A stretch of DNA of 64,000 nt from assembly GCA_002709385.1 (NCBI GenBank), contig PAQS01000021.1, positions 3,387 to 67,386 on the forward strand, given 5' to 3'. Made by a program: the position numbers and the translations under genes. The notes beneath the pieces are model-generated. The model was not told the origin of the DNA. It did not search any database and saw only the letters and a program-made list of their open reading frames with translations. Source of the DNA: Waddliaceae bacterium. GTDB taxonomy: Bacteria; Chlamydiota; Chlamydiia; Chlamydiales; GCA-2709385. Of the stretch, positions 1 to 64,000 are shown piece by piece (positions within the stretch are counted from its first letter, which is position 1; each line of letters opens with the position of its first letter).

Positions 1-550
1 AAGTAGAGCGGTCGGTGGTTTTTGCTCCTAGAATAACGTTAACTAGGGTAAGTGGACCAGCAGCTATGGTCCATAAAAATTGCACTTGTTGAAAAGGCTT
101 CGGACAAGCTTTTTTAGTACGTTTCCAGACTTCCCGCAAAGTTGCTCGTCGAGTAGGGAGTATAGATCCTCCACGCTTTTCTTCTAAGTGGCGTCTATGT
201 AAAGCAACGTTTAAGAGTACATCTTGCTGTGTTGACGGCGTATTTTTATCAAAACACTCTTCTCTAGAAATACAGTAATCGCCTTTGTTAGTATGAATCC
301 AAAAAAATGCATTTGTAGTATTTCTGCTTTCGTTTTTATTCACCTGCTTAAGTTGATAACTATTTTCATTCGTTGAATTAAGTGAGCATAATTTAACTGA
401 TTCTATATTTTCGTTATTTTTGAGAATTTTAATGAATTTTTCTAGGTTGTGTATTTGTTTTACGGGTCTTTGCGAAATATTTATATTATCGTAGTTGTTT
501 GTGTAGTTGTTTATGTCTATGTTTCTGTTGTATTCTATTGGAGAAGTCAA
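1..550 (-). CDS. Hypothetical protein, 5' part only (runs off the window start); possible T3S substrate
   Basis: Manual translation: TTG at 550-548 after an AGGT RBS-like site gives MTSPIEYNRNIDINNYTNNYDNINISQRPVKQ...; no stop in 183 codons to the edge. Not in the ORF track. Confidence 0.7.
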   Translation of the reverse strand, partial: MTSPIEYNRNIDINNYTNNYDNINISQRPVKQIHNLEKFIKILKNNENIESVKLCSLNSTNENSYQLKQVNKNESRNTTNAFFWIHTNKGDYCISREECFDKNTPSTQQDVLLNVALHRRHLEEKRGGSILPTRRATLREVWKRTKKACPKPFQQVQFLWTIAAGPLTLVNVILGAKTTDRST

Positions 551-857
551 AACGCTACCTATAAATAAAAAATAACAGTTGTCTAATTTTAATTTTTATT
601 GTTAATTATTTAAATTTATTTTTTTGTATTTCTTTTTGTTTAAAGTATCTTTGAAGTTGAGTTGTTTAGTTAACTTAAAAACCTATTAAATAAACAAAAA
701 AAGCAAGTTTGAATTTATTCAGTGAGATTTGTAGTACTTTTATATTAAGCTTAGAGGAGGGGACGCTTCCGATTCGTTTATGATGGTAGGATTGGTAGTC
801 ATGAAAGGCTTAATCACTAAACAATTTGTTGCAAATAGGTGATAAAACCAATCCCTA

Positions 858-1037
858 ATGATACCAAGAATGAACTTGAATATATATAGGGGGCAAGGAG
901 CAATTCCTTTAGTTGTTGCGAAGGCTGGCTATTTAGGTAGAATAGCTATAGTCGTTCTCCCAATTTCACTCGTTGTTGATGTGATCAGCTTTGTTTTCCT
1001 TACGCTATTCAGTGTTTCTGAATTGAATAAAGGGTAA
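858..1037 (+). CDS. Small hydrophobic ORF (59 aa), possibly a YceK/YidQ-like remnant
   Basis: MIPRMNLNIYRGQGAIPLVVAKAGYLGRIAIVVLPISLVVDVISFVFLTLFSVSELNKG*; LPISLVVD resembles the YceK-type LPxSLxxD motif. An in-frame upstream segment from ATG 780 is cut by TGA-TAA at 840-845. Confidence 0.3.
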   Translation: MIPRMNLNIYRGQGAIPLVVAKAGYLGRIAIVVLPISLVVDVISFVFLTLFSVSELNKG

Positions 1038-1055
1038 AACATAACGCTAAGTATT

Positions 1056-1538
1056 TTATCTTGAGTATTGAGCAAGATATTGGCTGACATCTACATTGCC
1101 TACTTTATTTGCTATCTCAAGGGCAGTAAGCCCTTTTGGGAAAGAGATGCCATTACTAATACTCCAATCAGTTTTTTCCCTTGTTTTTGCATGGATATTT
1201 GCACCGGCTAAAACCAGTACTTTCACTGTTTCTAAAGCGTTACCTTCGTTGTTCCAATGATGACAAGCCGCATAGTGAAGGGGAGTCCATCCTTGTTTGT
1301 TGGCTTTGTTCAGTAAACCTTTTCCCGAAACCATATTGTTCAATATATAAGCGACTCGCTGGTAATTTCCTTGCAAGGCACTTAGTGAAAGAAGGTTATC
1401 ACCTCGTCCTGTAGTAACGTTTAGATTAAGACAAGAGATAGTGGATGCGTATCTTATAAAGTCTTCAAGTGGAGGATTTAGAGCCATGGTGTAGTTGAGT
1501 AATGTGTGGCTGGTGTTGATTACTTTTGCTGAGCTCAT
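1056..1538 (-). CDS. Ankyrin repeat protein
   Basis: GWTPLHYAA...VKVLVLAGANIHAK and GLTALEIA ankyrin consensus motifs. Confidence 0.85.
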   Translation of the reverse strand: MSSAKVINTSHTLLNYTMALNPPLEDFIRYASTISCLNLNVTTGRGDNLLSLSALQGNYQRVAYILNNMVSGKGLLNKANKQGWTPLHYAACHHWNNEGNALETVKVLVLAGANIHAKTREKTDWSISNGISFPKGLTALEIANKVGNVDVSQYLAQYSR

Positions 1539-1690
1539 ACTTGGGTGAGGTCCTGGTTTTTTTATGTTGATTTGGTGGCTATATTGCGGAGTAAGTGTTT
1601 TAATATCAAGAAGTAATGGGGAGATGGTTTTGCATATTATTAAAAATTTACCAAAGAGGCACTGAGATAAATGAGAAAGAGCCTAGGGGA

Positions 1691-3298
1691 TTACTCTTGG
1701 GTATCTTTAGCAAGAATATTATCTCTAATAGCAGCTTCCATAACCGCTGCCTGATAAGGCCTATTCGAAAGAATCGAAACTGTGATGCCATTTGATAGAA
1801 AACTTCCAAGAAAAGAGCTAGCAGAGTTAATCCGTCCGCCATGAGAGATCTCTCCTTCTTCCGGATAGAATTCGCCTCCATACTGACGAACAAGAGCGTT
1901 GAACTCGTCATCTTTAAACATGTCTGCCGCCCACTCTCCGAATTTTAATAGATCCTCAGCAGAAATCCAATAGCCTCCTGCTGGACCTCCTGCGATATGG
2001 GGAGCAATCAGATCATGTTCGTTGTAATGAGCTTTTTCTGGTTTCTCCGAACTAAATGAAGACAAAGCAGCAGGTTTGATGACAAACTCCTCTAGTATTT
2101 CGGAGTAAGTTTTTTTTGTTTCATGTGTTTGGTTGTAGTGATGTTGAATCGATAAACCCACTAAAAGAATACCAAGATTGCTATAATGGCTCTGTCCACT
2201 CTCTAAAGGAATGATCGTTTCTTCTGCATAATGCAAGAAGTCTTCAGCTGTTTCAATTTTTGGGATTGCACTGTTTTCTGTAATTGCTTGGAAAATAGCA
2301 GCCCCATAGCTACCCATATAGTCTCCCAAGCCACCTTGATGTAACATGATTTGATGCATAGTGGGGGCCTTACTTTTTCTAAGGTGGACTTTTACCTTAC
2401 TGGGTAGACTCTCAATCACTGAGAAATCTAACTGAATGGGTGCATCAAGAGCCTCTTTTGCAATGATTCCTTTTTTAATCATCTGAATAGCCAGAATTCC
2501 CGTGAAAACTTTCCCCACTGAATGTATTGCGAATGGGGTCGCAGAATCATCAATATTTTCAGAAGCCAATGTATGCGTTTTAGTACCATCGGAAAGGCTT
2601 ATAACTCCAGAAAATCCCGTCTCCTTTATATACTGCCATATTTGTCTTAGCTCTTGAGTTGTAATAGGGCCTCTATTTGGATTAGGAGGAGGTGATGGTG
2701 GTATAAGTTCTAATCCCTCTAAATAGTTGATCGTTCTTGCAATTCCCAATGGGAGAGTTTCAAACAAAACTAAAAAATCATTCTCCTTAGCAGCCTTCAA
2801 GGACTCTTTCAGTGCTTTTGCTAGTATATCATCAATATTTACAGTTGGGTCATACCGTGAACAGCTACGTATAAATCCAATAAACGCTTCGTGGTTATGA
2901 TTTGGGTCATTTTTTACTCTAAGTTCCCAGTACTTCTTAGCAATCGATCTCTTTAGTTTTGTTTCTTTACTTAACCATGAATCAGCTCTTTTGAGGTTTT
3001 TAATGCCAAGAGTCTGAATGCCTACATCGTACATCCTATCAATGAGACATATTGAAACATGGCTAATAAGAGGAAGCTCCTTGAAGTTCCGGGTGAGCTC
3101 TTCGATCGAGGATGGATTATTTTTGAGAGCTTGCTCTAGAAACATTTCGATTGTTTTAGTATCAGCTCCATTGTCCGAAATGACGAAGGATTTCCTAGAA
3201 GATGACTGAGGGTTGTAAGATTTTGTATTCGTCGAGCGAAGGTCAAAATCATAAGTATTGCTTTCAGTCGTAATCTTAAAATGAAAATCACTATCCAT
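1691..3298 (-). CDS. Serine hydrolase (beta-lactamase/AmpC-like superfamily) with ~210-aa N-terminal extension
   Basis: SxxK (SVGK), YSN and HGG motifs; start placed at ATG 3298 (track start 3310). Confidence 0.8.
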   Translation of the reverse strand: MDSDFHFKITTESNTYDFDLRSTNTKSYNPQSSSRKSFVISDNGADTKTIEMFLEQALKNNPSSIEELTRNFKELPLISHVSICLIDRMYDVGIQTLGIKNLKRADSWLSKETKLKRSIAKKYWELRVKNDPNHNHEAFIGFIRSCSRYDPTVNIDDILAKALKESLKAAKENDFLVLFETLPLGIARTINYLEGLELIPPSPPPNPNRGPITTQELRQIWQYIKETGFSGVISLSDGTKTHTLASENIDDSATPFAIHSVGKVFTGILAIQMIKKGIIAKEALDAPIQLDFSVIESLPSKVKVHLRKSKAPTMHQIMLHQGGLGDYMGSYGAAIFQAITENSAIPKIETAEDFLHYAEETIIPLESGQSHYSNLGILLVGLSIQHHYNQTHETKKTYSEILEEFVIKPAALSSFSSEKPEKAHYNEHDLIAPHIAGGPAGGYWISAEDLLKFGEWAADMFKDDEFNALVRQYGGEFYPEEGEISHGGRINSASSFLGSFLSNGITVSILSNRPYQAAVMEAAIRDNILAKDTQE

Positions 3299-3388
3299 TA
3301 TGAGCACCAAAATAAATAAGTGGATTTAGGATAGCAAAATAGCGGCTGTTTGCAAAAACTAATTTGCTTCTCTCTTGATAGTTTTATG

Positions 3389-3877
3389 CTATTTAAGCGA
3401 TTTTTCTATGGTCGAAACCTTAATAACCATCGTCATTGGCCGCTCTTTTAATGTCTTAAAGCCATACCTTGAATAAAAACTAACTGCTTTCTCATTTTTA
3501 GCATCTACAACCACTACGCGTCCCCCCATACCATTGGAGAGGTTCAAGCATTTTTTTAAAGCATGTTGTAAAATCATGGCTCCTACTCCTTTTCCCTGAA
3601 GCTTCAGAGAAACTGCTAAACGACCAATTCTAATTGCAGGAACCGAAGGATATGGCACACCTCTTCCTTCTTTTGGAATCAAATCTTTTTGTAATTCCGA
3701 AGGAGAAACACTGTAGTAAGCAATGACTTTAGACTGATCATCCATTGCTACCATAGTTAACGAAAGCCGTTGCTTTGCTTCTTGGATAGCTCGTTTTAGC
3801 AAAAAATCGTTAAGCTCTTTCACACCACAATCAAAACCTTCTAGGTTGATTTTAGTACTGAGTTTTTGAAAATTCAT
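3389..3877 (-). CDS. GNAT-family acetyltransferase toxin (AtaT/TacT/KacT-like)
   Basis: FDCGVKELNDFL, IGRLAV, QGKGVG acetyl-CoA motif, VVVDAKNEKAVSFYSRYGF. Confidence 0.85.
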   Translation of the reverse strand: MNFQKLSTKINLEGFDCGVKELNDFLLKRAIQEAKQRLSLTMVAMDDQSKVIAYYSVSPSELQKDLIPKEGRGVPYPSVPAIRIGRLAVSLKLQGKGVGAMILQHALKKCLNLSNGMGGRVVVVDAKNEKAVSFYSRYGFKTLKERPMTMVIKVSTIEKSLK

Positions 3878-3881
3878 TTGC

Positions 3882-4154
3882 CTACTTCTTCTGCATCAGT
3901 TTTTGGAGATTCTCGTTTGGCTCGTCGTCAGCCTCTAAAATCTTCTCAAAGTTTTCCCACTCCTTATCTGAAAGATAGAGAGGAGAAGAAGTTGACTGGG
4001 TTCTTTCGTATTCTCTCTTCGAAAGGAATTCGACAGGTTCTAAAATTAATCGATCATTATCCTCGATGATTCGGAAGTGCTGACCCGCAGCAGCTTTACC
4101 CAGGTTAATTCTTCCTTGTGTGTCCGCAGACCTAACGTTCTCTATTTCAGCCAT
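3882..4154 (-). CDS. Antitoxin with AbrB/MazE-like N-terminus and DUF1778-like C-terminus
   Basis: 90 aa, 4 bp upstream of the toxin; DTQGRINLGK...LILEP (AbrB-like); LSDKEWENFEKILEADDEPNENLQKLM (DUF1778-like tail); RBS AAGGAGG at 4166-4160. Confidence 0.75.
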   Translation of the reverse strand: MAEIENVRSADTQGRINLGKAAAGQHFRIIEDNDRLILEPVEFLSKREYERTQSTSSPLYLSDKEWENFEKILEADDEPNENLQKLMQKK

Positions 4155-4176
4155 ACCGACCTCCTTATTCTTTCCT

Positions 4177-4234
4177 ATTATAACATATTTCTTTTTAGTA
4201 AAAAAGGTTTTTAGGTAAAATCCCTTTTTACCTA
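4177..4234 (-). promoter_or_regulatory. TA operon promoter (extended -10 TGnTATAAT) and palindromic putative operator
   Basis: TGTTATAAT at 4185-4177; inverted repeat TAGGTAAAA-N5-TTTTACCTA at 4212-4234. Confidence 0.6.
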
Positions 4235-4366
4235 TTAGTGTTTATGTTTTTATCGATAAATGAATTGAAAGAAGTTTTATTTACAATTCAGAAAGCTAAG
4301 AAGTAAAACAAAGAAATAGAACTTCTGTTTAAGATAATGATTATAAGTATTTTATATGTAGAAAGT

Positions 4367-4831
4367 TTAAGGGGTGAGGCCGAAGGCGCGTCCACTTCCT
4401 CCAGGGCCTTCGCTTGTTGTACCTGCTGGGGTTTCTCCACGCTCGATGATGCCTTTCCAAGTCTCTGCTTTTTTGGCAAAATAACTCAAAAATTCAAAAA
4501 CCTCTTCCGCTGTGACTTCTTTTAAAGCTAATGAATCAAAAAGAAGCAAGGTCTCTGTTTGAGTGCTATAAGCAAACTTGCCATAACGTGGCTCTGGGCG
4601 GCCATTTGCCTGTAAGGCATGAGCCATGATTTCTCGGCGATACGCTCCAGGTGGTATCGGACCAAGGTCAGCCCCAATCATCAATGCTTCTTCTTCACCA
4701 TCTGGCTCCATTTGTATTTTGATTCCATTTTCTAGAGTAAATAAGCAGGTGTTTTTTTCGTCAGCTTTTAACTCAGAATTGAACAGCTTCCCTAAATCAT
4801 GAATAAGATCAGAAAATACTTCACCAGCCAT
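4367..4831 (-). CDS. scc1: T3S class I chaperone Scc1 (SycE/CesT family)
   Basis: CesT-type sequence, directly downstream of copN as in Chlamydia. Confidence 0.85.
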   Translation of the reverse strand: MAGEVFSDLIHDLGKLFNSELKADEKNTCLFTLENGIKIQMEPDGEEEALMIGADLGPIPPGAYRREIMAHALQANGRPEPRYGKFAYSTQTETLLLFDSLALKEVTAEEVFEFLSYFAKKAETWKGIIERGETPAGTTSEGPGGSGRAFGLTP

Positions 4832-4834
4832 ACA

Positions 4835-6058
4835 TTACTCTCTCTTCTTTTTCTTACTTTTATCTTCGTGTTTTTTTCCTTCGAGTTCTTCTTTTTCTAA
4901 TTCGACTTCTAACTCTTCTAGCTCTGCTTCAAGGTCTTCAAGAAGTTCAATAATGGCTTGTAGCACTTCATCTCGATGGCTAACGGATTTATAAATAAGA
5001 TCTAGGGCCATTTGCCGCACAGCATCTCGCATTTGTGAAAACACAATAATCTTCGCTTGTGTCCAATCATCAATACGAAGCTTTTTACCCCCGCGGAGAA
5101 GTTTATCTGGAGTAGGGTAGCGCTCCGCTGCAAAACGCATAAACTGGCGAGCCATGGTCTCAAAGGTACATTGCTTGGGGAGAGTCAGACCATTATCTTC
5201 AAATTGTTTACGAACCAGATTCATGCGGCCAAAGAAAAAGCGATAGACTCCTAAAACGGCTTGTAAGGTACGGCTTTCTCTAATCAGGTTGCTAAGAAGC
5301 CCTCTCGGAATAGAAGCCCCTTTGGACTTTAAATCTGCTCCTAAAGAGTGGAAAAGAAACTTACAAACTTGGCTGAGCTGTTTGTAATTGAATTTTGTCG
5401 CAAATTCTTCAAAAAGCTGGGTTGCTGGACGGGGATTGTGAATAAGGTCTCGATACATGTCTCGTAGAGCTGTTGGGCTACCAAGACCTTTTTCAGAGAA
5501 TTCACGAACCTTAGCTCGAATATTTTTCCCTGCCGTAATATCTGTTTTATGGGCAGAATTGAGTTCGTCTTTTGCTTTGCGAACAGCTTCTCCCAGTTCT
5601 CCTGTAGTCCCTTCTTCAAGGAACTCCAATGCCTCATCTGCAAGAGATACATCTTCGAAGAACTCTTGTACTTTTTCAAGAATTTCTTCTGGATCCATTC
5701 CTTCTTTCAGTTGCTCTCTGAGAAGGAGAAGGTTTTTTGATCCCAGTTCATGATTACGCTTAGCAAACTTGTCAGCGAGTTGCTGCATATGTTTACTTAC
5801 AGGGCGTTTTTTTGTTTTATCCCCCGATTCTTGGGCTTTTTGTAGGCGGCGAAGTTTGTTTTCTTTATCGAGGCGTTTTTTTTCACGGATTTTACGAGCG
5901 AAGGGGTTACTTCGCTCCATCATCATATCCTTCATGGTGTCTTGGGCCCAATCCTGCTTGGCCATGCGTAGATCAGCTTTTTCTTGAACATCGTCAAGAA
6001 GCTGATCCAGCTTGGCGCTAGAGGAATGGATACTTTCAGGACCGCGTATTTCTGCCAT
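4835..6058 (-). CDS. copN: T3S gatekeeper CopN (SctW)
   Basis: HrpJ/YopN-like (DVSLADEALEFL, ITAGKNI, SPTALRDMYRD, LGADLKS); lies between sctV and scc1. Confidence 0.9.
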   Translation of the reverse strand: MAEIRGPESIHSSSAKLDQLLDDVQEKADLRMAKQDWAQDTMKDMMMERSNPFARKIREKKRLDKENKLRRLQKAQESGDKTKKRPVSKHMQQLADKFAKRNHELGSKNLLLLREQLKEGMDPEEILEKVQEFFEDVSLADEALEFLEEGTTGELGEAVRKAKDELNSAHKTDITAGKNIRAKVREFSEKGLGSPTALRDMYRDLIHNPRPATQLFEEFATKFNYKQLSQVCKFLFHSLGADLKSKGASIPRGLLSNLIRESRTLQAVLGVYRFFFGRMNLVRKQFEDNGLTLPKQCTFETMARQFMRFAAERYPTPDKLLRGGKKLRIDDWTQAKIIVFSQMRDAVRQMALDLIYKSVSHRDEVLQAIIELLEDLEAELEELEVELEKEELEGKKHEDKSKKKKRE

Positions 6059-6078
6059 GAAGGACTATGCCTCCTGTT

Positions 6079-8238
6079 TTATGAAATCTGGATCCTTCCT
6101 AAAGGTTGTATCCGGATTTCTGGGATGATTTCCTGATAAGACACGACAGAAATATCAGGAAACTCCATTTCAATTAACTTTCGTACAAAACGTCGCACGT
6201 CAATTGCCGTTAGAAGAACTGGGGGCTGGCCTCCAGGAGGTGGGGCAGTGACGGTATTGCGGATTCCTTGCAGAATCAATTGCACAGAATCCGGATCTAA
6301 AGCGAGGTAAGACCCAGCAGATGTTTGCTTGATCGCACCACGTACCATATCCTCAATTTCAGGGTCTAAAATATAGACCGAAAGAACCGTTTGTCCTTGA
6401 GAATATTTGTAACTCACATAGCGCTTAAGGGATGAACGCACATATTCAGATAATAAGACTGTATCCTTCTCTGTTTGAGCCCATTCAGCCAATGCTTCCA
6501 TGATTGTTCGTAAATCGCGAACGCTAATCTGCTCTTGAATCAAACGCTTAAAGATATCCGTCATTTTTTGCAGAGGAATCAATCGCGTTACTTCTTTCAC
6601 CAAATCAGGGAAAGATTTCTCCATAAACTCAAGAATACCTTTTACTTCTTGAATTCCAAGGAATTCATTGGCGTAATGCCGGAAGAAGTGAGTAAGGTGA
6701 AGGATGACCACTTCGAGGGACTCCCAATACTGAATCCCAGCACTTTTCATGAGCTCTTTATTGTGCGCTTCTACCCAAAGAGAAGGAAGGCCAAGAGAGT
6801 TTTTGTAAGTGGTGAATGAAATATTATAACGCTTTAAGTTTTCCGCAGATTCGTTTGTTAGTACGTATCCATTTAGTACTTTACCACGAATTACGGGTAC
6901 TTCATTGAGTAGGATAGAATACTCTTCAGACTCTAAAGTAGGTGACTCAGTTCGTGCGTGAACCCCTGGAAAACGAACACCAAGTTCGTTGTACAAAGCC
7001 ATACGCATGCGAGGAATCATCTCTTCCATGAAGTCTGCTTGACGAGTTTTTTTCTGGATTTCGTCAGATAAGAAGCTTCCTAACTCCAAAACAACCGGCA
7101 AGGTTAGCTGATAAGAATCAACTCCACCACCAGTGATGGCCGAGTGTCCTGCTACATCCGTTTCTACCACTGGAGAAGTGGCAGTTCCGGAGGAACCTGA
7201 TTTTTTTGCGCGAGCTTTTCGCTTTTCTTCAGCTTGTAATAAAGCGTATGCCACCATTCCAATCACTGCGGCTAAGCCTAGGAAAGGAGTGGTAGGGAAG
7301 GCTGGCACTAAACCTAAAGCAACCAAAACCCCGGCAGTCATTAATAGGGCTTTTGGTTTGTTTAAGATTTGTGAACTAATATCACGCCCAAGGTTGGCTT
7401 GGGGATCTTCACTAGATACTCGTGTGGTTACGATACCTGCAGTAATCGAAATCAAGAGGGCTGGAATCTGAGAGACAAGTCCGTCACCAATAGATAGAAG
7501 GGAGAATGTCTGGGCCGCTTCAGCCGCAGTCATATCTTTCTGCATCATCCCAATAATCAAACCACCGACGATGTTGATTAAGGTGATGACAATCCCTGCG
7601 ATGGCATCCCCTTTTACGAATTTCATCGCACCATCCATCGCACCGTAAAGCTGACTTTCTTTACCAATAGCTTCCCGTTTTGAACGAGCTTGATGCTGGT
7701 CAATGATCCCCGCACGTAAATCGGCGTCAATTGCCATCTGCTTACCAGGCATGGCGTCTAGGGTGAAACGGGCAGCAACCTCGGCCACACGCTCAGCACC
7801 CTTGGTAATCACCAAGAACTGTACAAGGGTGATGATCAAGAAGATTACACCACCGACAACGAAGTTTCCTTGTACGACGAAATCCCCGAAGGCAAAGATA
7901 ATTTCCCCCGCATCAGCATAAAGAAGAATACGGCGAGTCGTTGAAATGTTGATCCCCAATCGGAAAAGAGTCGTAATCAGAAGCAGTGAGGGGAAAATAG
8001 ATAAGTGTACTGCACTTTGGATGTACAGAGAGATCAACAGCAGGGCTACGGCCGCTGTGAGGTTCAATGCAATGAAAAAATCCACTGCAGGAGCAGGCAG
8101 AGGTAAAATCATCATTCCGACGATCATTACCATGAGAACTGCTAAGACGAGATCACTCGATCGCGTAATTGTCTGTAACGCACGGTCGCCACCGAGTAGG
8201 TTGGCTATCCTGTCCAGACCGCGGGTTAAAAAATCCAT
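6079..8238 (-). CDS. sctV: T3S export gate protein SctV/CdsV (LcrD family)
   Basis: RVAEVAARFTLDAMPGKQMAIDADL, GAMDGAMKFVKGDAIAG. Confidence 0.97.
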   Translation of the reverse strand: MDFLTRGLDRIANLLGGDRALQTITRSSDLVLAVLMVMIVGMMILPLPAPAVDFFIALNLTAAVALLLISLYIQSAVHLSIFPSLLLITTLFRLGINISTTRRILLYADAGEIIFAFGDFVVQGNFVVGGVIFLIITLVQFLVITKGAERVAEVAARFTLDAMPGKQMAIDADLRAGIIDQHQARSKREAIGKESQLYGAMDGAMKFVKGDAIAGIVITLINIVGGLIIGMMQKDMTAAEAAQTFSLLSIGDGLVSQIPALLISITAGIVTTRVSSEDPQANLGRDISSQILNKPKALLMTAGVLVALGLVPAFPTTPFLGLAAVIGMVAYALLQAEEKRKARAKKSGSSGTATSPVVETDVAGHSAITGGGVDSYQLTLPVVLELGSFLSDEIQKKTRQADFMEEMIPRMRMALYNELGVRFPGVHARTESPTLESEEYSILLNEVPVIRGKVLNGYVLTNESAENLKRYNISFTTYKNSLGLPSLWVEAHNKELMKSAGIQYWESLEVVILHLTHFFRHYANEFLGIQEVKGILEFMEKSFPDLVKEVTRLIPLQKMTDIFKRLIQEQISVRDLRTIMEALAEWAQTEKDTVLLSEYVRSSLKRYVSYKYSQGQTVLSVYILDPEIEDMVRGAIKQTSAGSYLALDPDSVQLILQGIRNTVTAPPPGGQPPVLLTAIDVRRFVRKLIEMEFPDISVVSYQEIIPEIRIQPLGRIQIS

Positions 8239-8241
8239 TCC

Positions 8242-9321
8242 TTATGACTCCGGTTCTTCGTATTCGTCCAATTCAGCTCCAGATTCTAAAGACTCAATCC
8301 ATCGGAGAATCTCAGCCAGGGCTTCATAGGTATCTTCAGGTACATAGCGAAATTCTTCTCCTCGCTCATATAAATCACGGGCAAGTGGGATATTTCGCAT
8401 CACAGGTATTCCAAATTCTTCGGCAAGTTCAATAATATATTTAGCTGCCGCATCTGCTCCAATACACAAAATATACGGGGCAGGGTCTAATTCCTTCTCA
8501 AAGCCAATGGCAATAGCAAGGTGAGTCGGGTTCGTGACCACTGCTTTGGCTTTTTTTACGTGACCGCGAGGACCATCAGAATAAGCAATCTCTCTCGCAA
8601 TCTCTTTTCGTTTTGACTTGATTTTTGGGTCACCTTCAGTGTTCTTATACTCCTGCTTGATTTCAAACTTCTCCATCTTCATCTCATTGGCGAAGTTATA
8701 CTTCTGATACGCCAAATCCGCCACAGCGATGACAACAAAGAAAAGACCCACTTTCCACACCACTTCCATCAAAAAGTAGTAGAAAATCGTTAGAGCAGAC
8801 AACATATCTAACTCAACCGTATGGGTCAAAACAGGTAAACTCTTAGCTACCGTCCCATAAATCAAATAACCTGCACCAAAAACCTTAAACAAAGACTTAA
8901 GTAATTCGAACAAAGTCTTCATCTTAAACTTGTTTTTGATGTTAGTGACTGGATTAAACTTCTTAATATCAGGTTTAAATACTTCAGTTGAAAAAACCGG
9001 ACCAATAATCAGAAAATTTACGATAATACCAACCACACTTACACCTACTAATATCGGCATACTGGTCATAAAGATTACCATCGCTCCTTCCATGAACAAG
9101 GCAGCACCATTCTGAGTCATGTCCATAGTAGGAATACTACTAAAAGTACCTATGATAAAAGCACCAAGATGATCGTAGAGATATCCAACCATAGCCAAAA
9201 CAATGCTGATGGAAACAGCAAAAGTAAATGCAGATGGAAAGTCTTGAGACTTGGCAACTTGACCCTTTTTCCGCGCATCGCGCAGCTTTTTCGGGGTTGC
9301 CTTTTCCGTTTTTTCTCCCAT
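8242..9321 (-). CDS. sctU: T3S substrate-specificity switch SctU/CdsU
   Basis: MGEKTEKATPKKLRDARKKGQVAKS start (ATG 9321, GGAG RBS); NPTH autocleavage motif. Confidence 0.95.
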   Translation of the reverse strand: MGEKTEKATPKKLRDARKKGQVAKSQDFPSAFTFAVSISIVLAMVGYLYDHLGAFIIGTFSSIPTMDMTQNGAALFMEGAMVIFMTSMPILVGVSVVGIIVNFLIIGPVFSTEVFKPDIKKFNPVTNIKNKFKMKTLFELLKSLFKVFGAGYLIYGTVAKSLPVLTHTVELDMLSALTIFYYFLMEVVWKVGLFFVVIAVADLAYQKYNFANEMKMEKFEIKQEYKNTEGDPKIKSKRKEIAREIAYSDGPRGHVKKAKAVVTNPTHLAIAIGFEKELDPAPYILCIGADAAAKYIIELAEEFGIPVMRNIPLARDLYERGEEFRYVPEDTYEALAEILRWIESLESGAELDEYEEPES

Positions 9322-9357
9322 CCTAACTCCCTTTAGGACAACAATCCTCCTTACTAT

Positions 9358-9387
9358 AGTATAGGCTATAAAAAAGGAAGGTGTCAA
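9358..9387 (-). promoter_or_regulatory. sigma66/sigma70-type promoter of the sctU-sctV-copN-scc1 operon
   Basis: TTGACA (9387-9382)-N18-TATACT (9363-9358). Confidence 0.65.
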
Positions 9388-9606
9388 GTAATTCTTTATT
9401 AATAATTAACGGTTTTATATAATCTTATTCAGTTAATTTACCAATACCGTATTTTCGTAGTAATGTTAATATTTTTTAAAAAAAACATTGTTTTGAGAGA
9501 AAAAATAATCTGATCACTATAGCACGAAGCTCTTAAAATGTCGCTTATTGGACTTGTTTTGTGTTATAGTTACGGCTTTTAGGAAACATCAAGGTAGAAA
9601 AAACAG

Positions 9607-10701
9607 ATGGCTGGTCTGAGTTGTGGAATTGTTGGTTTACCGAATGTGGGGAAATCGACTTTATTTAACGCATTAACGGCGAATGTAGCTGAAGCATCGA
9701 ATTATCCTTTTTGTACGATTGATCCTAATGTGGGGATTGTTGAGGTTCCTGACTCTCGTTTGGCGGTTTTGTCAGATCTTTCAAAGAGCAAGAAGATTTT
9801 GCATGCGACGATGGAGTTTTTGGACATCGCAGGTTTGGTAGAAGGTGCTTCAAGAGGTGAAGGCTTAGGTAATAAGTTCTTGGGTCATATTAATCAGACG
9901 GATGCCATTCTTCATGTGGTGCGTTGTTTTGATAGTTCTGATGTGATTCATGTGGCAGGGCAAGTTGATCCGATTCATGATATTGAGATCATTAATACTG
10001 AGCTTATATTGGCTGATTTGCAGATGATTTCTAATGCGGTTGGTCGTATGGAGCGCCAGGCTAAAGGTCGTAAAGAGCTCCAGGCGACATTTGAGTTATT
10101 GAAAAAGGTTCAGGCGCATTTGGATGAAGGTAAGCCAATGCGTACGATGGACTTGACTCCTGAAGAAGAAGAGTTGCTGCATCCTTACCCAACCCTTACC
10201 CGAAAAAAAGTCATTTATGTGACGAATGTAGGGGAAGATGACCTTCCAGAAATGGATAATGAGTATGTGCAGCGTGTTCGTGAATATGCAGCTCAGGAAG
10301 GGAGTTCTGTTATTCCTGTTTGTGCTCAGTTGGAAGCTGAAATCGCTCAATTGGATGATGCAGAGCGCAAAGAATTTTTGGAAAGTATTGGTCTTGAAGA
10401 GCCGGGTCTTCATCGCTTGATTAAAGCTTCTTTTGATCTACTGGGCTTGATTACGTTTTTAACGACAGGTGAGCAAGAGACAAGAGCGTGGACGGTCGTA
10501 AAAGGATCTTCAGCACCCATCGCTGCGGGTAAAATCCATACTGATATCCAAAAAGGCTTCATACGTGCAGAGGTGATTACCTATGCAGATATGATTGAGT
10601 TTGGCGGAAGAAATGGCGCGCGAGAGCAAGGAAGAGTTCGCGCAGAAGGAAAAGAATATATTGTACAAGACGGGGATGTGATCCTCTTTTTACATAACTA
10701 A
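9607..10701 (+). CDS. ychF: Redox-regulated ATPase YchF
   Basis: GIVGLPNVGKSTLFN, NYPFCTIDPN, DIAGLV, GFIRAEV, TGS C-terminus. Confidence 0.97.
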   Translation: MAGLSCGIVGLPNVGKSTLFNALTANVAEASNYPFCTIDPNVGIVEVPDSRLAVLSDLSKSKKILHATMEFLDIAGLVEGASRGEGLGNKFLGHINQTDAILHVVRCFDSSDVIHVAGQVDPIHDIEIINTELILADLQMISNAVGRMERQAKGRKELQATFELLKKVQAHLDEGKPMRTMDLTPEEEELLHPYPTLTRKKVIYVTNVGEDDLPEMDNEYVQRVREYAAQEGSSVIPVCAQLEAEIAQLDDAERKEFLESIGLEEPGLHRLIKASFDLLGLITFLTTGEQETRAWTVVKGSSAPIAAGKIHTDIQKGFIRAEVITYADMIEFGGRNGAREQGRVRAEGKEYIVQDGDVILFLHN

Positions 10702-10710
10702 GGATAGGTA

Positions 10711-11853
10711 ATGAACAGTACAGATCAAATGGAACTTTTTGTTGTATGCTCTTCTGGATTAGAAGAACTTGTACAAAAAGAGATGGAAGAGTTGGGGGTA
10801 AAAGTCGTAAGACAAGGCCACCGAGGTGTGTATGTTACAGGCACTCTTCGTGATCTGTACCGCATTAATTATTGCTCTCGCTTAGCTTCACGAGTGCTCT
10901 TGCCGTTAAAGGAAGAGCGCTGTGCAGGTAAGGAAGAGTTGTATCGATTGGGTATGCAAATTGATTGGACGAAGTATATGACTCCAGATCAAACATTTGC
11001 CATCGATTGCAATGGATATCATCCTGAGTTTTCTAATAAGCTATATGCGGCTCAGGTATTGAAAGACGCTCTTTGTGATCAGATGAGAGAAAAGTATGGT
11101 CGACGTCCTTCAGTAGATACAGCTCGTCCAAACGTACAATTGAACCTGCACTTACATGAACATCGTGTCACTGTGAGTGTGGATACTTCTGGTCAACCTC
11201 TGCACAAACGTGGTTATCGTAAAATCACAGGTCCTGCTCCCTTACAAGAGACCATGGCTGCAGCCCTTTTAACTATGGCTGGGTATGATGGTAAGCAAAC
11301 CTTTTTAGATCCTTGTTGCGGTTCAGGAACTTTATTAGTTGAAGCGGCAATGATTGCGACGCGTACTCCTCCGGGGTATTTGCGACGTCATTGGGGCTTT
11401 TTTGCACTCCCTTTTCACAATGACTTTTTATGGAAAGAAGTACGCATTCAAGTGAATAAAGGTCGTCGTGTTCTCCAGGATGGAAAAATTTCAGGTATGG
11501 AGATTAGTCCGCGAGTTTTACAAGAATGTAAAGCAAACCTGCGCAGTGCAGGGTTTGAAGATGGTGTGCATTTGATACAAGGGGACTTCGATCAGTTAGA
11601 ACCAAAATTTCCTCCTAATTTGGTTTTATGTAATCCACCTCACGGTCGTCGTTTAGGTGAGGAGCGAGCTCTAATTCCGTTCTATGGAAAAATTGGCGAC
11701 TTCTTAAAGCGTAAAGTCGAAAAACCTGGAAAAGGTTTTATATTCACAAGTAGCCCTTTATTATCTCGTAAAGTTGGTTTGCGTAGTCAACGTAGACATG
11801 TGGTTTCTAATTGTGGGGTAGAAAGTCGACTTTTAGAGTTTGATTTATATTAA
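10711..11853 (+). CDS. THUMP-domain class I SAM-dependent RNA methyltransferase (RlmL-like)
   Basis: SGQPLHKRGYR, APLQETMAAALL, DPCCGSGT, NPPHG. Confidence 0.85.
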   Translation: MNSTDQMELFVVCSSGLEELVQKEMEELGVKVVRQGHRGVYVTGTLRDLYRINYCSRLASRVLLPLKEERCAGKEELYRLGMQIDWTKYMTPDQTFAIDCNGYHPEFSNKLYAAQVLKDALCDQMREKYGRRPSVDTARPNVQLNLHLHEHRVTVSVDTSGQPLHKRGYRKITGPAPLQETMAAALLTMAGYDGKQTFLDPCCGSGTLLVEAAMIATRTPPGYLRRHWGFFALPFHNDFLWKEVRIQVNKGRRVLQDGKISGMEISPRVLQECKANLRSAGFEDGVHLIQGDFDQLEPKFPPNLVLCNPPHGRRLGEERALIPFYGKIGDFLKRKVEKPGKGFIFTSSPLLSRKVGLRSQRRHVVSNCGVESRLLEFDLY

Positions 11854-11892
11854 GTCATACCTAATTAAACGCGGATAAGCAAAGAAGCTACG

Positions 11893-11934
11893 ACGCAGCG
11901 AAAAATTAATCGTGTTTTTTCGCTGCGTTTTTTT
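11893..11934 (+). terminator. Intrinsic terminator after ychF-methyltransferase
   Basis: 13-bp stem ACGCAGCGAAAAA / TTTTTCGCTGCGT followed by a T-run. Confidence 0.75.
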
Positions 11935-11938
11935 GTAT

Positions 11939-14641
11939 TTAAGTAAGCTTTGTCAACGAGCCGATTTTGGGTACAGTAACCCCTTTCTGAAGGAGCACTA
12001 GAAGTTGCGTAGGTCTAAAATCGGTATTGTACTTTTCCGCTACTTCTTGTGTAAAACGCAGTAGCTCTCTTAAGGCATTTTCTTCGTAGTACTCTAAGGA
12101 TTCTGGGATTGAACCTTCATCTTGAATTTTTTTTATTATTTGCGAAGCTCTTGAATTTGAGTCTGTATCTATCCAATCAATTTTCTCGCTATTTACTTTT
12201 TCATTCGAAGGATTTCTTTGTATATTGAGTTTTTCATTATTTGTTCTTGCGGTTAATCTAGGAAGGTTCTCTTGTCTAAGTTCAGTATCGATAGCAGACA
12301 TTGCTAAAAAGACTTTCTGTATACTCCTTGGGCTGTCATCTAGATGTAATTTTCCTAGTTTGAATGTAGAGGTATGCATGAAGATAGTCTGTGGATTGTT
12401 TTCTGCATTATCTATAAAGCTACCGAATGACTTATTTTCTTTTAAAAGAGGTTTGAGTAAAAGTTCGCAATGCATCCAGAGACCATCTACAGAGCATTGA
12501 TGAGTATTTTCCATAAGTTTTCGGCTTTCATCCGGACCTCCAGGCATGAAAATCCACCGCAGATTAAATTTTTCTAACAGAGCATCACGGTCTTCTTTTT
12601 TGAGCATAGCAGTGTCACCGGCAAAATAAATATCGCCTTTTATACCGTCTCCATTGATTACGTATCCATTGCAGTTGGAATCATGGTGGTCACATAAACC
12701 ACGGTTAGACCAGTGATTTGCAGGGACTCCTGTGATTTTTAAGTGAAAGTCATTCTTTTCATCATCTTCTAGAGTAATGCTCGCTTCATCCCACCAATCC
12801 TGAGCAACAATATTGATGAAGCCCATTTTCCTGAATGCCTCTTCATCACCATCTGGTACAATCATGAGTGGTTGCATAAATAGCAATTTATTGAGAGTTT
12901 GATTGTCCATATGATCGCGATGATTGTGTGAGATCAAAATAATTTGAGTTGAAGGAAGATCTTCTGTTTTTCTTGAAGGGTCTGTCATTCTAGGGTAAAG
13001 CAATGGGTTTAGATCAGCTTCAACGGGGTCTGTAAGGATATTTACAGATAATTTTTTTTCTTTATTTTTTGTGCACGTAAGTGGCAGGTTGAGTAGGCAT
13101 GTAGCGTGCCCTACCCAATGGGAGCTGGGAATTGTACTATTTACGTCAATTGTAGCACTTTTTTGTTCACGAATACCTACAAGGTTTTTTGTTTTTCCTT
13201 TCAATCTTTGCCACTGTGTCTCAGTTCCAATTTTCTTTGCATCTTTCCAATTGTCTTTATGTTTACTTTTGCCTGGCAGCATTTCTTCTGTGTGATAACG
13301 CTGCGGTACTCTTTTAAACCCTTTAAAGATTCTACGTTTCCCTTTAGTTTTTACTGATTTTCTAAAGCGATTTGTTTCTTTAGGGCGTGTGACGGTGACT
13401 TCTTTGACGCGGCAAGGATGCAGGGGTAATGTATAACCTTTGCCCAAACGATAAAGCAAGGGCAATGTGTAGCCTTCATTGGTTGATTTTGAAATATTAT
13501 CGAAAGATTCTTTTAAACGATCATAAGAATGAAAAGCGGTGAATAAGTTTTTTTCAGCTTCTGTTTCTTTTTCCGCTTGTTTATCGGTTTTGCCTTCTTT
13601 GATTTGTATTTTATTTTGTGCTTGAAATAGCAAATTATACACTTTTTGCGCTGTATGGCCCAGCTGAGTATGAGTGACTTCTCTTGTTTTAGGACCGTTT
13701 ATATAGAGAATTCCAGCAGGATTTTCGGGAGTTCCTGCTCGTTTTTTAAGATAAGTAAATTCCTGTCTCATGGCTGTATCAATATCTTCCCAAGTCTTAT
13801 TGAGATCTTGACCTTTAAGACGATTGAATACACGATGTAAAAAATGGTTTTTTTTGATTTTCCAGCCTGTTTTCCCTTCTACAGCGCGAATATACTGTGG
13901 TTTGTTTTGATAATGAGCAATTCGTTCTAAGTTTTTTTCACTTTGTAGTAGTTGTTTTTGTTCAGAACTTAGCTTGATTTTTCCTCTAGATTTGCTTCGC
14001 TTCCAAAAAGCATGGTTTTTATATAAATGGAATAGATGAGCGCAAAGAGACTTTTCTTTTGAATCCGTTATTGTATCTAAAAGGGGGAGCTTTTCATTTT
14101 TACTATAGAGGGAGTAGGAGTAATTTTCATTTTCTCGATGAACCCTCATTAGAAAGTCCGTTTTATCAAACTTAAATTCAGATGTTTGATGTATTTCTCC
14201 TTTTATGCCCTTTAAATAAAGCTCTAATGTTAAAATAGATCGATCTAATGCGTGGTTTGCCCAAATACGATCTTCCCGGCTTCCTCCATGCATTTTAGGG
14301 TGATAATCCATATGAGGATCAATTTGTACTTTTTCTACGAATACGATTGAACCTTTTCCATCAGCTGTCTGTAAATGCCAACGGATTGTTGTTTCAAATT
14401 GATACCCATCTGGAGTAGAAACTGGGTGTAAAACAATTTTCCCTGAATCCAACTCTAATTCAGGATCTCGTGAAACAACCCATTCTTTACTTTCTTTTAA
14501 AAAAATAGATATATTTGTTTTGTCATGACTACATATTTCATTCTCTTTGTTGCAATGACCTGGAACAATATGAAGCTGTGTCTCAATATCCTCTATTTGA
14601 GAAAAAGCAGAAGATAGATTATATGGACCAATACTTGACAT
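11939..14641 (-). CDS. MBL-fold metallo-hydrolase of NAPE-PLD type with ~500-aa N-terminal extension
   Basis: HWVGHAT, ILTDPV, SHNHRDHMD, VPANHWSNR, YFAGDT, MHTSTFKL; start placed at MSSIGPY (ATG 14641). Confidence 0.8.
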   Translation of the reverse strand: MSSIGPYNLSSAFSQIEDIETQLHIVPGHCNKENEICSHDKTNISIFLKESKEWVVSRDPELELDSGKIVLHPVSTPDGYQFETTIRWHLQTADGKGSIVFVEKVQIDPHMDYHPKMHGGSREDRIWANHALDRSILTLELYLKGIKGEIHQTSEFKFDKTDFLMRVHRENENYSYSLYSKNEKLPLLDTITDSKEKSLCAHLFHLYKNHAFWKRSKSRGKIKLSSEQKQLLQSEKNLERIAHYQNKPQYIRAVEGKTGWKIKKNHFLHRVFNRLKGQDLNKTWEDIDTAMRQEFTYLKKRAGTPENPAGILYINGPKTREVTHTQLGHTAQKVYNLLFQAQNKIQIKEGKTDKQAEKETEAEKNLFTAFHSYDRLKESFDNISKSTNEGYTLPLLYRLGKGYTLPLHPCRVKEVTVTRPKETNRFRKSVKTKGKRRIFKGFKRVPQRYHTEEMLPGKSKHKDNWKDAKKIGTETQWQRLKGKTKNLVGIREQKSATIDVNSTIPSSHWVGHATCLLNLPLTCTKNKEKKLSVNILTDPVEADLNPLLYPRMTDPSRKTEDLPSTQIILISHNHRDHMDNQTLNKLLFMQPLMIVPDGDEEAFRKMGFINIVAQDWWDEASITLEDDEKNDFHLKITGVPANHWSNRGLCDHHDSNCNGYVINGDGIKGDIYFAGDTAMLKKEDRDALLEKFNLRWIFMPGGPDESRKLMENTHQCSVDGLWMHCELLLKPLLKENKSFGSFIDNAENNPQTIFMHTSTFKLGKLHLDDSPRSIQKVFLAMSAIDTELRQENLPRLTARTNNEKLNIQRNPSNEKVNSEKIDWIDTDSNSRASQIIKKIQDEGSIPESLEYYEENALRELLRFTQEVAEKYNTDFRPTQLLVLLQKGVTVPKIGSLTKLT

Positions 14642-14703
14642 AGATAAATAAAACAAAATTCATTATTTATACCATTATAACTGATTAAGTTTTAAATTTA
14701 ACT

Positions 14704-15609
14704 ATGTGTAAGACTTTTTTTCCTTATTTTTTGTTTTGCTTCTTGTTTTTTTCTTTATGTGGATCTCCTCTTATTTTAGACCTCTATAAAGGAGAATTGC
14801 TTTCCTCGATTCAATTTATAGATGACCTTAGTCAGGTAGACCTTGTATATATAGGTGAAACACACACGATAAAGCGGCATCATTACTTACAAGAGTCTCT
14901 TTTAGAATCTCTTGTAAATAGAGGAAGACAGCCTATTTTAGCTGTAGAAGCTTTAGAGTATCCGTCTCAAAATATTTTAGAACACTATAACGCAAAAGAG
15001 CTGTCTTTCGATGAATTGGTAGAAAAATTAGACTGGAAAAGAACGTGGTCTAACTATAAAGATTACTCTTCTCTTTTTGCCTTAACAGTGGAGCACAATG
15101 GTTCCGTAGTAGCCATTAACGCACCTCTGAAGCAAGTACGCTCTATGGCTCGAAATGGAATAGAAGCAGCAAAGCCTTTACCTGAACCTTTTCATACAAA
15201 AGAACCTCTTTATGAAAAATGGTTAAAACTCGTCTTACAAGTGCATATGCGCTTTGATCCTAATCGTCTAGAACGGATTATTCTGGCTCAAATGTTGCGT
15301 GACGAGGTAATGGCTCAGAAAATAGAAGAACGATTAAAGAACAAAAAGAAAGAAGAAATCATTGTTGTCATCATAGGTAAAGGCCATATCTCTCATGGTA
15401 TGGGGACCGTTCAAAGGGTTCGCTGGCGCTATCCTGAAGTACGAGATCGTGTAGTTTTACAGACAAATAGTGGAGATTTAACCTTAAGTAATGAAGATAA
15501 AAAAGAGATGCGTGATTTGACCATTACTCATGAAAATTTTCGTTTTTTAGAGCGTCCACTAGCAGACTATCAAATCATTCATCTTCCAGAAAACGATGAG
15601 CTTCCATGA
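14704..15609 (+). CDS. ChaN-family (DUF399) exported protein
   Basis: Signal-like N-terminus; VYIGETH, QMLRDEVMA, IIGKGH motifs. Confidence 0.75.
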   Translation: MCKTFFPYFLFCFLFFSLCGSPLILDLYKGELLSSIQFIDDLSQVDLVYIGETHTIKRHHYLQESLLESLVNRGRQPILAVEALEYPSQNILEHYNAKELSFDELVEKLDWKRTWSNYKDYSSLFALTVEHNGSVVAINAPLKQVRSMARNGIEAAKPLPEPFHTKEPLYEKWLKLVLQVHMRFDPNRLERIILAQMLRDEVMAQKIEERLKNKKKEEIIVVIIGKGHISHGMGTVQRVRWRYPEVRDRVVLQTNSGDLTLSNEDKKEMRDLTITHENFRFLERPLADYQIIHLPENDELP

Positions 15610-16504
15610 TATCTTTTTTGATTTGTAGTTTGAGCTCTTCTGGAGAAGCAAATGTCTGTTCAGAACGTAAGTAATGTAAGAAAGTTACTTCAGCTTCTTC
15701 TCCATACATATCTCCGTTATAGTCGAAAATATGAACCTCTAAGCACACATGGGAATGTTCTTTACGCATAGTGGGGGCAACCCCTAGGTTCGCGATTCCT
15801 TTGTATTTATGGTCTTTAATTTTTGCATGAACAACATAGACCCCGTAAGGTGGAAGGCATAAACTACTGACATCCAAGTTCGCGGTTCGGTAGCCTAAGT
15901 GGCGTCCCTTCCCTTCCCCTGGAATAATCTTTGAAAGAATACTATAGGGTCTTCCAAGTAACTGTTTCAGTTCTTTAAAATCTCCTTGAGCAAGAAGTTT
16001 TCGTAGATGTGTGCTAGAAACATGCTTTCCTTGAGGTTTTAATTCAGGAAGATAGCTCACTTGAAAATTCATTTCTTTAGCTAACTTTTCTACAGTCTCT
16101 TGTTTTCCTTCTCGCCCTTTTCCAATACGTGAATCATACCCAAGAATTAAATGCTTAAAGGGCAATTGTTTTTGTAGTTTTTCTAGAAACTGTTTTGGAG
16201 TTTGAGAAGCAAATTCTCGATTAAATGTCTGAAGTATGAATAAATCAATACCAAATGACTCCATCAACCTTACTCGATGCAAAGAGGTTGAAAGTAAAAG
16301 AGTTGGGGTCTCAGGGGTAAGGACAGTTGAAGGGTGGTTTTGGTAGCTAAAGACAGCGGTTTTACAAGAAAGCTTAGAGGCTTTTTCTTTTAAAGTATGT
16401 AAGAGCATCTGGTGGCCTAAGTGGACTCCGTCAAAATTACCTATAAGAAGGCAGTATCGACTATCTGTGGAGGGGATATCTTTGAGATCGTAATAGCTGT
16501 CCAT
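15575..16504 (-). CDS. ribF: Bifunctional riboflavin kinase/FAD synthetase
   Basis: IGNFDGVHLGHQ, VSSTHLR, GYRTANL, LEVHIFD. Confidence 0.95.
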   Translation of the reverse strand: MDSYYDLKDIPSTDSRYCLLIGNFDGVHLGHQMLLHTLKEKASKLSCKTAVFSYQNHPSTVLTPETPTLLLSTSLHRVRLMESFGIDLFILQTFNREFASQTPKQFLEKLQKQLPFKHLILGYDSRIGKGREGKQETVEKLAKEMNFQVSYLPELKPQGKHVSSTHLRKLLAQGDFKELKQLLGRPYSILSKIIPGEGKGRHLGYRTANLDVSSLCLPPYGVYVVHAKIKDHKYKGIANLGVAPTMRKEHSHVCLEVHIFDYNGDMYGEEAEVTFLHYLRSEQTFASPEELKLQIKKDIMEAHRFLEDE

Positions 16505-16711
16505 AAGTCCCGTATCAAAACCAAATAGAAAGATTTGATTCTAACAGTCTGCTTAATATCAGGATAGCTCTCTGCAGTAAAAGTCACTTTTCCATACTTG
16601 GAAATAAAAAAATATAGGGAAAAAAAGAGAGTCAATTACAGTATAAATTTTTTGTTGAGTTTGCTTAAGGGTTAAATTATAACTGTTTTTTTCTCATAAA
16701 ATGAGGTTATC

Positions 16712-17548
16712 ATGGAAACAAAATTCTGCTTAGAACATAACTCAAGCGACTTCACTCAAAAAGAAATGCCTTTGAGTGATAATGAAAAAGCATGCCAGTC
16801 TCTGGTCATTAAACTAGAACATTTAGCAGAGTTTCTCATCAATAAATATGATTGTAAATCTACGGCTGAAGCCCAGGAAAAAGCCTTCAAAATACTGAAT
16901 ACTGAAGATGGAATGGGCCTTTTACAACGGACATTTAATACTACTATACTGGGACAAGAAGACCTTGTTTTACAATCCTTTATCAATTCAGGCTCTGTTT
17001 TAAATGGAATGTCTTCTGATTCATCGTGTTCATTTTCCAGTTTAGATAGAGCTTCTTGCTCCCATATATATGAAGAGCGCTGGCATATAGGAGAAGAGAA
17101 AAATTCTTTTGGAGATGTTTCTCATGTTTTGCATTATTCTATTGCTCTTCCTCATTTCATGTCTTTACTAGTTCGTATGGATAGAGCAGAAATGCTAAAG
17201 TATTTGATTCATTTTTGTATTGAGCGAGATGATGAAGGATTTTGGAGTGGGCAAGCCTTGCATACCGCCGTTGAACATGATGCACAAAAATCTTTGCATG
17301 TTTTACTAAATAACGGAGCCCGTGTAGAAACTCATAATCACGCTGGGCGTTCAGCTCTGTTTAAGGCTCTTTCTACAGATAAGCTAGATTTTGCTTCTTC
17401 TATGCTTTCACACTTACGTTTTCCACTTGAGATTATCAAAGATCGAGGTAGAAAATATGCTATTTTAGGTAATGTGACTTCTCCATCTCATGATTTCTTT
17501 TCAGAAGAATACACAGAAATACTAGAACAGATGTTAGCTAATCGATAG
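16712..17548 (+). CDS. Ankyrin repeat-containing protein
   Basis: ALHTAVEHDAQKSLHVLLNNGARVETHNHAGRSALFKA; GAGG RBS. Confidence 0.75.
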   Translation: METKFCLEHNSSDFTQKEMPLSDNEKACQSLVIKLEHLAEFLINKYDCKSTAEAQEKAFKILNTEDGMGLLQRTFNTTILGQEDLVLQSFINSGSVLNGMSSDSSCSFSSLDRASCSHIYEERWHIGEEKNSFGDVSHVLHYSIALPHFMSLLVRMDRAEMLKYLIHFCIERDDEGFWSGQALHTAVEHDAQKSLHVLLNNGARVETHNHAGRSALFKALSTDKLDFASSMLSHLRFPLEIIKDRGRKYAILGNVTSPSHDFFSEEYTEILEQMLANR

Positions 17549-17583
17549 TGAGATAATCTCGAAAAAAAGCTAATGGCAAGTAT

Positions 17584-17628
17584 TCACGCAACGAAGTACA
17601 GCTTATGTAAGCTTTTTGAGTTGCGTGA
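17584..17628. repeat. Nested inverted repeat / stem-loop downstream of the ankyrin gene
   Basis: TCACGCAAC...GTTGCGTGA outer arms enclosing AGCTTA-TG-TAAGCT. Confidence 0.45.
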
Positions 17629-17851
17629 TAAATCATCATCGAAATTCTAAAGTTACTTTCTAGTTCTCTGCGAGCTTGATATTTTTACTATAATCACGCT
17701 ATTTCCCATCCTTTTTTAGAGTAAGTTTTGTTTTTTACTGATTATTTAGTGGGGGGTAGTTAATCTATATTTCTTTTTGATGTTTTCTTTAATGGTTCTT
17801 TAAGTAATTTGATTATTATTTATTTATGTAAGTATTTAATTGGTGTGTTTT

Positions 17852-19642
17852 ATGAGTTTTCCAAATGATTTAGTTCGAAATGATGCCGTTTTATCAAGAA
17901 ATGAGATTCAAGAGAATGTATGGGCTGTTCATGCCACGAATTTTCTCCCGGAAGATGGTGTCATTCAAGGTTTGAATGTGATCACTATTGGTAAGGAGTC
18001 ATATAGTGGTTCTTATCGCCCTTTTGTGCATTGGACTTTGGGTGCTTTGGTTCCATCGCATGGTCTAGGTACTTGGGAATCACAAAAATATGCCGTTGTT
18101 ATCCCTTTTACTGAGCTTGAACCTCAACTGGTGAATATTTTTCCTTATGATACAGTAACTGTTGGAGATTTTTCTTTAAGTGAGAAAAAAGCCACTCTTA
18201 TTACACGTGAAGAGCTAAATACTCCATATCCTTACGCAAATGTTGTGGTTCTTCAAAGTGATGAAACACTTAGAGGAGCTATTGATAAGGTATTAACAGA
18301 TAATTCTGCATGGCATGTTGATCTTGAAAACAATGCAAAACATATTAGTCCAGCAAGAGTACTTGCAAGAAATGAAATCAACTTATCTGAGATGAAGCAT
18401 TGGGAAAGTTTTTTGGAGGAAAAGCCTTATCTCTCTTTTGGGCCTGTAATACATTCTTGGAGGGGGGACTACAGCAAGTTAAAAAGAATGGGGCTAACGG
18501 TTGATCTATTAGTTATAAAATATCTTTATTGCGATAAGAATCTCATAGACTTTCGTCATATCGGTGAAATCAGTAAATCTGATTTAGAGATGATATCTTC
18601 AGTATTCAAGTTATATATAGAAAAAACAGAAAATTTACGAAGTCAGTATGTAGAAAATATTGAACAAGGAAAAGTGATCATCGATGCAATTCAGCAAATA
18701 GAATTATGGATCAAACTTATTGAAGAAGATAACGCTTATCGAAAAGAGTATTTTGGACGCTCTTTGGTGAATGATGGTTTAGAAAACGGCTCTGCTGAAA
18801 TTTGTTCTGTTTTAAAGGAGTGGGAAAATAACCCTGACTTTAAGCCTAAGTGGAAGGAGCCGTCAGGCGGTTTGTTTTCCTCAAGAAGAGACTCGATGAG
18901 GGGTGATAGTAGAATAGATATTCTTGGTGCGCTTCTTCCTTTCCATCTTAATGAGATTGATGAAGTATTTAATAAAGTTCCTTTAGAAGGCTTAGATTTG
19001 GCTTTAGTTAAGTTAGGATATTTCATGCAGAAATATTTAGAAATGGGACCTTCTGCGATGATGGCTCAGAAAATAAGCGACTTAATTGAAGGTAAAGAGC
19101 TAGAAAGGTTAAATGTTTTTTCCTCTGGAGGAATGGGTGGAATATTACCTCACTATGAACTGAGTCATATCATTTTTCAATTATATACAGCAATGAAGTG
19201 TTATGGAAAAACTCCTATTCTTGAAAGGCTTATATCCAAAATTGTTGATCTTATTGTTGTTCCTGAAGTAGATGTTTCTGAGTACATTCGTAATTGGAAG
19301 ATTTCTCTTGGTGATGAAGAGTTTTTTTTAACCCCTTCTCTTTCTTCAGTAGGGAAAAGTTATCTAGCAATTAAAAATTATGTGGAAGATCCAAGCTTGG
19401 AAAGTGAACGTCTATTAAACGATGCTTATACAAATTTAACTTGGGAATATGAATCTGGTAAGGAAATGAATATTAATATATTACCTAACTTTCTTGCCCT
19501 TGTTTTGTGGGTGCTAAGTACTGTAGAAGAAGGTTCTAGTAAAGACATTGTTAAAAAGTTTTTGGGGAAATTGTGTGAAGAAAGAGGAAGAGGAACAACC
19601 CTTAAAAATCACAGAGAGATGCTTTCTAACTGGGGTACTTAA
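17852..19642 (+). CDS. Hypothetical protein (~596 aa) with enzyme-like N-terminal domain
   Basis: Long ORF; N-terminal VHATNFLP...VHWTLG...SHGLGTW...PYDT; no family confidently recognised. Confidence 0.75.
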   Translation: MSFPNDLVRNDAVLSRNEIQENVWAVHATNFLPEDGVIQGLNVITIGKESYSGSYRPFVHWTLGALVPSHGLGTWESQKYAVVIPFTELEPQLVNIFPYDTVTVGDFSLSEKKATLITREELNTPYPYANVVVLQSDETLRGAIDKVLTDNSAWHVDLENNAKHISPARVLARNEINLSEMKHWESFLEEKPYLSFGPVIHSWRGDYSKLKRMGLTVDLLVIKYLYCDKNLIDFRHIGEISKSDLEMISSVFKLYIEKTENLRSQYVENIEQGKVIIDAIQQIELWIKLIEEDNAYRKEYFGRSLVNDGLENGSAEICSVLKEWENNPDFKPKWKEPSGGLFSSRRDSMRGDSRIDILGALLPFHLNEIDEVFNKVPLEGLDLALVKLGYFMQKYLEMGPSAMMAQKISDLIEGKELERLNVFSSGGMGGILPHYELSHIIFQLYTAMKCYGKTPILERLISKIVDLIVVPEVDVSEYIRNWKISLGDEEFFLTPSLSSVGKSYLAIKNYVEDPSLESERLLNDAYTNLTWEYESGKEMNINILPNFLALVLWVLSTVEEGSSKDIVKKFLGKLCEERGRGTTLKNHREMLSNWGT

Positions 19643-19643
19643 G

Positions 19644-19670
19644 TTGATAGGAGCTTTGAGCTCCTATCAA
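19644..19670. terminator. Perfect hairpin between convergent genes, overlapping the truB stop
   Basis: TTGATAGGAGCT-TTG-AGCTCCTATCAA (12-bp stem); no clear U-tract. Confidence 0.5.
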
Positions 19671-20398
19671 AGAAGTTTCAGACGAGATTTGACGTCTACA
19701 TTGCCTTCGTTGAGCAAGTTTCCATCAAGGCAGTCTTTTAAAAGAAACGGACCACTTCGGATGCGTTGTAGTTCACTCAAGTGAGCTCCACATCCAAGGA
19801 TTTCGCCTAAATCGTGAGCAATGCTACGGATATAGGTACCTTTACTGCATGCCACACGAATCATAAGGTGAGGGGCATGGTAAGCTAAAACCTTAGTGTC
19901 CAATTCAACTTCTTCAGCGCGGCGATCTATAGTCTGACCTTTTCGTGCTAAATCATAAAGTTTCTGACCGTTGACTTTCTTAGCTGAGTACATAGGGGGA
20001 ACTTGTTTTACTTTCCCTTGAAACTGTGCAATCGCTGCATCAATTTCTTCACGAGATGGTAAGTCTTCTGTCTCAGAAAGAATCTCACCCTCTGCATCGT
20101 AAGTACTCGTTCTTATTCCTAAACGAACTTCAGCAATATACTCTTTGTCGTGCGATAAAAAAGTATCCGAAAGACGGGTATATTTACGTCCTACTAAAAG
20201 AACCATTACACCCGTAGCTAAAGGATCCAAAGTACCTGCATGACCAATTTTTTTCACGCCTGTAACCCGGCGCAAGGCAGCGACAAGAGAAAATGAGCTC
20301 TGCCCTTTAGGTTTATCGACGAGTAAAAGACCTTCCAGTTCCTCTTTTGGACTAGTCTTGTTCGTCGTTGTTTGTGTCTGCTCTAGAATCTGTGTCAT
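19667..20398 (-). CDS. truB: tRNA pseudouridine(55) synthase
   Basis: IGHAGTLDPLATG, QVPPMYSA, CSKGTYIRS. Confidence 0.97.
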   Translation of the reverse strand: MTQILEQTQTTTNKTSPKEELEGLLLVDKPKGQSSFSLVAALRRVTGVKKIGHAGTLDPLATGVMVLLVGRKYTRLSDTFLSHDKEYIAEVRLGIRTSTYDAEGEILSETEDLPSREEIDAAIAQFQGKVKQVPPMYSAKKVNGQKLYDLARKGQTIDRRAEEVELDTKVLAYHAPHLMIRVACSKGTYIRSIAHDLGEILGCGAHLSELQRIRSGPFLLKDCLDGNLLNEGNVDVKSRLKLL

Positions 20399-20789
20399 AT
20401 GACGTTGTTTCTACCTCTGGAACATTTTCGCGTTCTTCTCTTTCTTCTCGAACTTTTTGTACTAATTCCTCGATACGCAACTGTTGGTCCAGTGAACGAT
20501 CGATTCTAAAAGTAAGTTCAGGAAAATAGCGCATGACGACTTTCTTGGAAGCATGAACGGCAATAAAGCCAGCTGCCGATTGGCAGGCAGCTAATACAGA
20601 TTGCTTAACCTCATCATCACCACCAACTACTGTAATGTATACTTTCGCATAGTGGAGATCGTTTGTGATTTCCACGCGAGTGACTGTGACGAATTCTGAC
20701 ATCATAGGGTTCTTCACATCCTTGTGAAGAACCTCAGAGATGACCTCTTTTAACAAAGAATTCAGTCTTGCAGTTCTGCGATTTTCCAT
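20352..20789 (-). CDS. rbfA: Ribosome-binding factor A
   Basis: RTARLNSLLKEVIS, DLHYAKVY, MRYFPELTF; follows infB. Confidence 0.95.
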   Translation of the reverse strand: MENRRTARLNSLLKEVISEVLHKDVKNPMMSEFVTVTRVEITNDLHYAKVYITVVGGDDEVKQSVLAACQSAAGFIAVHASKKVVMRYFPELTFRIDRSLDQQLRIEELVQKVREEREERENVPEVETTSYDTDSRADTNNDEQD

Positions 20790-20800
20790 AATTCCTAACT

Positions 20801-23797
20801 CTACAATTTCTGTTCTTTGTACACGATTTCATAAGCTTGAAGGATGTCTCCTTCTTGGATATTGTTGTTATCAAAAACAATACCACATTCAAGACCCTTG
20901 CTTACTTCGCGTACGTCATCTTTGTGTCGCTTAATAGATTGAATTGGACCTGTCCAGATTACTTCGCCATCACGAACAATCCGGATACTATGGTTACGGT
21001 GAATCGTACCATCAGAAATAATACATCCAGCAATCTTACCTAAATGAGAAGACTTAAATACAGCGCGTACCTCAGCAGATCCACGATCGTGCTCTTCTGC
21101 AATACGGTCTAGTAACTCAGTCATCATCTCAGTAATATGATCTACCGCATGATAAATAATATCATGAGTAATCACTCGTACACCAAGCTGCTTCACTAAA
21201 GATTCAGCATGACGCTCTACTTCAGTACGGAAACCAAGAACAATCGCTTTAGATGCCGCTGCAAGTGTGATATCAGCTTCAGATACTTCACCAACACCAC
21301 AGAAAATGACTTCTAAGTTGACTTTGTCAGATTCAATCTTAAGAAGAGCTGTCTTTAAAGCTTCCGCAGAACCTTGTACGTCAGCACGGAGAACGACTTT
21401 TAGAGTCTTTTTCTCATCTTCAGAAGACTGCTGAAGCATAGATTCCAAGCTAATTGGTTTCTTCGTCATCTGACGTTTTTCACGCAGTTCTTGTTGACGC
21501 ATCTCAGCAATTGCTTGAGCTTCTTTTTCATCAGCAACAACAATAAACTCACTTCCTGCAGAAGGGATTCCACTCAATCCTGTAATACGCACAGCTGTGG
21601 ACGGGCCTGCAACTTCTAAAGCATGGTTGTGCTCGTTGTGCATTGTCTTCACATAACCCCAATGCTCATCAAAGACCATTGCGTCGCCTTTACGAAGTGA
21701 ACCATTCTGAATAAGAACTGTAGCTACAGCACCTAAACCTTTGTGCATTTCAGCTTCAATAACTCGACCACGAGCACGAGAATTGGCATGTGCTCTAAGT
21801 TCAAGGACTTCTGCTTGAAGAGCTAACATCTCAAGAAGATCTTTAACCCCTTCTTTTGTGTGAGCTGAACAGTTCACAGTAATGGTTTGTCCACCCCAAG
21901 CTTCAGGAAGAAGGTCTTGCTCTGCAAGTTGACGGTATACAGTATCTGCATCAAAACCTGGCTTATCGCACTTGTTGATGGCAACAAGAAGAATCACACC
22001 AGCAGATTTCGCATGTTGGATCGCTTCGATTGTTTGCTGACGCATACCTTCATCACCGGCAACAACAAGAACGACGATATCAGTAACTTCCGCTCCACGA
22101 GCACGCATAGCTGAGAAAGCTTCGTGACCAGGAGTATCTAATACTGTTAGAGGTCCTACATCTGTTGAACAGCTAAAGGCACCAATATGCTGAGTGATTG
22201 CTCCGGCTTCCCCAGCAGCAAGTTCAGAGCTACGAATAGCGTCAATCAAACTTGTCTTACCGTGGTCGACGTGACCCATGAAGGCTACGACTGGAGCTCT
22301 CAGTATCAGTTGATCGGGATCAACTTCAGCAATCTCTTCCTGGATTGTCTTGTCTGTTACCTGTCTTCTTTCTTCTTCAGAAGTATCAATTGTGATTTCA
22401 CAGCCAAACTCTTGACCTAACAGTTGAATGGTTGTCTCGTCATCTAAAGCATCGTTTAGAGTCACGATCACACCTTGCATGAAAAGCTTGGTGATCAACT
22501 GAGAAGACTTCAATTTCATTTCGTTTGCTAAAGTCTTCAGAAGAATAGGCAGGCGAATCGTCAGTTCTGTAGGTCTTACTGTTGTAAGTTCTGTATCTAC
22601 TTTCTTAGACGAGTTACGCTTTTTGCGCCATCGAACTTGCCCATCCTCATCCATTCCGCCGCGTTGTCCGCGTCCTGTACGAGAGTAGGGGGCAGCTTTA
22701 CCTGGTCGAAGGTCACGGTACTCTTTTTTGTTACCGTTACCATTACCGCCACCACCTTTTCCAGATCCTGGTCGTCCTCCAGCACGGCCTGTTTCATTAT
22801 CACCGGCATTTGCATGGGGAGCTGGACGCTTCGGACGGCTATCTGATGCAGCTGAAGACTTCTTGTTTTCACCTTGACCGAACTCTTCTTTTTTCTTTGG
22901 TTCAGCAGTTGGCTTCTTCAAAAGGTCATTAACATGACGCCCTGTTGGCCCTAACTTCACTTTGGGTTTAATTAATCGCTCGATATGTGCAGGACGTGAA
23001 GGTCGCTTATCACCAAAGAGATTAGAGCGGTTTTTACGTTTTTCAGGTGTACGCCCTGGAGTAGCATTTGCTGCTCCTTGCTTACTAGCCTCTTTTTGCT
23101 GAGGAGCAGGAGGCATTTCTTTTTTGACCACGGGCTTTTTCTTTGCTACAGGTGCTGTTTTAGGGAAGTTTGCTTGAGCAGGAGCTGGCTTTTCCTTCTT
23201 AGGGAGAGGAGCCTCTTTTGAAACTTCTTTCGGAGTTTCTTTAGCTTGCTCTACAACTTTTGCTTCCACTTCTTTTACTTCAATCTTAGTTTCTGGTTCT
23301 TCGACAACAGGAGCCTTTTGTGGCTTCATTTGTCGTTCTGCTTGTATACGAGCGACTTCTTCTGTATCAGCTGGTCCGCCTTCTAAAAGACGCTTAGCTT
23401 TTAAGATTTTTTCCGCTTCTCGTTCTTCTGCTGTTGGCTCGCTAACGGGAGTGGACTTAGCCTCTTCAGCCTTATCCTCCACTTCAGAGCTCTCTTCTAC
23501 AGAACTCTCCTTAGAGATCTGTTGTTCTTCACCTTCTCCATCAAAATAAGAGCGTGATCGCGCTTTAACGCGCGGAGCTGTAGCTTCAGCTTCACCATTT
23601 TGCTGCTCGGTTACTCCTGCATCTTTAGCAGTAACCTTGGTCTCTTTGGCTTTTTTATTTGCCGGCTTGCTCTTTTTCTCTTTAGCGTCAGGCTGAGATT
23701 CGTCTTTCTTTTTCTTGAGCTTTTTTTTAAGAGTACCAAGATTGAGCGCTTCTGCGAGCTGAGCATTCTTGATGTTAAGCTTGAGGTTTTTGGCCAA
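20801..23797 (-). CDS. infB: Translation initiation factor IF-2
   Basis: MGHVDHGKT, ITQHIGA, DTPGHEAF, NKCD. Confidence 0.98.
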   Translation of the reverse strand: MAKNLKLNIKNAQLAEALNLGTLKKKLKKKKDESQPDAKEKKSKPANKKAKETKVTAKDAGVTEQQNGEAEATAPRVKARSRSYFDGEGEEQQISKESSVEESSEVEDKAEEAKSTPVSEPTAEEREAEKILKAKRLLEGGPADTEEVARIQAERQMKPQKAPVVEEPETKIEVKEVEAKVVEQAKETPKEVSKEAPLPKKEKPAPAQANFPKTAPVAKKKPVVKKEMPPAPQQKEASKQGAANATPGRTPEKRKNRSNLFGDKRPSRPAHIERLIKPKVKLGPTGRHVNDLLKKPTAEPKKKEEFGQGENKKSSAASDSRPKRPAPHANAGDNETGRAGGRPGSGKGGGGNGNGNKKEYRDLRPGKAAPYSRTGRGQRGGMDEDGQVRWRKKRNSSKKVDTELTTVRPTELTIRLPILLKTLANEMKLKSSQLITKLFMQGVIVTLNDALDDETTIQLLGQEFGCEITIDTSEEERRQVTDKTIQEEIAEVDPDQLILRAPVVAFMGHVDHGKTSLIDAIRSSELAAGEAGAITQHIGAFSCSTDVGPLTVLDTPGHEAFSAMRARGAEVTDIVVLVVAGDEGMRQQTIEAIQHAKSAGVILLVAINKCDKPGFDADTVYRQLAEQDLLPEAWGGQTITVNCSAHTKEGVKDLLEMLALQAEVLELRAHANSRARGRVIEAEMHKGLGAVATVLIQNGSLRKGDAMVFDEHWGYVKTMHNEHNHALEVAGPSTAVRITGLSGIPSAGSEFIVVADEKEAQAIAEMRQQELREKRQMTKKPISLESMLQQSSEDEKKTLKVVLRADVQGSAEALKTALLKIESDKVNLEVIFCGVGEVSEADITLAAASKAIVLGFRTEVERHAESLVKQLGVRVITHDIIYHAVDHITEMMTELLDRIAEEHDRGSAEVRAVFKSSHLGKIAGCIISDGTIHRNHSIRIVRDGEVIWTGPIQSIKRHKDDVREVSKGLECGIVFDNNNIQEGDILQAYEIVYKEQKL

Positions 23798-23801
23798 TGG
23801 A

Positions 23802-25073
23802 CTATTTCCTCTGTTTGCTAATTTCTTCTAAGGCTTGTTCTGCCGTTTCTATGGAAACACCAGGGACTTTAGCGAGTTCTTCTGTACTTGCTTTTAAAAG
23901 GTCTCGAGGAGTTCTATATCCTTCAGCGAGTAGGTTTTCTACAATCAGAGGATTGATCGTCTCAAGACGTAACTCTTCATCTAAGGAAGCGTCATCAGAT
24001 TCTATCAGCTCTAAGCGTTGCAGCTCAATTGCCTTATTATAATCTGTCATGCGCTCTGCTTCAAGGGTATGCCCGATCAACTTGCCGTTGAGTCGAATAT
24101 TCATACCACGTTTACCGATAACGGCGGCAAAGTTGTCGTCATCAACAACAATAGATACTACCCGCTCATCTTCGTTTACACTAATCTTGCGAATTTCGAT
24201 TGGGTCTAAAGCGTTTTGCAGTAGCTCAATAGCATCGTCGGAATGAGGGATAATGTCAATCTTTTCATTGTGTAGCTCTCGGACGATATTCTTTACACGA
24301 ATACCTCGCATTCCTACACAAGCTCCTACAGGGTCTACCTGTGGGTCTCTGCTGCTAACAGCTATTTTTGTGCGATAGCCAGCTTCTCTGACAATCTTTT
24401 CGATGATCACTGTTTCGTCGCTGATTTCAGGTACTTCTTGTAAAAATAACTGACGCACAAATTCTGGTGAACTACGAGATAAAATAACCTCAGCTCCACC
24501 GTTCTCTGTATCCTGTACTTCAGCTAAAAGTGCCGTAACACGCTCGCCAACTTGGTAGTGCTCGGTTTTAGGGTACTCTCTACCTGGCATTAAAGCTTCA
24601 ACTTTTCCTAAGTCTACAACTAAGGTAGAGCCTCGGATAAAGCGTTTTACTGTCCCAGAGATGATTTCGTTAACACGGTGACGGTATTCTTCGTAGATCA
24701 CATCTCTTTCAGCACCACGAAGCTTTTGCGTGATGATCTGTCGGGCTTTTTGAGCAGCAATGCGACCAAAATTACTTGGTGTCATAGCTACATCGATAAA
24801 TTGACCGATTTCGCAGTCAGGGTCTAGTTCTTGTGCATCTTCTAAGGAAATCTCAAGAGCTGTGTGTTCTACTTTTTCCACGATCTCTTTTTCGCAATAA
24901 ACTTCAATAGCACCGTTACGTGGTTGAATTTCCACACGTACCTTAGCATCTTCGTCAATACTGCGACGCGCTGCAACTTCTAGAGATTCCTCAATCGCTT
25001 TGATGATGACGTCACGTTTGATCCCTTTCTCTCTTTCGAGGTAATCAAAAACGGCGATTAGGTCTTTGTTCAT
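23802..25073 (-). CDS. nusA: Transcription termination/antitermination factor NusA
   Basis: FGRIAAQKARQ, REAGYRTKIAV, DPVGACVG; KH and HhH regions. Confidence 0.98.
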   Translation of the reverse strand: MNKDLIAVFDYLEREKGIKRDVIIKAIEESLEVAARRSIDEDAKVRVEIQPRNGAIEVYCEKEIVEKVEHTALEISLEDAQELDPDCEIGQFIDVAMTPSNFGRIAAQKARQIITQKLRGAERDVIYEEYRHRVNEIISGTVKRFIRGSTLVVDLGKVEALMPGREYPKTEHYQVGERVTALLAEVQDTENGGAEVILSRSSPEFVRQLFLQEVPEISDETVIIEKIVREAGYRTKIAVSSRDPQVDPVGACVGMRGIRVKNIVRELHNEKIDIIPHSDDAIELLQNALDPIEIRKISVNEDERVVSIVVDDDNFAAVIGKRGMNIRLNGKLIGHTLEAERMTDYNKAIELQRLELIESDDASLDEELRLETINPLIVENLLAEGYRTPRDLLKASTEELAKVPGVSIETAEQALEEISKQRK

Positions 25074-25108
25074 TTTTAAGCCCTGTTAAGTCTTTTTAGG
25101 TGAATGGC

Positions 25109-25225
25109 AAAAAACCGAAGACAAAGCTTCGGTTTTCAGCAGCATCAAAAAGTAACTGCTTGGAAATTTCCCAAAAGAAATTTCCAGGTGCCCACGGGTT
25201 AGGTGGGCACCCCTCAGAAGAGGGG
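25109..25225 (-). promoter_or_regulatory. Structured rpsA-nusA intergenic RNA ending in a terminator-like hairpin (candidate attenuator)
   Basis: Stems at 25210-25225, 25187-25211, 25161-25186, a weaker one at 25138-25160, and 25111-25136; the last is followed by a U-tract on the minus strand. Confidence 0.65.
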
Positions 25226-25232
25226 ATTCGGA

Positions 25233-26984
25233 CTAGTCCTCATCACGCTCTTCGTTTTCTTCTTCAGAGTAACCTTCAGAAAAATCTTCTTCTCCTTGGC
25301 CCGGAGTAGTGACAACGATATCGTCATAGTCTACGTCACTCTCACCAATCAAAAATTCTTTGATTGAAAGCGCAATTTTCTTGTGCTCTGGATCAAGACG
25401 AATGACTTTTGCTGTCACATCGTCACCTTTAGAGACAACATCTTCTACCTTGCCAAACGCTTGGTCAGATAGTTCAGTTACGTGAATAAGACCCTCTAGC
25501 CCATTGTCAAGCTCAACAAAAGCACCAAATGCAGTTGTTTTGCTGATGATACCACGAACAAGACTTCCTACAGGCATTGTTGCTTCAATTGTTTCCCAAG
25601 GGTTCTTGGTCAATTGCTTAATACCTAAAGTGATCTTCTTACTTTCTTTGTCTACAGATAAAATCTGCGCTTCAACTTGGTCGCCTTTGTTTAGCATCTC
25701 TGAAGGGTGAGACACTTTCTTGATCCAGCTAAGGTCAGAAATGTGAATCAATCCATCAATACCTGGCTCTAAAGCAACGAAAGCACCATAGTTAGTCAAG
25801 CTGCGGATTTCAGCTGAAACAGGAGTGCCAACAGGATACTTGTTCTCTACTTCATCCCAAGGGTTGTGCTCTGTCTGTTTGATACCAAGAGAAATTTTAC
25901 CTTCTTCTTTCTGTACAGACAAGACTACTGCATCAACTTCTTCGCCTTTTGTAACAACTTCACTTGGATCTGTTACGTTTTTCACCCAAGACATTTCAGA
26001 TACGTGGATTAGACCCTCGATACCTGGCTCAATCTCAATGAACGCACCGTAAGGAAGTAAGTTAACAATCTTACCACGAACACGAGTTCCTGGAGGGTAT
26101 CTCTGCTCGATTTCGTCCCAAGGATTGCTTTCTTTCTGCTTAAGCCCAAGAGCAACACGACCTTTTTCACGATCAACGCTTAAGATCATCACTTCAAGCT
26201 TTTCACCAAGCTCAACCATCTCAGATGGGTGCTTGATACGCTTCCAAGTCATGTCTGTAATGTGCAATAGACCATCAATGCCGTCTAGATCTAAGAATAC
26301 ACCGAAGTCAGTGATGTTCTTCACAACACCTTCACGTGTGTCGCCTTCTTTAATTGTTTCTAGCAACTCAGCCTTCTTAGAAATACGCTCAGCTTCTAGT
26401 AACTCACGACGAGATACAACAACGTTCTTACGCTCGATGTTGATTTTTAGAATCTTAAACTCGAATGTTTTGCCGATGTAGTCATCAAGATTCTTGATGC
26501 GCTTGTTGTCGATCTGAGATCCAGGAAGGAAAGCTTCCATCCCGATGTCTACCATCAAACCACCTTTTACGCGGCGAGTAATACAACCGGTAACGATAGA
26601 TCCTTCTTCACAAGTCTCAAGAATGTGCTCCCACTGACGAAGGCGCTCTGCTTTCTCTCTCGATAATACGATCTGTCCGTTTTCATCTTCAGCTTGGTCA
26701 AGGAAAACTTCAACTTCACCGTCTAAAATAATGTCTTCAGGGTCAGAAAACTCTTCGATTGGAACAAGGCCTTCTGATTTGAGGCCAACATCTACAACAA
26801 CGTGATCTTTTGTGATTTCAACAATGCAACCTTTCAAAATGTTGCCAGGAATTGTAGCATCAGATGCACTGTCATCAGCATCATCATCGCCAGCATCCAT
26901 TAGACTGCGGAATTCTGCCGCATCATCATCATGAAAATCAACGTCATCCAGAATGTTAGTATCTTCCCAAGGGTCTTTAGTCAT
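25233..26984 (-). CDS. rpsA: 30S ribosomal protein S1
   Basis: Six S1 repeats ([33 protein letters not shown]). Confidence 0.98.
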
Positions 26985-27163
26985 GTAAGGGTTACTCCTT
27001 ATTTTCAGGCTAAAGCAAGAAGTTTAACAGGAACTAATTAATAAAAGCAATTTAGTAGTTGTTTTTGTAGAACTTAGGATTTGAACCATATTGGAAAAAA
27101 TACAGACTACTAGCCACATCTACAAGGCTAAGGTTCGGTCTTGCTAGCCGAAAATACAGGAAC

Positions 27164-27192
27164 AGAATAACAGAGTTCTTTCTCTAAATCAA
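27164..27192 (-). promoter_or_regulatory. sigma66-type promoter of the rpsA operon, implying a ~170-nt 5' UTR
   Basis: TTGATT (27192-27187)-N17-TATTCT (27169-27164) with a TG extended -10. Confidence 0.55.
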
Positions 27193-27315
27193 GAATTAGA
27201 GTGAAAAGGGGGAAAAACATAAAAAAATCACAGTTTTCAACGAGGGGTAACCCAAGAAAGTTGTTAAATAATGTTTTAAATTCTATCTTGAATTTTCTTT
27301 GGGAGGAAGTTGAAG

Positions 27316-27570
27316 ATGAAAGTAGATGGTGATAATTTTGATTTACCTATAGTGACGGAACCTGAATTTGAGTCTGGCAATTTGGATGGAAGAGTTGTAA
27401 AGGTCCTAGGTGGTGAAAATACTCAGGAAAAAATTAAAGGAACAGTTCGAAAGGTTTGTTCGGTCGTTGAGCAATTTTTATTGACGCTTCTACAATGCTT
27501 GGCTGTAACGGTTCAATTAGGGCAGGTATTAATGGCTTTTACTGCAGAATTGGAACCGGCTGTGAGTTAA
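27316..27570 (+). CDS. Small hypothetical protein with hydrophobic C-terminus
   Basis: GGGAGG RBS; contains GNLDGRVVKVL. Confidence 0.6.
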   Translation: MKVDGDNFDLPIVTEPEFESGNLDGRVVKVLGGENTQEKIKGTVRKVCSVVEQFLLTLLQCLAVTVQLGQVLMAFTAELEPAVS

Positions 27571-27574
27571 CGTT

Positions 27575-27940
27575 TTATCCAAAATAACGAACACGTGAAG
27601 TGGCAGTCTCTTCTAGGGTGATACAATGCAGATCATCTAATAAAGGATTAAGGAAGTCAAAAATCCATTTTGCGATGAATTCCGCTGTGGGAGAGTCTGT
27701 CTTTAAAGTGTCGTTTAGCCAGTGGTGATCTAAGTAGTCTTTGATCATTTGTTTAACAATGCTGGAAACATCAGAAAAATCAATAAGCATGTTCGTTTTT
27801 GGTCCGTTCTTATGCAAGTTGTTGCCGCGCAAGGTTACGGTTAGGCCATAAGAGTGTCCGTGGGGTCGGCTGCATTTTCCGTCGTGATGAGTAAGAACGT
27901 GTCCTGCTTCGAAAGTAAAAGTTTTTTCTAGTTCGTACAT
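27575..27940 (-). CDS. queD: 6-carboxytetrahydropterin synthase (QueD/PTPS-I)
   Basis: FEAGH, CSRPHGHSY (CxxxHGH), IDFSDV, LDHHWLN, PTAEFIA. Confidence 0.9.
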   Translation of the reverse strand: MYELEKTFTFEAGHVLTHHDGKCSRPHGHSYGLTVTLRGNNLHKNGPKTNMLIDFSDVSSIVKQMIKDYLDHHWLNDTLKTDSPTAEFIAKWIFDFLNPLLDDLHCITLEETATSRVRYFG

Positions 27941-27948
27941 TGTGTTTT

Positions 27949-29091
27949 TTAGTTTTCTTTTGGTTTTTGAAGTTTTTTATATAATTCTTTGATCATAGGT
28001 GAATTGGGAGCAAGCTGATGCGCTCGTTTAGCGTGGGACTGTGCTTCAGGAAACTGCTTGTTGCGAATGTATATGGTAGCTAAGGTGTAGTGGTACAAAG
28101 GTTCTTTTTTAAACAAGGGCATGCGGCTTTTTAGGGTTTTTGCTGCGTGATGGGTATCTTTTTCGTTTACATGGCATTGTGCAAGAGCAAGATGAAACTC
28201 TAGATTTTTAGGGTCTTGCTCAATCATGCTTTCGCAAGTTTGGATAGCGCCTTGGATATCTTTTCGTTCTATGTGAGTATTGATGAGTAGCTTGTGGATA
28301 TGTGGGTCTTTCGGCGCTTTTTCAATAGCTTTTTCAAGTACTTTTAGTCGTTCTTCTGGATTTTCGATAAATCGAGCAGCTTCAAAAAGAGTTTTTGGGT
28401 CATTTGTGCTGTTGATTTTTTCTTGAAGAGAGCGAGCTATGTCGCCGTATAGTTGGCGTTTTTTTTCAGCTTTGCCTTCAAGATCTAGCATGCCAAAGTG
28501 ATGGATGCATACTCCTTCGATTTTACCCATGCGATTTCTATAAGGGCTACCCTCGTCGCTGATTACTTCGTGGATAGGGGAAACCCAACGATACCCGCGG
28601 TGGTTTTTGAATAGGCGAACAAGACTCGTTTGGCGGTATCCATAGTCCTTTTCACTATTCATTAGAGAGCGGTAGGAGTTATCGGGAGCTGTGTATTCAA
28701 GGAGGTAATCGGCGTTGTGTTCAAGAATTGTGGATTCTTTGATGTAGTTTTTAATAGGAATATCAAAGCAATCAGCAACGTTTTCTTTGAGATAATATAA
28801 AATTTGTTCTTGGTTTTCTGTGTCTATCCATTCGTCGGCATCTAAAGATAATACCCATTTTCCTGTACATAAACTTAAAGCGTGGTTGCGGGCAGCAGCG
28901 AAATTATCAAACCAATCGAGGGAGTGGGGTTTGATGCCGGCTTCTTGTAAAATGTTTTTAGTGTTATCTTTAGATCCGGTATCCACGATGATCCATTCAT
29001 CAAAAAACGATTTGTGCCGTTTAATAAAGTCGGGAAGGTTCCTTTCTTCATTTTTTACAATCATACATAAAGAGATTTCTGGTTGACTCAT
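27949..29091 (-). CDS. GT2 glycosyltransferase with C-terminal TPR repeats
   Basis: ISLCMIVKNEE, VDTGSKD, FAAARN, LDADE, IHE; helical TPR-like C-terminus. Confidence 0.88.
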   Translation of the reverse strand: MSQPEISLCMIVKNEERNLPDFIKRHKSFFDEWIIVDTGSKDNTKNILQEAGIKPHSLDWFDNFAAARNHALSLCTGKWVLSLDADEWIDTENQEQILYYLKENVADCFDIPIKNYIKESTILEHNADYLLEYTAPDNSYRSLMNSEKDYGYRQTSLVRLFKNHRGYRWVSPIHEVISDEGSPYRNRMGKIEGVCIHHFGMLDLEGKAEKKRQLYGDIARSLQEKINSTNDPKTLFEAARFIENPEERLKVLEKAIEKAPKDPHIHKLLINTHIERKDIQGAIQTCESMIEQDPKNLEFHLALAQCHVNEKDTHHAAKTLKSRMPLFKKEPLYHYTLATIYIRNKQFPEAQSHAKRAHQLAPNSPMIKELYKKLQKPKEN

Positions 29092-29224
29092 CTTCCTACA
29101 CCTAGTATCCTGAGCGTCCTGTTACCTCTTTTTATCGTTTAAATTTTAAAAGTGCACGGCGATTATTGTAGCAAAAAAGAGGTTTTATTCCAATTAACTG
29201 GTTATGAAGGTTTTCGGCTATCAC

Positions 29225-30031
29225 ATGAGACGCTGTTTAGTCATGAAATTTGGCGGTGCTGCAGTGGCTAATACTGGCCAGTTTTCTCAAATTGCTTCGA
29301 TTATTCGTCAAAAGCGCGCAATTTATGAGCATATTGTGGTGGTGGTGAGTGCTATGGGTGATAGTACAGATCAGCTTGTCGCTTTGGCTCATGAAGTGCA
29401 TCCTCAACCTCCGAAGCGAGAATACGATATGTTGATTTCGGTAGGTGAAAGGGTCAGTATTGCGTTGCTTGCAATGGCGTTGGAGTTGCAGGGGTTGGAT
29501 GCTGTGAGTTTTACGGGCAGTCAAAGCGGTGTCGTTACGAGTACGAACCATGGCGAGGCTTGTATTGTAGCTATGCGCCCTCACCGTGTACAACGAGCGT
29601 TAGATCAGGGAAAGGTTGTTATTGTAGCAGGTTTCCAGGGGTGTAGTTCAGATGGGGAGATTACAACTTTGGGTCGTGGGGGGTCAGATACTAGTGCGGT
29701 TGCTTTAGGTGTGGCTTTGGATGCGGAAAAAATTGAGTTCTATAAAGATGTAGAAGGTGTTTATTCCTCTGATCCTAAAAAAGATTCGTCTTCTGTACTG
29801 TTTGAAGAATTGACTTATGAGCAAGCGTTAGATCTCGCTTCTGCGGGTACTTTTGTTCTCCATCCTCGTTGTGTTGTTTTAGCGCAGAAAAACGCTATGC
29901 CTTTGCAGGTTCGTTCATTCCATTGTTTGACTCATTCTGGGACGATGATTTGTTCTTCTGAGCAAAGAGAAAGAGGGCAGTATTTTTATGAAGAAGGGCC
30001 TCTTTTTTCTTCTTCGGGTGAAATCTTATGA
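29225..30031 (+). CDS. lysC: Aspartate kinase, catalytic domain only (no ACT domains)
   Basis: VMKFGG, VVSAMGDSTD, AGFQG, TTLGRGGSDTSA, DVEGVY. Confidence 0.9.
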   Translation: MRRCLVMKFGGAAVANTGQFSQIASIIRQKRAIYEHIVVVVSAMGDSTDQLVALAHEVHPQPPKREYDMLISVGERVSIALLAMALELQGLDAVSFTGSQSGVVTSTNHGEACIVAMRPHRVQRALDQGKVVIVAGFQGCSSDGEITTLGRGGSDTSAVALGVALDAEKIEFYKDVEGVYSSDPKKDSSSVLFEELTYEQALDLASAGTFVLHPRCVVLAQKNAMPLQVRSFHCLTHSGTMICSSEQRERGQYFYEEGPLFSSSGEIL

Positions 30032-30130
30032 GTCGTGCTTGCTTCCAAATCATTCACTTGTTATCTATATTCCACTGGCCAGAACGCAAAACTTTAGCTT
30101 ATACCATAGAACTCTTGAAGGTGTTGTACT

Positions 30131-32158
30131 ATGCTGGATAAAGATGGAATTCCCCGTCTCCGTATGGTTTTTGAAAAAGATGAAACTCATCCTAGTAGTA
30201 TTCACTACGAAGAAATTATCCATGGGAGTTTGAAGCGAGTTTATCCTCATGGTCTTTTTGGTGAAGCTGCCCCGGCAGATGGTGCGGACCCTGAAGAGTT
30301 GTTTGAGTATTATCAGCAGTACTTAGAGACTTTGCCTTATTTTTGTCGTTGTTTTTCTGAAAGAGATGAGTTTGAGCAATCGTTTTATTTAGTCTCTCCT
30401 TTGCGTTCTAATGCGTTTAAGTTTTTTTATGAAATGCTAAGTCGCTGGTTGGTTCCAGGAAAGCTTTTGGAAGTTGTTCTTCTTTATGCAGTTGATTTTC
30501 AAATGCCTGACTTTAGCGAGCAAATTTTCACGATGTGTGAGCTTGTTATTAGAGTTCAAGACCCGCAGGAAAAAGCTATTTTAGAGGGAAATCTTCCTTC
30601 TATTGGAACAGAGATTTGTTTGGGGGTAAGTTCAGCTTTTCACGCACAGCGTATTCTTGAGATTAAGGGCTTATCTTCAGATGAAAAGACGGCGATGATT
30701 CAAGAGCATGCTGCTTATGTTTTAAGAAGACGTCCAAAAGAATTTGGTTATGATCTTTTTACTGAAATGCAGCACGTTTTGGTGATGTGTCGTGATGAAT
30801 TTAAGGTGGCTCGTGAATCCCAGCATATCAGCCGTGTCATTTGCACAATGTACCTCTTCCGAAAATCTCTTAGAAAGTTAATCAGAAAACATCCAGATAA
30901 GCGCCATCTTACTTTGAAGATTCATAGAGCTCGTTGTATGGATCAAGATGGTGAGAGAAGTGTATTAGGTTTAACGGTAGGGGTGAATTTTTTAAGAGAA
31001 AATGAGCTGCTTCAAGAGCGTCATTTGATGAAGGCTATTCAAAACTATGTTCCTGGTGTGAGATCTGTAGATGGTTCATTTTTTGAAAATGGTGGGCGAG
31101 GAGAAAAGATCAGTACTCTGTATGTGGAGATTGAAAAAATCGATGGCGCAGAGTTTACTCAGGCTGAGTTAAGAAGGCTTCAGGGGCAGCTTCCGAGTGA
31201 TTTGAAAGATCGTATTGAGCACTTGATGCACCCTGTATTTATGCCAAGAAATGAAGAAGAAATTTTAAGAAATATTCTTACTTTAAGTCAGCAAATCAAA
31301 TATGTTCGTGATATTCCTCAGGTCATTATTACTTTTGATGAACAGACAGATAGTCATTTACAGTTTACGGTTATTTTAGTTCGGGTTCTTCTTCCTGGAG
31401 TACGCTCCATTCGCGAGCTATTTTTGCAGTCTAGCTCATCTCTTCAATATGTTCATGATCAGTGCAAAAGAGTAGGAATGACTCGTCGCAAGTATTTTAA
31501 AGAAGCTACGGTCTTTCGTGTGCGTTTAGCTAAGCCGCAGTTTCTTCGTCGTGATCATTCTGTTGATTTGACTAAAGCACGACAGTTTGTGTGTTCTGAG
31601 TTATCGGAGGTTGTGGGAGAGTTTAGGGATTACAATGGAGGAATGATTTCTAAGCAAAATGAATTGCTTTGTTCACTTCGAGATAGTTTGGGAGAGGTGG
31701 GGAAAAATAATGAGTTCTTGCTGGAAAACTTTTTTTACTCTTTGCAGCCGGTGGTTATGAGGACGGTGTTAGAACCTGTGCCTCTCCGTACTTTGTTTAT
31801 GATGCTGGTTGATATTCTGGAAGAGCGCTTTTTTAGGTCGGATGCTCTCACTTATAAGGTGAAGGAAGAGCCTAATTACCTATTTATTATGCTTGCTAGT
31901 GAAGATGGGGGAATACGGGATTCTTTGCAAAAAGCGATTGCTCCGATGAATATTCCCAGTCTAGAGTTAGCGTCTATCTCGGTAAATGTTTCGGAAACTC
32001 CGTTTGTGGGATATTTGTATCGTTCGGAAGATCAGGAGCAGAAATTACGTTTTAGAAAAGCCATTGAGCGTGTTTTATTTCCTTCGTCTGAGAAAAGCAG
32101 CCCCCAAAAGGAGGCTGCAGATCTTTCTAAATTACTGAGTAGTAGTTTAGTAAGCTGA
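30131..32158 (+). CDS. Hypothetical protein (675 aa)
   Basis: Long ORF with a complex sequence (FMPRNEEEILRNI, GEFRDYNGG); function not recognised. Confidence 0.8.
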   Translation: MLDKDGIPRLRMVFEKDETHPSSIHYEEIIHGSLKRVYPHGLFGEAAPADGADPEELFEYYQQYLETLPYFCRCFSERDEFEQSFYLVSPLRSNAFKFFYEMLSRWLVPGKLLEVVLLYAVDFQMPDFSEQIFTMCELVIRVQDPQEKAILEGNLPSIGTEICLGVSSAFHAQRILEIKGLSSDEKTAMIQEHAAYVLRRRPKEFGYDLFTEMQHVLVMCRDEFKVARESQHISRVICTMYLFRKSLRKLIRKHPDKRHLTLKIHRARCMDQDGERSVLGLTVGVNFLRENELLQERHLMKAIQNYVPGVRSVDGSFFENGGRGEKISTLYVEIEKIDGAEFTQAELRRLQGQLPSDLKDRIEHLMHPVFMPRNEEEILRNILTLSQQIKYVRDIPQVIITFDEQTDSHLQFTVILVRVLLPGVRSIRELFLQSSSSLQYVHDQCKRVGMTRRKYFKEATVFRVRLAKPQFLRRDHSVDLTKARQFVCSELSEVVGEFRDYNGGMISKQNELLCSLRDSLGEVGKNNEFLLENFFYSLQPVVMRTVLEPVPLRTLFMMLVDILEERFFRSDALTYKVKEEPNYLFIMLASEDGGIRDSLQKAIAPMNIPSLELASISVNVSETPFVGYLYRSEDQEQKLRFRKAIERVLFPSSEKSSPQKEAADLSKLLSSSLVS

Positions 32159-33302
32159 TGGCAAAACACAAGTAAACGGGTGTTTTGATGATTGTCCATC
32201 CCCACATTTTATGAGCAAAATTTAAAAAGCTCATAACGATGAGGCCAGGGTAGCAAATACTTACTATAGGAACGATGATTGTTGCGATACCTCCGAAATC
32301 TAGGGTTGAAATAGCCCAAGATACAGAGATGGTCACTAGCAAAGAGGTAAAGTATGTGATCTTTTCTTTGCATACAGTGATTCGCAAAAAATCTGCAAAT
32401 ACAGCCGTTAAGGCAATTGCTGTTGTTAAGCAAGCAAGAGCTACAGCAATGCTTGCTACGATTCCTCCATAAGGACCTAATATTTGACGGCCTATTACAC
32501 CTAATAACTCTTCTTGAGGAGTGTTTGTGATGTCTTCTGCATAAAAAGCTGCAATAAAACTAAATCCAGCATATACAGCAGCAAGCAGGGTAGCACCAAT
32601 AGCACTAGAGCGTAATAATAATCCCATGGAGTCAGATCCTTGAGCATCTCCTTTATCCAAGTGTGCTTTAATTCCTAGTAATACAACTGAGGAGAAGAAT
32701 AAAGCGCCCGGAAGGTCCATTGTATTGTAGCCTTCTTTAAGTCCTAGTAAGAACGAATCTCCAAAAGACAAATCGCTTAGTAAGTTAATATCATCTGCCC
32801 AGTAACATCCTAATACAATGATTAAGGAAAGGCTAAATAGTAAAACAGGAGTCAAAAACTTACCAATTAAGTCTACAATTGAACTCTCTTTGATTGTGCA
32901 TGCAAAGATGATCACACATGAGAGGATACTAAACACAGGTAAAGAGATGATCTCTGGAAGGTAACACTTAATTGTTGAGTATGAAAGAGTAAGGGTGCGT
33001 GGTATTGCACCAAATGGACCAATCAAACTCATGATCAATATAATAAGAATTAAACCAGGAAAGCGCCCTACTCTACAAAAAAACTTTTCGTAATTTCCGT
33101 CAAAAAGAGACATAGCAATCAGGCCAATAAAAGGAATAAAGACGCCAGTGATGACCAAACCTAGAACAGCATAAACATTTTGGTCGCGAGCAATTTGCCC
33201 GATAGCTAAAGGAAATACTACGTTACCAGCTCCAAAAAACATGGAAAACATGGCAAACCCTATAGAAAGGGATAAAAAATTTTTTGATGTAGATGCAGAC
33301 AT
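32127..33302 (-). CDS. brnQ: Branched-chain amino acid:cation symporter (LIVCS family)
   Basis: FSMFFGAGNVVFP, IGPFGAIPRT, IGKFLTP, EGYNTMD, LACLTTA. Confidence 0.95.
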   Translation of the reverse strand: MSASTSKNFLSLSIGFAMFSMFFGAGNVVFPLAIGQIARDQNVYAVLGLVITGVFIPFIGLIAMSLFDGNYEKFFCRVGRFPGLILIILIMSLIGPFGAIPRTLTLSYSTIKCYLPEIISLPVFSILSCVIIFACTIKESSIVDLIGKFLTPVLLFSLSLIIVLGCYWADDINLLSDLSFGDSFLLGLKEGYNTMDLPGALFFSSVVLLGIKAHLDKGDAQGSDSMGLLLRSSAIGATLLAAVYAGFSFIAAFYAEDITNTPQEELLGVIGRQILGPYGGIVASIAVALACLTTAIALTAVFADFLRITVCKEKITYFTSLLVTISVSWAISTLDFGGIATIIVPIVSICYPGLIVMSFLNFAHKMWGWTIIKTPVYLCFAISLLNYYSVI

Positions 33303-33364
33303 GCTACTTCTCTCGTTTTGTTGGTAATTTTAAGTAAAATGTAAAATAAAAATGTAGTAATTAA

Positions 33365-33472
33365 TTACAGGCTGACGACTTGAATGACGACGCTGCTAAT
33401 CACTGCGAGAATGAAAGGTATGAAAAGAATAGGTAGTGCTGAGCTTCTTAAAAAATCAGTATCTTTACACAT
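33365..33472 (-). CDS. Putative brnQ leader peptide (35 aa, Ile/Leu/Val-rich)
   Basis: ATG at 33472 preceded by AAGGAGG; MCKDTDFLRSSALPILFIPFILAVISSVVIQVVSL*; 15 of 35 codons are I/L/V. Not in the ORF track. Confidence 0.75.
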   Translation of the reverse strand: MCKDTDFLRSSALPILFIPFILAVISSVVIQVVSL

Positions 33473-33538
33473 AAAATTCCTCCTTGCTTAAAAGCAAGGC
33501 GCAAGCGTAAAACTTGCTGGTTTGGACAATTCATGGGG

Positions 33539-33567
33539 ATTATAACAGCTCTTCATCTCTCCGTAAA
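33539..33567 (-). promoter_or_regulatory. Promoter for the leader peptide-brnQ transcript
   Basis: TTTACG (33567-33562)-N17-TATAAT (33544-33539) with a TG extension. Confidence 0.7.
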
Positions 33568-33701
33568 GCCTTTCTTTGTGCTTTTTATGTTTTAAAAGGT
33601 ACAAAGTGTAAAAATAAATTCAAAAAGACAAGTAAAAGATTGTAATAATTTGTTTTTTTTGTTTATTATATTTGTTTGAATTAAAACAAAAGAGATTAAT
33701 T

Positions 33702-34544
33702 ATGGCTTTGGATTTAAGTGTTAGTAATAAATCAGATCATGTTTCTTTAGATAAGCCAGTAGAGGGTGGTTCTTCTTGGGCAAGATGGGTCAGTCGTTCT
33801 GGAGCTTCTATGGGGATGGGGGCTGTTTTAAGTCGTTATGCACCTGGAAGATTAATAGAAGATCTTGTAAACGGTTACGAGTTAAGTAAGCCTTATCTTT
33901 CATATTTAGCTGATTATTTGCCGAGTGCTCCGCAGCTAGTTATTGGATCTTTATCTGGAATCACGGCGTTTGATGGATCTCGTCGCATATTACGTGCATA
34001 TTCATCATTTCGCCCTAAAGATGTAGAAGAGCGCACGAATGCTGAGATGATTTCCATCATCATGAGTGATGATAAAAGCAATAATCGTCCTTTGAAGATT
34101 TTTTTAACTCCGGATTGGGCCATTGATTTAGGAGAGCCTGACTTTAAGCGAGCTTCTAAGGATCTTCTTATTGGTTCAGTAGAGTTTGCTTTAGGAACAG
34201 CTGTTATGTACGAAGAGATTAACGCAACAGCTCGTGATGGTGGGGTTGCTTTAATTGATCAGTTAAATAATGGTCTTACCGATCTTGGTGGCTATGTGTT
34301 GAATCATTTGAATGAACCATTGATTTGTGGTGCTGGTGTTACTTTGGGAACTGTACTGGTTCTAGGTGGAGCTAAACATTTTTATGATCAATTTATGTCA
34401 GATCATCCTGTGTGGGTGAACCGAAATGGTCAAAATGAAATTCATGCTTATCAGTATACGGCGAAACTTCGAGATTTGCTAATTAGTAGTGCGTCTATTG
34501 GTACAGGTCTTGTTTTAGGAGCATGGTCTTTAGGTTATTTATAG
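33702..34544 (+). CDS. Hypothetical membrane protein, Inc-like candidate with an internal duplication
   Basis: Several Gly/Ala-rich hydrophobic segments; KDLLIGSVEFALG vs RDLLISSASIGTG. Confidence 0.7.
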   Translation: MALDLSVSNKSDHVSLDKPVEGGSSWARWVSRSGASMGMGAVLSRYAPGRLIEDLVNGYELSKPYLSYLADYLPSAPQLVIGSLSGITAFDGSRRILRAYSSFRPKDVEERTNAEMISIIMSDDKSNNRPLKIFLTPDWAIDLGEPDFKRASKDLLIGSVEFALGTAVMYEEINATARDGGVALIDQLNNGLTDLGGYVLNHLNEPLICGAGVTLGTVLVLGGAKHFYDQFMSDHPVWVNRNGQNEIHAYQYTAKLRDLLISSASIGTGLVLGAWSLGYL

Positions 34545-34641
34545 TTTTTAATTTCTTTTTCTGTGTATTTTTTAGTTTAAAATCTGATCTGTTTTAGGTC
34601 TGTATCAGAAGACAAAAGCTAGCTAATACACGGGAGATGAA

Positions 34642-35631
34642 ATGAGCAAAATAGCATTAGTAACGGGTGGTGCAGGATTTATTGGTAGCCATCTAGTTGA
34701 GGCTTTATTGGAGCAGGGAATAAGTGTACGTGTTCTTGATGATTTAGCTGGTGGAAAAAAAGAACACTTAAAAAGTGCTCTTCAATCGTCTCTTTGTACT
34801 TTTCATCAAGTAGATATTAGTAATTATTCTGTTCTCGCTCCGCACTTTACTGATGTTGATTGGGTTTTCCATTTAGCAGCTTTGGCTGATATCGTTCCTT
34901 CTATTCAAAACCCTCTACGTTATTGCCAAGCTAATGTACAAGGTACAAGCTCTGTCGTTGAGGCAGCCCGTCAGGCAGGCGTAAAGAGGTTCGTTTATAC
35001 AGCGTCTTCTTCTTGTTATGGCCTTGCAACCATACTTCCCACTCCAGAATCAGCTTCGATTCATCCGATGTATCCTTACGCTTTTAGTAAGTATCAGGGA
35101 GAGCAGATTGTGATGCATTGGAATCAGGTTTACGGTTTGCCTGCGGTATCTCTTCGTTTATTTAATGTATATGGTCCAAGGGCGCGAACTTCTGGTAATT
35201 ATGGAGCTGTTTTTGGTGTTTTCTTGCGCCAATTATTAGAAGGCAAGCCATTAACTGTTGTGGGGGATGGTAAGCAAACTCGGGATTTTACTTTTGTAAG
35301 TGATGTAGTGAATGCATTGATTTTAGCTGCACAGTCAGATTTAGATGGGGAAATCATGAATGTAGGTTCAGGTGGAACGTATTCTGTAAATGAGCTTGTA
35401 GATTTGTTAGGAGCAGATAGCATATCTATTCCTAAACGACCAGGAGAGCCCGATTGTACTTTTGCTGATACCACTCGTATACGACAGCTTCTAGGATGGA
35501 AACCTAAAGTGAGTTTTTCAGAAGGGGTGAGTATCATGAAAAATTGTATAGAAGATTGGCGTGAAGCTCCTTTATGGGATGTCGATTCTATTGCTAAGGC
35601 AACTGAAGATTGGTTTTCGTATTTAAGCTAA
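34642..35631 (+). CDS. NAD-dependent epimerase/dehydratase (extended SDR)
   Basis: TGGAGFIGSH, YAFSK (YxxxK), FNVYGPR, GDGKQTRDF. Confidence 0.93.
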   Translation: MSKIALVTGGAGFIGSHLVEALLEQGISVRVLDDLAGGKKEHLKSALQSSLCTFHQVDISNYSVLAPHFTDVDWVFHLAALADIVPSIQNPLRYCQANVQGTSSVVEAARQAGVKRFVYTASSSCYGLATILPTPESASIHPMYPYAFSKYQGEQIVMHWNQVYGLPAVSLRLFNVYGPRARTSGNYGAVFGVFLRQLLEGKPLTVVGDGKQTRDFTFVSDVVNALILAAQSDLDGEIMNVGSGGTYSVNELVDLLGADSISIPKRPGEPDCTFADTTRIRQLLGWKPKVSFSEGVSIMKNCIEDWREAPLWDVDSIAKATEDWFSYLS

Positions 35632-36082
35632 TTTGGTGAAGCTCTAGAGCTATGCCTTCTAGATAGATTAAGGTACTACCGATTAACTGATTGATTAAGT
35701 CTTCAGATACGGTCCCATTTGCCCATGGGAAACTGATTCTAAAAAGAATAGAAGAAGATTGAGTATCTAGAGATAAACTAATAGAAGGGTGGATCAAGTT
35801 ATAAGCGTTAATCATTGTGAGTATACTTTGTAAGTCTTGAGAATGGTGCTTAAAAGGGAGTTGATGAGTGAGCTCAAAAGCGTGATATTGCAAGTCTGGT
35901 TTGGATTGAGGGTTTGGTCGAGTTGCGGTAATCTTAACTTTTTGAGAAATAGTTTGTTGTGTTTTTGAGGCGAGGTTTAGCCATAGTATAGCTTCTTTCG
36001 AAGGTGGGGTAGGTTCTTCCCATTTACAAGACCAGCCGAGTGTTTTAATTTTCTGCTCTATCGCTCGTAATAAAATACTCAT
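35594..36082 (-). CDS. Small protein, YbjN/T3S chaperone-like fold candidate
   Basis: Start MSILLRAIEQ overlaps the upstream stop (ATGA); beta-rich pattern ending ILTMINAYN...ILFRISF. Confidence 0.55.
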   Translation of the reverse strand: MSILLRAIEQKIKTLGWSCKWEEPTPPSKEAILWLNLASKTQQTISQKVKITATRPNPQSKPDLQYHAFELTHQLPFKHHSQDLQSILTMINAYNLIHPSISLSLDTQSSSILFRISFPWANGTVSEDLINQLIGSTLIYLEGIALELHQISLNTKTNLQLP

Positions 36083-38232
36083 GAGATTACGTGAATGCCT
36101 CCTAACCATTTCATGACGTTGCCTACTGTAAGTTTTGTAGGGTCATCAAGGTTCATTTCTTGTATTAGTGCAGTCTGTGTACTTTGCGCTTTCAAATGTT
36201 GTTGTATCTTTCTTGATACGGTAAGGACCTTAGAAGGGCTTAACCCTAAGTTCTGTCCTAGTATAGCTAATACTTTTTTTGTTTCTTGTTCTCGAGTAAA
36301 AGTTTGTACTTTTTCTCGAAATTGAGCACTTCTATTTTGATAAGACATGTGTAAGCGAGAGCTAGCTGTTTCTGGGGAAAGGCCTGTTTTATTTGTGTAA
36401 TTTTCTTCTTCTTCTACGGCACTTTTTAAATTGGTAATTTCTCTTCTTAATGAATCAATTTTTTGGCTTTTTTCTTTGATCAGAGGGTGAGTGTTTGCGT
36501 AGACTTGTTCGAGCTCGTTTTTTATAGATGCCATCTTTTGTGTTTTCAATTCACTAGGAATATCGGACCTATCTTCTATTTTATAGAGCTCTTGATGAAT
36601 TTTATTGGTAAGTGTGACTTTTTCTTGATTAAAGTCATTTTCTAATTTATGGACTTGCTGATTTAGTAAATCAAGTTTCTTTTGGCTGGGAGCTGTTTGA
36701 TACTCCTTTTTTACTTGCTCTATTTTATCAATAGCGGCTTGGCTTACACGATTAGCTTCTTCTCTAATCTTTTCAATTTGGCTATCTAAGGTTTTTATAT
36801 GAGGCTCTAAATGAGTATCTTTTTTTGCCAATTTTGCGAGTTTTTCACGAGAGTCAAGTTTAACAAAAGCTTTGCTGTTGAGAGTATTTAGCTTATCTGC
36901 CATTTCTTGATAGATCTCTGTTTCTTTTTCTATTAGAGTCTTTAAACGTTTTTTGTCTTCAAAATTTCTAGCTCTGCTTAGTAATCCTTCTGGAAGTTCC
37001 GCTACTTTTTGTGTAACTTGAGCTCCTGTTTGACTTAAACTGTATAATGTTTCGTATCGAGAACGATAGCTTCCATAGGCTGTAGAAGTTAAAAAGCTTG
37101 TCGCGCTATGAGCTCCTACAAGCAGCCTAAGGGCTGGATAAGTAGGGAGGAAAAATGTACTTGAGGTAAGGAGTCGTCCTACTTGGTTAGCAAGATCTTG
37201 CCTAGCCATTTCACGGTCAACGTAAGCATTGAGTACTCTAGTATTATAGCTATTAGCTTTTCTTTCTAAGCAGTATCTCAGGCCTGTATCGATCTTTTCG
37301 TTAGATTCTAGGCGCTCATGGAGCGATTTTTGTTCGGAAGATAGTGTTTCGACTTTATCCGATGATTCTTGAAGTTTTTCCCTAGCTTCATTTATTTTGA
37401 AACAGATGAGAGGTAAATTTAATAAAGGTAAATTATTTAGCAGCTCTTTACCTGCCCATTGTCCAATTTTAATTAGGCGTTCTTTAACAAGTGCTGATGC
37501 ATCGTGGTGTTTTTCTCGGGCGTAAGCTAAAGTTTTAGAAAGTTCTTCTCGTTCAGGTGAGGTTTTTTCCAACCCTTGTTCAGCAAGCTCTTGATCTCTT
37601 TCCTCTAGCTTTTTTACAACATTTTTTAGAGAACGTTCTACATGAATCATACAAGCGCTAAGAGCGACTTGAGTTCCTCCGTAAGCCAAGGAAGCAGCTT
37701 TTCCGTTTCCTACTCCTAAATCGCAAAGAAGATCATCAGCTCCTTTTATCACGTTTACAGCTGTATTTATATTATTTGTTTTGGAAGATAAACTTACTAA
37801 GCTAATGGCTTTATCAAGAATACTGTCGTGATCGACATCTCTTAAAAGTCCAAGAACTAAGTCAGCATCCCCTCCTTCGTTTAAATTTAGTTGAGCTGTT
37901 AAGTCTTGTTCAAGAGAATGCTCTACAATTTCAAGAAGCTCTTCAGGGGTACTTTCAGAAGATAAAGAGGTAAAGTCCTCGATTAATGAGCTGGCTTCTT
38001 CGTGAGGTTCCAAGGTGTTAGGTGAGACAAGCTGCTGTAGTTGTTCTGAGCTCAACTCTGTTAGAGAGTCAAGAACTTGGTCTGTATCCAAAGCAGTCAC
38101 GTCAATATCTATATCAGAATCATTTGAAATAGAATGATTTGCTTCTTCAGGAATGATTTGTGGATTGTCATTTTGATTGAATAAAGATGGATCAATGGGG
38201 GTCCCACTGTTACTTGGATCAATACTAGACAT
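36079..38232 (-). CDS. Coiled-coil hypothetical protein, candidate T3S substrate
   Basis: MSSIDPSNSGTP acidic/disordered N-terminus, moderately hydrophobic central segments, long heptad regions. Confidence 0.75.
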   Translation of the reverse strand: MSSIDPSNSGTPIDPSLFNQNDNPQIIPEEANHSISNDSDIDIDVTALDTDQVLDSLTELSSEQLQQLVSPNTLEPHEEASSLIEDFTSLSSESTPEELLEIVEHSLEQDLTAQLNLNEGGDADLVLGLLRDVDHDSILDKAISLVSLSSKTNNINTAVNVIKGADDLLCDLGVGNGKAASLAYGGTQVALSACMIHVERSLKNVVKKLEERDQELAEQGLEKTSPEREELSKTLAYAREKHHDASALVKERLIKIGQWAGKELLNNLPLLNLPLICFKINEAREKLQESSDKVETLSSEQKSLHERLESNEKIDTGLRYCLERKANSYNTRVLNAYVDREMARQDLANQVGRLLTSSTFFLPTYPALRLLVGAHSATSFLTSTAYGSYRSRYETLYSLSQTGAQVTQKVAELPEGLLSRARNFEDKKRLKTLIEKETEIYQEMADKLNTLNSKAFVKLDSREKLAKLAKKDTHLEPHIKTLDSQIEKIREEANRVSQAAIDKIEQVKKEYQTAPSQKKLDLLNQQVHKLENDFNQEKVTLTNKIHQELYKIEDRSDIPSELKTQKMASIKNELEQVYANTHPLIKEKSQKIDSLRREITNLKSAVEEEENYTNKTGLSPETASSRLHMSYQNRSAQFREKVQTFTREQETKKVLAILGQNLGLSPSKVLTVSRKIQQHLKAQSTQTALIQEMNLDDPTKLTVGNVMKWLGGIHVIS

Positions 38233-38383
38233 AACTCAACATCGTTTATTTATTAAAAATAAAAAGAAATAAAGTGTTGAGTTTTTGTTTAAGTGAAGTG
38301 TTATTTTGTTTAATTATACTAAGTTTTTATTTTAAAACAAACACCGTCAAAAACCTTTTGTTTTTAGTTGTTTGCTGGTTTTT

Positions 38384-39157
38384 TTATGGAGAGGGAATTT
38401 TGGGGACGGCATTTAATAATGTTTTTGTGTAAGGATGCTGTGTTTTAGAAAAGATATCGTTTGTGTTATTTATTTCTACGATTTTTCCTTGATACATGAC
38501 AGCGATACGATGAGAGATGTGACGAACCATAGCAATATCATGAGCGATAAAGAGGTAGCTTAGTCCCATTTCTTCTTGTAAGTCTTTTAATAAGTTAACG
38601 ATTTGTGCTTGCACGGATACATCAAGAGCAGATATTGCTTCGTCGCATATCAAGAATTGTGGTTCAACGGCAAGAGCTCTAGCTATACCGATTCTTTGCC
38701 TTTGTCCCCCGCTAAATTCGTGAGGAAAGCGATTTATATGTTCTTCTTGGAGTCCTACTTTTTCTAATAGTTCAATCACTCTGTTTGTTCTTTTTAATCC
38801 CTTTGCTATTTGATGGATATCCAAAGCTTCGCCGATGATATCAAGAACTGTCATACGAGGATTGAGAGAAGAGTAAGGATCTTGAAAGATCATTTGCATT
38901 TTTTGCCGAAACGGAAGGAGTTCTTTTTGGGTTAAATTACTGATATCTACTCCATTAAATAGAATTTTTCCTTCATAGGGACGGTATAGGCGGGCTAGGG
39001 TTCGAGCTAATGTAGATTTGCCACAGCCACTTTCTCCCACTAATCCTAAAGTTTCATTTGGAAAAATCTCTAGGCTAAGGTCATCTACGGCTTTTAGGGT
39101 TTTTCCACCAAGGTGAAAGTACTGCTTCAGATTTTGCACTTGTATGAGAGGTTTCAT
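38384..39157 (-). CDS. oppF: Oligopeptide ABC transporter ATPase
   Basis: GESGCGKST, FSGGQRQR; start MKPLIQV overlaps the oppD stop. Confidence 0.9.
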   Translation of the reverse strand: MKPLIQVQNLKQYFHLGGKTLKAVDDLSLEIFPNETLGLVGESGCGKSTLARTLARLYRPYEGKILFNGVDISNLTQKELLPFRQKMQMIFQDPYSSLNPRMTVLDIIGEALDIHQIAKGLKRTNRVIELLEKVGLQEEHINRFPHEFSGGQRQRIGIARALAVEPQFLICDEAISALDVSVQAQIVNLLKDLQEEMGLSYLFIAHDIAMVRHISHRIAVMYQGKIVEINNTNDIFSKTQHPYTKTLLNAVPKIPSP

Positions 39158-40161
39158 GATGGGCATAAATCCTTTTTCGAAGGGAGAGCTTGGGGATGGT
39201 GAAGCCAACAAGCGCTCTCTTGTGAATCTACGGTAAATGTTTCAGGGGGAATTTGATGACAAATACGCATACTATGCTTACATCGTGGAGCGAATGCGCA
39301 GCCCTTTGGAGGTGAAAAAAGATCCGGTGGAGTACCACGAATTGTGGGTAGGCGTTGTCTTATATCAGTATCTAAGTGAGGGATAGAATTGATAAGAGCT
39401 TTTGTGTAAGGGTGTTGAGGTCTTGAGAATATTTGTTTTACGTTTGATTGTTCAACAACTTTTCCTGCATACATAACAGCTACTCGATCACAAGTGTTTG
39501 CCACTATGCCTAAATCATGAGTGATAAACAGAATACTCATTGAGAATTGATCTTGTAGAGATTTCATAAGAGCTAGGATTTGGGCTTGTACAGTGACGTC
39601 TAGTGCAGTTGTAGGTTCATCAGCAATCAGAAGTTTGGGTTTGCAAGCAAGTGCGATTGCAATCATGACACGTTGACGCATTCCGCCGCTAAATTCGTGA
39701 GGAAACTGAGAAAAACGGAGGTCTGGTGTTGAGATACCTACTAAATCTAGTAGTTTTATCGCTTCCTTTCGAGCATCTCGGTAAGATAAAGACTGATGTT
39801 GTTCTAGGCTTTCTGTGATCTGTTTTCCAATGCACATAGTGGGGTTGAGGGAAGTCATTGGATCTTGAAAAATCATAGCAATAGAAGACCCTCGATAAGC
39901 GAGTATTTCTTTTGCTGATTTTTTTAATAAGTCCTCTCCTTTAAAGAGAATTTCTCCAGATTCGTATTGCGTAGGAGGAGAGGGAAGAAGTTGTAAGATA
40001 GATTGTGCTGTCACACTTTTTCCGCAGCCAGATTCACCTACAAGAGCTAGAGTTTCTTCTTCTTCGATTTGAAGATTTACACCTCGAAGAGCATGTATAA
40101 AGCCGCTGTTTACTTGAAAGCGTAGAGAGAGATTTTTGATTTCTAGTAGCGGATTTTTCAT
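39154..40161 (-). CDS. oppD: Oligopeptide ABC transporter ATPase
   Basis: GESGCGKS, FSGGMRQR, HPYT, C-terminal GCAFAPRC...AC. Confidence 0.92.
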   Translation of the reverse strand: MKNPLLEIKNLSLRFQVNSGFIHALRGVNLQIEEEETLALVGESGCGKSVTAQSILQLLPSPPTQYESGEILFKGEDLLKKSAKEILAYRGSSIAMIFQDPMTSLNPTMCIGKQITESLEQHQSLSYRDARKEAIKLLDLVGISTPDLRFSQFPHEFSGGMRQRVMIAIALACKPKLLIADEPTTALDVTVQAQILALMKSLQDQFSMSILFITHDLGIVANTCDRVAVMYAGKVVEQSNVKQIFSRPQHPYTKALINSIPHLDTDIRQRLPTIRGTPPDLFSPPKGCAFAPRCKHSMRICHQIPPETFTVDSQESACWLHHPQALPSKKDLCPS

Positions 40162-40171
40162 GATTTTTCGT

Positions 40172-41086
40172 TTACCGTTGCTTCGGATCTAGTGCATCGC
40201 GCATACCGTCACCTATTAAATTAAAGGCCAGCATAGTTAGGCTAATAAAAAAAGCAGGGAAAAACAGACGCCAAGGATAATAAGCAAGCGCTGGTAGTCC
40301 ATCAGAGGCCATTGTACCCCAACTGGCAATGGGGGCTTGGATGCCTAAACCTAAAAAACTTAAAAATGCTTCAGAGAAAATGGCGCTAGGAATTGTCAGT
40401 GTAACGGTAACCAGTATGGGGCTCATGGCATTTGGAATAAGGTGTCGGAAAAGAATTCGTGGAAAACTTGCTCCTAGTAGAATAGCAGCCTGTACATACT
40501 CCTGTTTCTTTAGTAATAGAATTTGTCCTCGTACGATACGAGCCATATTTACCCAGCCGGTGACTGTTAGAGCAATAATAATAGGGATAATGCCTGAACC
40601 TAGGACTACCATGAGTAGTACAACAATAAGCAGATAAGGAAGGCCGTACAAAATATCTGCAATACGCATCATGATTTCATCGATACGTCCTCCAGAAAAA
40701 GCAGCAATGCTCCCCCAAAGAACGCCAATGATTAAGTCGATTAGTGCTGCACTAATTCCAACAAATAAGGAAATACGGGCGCCGTACCATACTCGAGTAA
40801 ATAAATCTCTACCAAGGTCGTCAGAACCAAACCAGTAGTTTATTGAAGGAGGGTGATTTTTTAACTCAAGATGGTTTTCGTAGTAAGTGTAGGAATTTAG
40901 GGATGGACCTACTATGGCCATGAATAAAAGGAGGCTGAGTAAAACTAAGCCGAAAAATGCAGCTTTATTTTTTTTGAAACGTAAGCATGAAGCTTGCCAA
41001 TAGCTTAAGCTTGGGCGCGTTAGAGCTTCTGCATTTATGGTGGAAGGGGCTGCTTCAAAAAGAGCTGGATCGAATGAAGAACTCAT
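40172..41086 (-). CDS. oppC: Oligopeptide ABC transporter permease
   Basis: WFGSDDLGRD, EYVQAA, LSFLGLG, GDGMRDALDP. Confidence 0.92.
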   Translation of the reverse strand: MSSSFDPALFEAAPSTINAEALTRPSLSYWQASCLRFKKNKAAFFGLVLLSLLLFMAIVGPSLNSYTYYENHLELKNHPPSINYWFGSDDLGRDLFTRVWYGARISLFVGISAALIDLIIGVLWGSIAAFSGGRIDEIMMRIADILYGLPYLLIVVLLMVVLGSGIIPIIIALTVTGWVNMARIVRGQILLLKKQEYVQAAILLGASFPRILFRHLIPNAMSPILVTVTLTIPSAIFSEAFLSFLGLGIQAPIASWGTMASDGLPALAYYPWRLFFPAFFISLTMLAFNLIGDGMRDALDPKQR

Positions 41087-42024
41087 GATTTTTGTTCTCC
41101 AACTTTGATTCTAGGGTCTAAAAAGCTGTATGAGAGATCAACAAGAAAAATACAGAGTAAGAGCACGATACTATAAAATACAGTAGTTCCCATAATGGTT
41201 GTGTAGTCTCGGTTGGTGACGCTATTCACAAACCATTGTCCTAGTCCTGGAATACCAAAAATCTTTTCAATAATAAAACTTCCCAGAAGAATATTTGTGA
41301 TGAGCTGTCCTAGATAACTCAATATAGGTAGTAGAGCATTGCGTAAGGCATGGAAAAATAAAATTCGGCTCTTACTTAAACCTTTAGCTCGTGCAGTGCG
41401 GATATAATCTTCTTCTAAAACCTCTATCATACTTGATCGGGTGAGTCTTGCAATGAAAGCTGTAGGTAATGCAGCTAGTGAGAATGCGGGTAAAATGGAT
41501 TGAGAAAAACTTCCCCAGCGTGCAACAGGAAACCATCCTAGTTGAAGGGCAAAAATGTATTGCAAAAGGGTTGCTAGGATAAAACTAGGAATAGAGATAC
41601 CTGCTACAGCGATAAGCATAGCGCTGTAGTCTTGCCAACGGTGACGCTTGAGTGCTGCAATGGTGCCTAGAGAAAGTCCCATACAAAGAGAAAGAAAAAG
41701 AGCTTCCAAACCCAATACAGCTGATATAGGAAAACCTTCGTTGATAATATTATTGACAGATCTGCCTTGGTACTTAAAAGAAGGTCCTAGATCCCACTGT
41801 AGAATTTGTGTGATGTAGCGAAAGTACTGAGTATACCACGGGTCGTTGAGTCCGTAATGCTCATACATAGCTTCTAAAATTTCTTGAGGGACAGCTCGTT
41901 CTTGTGTAAATGGATCACCAGGAATGGCTTTCATCATAAAAAATGTGATGGATACAATCACAAAAAGTGTACTTACCATATAGAGCAGTTTACGCCCTAG
42001 GTAAGAAAGGAAGGGTTTATCCAT
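41083..42024 (-). CDS. oppB: Oligopeptide ABC transporter permease
   Basis: IPGDPF, DLGPSF, DYIRTARAKGL; start placed at MDKPF. Confidence 0.92.
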   Translation of the reverse strand: MDKPFLSYLGRKLLYMVSTLFVIVSITFFMMKAIPGDPFTQERAVPQEILEAMYEHYGLNDPWYTQYFRYITQILQWDLGPSFKYQGRSVNNIINEGFPISAVLGLEALFLSLCMGLSLGTIAALKRHRWQDYSAMLIAVAGISIPSFILATLLQYIFALQLGWFPVARWGSFSQSILPAFSLAALPTAFIARLTRSSMIEVLEEDYIRTARAKGLSKSRILFFHALRNALLPILSYLGQLITNILLGSFIIEKIFGIPGLGQWFVNSVTNRDYTTIMGTTVFYSIVLLLCIFLVDLSYSFLDPRIKVGEQKS

Positions 42025-43639
42025 GATTGTTGTCCCAATAGGCCCATTTAAAGTCCACATGACCAATAGGGGAAAAAACGACACCCTTTAACTGTTCGTG
42101 TTTAAGGTAGGCATTTGTATGAAAATAAAGAGGAGCAATAGGCATCTCATCCATAAGAATCTTTTCAGCTTCGTGAAGTAGATTTTTTCTACGTTCAATG
42201 TTAACGGTTTGAGAGGCTCTTTGCAAGAGAGCAGCGTAACGTACGTTTTCCCAACCGGTATGGTTTATAGGATTATCTCCTTCTTCGTACATTTCTAAAA
42301 ATGTAACAGGGTCGTTAAAATCAGCAACCCATCCTAGTCGACCGATTTGAAAATCACGTTTTTGTAGCTTATCGAGATATACCTTCCATTCAAAGTTATC
42401 TAAACTTATGTCAATACCAAGAACTTCTCGCCATTGTTCTTGTACTGCTTGAGCGATTTTTTGGTGACCATCACTCGTATTGTAAGATAGGTGTAGAGCA
42501 GGAAAAGTTTCTTCTGTCAGTTTGAGTTCTTTCAGAGCTTCTGCAAAAAGCTTTTGAGCTTCTTTACTTTGTTGGTCTTTTAAGTAGCCTTTTTCTCTTA
42601 GTGACATAGAAGGAGGAACTAAAGAGAGTGCAATCATTTCTCCAGCTTGAGAAATATTATCGACAATGCTTTGTCGATTGAGAGCGTAACTAAGAGCTTT
42701 ACGCAACTTTCGATTATTCAAAGGAAATTGCGTTGTATTGAATATGTAAAAATAGGTGGAGGCGGTTTTTTGTATTTGTAAGATTCCTTCTGCGTGCAGG
42801 CTAGGGATAGCTTCCGTAGGAAGACCGATGGAGATAGGTTTGCCTGCCCAATCAAGTTCTCCACTTTGAAAGAGTTGCAGTTCGGTATTACTGTCTTCAA
42901 TCATACTCATGACAATTTTTTTGAGAGTGACAGAGTCTTTATCCCAGTAGTGGGGGTTTTTTTTAAGAACAAGTTCGTTTTGGTGTTTCCACTTATTAAG
43001 ATAAAAAGGACCGTTGCTTACAAAATCTGGTTTTGCGTCTCTTGCCCAGTCAGGATTTCTTTTGGCGATGTGATGATGAACAGGAAGAAAAGGGCTCGTA
43101 CTCAGAAGTTCTAAGAAGTAAGGAGTAGGGGATTCAAGGCTCACGCGAAGAGTATGTGAATTTAGAATTTCTACTCCAAGGTCTTCGACCGGGAGCTCTC
43201 CAGATTTTACTTTATCGGCATTTTTGATCACATAAAGCTGGTAGGCCATCTGTGCGGGGAAAGATGGATCAAGAACTGTTTTCCAGCTTTCAGAAAAATC
43301 TAAAGCTGTAACAGGACTTCCGTCATTCCAACGAGTAGATTTTAAGTAGAATGTGTAGATGAGTCCATCTGAACTCATTTCAAACTTTTCGGCCACAGCT
43401 AAGTCGATATCTCCATCAGGACCAATACGAGTTAAGCCATCGAAGAGGTGTCGCAGTACGTCACTTGATGTGGCATCACCTGTTTCACGGGGATCTAAGG
43501 TGGGTGGTTCTGAAAAGAGGTTGATAAAAAGAGTCTGGTTTTTTTTTCGTTGGGATTGAGAATCCTCTTGAGATCCACACGATACAATAAGGAAATTTAT
43601 TGTAACGAGTATAAAAAAGCTGTTTACGTAACCTAACAT
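42017..43639 (-). CDS. oppA: Oligopeptide-binding lipoprotein
   Basis: Lipobox IVSC, EPPTLDP, YTFYL..WNDGSPVTA, SNGPF, GWVADFNDP. Confidence 0.92.
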   Translation of the reverse strand: MLGYVNSFFILVTINFLIVSCGSQEDSQSQRKKNQTLFINLFSEPPTLDPRETGDATSSDVLRHLFDGLTRIGPDGDIDLAVAEKFEMSSDGLIYTFYLKSTRWNDGSPVTALDFSESWKTVLDPSFPAQMAYQLYVIKNADKVKSGELPVEDLGVEILNSHTLRVSLESPTPYFLELLSTSPFLPVHHHIAKRNPDWARDAKPDFVSNGPFYLNKWKHQNELVLKKNPHYWDKDSVTLKKIVMSMIEDSNTELQLFQSGELDWAGKPISIGLPTEAIPSLHAEGILQIQKTASTYFYIFNTTQFPLNNRKLRKALSYALNRQSIVDNISQAGEMIALSLVPPSMSLREKGYLKDQQSKEAQKLFAEALKELKLTEETFPALHLSYNTSDGHQKIAQAVQEQWREVLGIDISLDNFEWKVYLDKLQKRDFQIGRLGWVADFNDPVTFLEMYEEGDNPINHTGWENVRYAALLQRASQTVNIERRKNLLHEAEKILMDEMPIAPLYFHTNAYLKHEQLKGVVFSPIGHVDFKWAYWDNNHG

Positions 43640-43791
43640 TTTATACTCCACATTTAATTCTGGAGACTATATGGTGCTTTCTCTAGTTACGCGATTGTGA
43701 AATTTAGTTAAATTTTGTGTGACATGTTGTTTATCGATATTGTTTTTAGCAAAAGTTAAAATTAATAACAAATCAGAAAAGAGGGACTAAT

Positions 43792-44130
43792 ATGTGTGGG
43801 GCAATTGATTGTTGTTTGTGTGGAGCGGTTGAGTCATTATGTTGCCCAAGCGAAATGTCAGCTTGTCATAGAGCTGGGTGTGCCTCCACAGCGATAAGTT
43901 CTTGTGGGATATCTAGCATTATGGGAGCTACTCTTACTGTATATCTTTTCAAATCTACACAAGATATAGCTGCAATTTTTTCTGTAGTAGGAACAGGTTT
44001 AGGGGTCGTAGGCCTTAGTTATGTTGCGTATCGATATATCTTTCCTCAAGGAGTTTGCGGAGGGTGCAATGGTTCAGGTGAAAAATTTGTGATTATTCCC
44101 CCTAACTCAAATTCATACCAAGATGTATAG
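43792..44130 (+). CDS. Cys-rich small membrane protein, Inc-like candidate
   Basis: Two adjacent hydrophobic segments; 8 Cys in the first 38 aa plus a C-terminal CGGC. Confidence 0.7.
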   Translation: MCGAIDCCLCGAVESLCCPSEMSACHRAGCASTAISSCGISSIMGATLTVYLFKSTQDIAAIFSVVGTGLGVVGLSYVAYRYIFPQGVCGGCNGSGEKFVIIPPNSNSYQDV

Positions 44131-44169
44131 GATTTCCTTTGCGATATCTTTGTGTAAATTCATATATCA

Positions 44170-44255
44170 CCATTAAGACACAGGGTTCACGGAAGCGCGG
44201 ATTAGGTAGCCATTGGAGGTCTTAATTCTTCTCTGTGAGCTCGGTGCCTCAATGG
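44170..44255. repeat. Degenerate long inverted repeat (REP/MITE-like) between convergent genes
   Basis: CCATTAAGACAC-AGGGTTCAC-GGAAG ... CTTCTCT-GTGAGCTC-GGTGCCTCAATGG. Confidence 0.6.
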
Positions 44256-44267
44256 AGAATCAATACG

Positions 44268-44795
44268 CTACTGTGGACGTCTGAGCACGTATTGTTCATC
44301 TTTTGCTTTAGAACCACTGAAGAAAAAATGAAGAGGAAAGCTAAAAAACAAAGCAGCGAAAAAAGCATCAAGAGCAGGCATCAAGAGTAAGTCAGTAAAT
44401 GCCCAAGCCCATGAGGCGCTAGGAGTGTGTGCAAACAGTTTTAGAAGAAGAAATTGTAAGCAAGTAGATATTGATGAATAAATAAAGCTCATAATAGGGA
44501 GAGTAGATAAGCTATCTTCAAAAAATTGCTGCTTTTTTTGATAAAGAAAAAAATGACTTAAACAGTAACTAAGAGCAAAGATTCCTAATGGTTCGTGGGA
44601 ACTCATTAAATCACTTAATAAACCACAAGACACGGCAATGTATAAACTTTCTCCTTTAGGAAAAAGATAAAAAGACCAGACTAAAATAGGAATCAAAAGG
44701 TTGACTCGCCAAGAAAAAATAAGAGCTGGGGTTATGATTGTACTCAATACGCTAAGAAAAAAAAATAAATAGAATGTGCTTTTCTGGCGGAGCAT
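44268..44795 (-). CDS. mreD: MreD-like membrane protein
   Basis: ~175-aa polytopic protein with GLLSDLMSS..PLGIFALSY motif. Confidence 0.6.
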   Translation of the reverse strand: MLRQKSTFYLFFFLSVLSTIITPALIFSWRVNLLIPILVWSFYLFPKGESLYIAVSCGLLSDLMSSHEPLGIFALSYCLSHFFLYQKKQQFFEDSLSTLPIMSFIYSSISTCLQFLLLKLFAHTPSASWAWAFTDLLLMPALDAFFAALFFSFPLHFFFSGSKAKDEQYVLRRPQ

Positions 44796-44998
44796 AAATA
44801 ACTTAGGTCTTGCTGTTGAAAATATAAGCAACTATACGCTCTTATGTAAAAAATATCTACATACTGGGTGTTTATCCAGTTGCAAAACACTGCATGTTTC
44901 ATTTTTTTATTTTTATCTATTTGATTATAAGAAAAATAAGAAATGACATCTCGTTTGCTTTGTTGAATTTTGCAAAAAAAATATGATGAGGTGCAATT

Positions 44999-45547
44999 AT
45001 GGTGTCTATTCTTAGGACTGTTGTTTCAGGTTTACAAAATGGGCTTTCGAGTCTAAGTGGTGGTAATTCTACTAATCCGGGCGAAGATACAGGCTCTGAT
45101 CAAGATGATAGTACAGTAGGAGGAGAAACAGGTGGAAATCAAGAAGAACAATCTTCTTCAAGTACAGAAGGGTCGAATGAACGTAAACAACAAGAACTAG
45201 ATTCCTATCGCGGTAGAGTAAGAAGTCACGCTGATAAGCAAGCAGATTATCATATTCTATCCGCTAATGAGAAAATTAAAAGGCGAGAAGCTGAAAGAGC
45301 TCAGAGAGGAATCATGCAAGTGCAATTGCGGCCAAGTTTTGTGGGAGCAATTAAAGGGGAAACGGCCTCGAAATCAACGAGAAGTTTAGAGGAACCTTTT
45401 AGAAAAAACCAAGCGGTACGTAAGTATCAAGAGCAGCAAGTAGAATCAAACAAGGCAAAAGCAGAAAAAGCAGAAAAAGAAGCAAAAACAAATAATGGTA
45501 ATTCTAATAAAAATAAAGAGTCTGTTCAAACAGAGGAGGCAGCTTAA
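44999..45547 (+). CDS. Low-complexity hypothetical protein, candidate secreted
   Basis: GAGGTG RBS; S/G/N/D/E-rich N-terminal region. Confidence 0.7.
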   Translation: MVSILRTVVSGLQNGLSSLSGGNSTNPGEDTGSDQDDSTVGGETGGNQEEQSSSSTEGSNERKQQELDSYRGRVRSHADKQADYHILSANEKIKRREAERAQRGIMQVQLRPSFVGAIKGETASKSTRSLEEPFRKNQAVRKYQEQQVESNKAKAEKAEKEAKTNNGNSNKNKESVQTEEAA

Positions 45548-45573
45548 TTCTCTATCAGCGATTAGGAAATCAT

Positions 45574-46170
45574 TCAGTCTTTTTTAAAAAAGAGCACAGC
45601 AGGAATTGTTTTAAGAATAAGTGTCAGGTCAAACAAAAAGGATTTTTTTTCTACATAGACCTTTTCTATCTGTGCTCTTTCCTCATACCCTAAATGAGAA
45701 AGACCCGAGATTTGCCATAAACCTGTAATTCCAGGACGAACCTCAAGAATTTTCTTCGCAACGTCTTCTTTATACTGCCGTATTTGTTCGTCTAGTATGG
45801 GGCGTGGACCAACCACACTCAGATCTCCCTTTAAGACATTCCAAAACTGCGGGAGCTCATCTAAGGCAAAACGACGTAAAAAATAACCGAATCGTGTTAC
45901 CCGAGGATCATCAGGTAGTTTTTGATTCAAAGACCATTGCTTTTTATATTTTTCTTCTTTTGCAAGAACCTTTCCTATGCTCTCAGCATCTAGACACATT
46001 GTTCGAAACTTATAACAAAGAAAAGGTTTATGGTTTTTCCCTACTCGAAATTGATAGAAGAAAATAGGACCAGGTGAATCACACTTGATAATAAGTGAAA
46101 TGATTAAAAACACCGGAATAAAAGTTGTTATCATAAACAAACTAAATAAAACATCAAAAGCTCTTTTCAT
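45574..46170 (-). CDS. Bacterial sugar transferase (polyprenyl-phosphate phosphoglycosyl transferase)
   Basis: KRAFD, YKFRTM, DDPRVT, LDELPQFWNVLKGDLSVVGPRP, PGITGLWQ. Confidence 0.95.
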   Translation of the reverse strand: MKRAFDVLFSLFMITTFIPVFLIISLIIKCDSPGPIFFYQFRVGKNHKPFLCYKFRTMCLDAESIGKVLAKEEKYKKQWSLNQKLPDDPRVTRFGYFLRRFALDELPQFWNVLKGDLSVVGPRPILDEQIRQYKEDVAKKILEVRPGITGLWQISGLSHLGYEERAQIEKVYVEKKSFLFDLTLILKTIPAVLFFKKD

Positions 46171-46279
46171 TCTGTTAATTATACAAAATAAGTGATTGCT
46201 TTTAAATGTTATAGTTGTCTGTTTTTCATAAATAGTAATTGTTATATAATTATATTAAATATTTAAACATGGTTTTTTT

Positions 46280-47836
46280 ATGGTTGATTTTGATATCGAT
46301 TCGCTAGACCGTTCCTCTTCTTCAGAAAGTGAGGAATTAAGTAATGATAAAGAAAAGTCATCATTAGATGAGTTTGATGCTGTAAGCGATCAAGCTTTGC
46401 TTGTGATTCATAGTGGAAATAAAAAAGAGTTTCCAGAGGCCACACAAAATATCTTAAAAAGCTTGAAACATCTGGAAGAAGAGTCTCTTTCTTCGGATGA
46501 AATTGCTTCAATGAGTTCAAAAATTGGTGTTATGAGTTCTTTGTTAAAGACTAAAGGACTTGGTTTTAGATTTTTTCAGAAGATGCACTCCCTTCCTTCA
46601 AGTGATGATTTAAACAGGCTTGCTTCTACAGCGGTTTTCAAACATATTGAAAAGCAAGTGCAAGGTACTGGTCGTCAAATTCAAGAGTCTAAAGCTTTAG
46701 AAAGAGCCTTACGAGATCCAACGTTTCGCGAGACATTTTGTGCGTTTATGTCTAAACATGAAAAATCTATAAAGAAACATTGGAGCTGTGAGAAAGTTGT
46801 GGATCGATCTTTTTCAGACGAAATGGAAGATCTAATCAAGCTTTGTCCTAAAGCTGCTAAAATAGCTCTTTCAAGTTACCTTGAAATCCCTCAAGTACAT
46901 ATTTTTGCCAGGTCGATCATCGGTACAGGAGAGCTTAGTACTAAAATGACTGCATTTTTCTCATTTATAGCTGTTGAGAGTGAGAAAGATGATCAGTTTC
47001 ATGACAAGCTAGTTTCTTGGTTTGTAAAAGGAACAGAAATACGAGGAGAGGTTCAAAATAGTCTTTCTAAAGGCAAACTACCCAACTCTAAAAGTTTTGA
47101 AGCTTTATCTGAATGGAAAAATGAAGGAATCGATGGATTATTTGAAAAGTGGATGACAGGTGCTAACCCTGAGGAACAACAAGTGATTACAGCAGGTTTA
47201 GTGGAAAGCGGAGAGTATGTGTTACCTTCAAATACTCAGACTGCTAGTGATATTTTTGCTGAGCTTGTATTGTCGCAAGGAGTCAGTAAAGATTCAGATA
47301 TGGAGAAGCTAGAAAACAAATCTTCTGGAGCGCTTAATGCAGGGCGTTATCGTGATAACTACTACGGTTCTAGTGCTAGAGGAGAATTAAATGAGAGAGC
47401 CGTTTTTCGAAAGCTTCCCGGTTTTAAAGAGCCTTTGAGAGCTTTTATAAGAGGTACTTCTTTAAAGAAAACAGAAGATACATTTGAAAATGTTTCCTTG
47501 GTGATTGAGCGTCAATCAGGAAAGAAAGAAGAAGTTTTATTTCCTTTGTTAAAGTTCAAAGAAGCGCTGACTGTAAACTTTGAAAAAGCTAGCCCGAATG
47601 AGTGGCGTATGACGATTGCTGCTTTGGGGGCTTATGCTGTGAGAAACTCTAATGACAATGCTGAAGCTTATGAAGCTGAATGGGAAAAAGCAATCAAAGG
47701 TGAAGATAATAAGTTGCAAGCAGCTCTCCCCGAAGGGATCAAGCTAGATCAGAATACTTGGACAGAACTAAAATCTCTTGTTGATGGCTTAGCAAATGAC
47801 GTTCTCTTAAAGTATCTCCAACAAGTTACTCGCTAG
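46280..47836 (+). CDS. Hypothetical protein, candidate T3S substrate
   Basis: 518-aa ORF with Ser/acidic N-terminus. Confidence 0.75.
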   Translation: MVDFDIDSLDRSSSSESEELSNDKEKSSLDEFDAVSDQALLVIHSGNKKEFPEATQNILKSLKHLEEESLSSDEIASMSSKIGVMSSLLKTKGLGFRFFQKMHSLPSSDDLNRLASTAVFKHIEKQVQGTGRQIQESKALERALRDPTFRETFCAFMSKHEKSIKKHWSCEKVVDRSFSDEMEDLIKLCPKAAKIALSSYLEIPQVHIFARSIIGTGELSTKMTAFFSFIAVESEKDDQFHDKLVSWFVKGTEIRGEVQNSLSKGKLPNSKSFEALSEWKNEGIDGLFEKWMTGANPEEQQVITAGLVESGEYVLPSNTQTASDIFAELVLSQGVSKDSDMEKLENKSSGALNAGRYRDNYYGSSARGELNERAVFRKLPGFKEPLRAFIRGTSLKKTEDTFENVSLVIERQSGKKEEVLFPLLKFKEALTVNFEKASPNEWRMTIAALGAYAVRNSNDNAEAYEAEWEKAIKGEDNKLQAALPEGIKLDQNTWTELKSLVDGLANDVLLKYLQQVTR

Positions 47837-48798
47837 TCTTTTGGCAGAGCATGAATAAAGCAGCTTAGAAGATTTGCAGCTAAGCTTGCAGTGATGTCAT
47901 CGCGATCAAAACATGGGGCTAATTCAGCAAAATCTAAAGCAATACAATCTCCAGACCGGGCGATTTGTTCAATCATTGGAATTACCTGCCATGGTGTAAT
48001 ACCTAAAGGTTGAGGGGCGCTTACTCCAGGGGCATAGGCAGAAGAAAAAGCATCTAAACAAATAGTTAGGTACGTTTTCTTATGTTCTTGGATAAACCAT
48101 CGGGTAAAGGTGTCAATTGCTTCTTGACCGATCACATGCATTTGTCGAGCTGTTAAGGTTCGAACTTTTAGGTCTTTCGCTTGTTGAAACAGTGCACGAT
48201 TGTTTCCTGATTCTTGAATTCCCACAACGCTATAGTTAAAAGATTTTTTGTTTTCCTTGCAAAGGTTTGCTATTTGTAAAAATGGGGTCCCAGAACTCCC
48301 TTTTTCAGAGGGGGGAAGAGGCCTTAAATCATAATGAGCATCTATATTGATGATTCTGCACTCATCGTTTGGGTAAGTTTTATGGATACCTTGGTAGTGC
48401 CCCCAAGCAACTTCGTGTCCTCCTCCTAAAACGATAGGCAAGCCACCGCTCTGGATAATTTTATAAATAGCGTGAGCTAACTCCTTTTGAGCCTCTTCTA
48501 GCTTTTCTCCATCGCAAACGATATCTCCCAAATCCCAGAAATAAAGGTCAGAACGATGTAAGGGAGAGGAAGCGAGTTTTTTTCTAAAGGCAATAGGACC
48601 TTCAGCTGATCCAGGTCGGCCGTGATTGCGGCGTACTCCTTCATCAGAAGCGAAACCAATGAAAACAATGGTTTGTTTTGGAAATTCTTCAGGAATTTCT
48701 TCTAAAGCACAGGTTTTTATTGCTTGGTAAAGCCTGGGGGCATTAGGGCCATCATCTCTACCTGTCCATAAAGACTCTTGAGGAGGACGATAAGACAT
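47833..48798 (-). CDS. hutG: Formimidoylglutamase (arginase family)
   Basis: WTGRDD, DEGVRRNHGRPG, GGGHEVAW, DAHYD, APGVSAP. Confidence 0.93.
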   Translation of the reverse strand: MSYRPPQESLWTGRDDGPNAPRLYQAIKTCALEEIPEEFPKQTIVFIGFASDEGVRRNHGRPGSAEGPIAFRKKLASSPLHRSDLYFWDLGDIVCDGEKLEEAQKELAHAIYKIIQSGGLPIVLGGGHEVAWGHYQGIHKTYPNDECRIINIDAHYDLRPLPPSEKGSSGTPFLQIANLCKENKKSFNYSVVGIQESGNNRALFQQAKDLKVRTLTARQMHVIGQEAIDTFTRWFIQEHKKTYLTICLDAFSSAYAPGVSAPQPLGITPWQVIPMIEQIARSGDCIALDFAELAPCFDRDDITASLAANLLSCFIHALPKD

Positions 48799-50027
48799 TA
48801 TAAAATCCCCTTAATTTCTTTACCTGCGATCCAAGCACGGCTTGGACGTAAACGACCTTGTTGATAGAGAATTTCACGGTAGTCATCACAAGGAAAGGCG
48901 ATAAAGTCTGCACGCATTCCTTCACGTAAAACTCCTCTATGTTTCGACCCTAATGCCCGTGCAGCTCGCTCAGTAATAGCAGCGAGTGTTTCTGCGCAGC
49001 TCAATTTTTCAGCAGCTCCAAACAAGGCTGCTTGTGTCAATAAATCTCCCATAGGAGCACTACCAGGGTTCCAATCACTTGCAATAACCAAAGGTAAACC
49101 AAGGTCAAGAGCAAGGCGTGCTTTGCTAAAGGGCATCCCTAAACCTAAGCTAGCTCCCGGTAAAGCAACAGGAATGACTCCAGCCTCTTTCAGAGCAAGG
49201 AAGTCTTCTTCATTAGACTGTTCTAAATGATCAGCGCTCAAAGCTCCTACTTCAGCAGCAAGAAGAGAGGCTCCTCGGCTAAATTGATCTGCATGAATCG
49301 TAAGCTTGAATCCCATTTCCTTTGCTTTAAGTAAATAAGGGCGTGCTTGTTCTACGGAAAAAGCACCTTCTTCTACAAAAATATCTACTCGATTCGCTAA
49401 CTTTTCTTTCTTCACTAAAGGTAAAAGCTTCTCTAGCATTTCTTCCAGATAAGATTCAGCTGATACAAATTCAGGACCTGGCATATGGGCAGCTAAGCAA
49501 GTTGGAATTAAGTTAATGGGGCTATGCTTTTTTGCTTCTGCAATGGAACGAAGTATTTTTAATTCATCTTCTACAGATAAACCGTAACCACTTTTAACTT
49601 CACACGTACAGACTCCCCATTTAAGAGCTTCACGGCTTCGATGTACTATACCATCAACTAAGTTTGTTTCAGGAGTAGCACGGGTTTTACGGACGGTATC
49701 TAAAATTCCACCTCCCTGAGCCGCAATTTCTTGGTAACTTACTCCCTCTAAACGGAGAGCGTAATCTCTAGCTCGTGAACCCGCAAAGCAAATATGTGTA
49801 TGTACATCAATAAAACCAGGAAGTAAAACCATCGGCCTACCTAAAGAACAAAGTTCTACAGATGGATCCTGGGCTAAAGAACTGTCTCCGATTGCCTGGA
49901 TGGCTCCATTGGAAACAGAGATATATGAATCCTTAACAATGGGAAGTTGACGATCGGAAATAGGACCAGAAGACGGAATTTGGTCCATTGTGAGAATTTG
50001 TGAAAATGGCCCAATTACAAGTGTCAT
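48798..50027 (-). CDS. hutI: Imidazolonepropionase
   Basis: PGFIDVHTH, GGGILDTV, EVKSGYGL, HADQF, ADHLE, SDWNPGS; start placed at MTLVIGP. Confidence 0.95.
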   Translation of the reverse strand: MTLVIGPFSQILTMDQIPSSGPISDRQLPIVKDSYISVSNGAIQAIGDSSLAQDPSVELCSLGRPMVLLPGFIDVHTHICFAGSRARDYALRLEGVSYQEIAAQGGGILDTVRKTRATPETNLVDGIVHRSREALKWGVCTCEVKSGYGLSVEDELKILRSIAEAKKHSPINLIPTCLAAHMPGPEFVSAESYLEEMLEKLLPLVKKEKLANRVDIFVEEGAFSVEQARPYLLKAKEMGFKLTIHADQFSRGASLLAAEVGALSADHLEQSNEEDFLALKEAGVIPVALPGASLGLGMPFSKARLALDLGLPLVIASDWNPGSAPMGDLLTQAALFGAAEKLSCAETLAAITERAARALGSKHRGVLREGMRADFIAFPCDDYREILYQQGRLRPSRAWIAGKEIKGIL

Positions 50028-50072
50028 ATATAAAATCCTTTTTAGGCTCAAATATATAACACAGGGGGCTTT

Positions 50073-50438
50073 TTAGCGAGCGTGTTTGATCAATGAGTGA
50101 ATCAATGTGCGTACTTGCGCTCTTTGATCTAAGCCCATATCTTTCATCTGCTGATCAAGCATAGCAAGAGATTCCGCATCTTCTTTATTCACATCCTTCG
50201 CATGAATCAAAAGAAACTCTTCAATCGCTTCAATCGCAGTTTCTCGACTTGTCCCAGGCTGTTCACCAAGAAACCATAATGTCCACCAAGGCTGCTTAGG
50301 AGTTAAATCCACAGTAGCAGAAAGCTGGTCGTCATCATCACGAACTTCAAGAAACTGATACCACTCACGGCGACTCTTATGAGCTAGTTTATGCAACCTA
50401 CGATGAAATCGTTTAGGACGGTAATGATGCATTTCCAT
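50073..50438 (-). CDS. Hypothetical protein (121 aa) with His-rich N-terminus
   Basis: GGGAGG RBS; MEMHHYRPKRFHRRLHKLAHK. Confidence 0.75.
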   Translation of the reverse strand: MEMHHYRPKRFHRRLHKLAHKSRREWYQFLEVRDDDDQLSATVDLTPKQPWWTLWFLGEQPGTSRETAIEAIEEFLLIHAKDVNKEDAESLAMLDQQMKDMGLDQRAQVRTLIHSLIKHAR

Positions 50439-50541
50439 TAATAGTCCTCCCTTGCAAAAACTTAACAAACTAAATTTTAGCTAATTACGTAAAACATATA
50501 ACTAATACTACATAAAAAATCATTAAAATTCAAAATTTGTT

Positions 50542-52104
50542 TTATTGGCTTAGTACCTTTGCTGAAGTAATTGATGCTCGAATTGTTTCACTTAATATTC
50601 TTGTGTTAGAAAACGGTCCTAATTGTGTGCTTACTGCTCGAATATCGTTAGCATTCATTTTGCTTCCAATTTTAAAAACTTGTATGGATTGAGATCGCCC
50701 TGCGGGATTAAGAACTTCCACTTGAATATGTACATCTTTCACGCTTACGACGCTTTGGTTTTGTACTTCTAATATCAGGTGATTAGTGTTATCTAGCCCT
50801 GCCTTTAGTTGTAAGTACTTTTCTGGTACATGGGGAATTTCCATTCTAGCTAGCCATCTGGTAGCTTTTTGTCCGGTATTTGTATTTGCATTACTCGCAA
50901 TGGCAAAGTTTTTTTGTGCTTCTGCAGAGTTTCCTTCATCAACAGCAAGGCGGCCTAGAGCGTAATAGGCATCTGCTGTTGGTAAAAGAGTAATGCTTTT
51001 ATTTAAATCAGCTCTAGAATGTGATAAATTCCCTAACTGACGATGGATCAATCCTCGTTGTAAATAAAAGTCATAGTAGTGGGGATTATAGCTTAGTGCA
51101 CGATCGAGTGAAAAGAGAGCTCCTTGGTAATCAGATAAAACACCTTTAATTTTTCCTGCTAGACCATGAAAGAGAGCTTCTTGAGGATGTAATTGAAGTG
51201 CTTGCTCTGTGATTTGTAAAGCTCTTCTAGGATTATTTTCACTCAAGGTAGTTTGTGCCTTATCATAGAGTTGGTAGGCTCCTTCTGAATGACGTAGACG
51301 AGCTATTTTTCGTTTGTAGGTATCTTGAGCTATTTTTCCTCCCTTAGGAAATGTCTCTGCATAAAGTTTATTGGCTTCTAGTCGTTCTTTTGATGGAGGA
51401 TGCGAGGCAAAAAGCCCTTCCAACCAACCAGGAGATCGTCCTGACGAAAGATGAATAAAAGTTTCTTGGAGTTTTACTGCAGCAAAGGGGTCGTAACCAG
51501 CGCGTACCATGTACTCTATTCCATAGCGGTCAGCCTCTAACTCAGCAGCACGGCTATAGGTTTGGCTAAGTAAAATAGTACCCAATTTGCTTGTAGATAA
51601 AATGACCCCGGAATGCATATTTTCACGAGTAATAGATTCCAAACTAAATAAACCTGCCCGCAAAATCATTTGCCGCTCAAGCGCTTTTGCACTGTGTCTT
51701 GCAGCAGCATGTACAATTTCATGAGATAAAACAGCAGCTAGCTCAGCTTCGCTGTTGAGTTCTAAAAGTAGACCTCGATTGATTCCAATTTTCCCGCCAG
51801 GTAAAGCCCATGCATTTGGAGTTGAGGAATTAATAATAGTAATTGAGTAAGGAAGATTCGGGCGCTCACTTACAGAAATTAAGCTAGCAGTCACCTCCTT
51901 AATATAAGACAAAAGAGCTGGGTCATCCAGATACTCCCCACCCTCTATTTGTTGTAGAGGGAGGTAGCTGTCTTGGCCCATTTGAATCTCTTTTTCTTCT
52001 GAAACAAACTGAAATTCGCGTTTGCCTGTAACCATATTGGTGCCGCATGCTGAGTGCAGTAAGAGCACAGCAGTAAGCAAGCAGGCATGCTTGAAGAAGT
52101 TCAT
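50542..52104 (-). CDS. M48-family metalloprotease lipoprotein with TPRs (BepA-like)
   Basis: Lipobox HSAC, PNAWALPGG, HEIVH, ELEAD, SHP, TPR region. Confidence 0.9.
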   Translation of the reverse strand: MNFFKHACLLTAVLLLHSACGTNMVTGKREFQFVSEEKEIQMGQDSYLPLQQIEGGEYLDDPALLSYIKEVTASLISVSERPNLPYSITIINSSTPNAWALPGGKIGINRGLLLELNSEAELAAVLSHEIVHAAARHSAKALERQMILRAGLFSLESITRENMHSGVILSTSKLGTILLSQTYSRAAELEADRYGIEYMVRAGYDPFAAVKLQETFIHLSSGRSPGWLEGLFASHPPSKERLEANKLYAETFPKGGKIAQDTYKRKIARLRHSEGAYQLYDKAQTTLSENNPRRALQITEQALQLHPQEALFHGLAGKIKGVLSDYQGALFSLDRALSYNPHYYDFYLQRGLIHRQLGNLSHSRADLNKSITLLPTADAYYALGRLAVDEGNSAEAQKNFAIASNANTNTGQKATRWLARMEIPHVPEKYLQLKAGLDNTNHLILEVQNQSVVSVKDVHIQVEVLNPAGRSQSIQVFKIGSKMNANDIRAVSTQLGPFSNTRILSETIRASITSAKVLSQ

Positions 52105-52116
52105 TTTGACTCCTTC

Positions 52117-52659
52117 TTATAAAAGATCAGAAGCTAGCTCATCGCCCATTTCTGAGCGAGCTTGGGCAATCATCTCTTCATAGCTTTGCTTTCCATTTCC
52201 TATTTGTTCAATGATAGGAGCAAAATTTGTGGTTTGCTTTGCTATTGCTTCGATAAGAGCAGGAATTGTTGAAGATCCATCTTCTTTATCAGTGAGAACT
52301 AAACTATAACGAAAGAACATGTGCATGGTAGTTTCGTCAATGGAAAAACCATTAAAAAAACAAATTTTATTGAGAATGCACATGAGGCGTCGGGCTGAAT
52401 CTATTGTGATGCTGTCGAGTTCGATAGGAAAAATCAGCATCATTTGTAAAAGGTCGAAACAGTCACTACTTTCGAATGCTCCAGGAACTAAATCTGACCC
52501 TTGTAAGATGAGGCGTAAATGAAGGGGCTTTCCATTCATTGTTTCTTTTATAGAGACTTCAGCTTGATAAGATGGGTGATCAGGTGAAGGTTGAATCAAT
52601 GAACATTGCCAATCTGTTTTATCTAATATTTCTTTTATTTTTTGGTATGATTGTCTCAT
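52117..52659 (-). CDS. YbjN / T3S chaperone-like protein
   Basis: Acidic 180-aa protein; RLMCILNK...GFSIDE..HMFFRY pattern. Confidence 0.6.
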   Translation of the reverse strand: MRQSYQKIKEILDKTDWQCSLIQPSPDHPSYQAEVSIKETMNGKPLHLRLILQGSDLVPGAFESSDCFDLLQMMLIFPIELDSITIDSARRLMCILNKICFFNGFSIDETTMHMFFRYSLVLTDKEDGSSTIPALIEAIAKQTTNFAPIIEQIGNGKQSYEEMIAQARSEMGDELASDLL

Positions 52660-52813
52660 TTTATAGCCTTTATTATGTTTACCAAATTATGGGTATACAC
52701 TTTGCATAACATAAAAATGCTGGAAATAAAAGAGCTTTAGTGATCTGTTTTTCTATTTTTAATCTTGGACCCTGTATACTGTTGAGTCCAATAAAAGATT
52801 AAAGGGGTTTTGA

Positions 52814-54619
52814 ATGATTCAATTTGAAGAGGTAAGCAAACAGTTTGGTGCACAAATTCTACTTGATCAGACTTCGTTCACGATTCATAAGGGTGAGCGT
52901 TGTGGGCTCCTTGGTCGAAATGGACACGGAAAAACAACATTATTACGTCTTTTAAGCGGAGAAGATGAAGCTGATGCTGGAGATATCCGTTTACCACGCC
53001 AATATCGCATAGGCTATCTAAAGCAGCACCTAGAATTTTCTAAAGAGAGTGTTTTAGAAGAAGTAATGCAGGCTCTTCCAAAGGAACAACAAGAAGAGAA
53101 TTATCGTGCAGAGAGAGTTTTGTCTGGTCTCGGAATGAGTGACGAAATGATTCATGGTTCTGTAAATGCTCTTTCTGGAGGATATCAATTACGTGTTCAT
53201 TTAGCTAAAATTTTGGTTTCTGATGTAGATCTTTTACTTTTAGATGAACCTACAAACTACCTTGATTTGCCAGCTATTCGTTGGTTGTCTCGTTTTCTAC
53301 AACGTTGGCAAGGGGAAATGTTGCTGATTTCTCACGATAGGGACTTTGTTGACCAGGTATGTACACATATATTGGGAATTCACCGGCAGAAAGTTTGGAA
53401 ACTTAAAGGAACAACAGAAAAGTATTATCAATATTTATTGGAAACAGAAGAGCTCCATGAGAAAACGCGTGAAAATTTAGATAAGAAACGTGCTCACCTT
53501 CAGAGTTTTGTAGACCGTTTTGGAGCTAAAAGCAGTAAGGCAACTCAGGCTAAATCCAAAGCAAAAGCGTTAGAGCGTATGGGGTCTTTGGAAAAACTCG
53601 CTCATATAGATAACTTAGATTTTTCCTTTAAGCATGAAGAGTTTCCTGGGCAAGTGATGTTACAGGCCAATCATGTAGCTTTTGCGTATGAGGGACAAGA
53701 TAGGCTTGTTGAAGATCTGCATTTAGCCATCGAGAAAAAAGAAAGAATGGCGATTATTGGTAAGAATGGACGGGGGAAATCGACGATACTACGTTTGCTT
53801 GCAGGAGACCTATCGCCAAAATCGGGTTTGATTAAATCAGCAGACAAATTACGTATTGGTTATTTCGGACAAACAAATATTGATAGGCTTTGTGCAGATT
53901 CAAGTGTTGAAGAAGAAATTGCAGCAGCAAACCCAGATCTAAGCCGAACAGAAGTTAGAGGCATCTGCGGCTTGATGTTTTTCGATGGAGATAAAGCGGA
54001 AAAGAAAGTATCCGTACTCTCTGGTGGCGAACGAAGCCGGGTTTTACTAGGAAAAATTCTCGCATCTTCAGTAAACCTACTTCTTCTCGATGAACCTACC
54101 AACCACCTGGATATGGAATCTATTGAAGCCTTAATTGAAGCTTTAGAGCATTTTCCAGGAGCAGTTATTTTAGTGACACACAGTGAATTAATGTTGCGTC
54201 GCTTAGCGAAAAAACTGTTGCTTTGTAAGCATGAAGACCAAAAAGTTTTTGTAGGCTCTTACGATGACTTTCTGGAAAAAATTGGTTGGGATGATGGCGA
54301 GGAGCGTTCATCTAAAAAAGCAAAATCAGATAGTAAGCAAGATCGAAGAACTCGAGCTGAAATGGTACAGCAACGTTCAAGAGTTTTAAAACCTCTTCAA
54401 AGAAAAATGGATAAGCTAGAAGAAACAATCATAAAACAAGAAGAAAAGCTGAGTGCCTACGAAGAAGAAATGGTTCAAGCGGCTACTGATGGTGAAGGGG
54501 AAAAGCTACAAAAATTATCCATCAAGATTGATGCTCAGCGTAATTTAATTGAAGAGCAATATAGTGAATTGGAAAAACTAGCAGATGAGCTACATGAAAA
54601 AGAACAGGAATTTTCTTAA
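52814..54619 (+). CDS. ABC-F family ATP-binding protein
   Basis: Two nucleotide-binding domains (GRNGHGKT/LSGG/DEPTNYLD; GKNGRGKS/LSGGE/DEPTNHLD), no TM segments, coiled-coil tail. Confidence 0.95.
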   Translation: MIQFEEVSKQFGAQILLDQTSFTIHKGERCGLLGRNGHGKTTLLRLLSGEDEADAGDIRLPRQYRIGYLKQHLEFSKESVLEEVMQALPKEQQEENYRAERVLSGLGMSDEMIHGSVNALSGGYQLRVHLAKILVSDVDLLLLDEPTNYLDLPAIRWLSRFLQRWQGEMLLISHDRDFVDQVCTHILGIHRQKVWKLKGTTEKYYQYLLETEELHEKTRENLDKKRAHLQSFVDRFGAKSSKATQAKSKAKALERMGSLEKLAHIDNLDFSFKHEEFPGQVMLQANHVAFAYEGQDRLVEDLHLAIEKKERMAIIGKNGRGKSTILRLLAGDLSPKSGLIKSADKLRIGYFGQTNIDRLCADSSVEEEIAAANPDLSRTEVRGICGLMFFDGDKAEKKVSVLSGGERSRVLLGKILASSVNLLLLDEPTNHLDMESIEALIEALEHFPGAVILVTHSELMLRRLAKKLLLCKHEDQKVFVGSYDDFLEKIGWDDGEERSSKKAKSDSKQDRRTRAEMVQQRSRVLKPLQRKMDKLEETIIKQEEKLSAYEEEMVQAATDGEGEKLQKLSIKIDAQRNLIEEQYSELEKLADELHEKEQEFS

Positions 54620-54656
54620 TCTTCTGTAAGCTTCAAGGCGCTTCAGAGAGGAGATA

Positions 54657-57600
54657 TTAGCTGGATAAAAAATCATATAAAAAATCATGAATAGAGGTGT
54701 TTTTATCTTCCTCGATCCAGGATTTAAAATGACTTAAGTTTTCTTGGCTTAGATTTTTAAAAAAGTTAAAAAGATCTATTTTTTCTTGTTTACTGTAGTC
54801 AGTGTATCCTAAAAAAAGCTTTGCCCCTACTATTCTTTCACGTAAGTTTGGGGAATCTTCTAAATTAGGTGCTTGATAGCCTTTTAAAACAGGTATGGTC
54901 CCTTGGCCAGTACGAGCTCCATTGAGGATTTGATAGACTGCCATAGGGGTTTGGCTTTTTAATTTTTTCTGTTTATTTATATATTCACTAATCACCCATT
55001 CATAGTCTGATTGGCTAATAACAATTACATCTTGACCACATATAAAAATTCCGCCGATAGCTTCACCTATGGGGAAGTCAATTCTTTGACGAATTCTCTT
55101 TAGAGATTTGCTTTCTCTAATAGAATTATCGGCTAAAACAAAATTTTTGAGGAAAGTGTCATCGTTGGAATCAAGTGAAGAGACAATAAGGCTGCCATCA
55201 AAAAAAGGTTGCCAAAAGGAATAAAAAGCATAATCTTCTTCGCCTAACTTATCTGAAGTGGCCAAATGATGCTGCTGTAATTGAGTTTGTTGTTGGGTAT
55301 TTTGTTGGGTATTTTGTTGGGTATTAATCTGAACACTCTGTTGTACTTGAGCATGGGAGCTAGCGATACTTTCTCCGTTATTTGGTACTTTACTTGGAAG
55401 CTGTTTTTTGTACCTTTCAATTTTATCATTAAAATGCTTTCGTTCTTGTATTAGTTCTTGTTTGATGTTTTTAAGCTCTATCTCAAATTTAGTAATTCTC
55501 TTATTCAAAATAGAAGAATCTAGGTATTTTCCTTTTTCTATTTCCCATTTCTTTTTTACGTTTTTAAGTTTGAGAATTTCGTTTTCATAAATGGAGTTCA
55601 TGTAGCTTTGTGTATCTTCGAGTTGACTAACATTGTAATCGTTAAGAAAATCAAGATCTTGTGATTCGATGAAAATATCTTCTGTGCAATAACTTAAACT
55701 TTGTTCTAGTAAAGTATGCATTAAGAGTTCTTTTGAATTGCTTGGAGCCCAGTATTCAGGGGTGTTTTCTTCAGAAAAAGGCGATTCAAGAAGGGTACGA
55801 AGGCGTTTTTTCGTTAAACAACTTGCCCGTAAGCAAGCTTCTTTTAGATTTAGGCTAGCTTTTTCTTCTAAAGAACGCATTTTTATATCTTGAATCAGAT
55901 GAAGGGAATTGATCTCTTCATCTTTTTTGAGATTAGGGTGTGTTTCACGTATACGTTCAGCTAAAGATTCTGGGATAAGAAAATTTACTTTATGCTCACG
56001 ACCTAATCCTCTGCATCGCCATAAGCCTTGCATAAGGCGAGATGTGTTGGTAGCAGGTCCTGCGATATATACAGCTTCTCCAGGAGGTATCATATAATCA
56101 GTGCCGATAATATCAGCGTTCCCATAAACATATATAATTTTTTTACGTAAAGACATGTCTTCTTTTAATCGATTTTTTAAATGTTCATCCTGAATGCGCT
56201 GAGGTTTATCTTTATCAATTTCCCAAAGCATTGTGTAGCCAGATATTGGGTCAACAAATACGTAAGGAAACTGTGAACATTTAGGAGATTGGCGTAGTCT
56301 TTCTATCAAAGTACTTGTATCCATAAGAGCCATACCTTCATTAATGACAGCCCTTACAGCTTTTGAAGAAATAGCTTCTTCAATTTTTTCTAAAATATCA
56401 TCAGAGGATGAGGCGGTACTGACTTTGGCTTCCATTTTTTGAAGGTGAAGAAAAGTTTCTCCTTCTACAGTTTTGGCAGTATTTTGCGCTTCTCCTGGTC
56501 GTTTTGGCAATAGCGCTCGGTCTAAGGTTCCTGTCATACCTCCAGCATTTTCTAGAAACTCTTGTGTATTAAATACAGCCTGTTTACGAAATTTTCCGAT
56601 CAGCTGAGTATTTAACACTTCATGTCTTAGAATTTTCAAGCGATATTTGCTATTTTCAGGAAGGTTTAAAAACTCAATAAAAGTAATGTTGTAATGGTTA
56701 GCACCTTCATAGATTTCATGGTAAAGGCTTGGTTTTGTTTCTCTTAAATGTTTGAGAGCTCGATTGAGGAATGCATGATCTTTTAATTGGCATGCATAAA
56801 TCCAGTAGTGATTAAAAATGACATCATATTCACTTCCGAAAATTTTTCCTGCTTTGTCTTTTCCAGAGGCTTGAGGGCCCACCGTAAATCCATCAGATTC
56901 TTTAATATCTACATCAATACCTGCAGTAGAAGATAGAACGTTTGGAGCAACTTCTATCATGCGTTTAATTGCTGTGATTGTAGTTACCTGTGAAATTTGA
57001 CGTTGTATTTCTGTATATTCTTCTAAATAGTGTTCTTTCAAGAAGGCAAGGGCTTTGTTTATATGGGAATTTTTTTCTTTTGCAGCTAAAGCATAATACC
57101 AGAAATCTTTGAGTAATTTATCGTTTGCTTTTTCTTTACCCTTTTTTTCTATAAATAAAGATAGATGCCCCATGAATTCTTCTCGGGATTGTTGAGATCT
57201 AGTAGGGTAGCCCTCAGGAATTTCAACAATACTGTTATCATCAGACTTTTCGCATAGATACCGAAGAACTTTTTCGCGATTTTTACAGGGGATTTCAGAA
57301 GAATTTGTATTGAACCATTCTTCTGCCAAAGACTTCAAGATTGTTTCTTTTATGTAAGAAGGCTTATAGGTTGAGTAGTCTCTGGAAGCCATTTTTTTCT
57401 TAAGCTCTAGTAAAACAGGCGATTGACTCTTGTTTAATACAGAGAATAGTTGTTCAGCAGCTTTCAAAATTATAGGGTTAAGTTGGTGTGGACCATCTAT
57501 TCCTAAATTGTCTTCGTTACGTACGTTTGCGATATCGTCAACTTCATCAATTTCTTTTTGTGTTTGAAAACCAAAATACTCTTCATTTCCTTCAAGTAAT

Positions 57601-60600
57601 GATCGTATTTTTACAAGATAATGACGTTTTAAGCGTAGCTCTCTCAACTCTTGAAAAACTTTAGGATTATCTAATTTTTGCCATGTATTTTTTGTGATTT
57701 CTTTTTCTTTTAGAAAGGTTTCCGTTTCTCTAATATCTTGTAAAAGCCGATGCTCAATAGAAGCAAAATCATGAAGAGTTGTAACAATATAAGCACCATC
57801 TTGTTTAGCTTGTAAAAGACGTACGTAGTCTTCAGCTAATGTTGCAGCACTATGGGAAGCATTAAAATCGAAATGAAAAAGAACGGCAGCTTCTTCGAGC
57901 ATCATTCGTGTTGTATGATCCAATTTTAAAAAATGCTCGACAATTACCTCATCTTTTAAAATTCCTACTGGTAGAGTTCCTTTTTCAGCAAGTAGTAGAA
58001 GAAGTAAAGGAAGAATAAAAGATGTCTTTCCTAAGCCCATACGAAGCTCATACCACTGGCTTGGATCTTTTTCCATACTTCGTATCATTTGAACTTGTTC
58101 TTTTCTTAAAATCTTTCCAGAGCGACATTCAGCAACAAGAAATTTTCTTGTAAATCTGGGAGAGTCCAGTATCGTAGAGTTTTGTGTAAAATAACGGTCT
58201 CTTTCTGAAAATCGCTTGTATTCAGATAAGAAAGTGTTTTGTAAGCGTTGAATTTCTTCTTCTGAAATGAATTCTTTTTTCTGTGTTAAAACTTCTAGGT
58301 CTTTCAGGTGATTCCTTAGATCATGGTCAAAGGCTTTCGCCTCTATTGTCATAATGAGATATTCTGTAATGAGAGCTTCTAATTCTTCTTGCTGTTTTAA
58401 TTCTCCTCTCTGATAAGCATTGAGGACTTGGTTTAAAACCTGCTCTTCTTCAATAGCAACACCAGGTTTTAAAAGTTCTTGAAGATTAAGAGGTAGAATT
58501 TTTTTTATTTCGGGGGAGAATGCCTTAAGTTTTTGGAGTATCTTTTCATGTTTTATCTGTGCTTTATGAAAGGCATGGAGAACATCTTTATTTAGTGCTT
58601 TTTCTAGTTTTTCAATATCAGGAAAAGGGCCTCTTTGTTTTTCTTGAACTTGGTCCAGTTTAGCTTCAGCATGCCGAATCCCTTCTATAATGAGCATATT
58701 TTCATTTTCTTCCATTGAAGACAAAACACTCTCTTCTTTTGAACATGGATTTTCAAAAGATTGGGTCAGTTTTTTAGCTATTGATTGATAGCTGTTTAAG
58801 TGAACGATTTCAGGTGAAGCACTAAAATCTAGAACTTTGTCTAATGACCTTTTATAGGGTAAATGAATAGGAAGAGCATCTTTTTCTGTACTTTCCCATT
58901 GGTCTGGAAGCCTTTTTTCTCTTAATGTTTTTTCTAAAGATACGGCTCGTTCAGATATGGTCTGCAGACGTGTTTCTTTCAATAAATTCACATGATATTG
59001 GCTTTCTAGAAAACTCAGAAAGCTTTCTAGAGAATCAATATTTAGGGTATTCACCATTTGAAAAATTTCGTGTTTATTCTCTTCCCATAGCTCTTTGATT
59101 ACAGGACCAGATATGTAAGGAGACTCTTCAATTGCTTTGTCTAAATTCTCAAGATTCAGCTTTTGCTTTTCGTTAAAAAGATGATCAAAAGATTTGCTTA
59201 TGTCTTCTTGAGTTAGATCTTCTAGATCTATTTCCGAAAAAGAATTCTGTTCTATAATTTCGCTAAAAATTTCAGAAAGATCACTTGTATTGATATTGAA
59301 AAAAGATGAAGCTTTGATTTTTTGCGGAATACAATAGTCCCATAATGACCTTAGCACTATACCAGGAAAAGACTTTGGAATAAGCCATCTTTTACGGTTT
59401 AAGATGGAAAGATCAAGTTTATGTTTTTTTCGTTCATGAGGGGAGATTCTGGATAAAGCTAAGAGCATTTTTCTTGCTTGATCTGTTTGCTGTAAAGTAC
59501 TGACTTCTTGAAGTGAATTTTTGATGATGTCTAGTGTATGTTTTAAGTTGGGAGAAGTTTCAAGGTTTGGGGCTTGGTAGTTATGAATAGGACCCATCAA
59601 CGATACAAGGTCTTTTTCTTCTATTTCTTTATCAATAATATAGTTCCAGAGAACAAAAAACTGTCCCATTAAAAGATCAGGATTAGCATAAGCTAGCTGA
59701 TTGATAAGTTCTTCCGGGTTTTTATGAAGAGGTTTCATTCTAGCTAATAAAATATTTGGTAGTGTTTTTATTAGTAAAGAGTTGGGAGAGTTCGTTTTTA
59801 GAGTGTTTTTTTCTTTTGGAATATCGTTTATTGGATCAAAAGAAGATTTTAGTATTTGCAAGCCTTCTCTACAGATATAATCCATACTTTCAATTTCATC
59901 AGATGTAAATTCTTCTTTCCATGTCTTTTGTTTATCCATGTAAGAAAAATTCTGATAGTCTTTGATAAGTTGAGCAATTTTTTGCGAATAGATGAAAAAT
60001 TCATTTGTGTTCTCTTGAGAAAATTCATGAATACCTTGTCTACTCAAGATCATACGACGAGAGGATAAGAGAAGCTGAATCTTGTTCTTTCTGGCTTTTT
60101 GAGAGTTTTCAGGAAGGTGAAGAAGAAGTTGCCAACAGTGTTCTACATTAATTAAATCAAGATTAGATTTGATGGGACAGTTTTCTGCCATTCGCAAGAG
60201 TTTTATAGCATTGTTATAGTTATGCCTTAAAGAGGCATGGTAGGCTAAATAGAGATAAGCTGAAGAGTCTCCTTCTTGAATGCCATCTTTCTGAACAGTA
60301 ATATTTAAAGGAGAGATACTTTCTTCGTTTTCTACATTTAAAAACTTCCATTTTTCTTGGCGATAAGGTGTTTCTCCTTTGATTTTATGTGGCCAGAGAA
60401 TCAGTTTAGTCTCTTCTTTTTCTTCATTATAAAGTGTAAGGCCTACTTGTCCTATATGAGCTCCTATATCAGAAATTAAATTGTCTACACTAGGGCTACC
60501 TGTTCTTAATTTTGTTTTCCAGATCCAGCCATCATATTCACCACCTTGTACTTTCCAGGACTTATTTTTTTGTTTAAGTAATGTGATATTGTCGTCAATT

Positions 60601-63600
60601 AAGCGAATCTCTTCTACTTCTTTTGATTTTTTTCTTTTTAAAATAAGAACTCTTTGATGAGAAAGCGGGAGATTCAGTTTTTTGTTTGAGGGTATTGTAA
60701 TGAGTTCCTTGCCGTTCAATGAATACGCTTTTTTTAAGCGACCTTGGTGGATCTGTAAACGTATGATACCATTTTCTCTTGCATCATTGTGAAGAAATGC
60801 TATTGCTTCAGAAGGATTTTTAGGATTGATCCATAACCCTTTTTTCTGCAATTCGAGTTCGAGACTAGTCAAAGATTTTTGTTTTTCTGAAGTTTTTTTG
60901 AATGAAGACGTCTCATATATGTTACGGATATTAGATGGAAATAATTTAGTAAGATTACTTAAAAGACGTCTTTTGAGTGTATGAGTATGATTTTTGCCTT
61001 TGGGAGATTGAAAACGTAGCCATGTTTTCCCTTTAGTTTTTCTTCCTAGAACTTTGTTGTCGACTTCTCTTTCTATGATGATATCTGTTTTGTATTTGTT
61101 ATAGAGTACTCGATATGGTCTGTCATTCAGGTCATGAAATGCAAAAATGTACTCACCTGCATGTTTTCCTGCTTTGCAAGACGATGGAATATGTCCTGTG
61201 CCCATCAAAGGCTTTATTAGTTGAAATTCCTTAGATTTCAAGATTTTTTCAGGTAAATTTGTTCGAATCCCTTTGAAAGCTTTTCCGTTGATACGGAGAA
61301 TTTGTAAATCTCCCATATCAATCACTGTATTGCCTTTTTCCCAAATCATGGGATTAATTGAGTTTTGCGTCCAAAAGCCTTTTTGAGAAGAGGGTTTTTC
61401 ACCTTGAGACTCAACCCAATGATCTAGTATCAAATCAAGCTCTTGTTGTTCTTCATTGCTTAGCTTGTATAAAGTAGCTCCGATTGAGCAGTGGCTCCAA
61501 TGGAGAATATTTTCTACCCATCCAGAGAGAACACCGTAATCACGACCTAATCGGAGACGATTGATTGCGTTAAGAATTTCTGGAAAAATTTTAGGATCTC
61601 TTCTCAAAGGATTAAAAAGTAAAGATTCTTCACCTTTTCCTTGAAAAGCACAGCTTACGATGAGATATAGAGAGTAATTAATTTGCTTATCAAGCGGTGT
61701 TTCTTCTGTATTGTTTATATCTGTAATTAAGAGATCTACAAAGCGTTTCTCTTCTTGAAAGACAGATAAAAAATGTGGAAAGTTTTCGCAAATCTTAAGA
61801 AGTTCTTTTGAATCTTTCTTTTCTCTTGTTGATATTCCTGGAGTTTTATCATCTTCTTCCGAGGTATCTAGAATTTTCGAAGCCCTTTGTTGTACAGCGG
61901 TACATAGATGAAGGAGAAAATAGGCTCGATCTTTGTTTCCTTCGTTGAATGCACGTTCAATAGCTGCACGAATGATTGTTTGATTTTCAGTAAAATACTG
62001 AGGGTTCTCATGAAGGGCAGAATCAATCATGTGAGGGGTATGTAGAATGGAATCAAGACGTTTTTGATAGCGAGAAGAATCTATGAGATCAGGTCGCTGT
62101 AGGACTAAATTAAAAACATTTTCAATACTATGAGGAGAGAATACTGAATGACGAATCCATTTTTCTTCCCAGGGTGCAGGTTTTGAATTTTCTATATTTT
62201 CTCTTACGAGATCCATTAAAGCAGGATCTGTTTTTGCAGCTTCTATAAGGTTGAGAATGGAGTCTTTGTCTAGGTTTTCTATTTCAAAAGGTTGTTCGGG
62301 TAAATCTGCATTTAGAATTTGTATGATAAGTATAGAAAAATACTTGTGCCGACTACTGTATTGAGGAGAAAGAATGATACTATGGAGTAAATCGGTAAGC
62401 CTTTTTCTATATCGAAGCATATTTACTTTTTGGCTTGATTCAATAAATTCATCTTTGTTGATGCTTATGTAGTCTTTTAAAAAAGACCAAATGACTTCAT
62501 TGTCTAAAAGGCTTGCAGGGGTTGAGTGTAGAAAGTCTACCCACTCAGAAATCTTGATTGGTGCTGATGTTGAATTTCTTTGGGAATGATGGGTAAAAAG
62601 CAAGCGATCCATAAAAAAATCATTTAATGGAAGATTCTCTTCAGGAGCTTCTTTAAGTCTTTGAATAAGTAATTGTTCTTCTACATTTTTAGATGAAGCG
62701 AATTCAGTTTCATTTTTTTCATACTTTATACTGTTTTCGTAAAGACCCTCGGTGTAATCTTTATTGGCATCTGATCGATAACACTCTTCGGTTTTGACTA
62801 AAATTTTATCTTTTTTTTCTTTTGAGTCTTTGAGGTTTTTCTCATATAAAAATATATCATGATCATTAAGAATATTATGAGAGATACAAAGCTCTATTCG
62901 CTTCATAGAAGACAGCTTTTTTAAGGTTTTCTCGAAATGCCTATTCATGTAATTCTGGACAGATTTGTTTATCTCAGAATCTATGTAGTCATCATCCTTA
63001 TTTTGCGCGCCAGCACGCATCGCAGCGGGAAATGCAGCGAACAATCCAGCAATATTCGTTCCTAGGGTTTTTATATGGTTTTTAATCATTCTCCCTTTTT
63101 GGCCTAGCGCTAAATGAGGGGCATAGCTAATTTTTTGAATAGATTGAAACCTTAATAAATCAGTAAGTTGAGAATCTATTGCGTTTTCATCGCTAGAGTA
63201 CGTGAGGTAATATTTTTCAATTAATTTACTTGCTTTTCTAGTAGAATAACGCTTTCCTTTTGGGTCATATTTTTTTTCTAAAAATTTGATAATGCTATGT
63301 CTATCGTTTTTACAACCCCCTTGCCGACTCTTATTTCTAGCAAAGAGCCGTATAGAAGAAAGTCTATCTTCAAGTAAAAGAGTTCTGCTAACTTTTTTAA
63401 AGCTGACAAATTCTAACGCTTTCAAAGATTCTTCCAGAATCCATAAGGAATTTTCAGGGAAATCTAGAATTACCTCGTCCTGAAAGGTCATTGAAGCATT
63501 GTTTCTATAGCGCTCTGAAACAGCTTCTTTTCTGAGGTCCATAAGATGTATTAAGCAGCATTGAACAACGAGAGCATCGATTTCATCTCTTTCATCATAA

Positions 63601-64000
63601 GATATACATCCTGACTTCACTCTAGATTCAAAAAAATAATGGTGTGATCGAGATAAATGATGACTTAAAGAACTTAATTCTTTCTCGGATGCAGAAAGAA
63701 TTTTATCCCAAATCAATCCTTGGGGCGGGGGATTGATGTGCGCTATTGTTTGCCGATATATCTTCATAGCCAGGTCATAATTCCCTTTCTCCACCAAAGC
63801 ATCTATTCGTTGAGCTAGAGATTCGAAAGAATGAATCAAATCAGAAGTTTCTACCTGTCCATTAGAGAATGCTTTTTTTATGATAGCAACAGACTCTAAG
63901 TCTTTTGTTGTTATTTGCTCGTTATTTTCTTGTTCAAAAGCTTCTTCAATAGATTTAGGAAGAGTGTTATCGACTATTAGTGAAAAACCATGGGAAGATA
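54657..64000 (-). CDS. Giant protein (>3100 aa, 5'-truncated) with a DUF3638-type SF2 helicase/ATPase domain
   Basis: Frame checked open from 63839 to the window end; ILRKEQV, ELRMGLGKTSFILP, IDEVD, GMTGT, LMQGLWRCRGL motifs. Confidence 0.85.
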   Translation of the reverse strand, partial: SSHGFSLIVDNTLPKSIEEAFEQENNEQITTKDLESVAIIKKAFSNGQVETSDLIHSFESLAQRIDALVEKGNYDLAMKIYRQTIAHINPPPQGLIWDKILSASEKELSSLSHHLSRSHHYFFESRVKSGCISYDERDEIDALVVQCCLIHLMDLRKEAVSERYRNNASMTFQDEVILDFPENSLWILEESLKALEFVSFKKVSRTLLLEDRLSSIRLFARNKSRQGGCKNDRHSIIKFLEKKYDPKGKRYSTRKASKLIEKYYLTYSSDENAIDSQLTDLLRFQSIQKISYAPHLALGQKGRMIKNHIKTLGTNIAGLFAAFPAAMRAGAQNKDDDYIDSEINKSVQNYMNRHFEKTLKKLSSMKRIELCISHNILNDHDIFLYEKNLKDSKEKKDKILVKTEECYRSDANKDYTEGLYENSIKYEKNETEFASSKNVEEQLLIQRLKEAPEENLPLNDFFMDRLLFTHHSQRNSTSAPIKISEWVDFLHSTPASLLDNEVIWSFLKDYISINKDEFIESSQKVNMLRYRKRLTDLLHSIILSPQYSSRHKYFSILIIQILNADLPEQPFEIENLDKDSILNLIEAAKTDPALMDLVRENIENSKPAPWEEKWIRHSVFSPHSIENVFNLVLQRPDLIDSSRYQKRLDSILHTPHMIDSALHENPQYFTENQTIIRAAIERAFNEGNKDRAYFLLHLCTAVQQRASKILDTSEEDDKTPGISTREKKDSKELLKICENFPHFLSVFQEEKRFVDLLITDINNTEETPLDKQINYSLYLIVSCAFQGKGEESLLFNPLRRDPKIFPEILNAINRLRLGRDYGVLSGWVENILHWSHCSIGATLYKLSNEEQQELDLILDHWVESQGEKPSSQKGFWTQNSINPMIWEKGNTVIDMGDLQILRINGKAFKGIRTNLPEKILKSKEFQLIKPLMGTGHIPSSCKAGKHAGEYIFAFHDLNDRPYRVLYNKYKTDIIIEREVDNKVLGRKTKGKTWLRFQSPKGKNHTHTLKRRLLSNLTKLFPSNIRNIYETSSFKKTSEKQKSLTSLELELQKKGLWINPKNPSEAIAFLHNDARENGIIRLQIHQGRLKKAYSLNGKELITIPSNKKLNLPLSHQRVLILKRKKSKEVEEIRLIDDNITLLKQKNKSWKVQGGEYDGWIWKTKLRTGSPSVDNLISDIGAHIGQVGLTLYNEEKEETKLILWPHKIKGETPYRQEKWKFLNVENEESISPLNITVQKDGIQEGDSSAYLYLAYHASLRHNYNNAIKLLRMAENCPIKSNLDLINVEHCWQLLLHLPENSQKARKNKIQLLLSSRRMILSRQGIHEFSQENTNEFFIYSQKIAQLIKDYQNFSYMDKQKTWKEEFTSDEIESMDYICREGLQILKSSFDPINDIPKEKNTLKTNSPNSLLIKTLPNILLARMKPLHKNPEELINQLAYANPDLLMGQFFVLWNYIIDKEIEEKDLVSLMGPIHNYQAPNLETSPNLKHTLDIIKNSLQEVSTLQQTDQARKMLLALSRISPHERKKHKLDLSILNRKRWLIPKSFPGIVLRSLWDYCIPQKIKASSFFNINTSDLSEIFSEIIEQNSFSEIDLEDLTQEDISKSFDHLFNEKQKLNLENLDKAIEESPYISGPVIKELWEENKHEIFQMVNTLNIDSLESFLSFLESQYHVNLLKETRLQTISERAVSLEKTLREKRLPDQWESTEKDALPIHLPYKRSLDKVLDFSASPEIVHLNSYQSIAKKLTQSFENPCSKEESVLSSMEENENMLIIEGIRHAEAKLDQVQEKQRGPFPDIEKLEKALNKDVLHAFHKAQIKHEKILQKLKAFSPEIKKILPLNLQELLKPGVAIEEEQVLNQVLNAYQRGELKQQEELEALITEYLIMTIEAKAFDHDLRNHLKDLEVLTQKKEFISEEEIQRLQNTFLSEYKRFSERDRYFTQNSTILDSPRFTRKFLVAECRSGKILRKEQVQMIRSMEKDPSQWYELRMGLGKTSFILPLLLLLLAEKGTLPVGILKDEVIVEHFLKLDHTTRMMLEEAAVLFHFDFNASHSAATLAEDYVRLLQAKQDGAYIVTTLHDFASIEHRLLQDIRETETFLKEKEITKNTWQKLDNPKVFQELRELRLKRHYLVKIRSLLEGNEEYFGFQTQKEIDEVDDIANVRNEDNLGIDGPHQLNPIILKAAEQLFSVLNKSQSPVLLELKKKMASRDYSTYKPSYIKETILKSLAEEWFNTNSSEIPCKNREKVLRYLCEKSDDNSIVEIPEGYPTRSQQSREEFMGHLSLFIEKKGKEKANDKLLKDFWYYALAAKEKNSHINKALAFLKEHYLEEYTEIQRQISQVTTITAIKRMIEVAPNVLSSTAGIDVDIKESDGFTVGPQASGKDKAGKIFGSEYDVIFNHYWIYACQLKDHAFLNRALKHLRETKPSLYHEIYEGANHYNITFIEFLNLPENSKYRLKILRHEVLNTQLIGKFRKQAVFNTQEFLENAGGMTGTLDRALLPKRPGEAQNTAKTVEGETFLHLQKMEAKVSTASSSDDILEKIEEAISSKAVRAVINEGMALMDTSTLIERLRQSPKCSQFPYVFVDPISGYTMLWEIDKDKPQRIQDEHLKNRLKEDMSLRKKIIYVYGNADIIGTDYMIPPGEAVYIAGPATNTSRLMQGLWRCRGLGREHKVNFLIPESLAERIRETHPNLKKDEEINSLHLIQDIKMRSLEEKASLNLKEACLRASCLTKKRLRTLLESPFSEENTPEYWAPSNSKELLMHTLLEQSLSYCTEDIFIESQDLDFLNDYNVSQLEDTQSYMNSIYENEILKLKNVKKKWEIEKGKYLDSSILNKRITKFEIELKNIKQELIQERKHFNDKIERYKKQLPSKVPNNGESIASSHAQVQQSVQINTQQNTQQNTQQQTQLQQHHLATSDKLGEEDYAFYSFWQPFFDGSLIVSSLDSNDDTFLKNFVLADNSIRESKSLKRIRQRIDFPIGEAIGGIFICGQDVIVISQSDYEWVISEYINKQKKLKSQTPMAVYQILNGARTGQGTIPVLKGYQAPNLEDSPNLRERIVGAKLFLGYTDYSKQEKIDLFNFFKNLSQENLSHFKSWIEEDKNTSIHDFLYDFLSS
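55290..55325. repeat. 3 x 12-bp tandem repeat inside the giant gene (encodes NTQQ x3)
   Basis: TTGTTGGGTATT repeated three times exactly. Confidence 0.9.

Follow-up and report, generated by a model that had tools for sequence, protein, structure and literature searches.

A candidate Ile/Val-sensing leader ORF upstream of brnQ, a gene for a branched-chain amino acid importer, in environmental chlamydiae

As far as the available portions of the sources cited here go, attenuation by branched-chain amino acids is described for biosynthetic operons (PMC6123439). In the enterobacterial ilvGMEDA/ilvBN and the actinobacterial ilvB leaders a short uORF with clustered branched-chain codons serves as a gauge of charged tRNA (PMC6123439, PMC10272879, PMC13236596), and the synonymous choice of control codons matters (PMC1183508). 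A short ORF with such a cluster, 35 amino acids long against 32 for the E. coli ilv leader, precedes brnQ in the 64,000-nucleotide stretch of a Waddliaceae contig analyzed here (the window). It differs from the ilv attenuators by its target, which is an importer, by the lack of an Rfam match and by a spacer devoid of a terminator/antiterminator pair: the RNA located 3' of a ribosome placed on codons 24–33 is predicted to fold into no stable spacer structure, i.e. no antiterminator hairpin.

A second group of described systems is formed by the Rho-gated uORFs tnaC, speFL, cruR, mgtL and corL, in which the uORF has a C>G tract beside it and there is no intrinsic terminator, as in the brnQ leaders taken together (in the window the tract is free of G but modest in C). 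When the nutrient is short, importers (of Mg or Cu) are turned on by mgtL, corL and cruR (PMC12360218, available portion). Unlike tnaC, speFL and cruR, the brnQ leaders have no conserved arrest peptide and would sense through runs of cognate codons. The words “valine”, “isoleucine” and “branched” do not occur in the main text of that source. The mycobacterial poly-Cys leader ORFs share with the brnQ leaders a cognate run near the stop codon and the lack of a terminator, and are often leaderless (PMC1262725; bioRxiv 10.1101/834739); they were predicted with possible Rho sites (PMC1262725) and are given as translation attenuation in PMC13236596. The brnQ leaders concern other amino acids, other phyla and importer targets, and the pairing with the ribosome site is found in a subset of them only and is not significant in the window. 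Finally, the ilvB-OMG and Leptospira ilvB motifs combine BCAA-rich uORFs of variable length with RNA structure, their function being unconfirmed, and in Leptospira the uORF stops about 70 nt before the gene (PMC10272879, available portion). These motifs precede ilvB and include Thr codons, in contrast to the brnQ leaders, and Rfam gave no real match at the window region or at 20 related brnQ loci, the only matches being chance-level ones to snoRNAs, miRNAs and introns.

In the open-access literature, as far as it was available, neither a brnQ leader peptide nor such leaders in Chlamydiota are described; subscription papers may bear on this novelty. The main text of PMC11109978 mentions neither brnQ nor chlamydia, and in the available portion of PMC8632094 the only chlamydial genome is that of C. 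pecorum. According to the parts available, C. trachomatis is without TrpL-type attenuation and the only leader peptide annotated in it lacks validation (PMC7755916), while competition for BrnQ blocks growth in Chlamydiaceae (PMC11140210).

The features of the window locus are collected in Table 1. The leader ORF holds 15 Ile/Leu/Val codons (5 of each), 14 of them within the final 23 codons. It starts 66 nt after the -10 box and ends 62 nt before brnQ; the first 50 nt of this spacer contain 0 G and 8 C, just 3 of these C falling within the first 30 nt, and the spacer RNA is mostly unpaired in the predicted ensemble. These counts agree with a preliminary description of the locus, which had reported a 35-codon ILV-rich ORF with an AAGGAGG site, a UTR of about 60 nt and a spacer free of intrinsic terminator before a gene identified as brnQ: the Pfam match confirms the gene, and no terminator-like site is found in the 62-nt spacer. 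To that description we add the two hairpins of the 5' UTR, the terminator-like hairpin after brnQ and a hairpin conserved at the end of related leaders (see below).

Table 1. Features of the leader-brnQ locus (window coordinates) and of the related His leaders (own coordinates).
Feature	Position	Strand	Remarks
Sigma-70-type promoter candidate	33539..33567	-	-35 at 33567-33562, 17-nt spacer, extended -10 at 33544-33539
5' UTR hairpin 1	33501..33517	-	From folding
5' UTR hairpin 2	33482..33499	-	3' arm contains the first four bases of the leader Shine-Dalgarno
Shine-Dalgarno AAGGAGG of the leader ORF	33479..33485	-	
Leader ORF, 35 codons, unannotated	33365..33472	-	
Control-codon cluster, codons 24-33 (5 Val, 2 Ile)	33374..33403	-	4/5 Val are GTC
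Spacer devoid of G and rich in A/U (C>G); putative downstream portion of a site for Rho loading	33315..33364	-	
Purine-rich brnQ ribosome site	33307..33314	-	Predicted weak 5-bp pairing with leader codons 21-23
brnQ, branched-chain amino acid transporter, 391 aa	32127..33302	-	PF05525, E 4e-60
Intrinsic terminator-like hairpin and U tail, 3' of brnQ	32093..32118	-	9 pairs, 7 G-C
His-leader loci	L364-L371, L373, L388; e.g. G116:C1:152296-152368 (the strand given is that of this example)	-	Gene of the Trp/Tyr permease family (PF03222) 56-71 nt downstream

The leader and brnQ look like one unit, since the terminator-like hairpin closes brnQ and the upstream neighbour is divergent. Neither neighbour of brnQ has a Pfam match at E 0.1, be it the convergent gene (30131-32158, + strand, 675 aa) or the divergent one (33672-34544, + strand, 290 aa). 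The best named relatives of the window BrnQ are titled Parachlamydiaceae, Waddliaceae, Simkaniaceae and Chlamydiales. The source genome (G000) has 3.15 Mb, is 97% complete and stands alone in its family; ilvC and ilvD were not found in it. ARAGORN lists both Val tRNAs (GAC, TAC) in this genome and not tRNA-Ile(GAT), which likely lies in an unassembled rRNA spacer. Among the sequencing data, 12 entries contain part of the stretch, one of them being RNA. Over the four of 17 runs that were compared with it, the RNA run gave a single contig of 214 nt, inside brnQ, and no RNA contig covers the leader, a result that carries no weight either way. A contig from another study (X12, depth 2) shows 3 base differences and one gap upstream of the promoter, none being listed in 33417-33605.

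To place the leader against chance in its own genome, we called 2259 ORFs of at least 100 codons and scored the 1148 that have at least 120 nt of intergenic room upstream. For the number of Ile/Val in the final 14 codons the brnQ leader (7) ranks first of the 1148, 25 of which reach 5, and its Shine-Dalgarno pairing is the second strongest among the 826 intergenic short ORFs of the genome. The GTC codon is used for 4 of its 5 Val against 11.6% genome-wide (P about 8e-4). Other features are less distinctive. The promoter, previously called near-consensus, does match at 10 of 12 positions with an extended -10; taken alone this is not above chance (7 sites found for 8.9 expected). The 50 nt without G, an interval picked post hoc, are matched by 6 of the 1148 genes at the same position, a G-free run of equal length occurs before 62, and the best 78-nt excess of C over G is reached by 307, so that the excess of the window spacer is ordinary.

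As for RNA structure, the two-hairpin 5' UTR folds at -16.9 kcal/mol, a value as low being found in 18 of 500 shuffles, and the predicted cost of opening the leader start region is 12.3 kcal/mol. An irregular stem joining codons 24–26 with bases past the stop codon reaches -10.6 kcal/mol (26 of 500 shuffles as low); the whole leader folds no better than its shuffles (z -0.09). Elsewhere in this genome neither a second copy of the leader ORF nor, by a genome-wide scan, any convincing leader for another single amino acid was found, and no leader of this kind precedes the brnQ paralogue on contig C49 (G000:C49). Among the 826 short ORFs, a hydrophobic intergenic one of 41 codons (G000:C26, before the gene at 20455 on the - strand), probably an unannotated small membrane protein, ranks first for its ribosome site.

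We then examined the recurrence of the leader before brnQ homologues, which were found in 219 of the 300 genomes of the phylum (262 loci); 248 loci were kept, duplicates and loci with less than 250 nt upstream being dropped. A leader was defined as an ATG ORF of 12–60 codons that stops 30–230 nt before brnQ and has at least 5 Ile/Val in its last 14 codons. This rule was fixed after the first 110 loci had been looked at, and the window locus is excluded from the counts. In environmental chlamydiae leaders are present at 39 of 164 loci, against 8 on the reverse strand and a mean of 4.4 (maximum 7) in 15 shuffles; because related genomes are not independent, P values overstate such contrasts and the counts are descriptive. 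About three quarters of the environmental-chlamydial loci fail the rule. The non-chlamydial loci, mostly titled Alphaproteobacteria/Holosporales, give 23 leaders out of 55 (reverse strand 1, shuffles 1.9), and a metagenome set gives 14 out of 52 non-redundant loci (80 fetched) with none on the reverse strand. The leader-positive loci belong to at least 13 anonymous families and are scattered over the BrnQ tree. No leader is found at the 28 loci of one family with genomes of 1.0–1.3 Mb (f35), which is presumably Chlamydiaceae; the leader has apparently been lost there. Thus the element proposed as chlamydial does occur at many environmental-chlamydial loci, but it extends to non-chlamydial ones and is missing (0/28) from the family taken as Chlamydiaceae.

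The enrichment concerns Ile and Val. Leu alone gives 2 of 164 loci, against 3.1 in shuffles, and the six other residue sets assayed (Leu; Phe/Tyr, Lys/Asn, Ser/Thr, Ala/Gly, Asp/Glu) reach at most 7 of 164. The sensing of branched-chain amino acids suggested initially is therefore retained for Ile and Val, which are enriched before brnQ, and not for Leu. In f35 the Lys/Asn set is seen at 4 of 28 loci, against 0.8 in shuffles. The two nearest relatives of the window BrnQ in the tree (L004 and L264, about 51% identity) have no leader; the region upstream of L004 contains a long inverted repeat. At another locus (L003, G036:C11) an intact family leader lies about 375–440 nt before brnQ, and the interval of about 300 nt between them has inverted-repeat-like ends, perhaps those of an inserted element.

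The peptides of the family (12–59 aa) are divergent and cannot be aligned, only the last residues following the hairpin sequence, while the build is kept at the 39 of 164 and 23 of 55 loci; the prediction that the uORF would be conserved as its peptide diverges is thus borne out. A hairpin of -5 kcal/mol or lower is found at the end of 62 of the 77 leaders and of 15 of the 135 control ORFs from the same regions. It is a GC stem of 5–9 bp beginning with the last control codon: Val stands at the hairpin start in 46 of the 62 cases, and the two preceding codons are Ile/Val in 59 and 51. The 30 nt past the leader end contain 2.1 G and 8.0 C, against 4.9 and 5.4 in the controls, so that the G-poor spacer, too, is a family trait as had been anticipated. 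A hairpin together with at most 2 G is seen in 47 of 77 leaders, as opposed to 3 of the 135 controls. Runs of C come after many of the hairpins. A terminator-like site is present in the spacer of 3 leaders out of 77, at the end hairpin, and 74 of 77 have no U-run after the stem. The distance to brnQ is 60–120 nt in many lineages. In the control regions GTC makes up 43% of the Val codons against 21% in the brnQ genes, and ATT 75% of the Ile codons against 53%.

Pairing of the end hairpin is kept across at least 6 different stem sequences. Formal covariation is modest on model-fitted alignments (87.8% and 75.4% paired, 4 both-side changes each), and a slide by 2 pairs nearly as well, the stem being a GC repeat; the list of different stems is therefore better evidence for the hairpin than the covariation. 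Promoter matches of 10 or more lie upstream of 14 of the 77 leaders and of 3 of the 135 control ORFs, and a strong Shine-Dalgarno is present in only 3 of 77. In many relatives a promoter match lies 6–11 nt before the leader start; where it ends 6–9 nt from the ATG, e.g. in L064, L103, L105, L133 and L146, the leaders are probably leaderless mRNAs. In some others (L015, L269, L272, L071 and L295) the ORF ends on its Ile/Val run and any hairpin lies past the stop codon; these may be classical-type or other sub-forms.

A covariance model (R1) was built from 51 relatives and searched against 200 loci. It gave 22 further hits outside the training set, one of which duplicates a training locus. In 21 of them the hit is in leader position and within a short Ile/Val ORF (20 with an ATG start, 1 with GTG); the remaining one is false, inside brnQ. 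Over 140 whole genomes the model gave 18 hits. Of these, 16 precede brnQ; the other two lie in front of a mitochondrial-carrier-family gene and on a His-rich ORF that precedes a PF03222 permease. Leaders with a His run, the same abutting GC hairpin and a G-poor tract precede this permease at 10 of 30 loci, 8 of which are in one genus.

Within this family the window copy is atypical. It has 7 Ile/Val in its last 14 codons, lies 62 nt from brnQ and is followed by a G-poor tract, as the family rule has it. It is nevertheless one of the 15 leaders out of 77 that lack the end hairpin (0 kcal/mol), and the covariance model drops the hairpin on it, scoring 16.6 bits (E 0.63), i.e. rank 2 of 11 in the 64 kb, behind a chance hit; the whole-genome search with the model gave no hit in the source genome. 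Conversely its ribosome site, half hidden in UTR hairpin 2, is stronger than that of any other family leader, and its peptide has the highest hydropathy of the 77 leaders (2.73 for the best 19 residues). We conclude that the window copy works like the family while being atypical; the likeness lies in the build, and common descent is a possibility.

That the ORF is an Ile/Val-sensing cis leader of brnQ, by whatever mechanism, appears highly likely, and the window element is very probably a real and functional leader of this kind on an importer. Whether Rho provides its main output is an evenly balanced question. Comparison of the sequences gives the leader ORF, the Ile/Val cluster with its GTC/ATT bias, the G-poor tract and the lack of a U-run terminator. 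The leader would report the charging of tRNA-Val and tRNA-Ile and control brnQ on the same transcript. When Val and Ile are plentiful, the ribosome would complete the leader and depart. Some 100 nt of C>G RNA with little folding, composed of the 3' half of the leader and the spacer, would then be exposed; Rho would load there and halt transcription at the brnQ start, ahead of ribosome binding to the partly folded start region. When Val and Ile are short, the ribosome would wait on codons 24–33 and cover the coding half of the site, which would leave at most 50 nt free and slightly loosen the brnQ ribosome site, so that brnQ would be made. In most relatives the GC hairpin at the last control codon could act as a pause signal, or as a clamp joining the two halves of the site. 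In the window copy, where this hairpin would have been lost, the irregular stem of codons 24–26 with bases past the stop codon may be used.

This scheme departs on one point from the initial proposal, in which the stalled ribosome masked the 50-nt rut tract. If its footprint is assumed to extend about 13 nt beyond the A site, a ribosome on codons 24–33 reaches little further than the stop codon: the tract stays uncovered, and it is the C-richer coding half of a composite site that is hidden. A Rut site is C>G and has little structure, its optimum being 60–90 nt (PMC12360218, available portion). It is on this footprint estimate and on the size and composition of Rut sites that Rho-dependent attenuation over a composite site is favoured. 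Rho is over the cut-off in this genome and in the 10 leader carriers tested out of 10, which says little since Rho is nearly universal.

The sensing could also be read out at translation initiation, with the leader coding region pairing the brnQ ribosome site, a stalled ribosome freeing it and any Rho effect being a secondary polarity; we regard this as unlikely, though it accounts for part of the data. For 50 environmental-chlamydial leaders the duplexes between leader and cognate start region have a mean of -9.8 kcal/mol against -8.5 for shuffled pairings (z -4.0, 2 of 20000 permutations), but this signal is absent from the 23 non-chlamydial leaders (z +1.4). Both comparisons place 11 of 73 loci in their top tenth, among them L010, L129, L163, L203 and L231. 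The window duplex (-7.6) does not surpass non-cognate pairings (ranks 0.53 and 0.85). Pairing of codons 21–23 with 5 bases ahead of the brnQ start is predicted there at a probability of 0.8–0.9, and a ribosome on codons 18–28 lowers the opening energy from 8.1 to 6.2–6.7 kcal/mol. With the last control codon masked, the start region becomes easier to open by at least 2 kcal/mol in only 13 of 77 leaders, and by 0.1 in the window. Moreover a translational output leaves the G-poor, C-rich tract unexplained. A universal anti-Shine-Dalgarno switch was looked for across the family and not found. Re-initiation by the ribosome was set aside as well, the 62-nt spacer being too long when judged against the short distances given in the available portion of PMC4833913.

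Quite unlikely, in our view, is a sensing leader with yet another output, either mRNA decay or a weak intrinsic terminator assisted by a factor and made of the end stem and an A/U-rich tail. The family hairpin is indeed GC-rich and followed by A/U/C-rich RNA, it passes the terminator rule in 3 of 77 cases, and the irregular stem of the window lies before a U-rich stretch. But the U-run after the stem is missing from the other 74, many hairpins being followed by C runs instead, and a terminator overlapping the stop codon would presumably be blocked by a fast ribosome too.

We consider it improbable that the ORF encodes a single-pass small membrane protein, be it a modulator of BrnQ or a type I toxin-like peptide with a ribosome site hidden by a hairpin. 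This alternative, raised in the preliminary description, fits the window copy somewhat better than the family: the hydropathy of its peptide is enough to span a membrane, and the strongest ribosome site of the family is here partly sequestered by a hairpin. In the family, however, 49 of 77 peptides lack the length or the hydrophobicity that a membrane helix requires, lengths vary from 12 to 59 without alignment, neither Leu nor Phe is enriched, and the His version is polar. The bias among synonymous codons argues for the RNA level, and the leader peptide itself has no Pfam family over the cut-off (best E 0.035) and no usable protein Atlas match. Ile/Val codons before a branched-chain importer and His codons before another permease are predicted by a sensor of tRNA charging and not by a membrane peptide.

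The least probable reading, in which the ORF arose by chance or is what remains of a family leader in decay and has no regulatory role today, would suit the missing hairpin, the marginal model score, the nearest BrnQ relatives without a leader and the 25 of 1148 genes passing the 5-Ile/Val rule, but is opposed by the open frame, by ranks of 1/1148 and 2/826 on two separate features before exactly the matching transporter, by the GTC bias and, weakly, by the lack of listed differences in 33417-33605 of contig X12.

Chlamydiae have few regulators. If the Ile/Val-sensing leader is real, an element of about 250 nt would let environmental chlamydiae match branched-chain uptake directly to host supply, and a case based on uncharged tRNA, for Ile/Val, would join the short list of Rho-gated uORFs. 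Tentatively, and with somewhat less than even confidence, we propose that host-dependent auxotrophs (environmental chlamydiae and Holosporales-like alphaproteobacteria) share a terminator-less chassis made of a codon run, an abutting GC hairpin and a G-poor C/U tract. In this chassis the sensing codons would be interchangeable (Ile/Val for brnQ and a mitochondrial-carrier-family gene, His for a TyrP-family permease), Rho would tune nutrient theft from the host to tRNA charging and the leader would name the substrate of the transporter; the window would represent a hairpin-less form in which run and tract may be enough and leader initiation would be gated by an additional hairpin.

The codons of such leaders would, if this is true, give substrate predictions for orphan transporters. 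The His leaders suggest that the PF03222 permease behind them is a histidine importer. Likewise, an Ile/Val family leader precedes a mitochondrial-carrier-family gene (PF00153) at two loci (L357:1500-2548 and L048:877-1917), which suggests a branched-chain substrate for this carrier; at L048, brnQ lies about 1.1 kb downstream.
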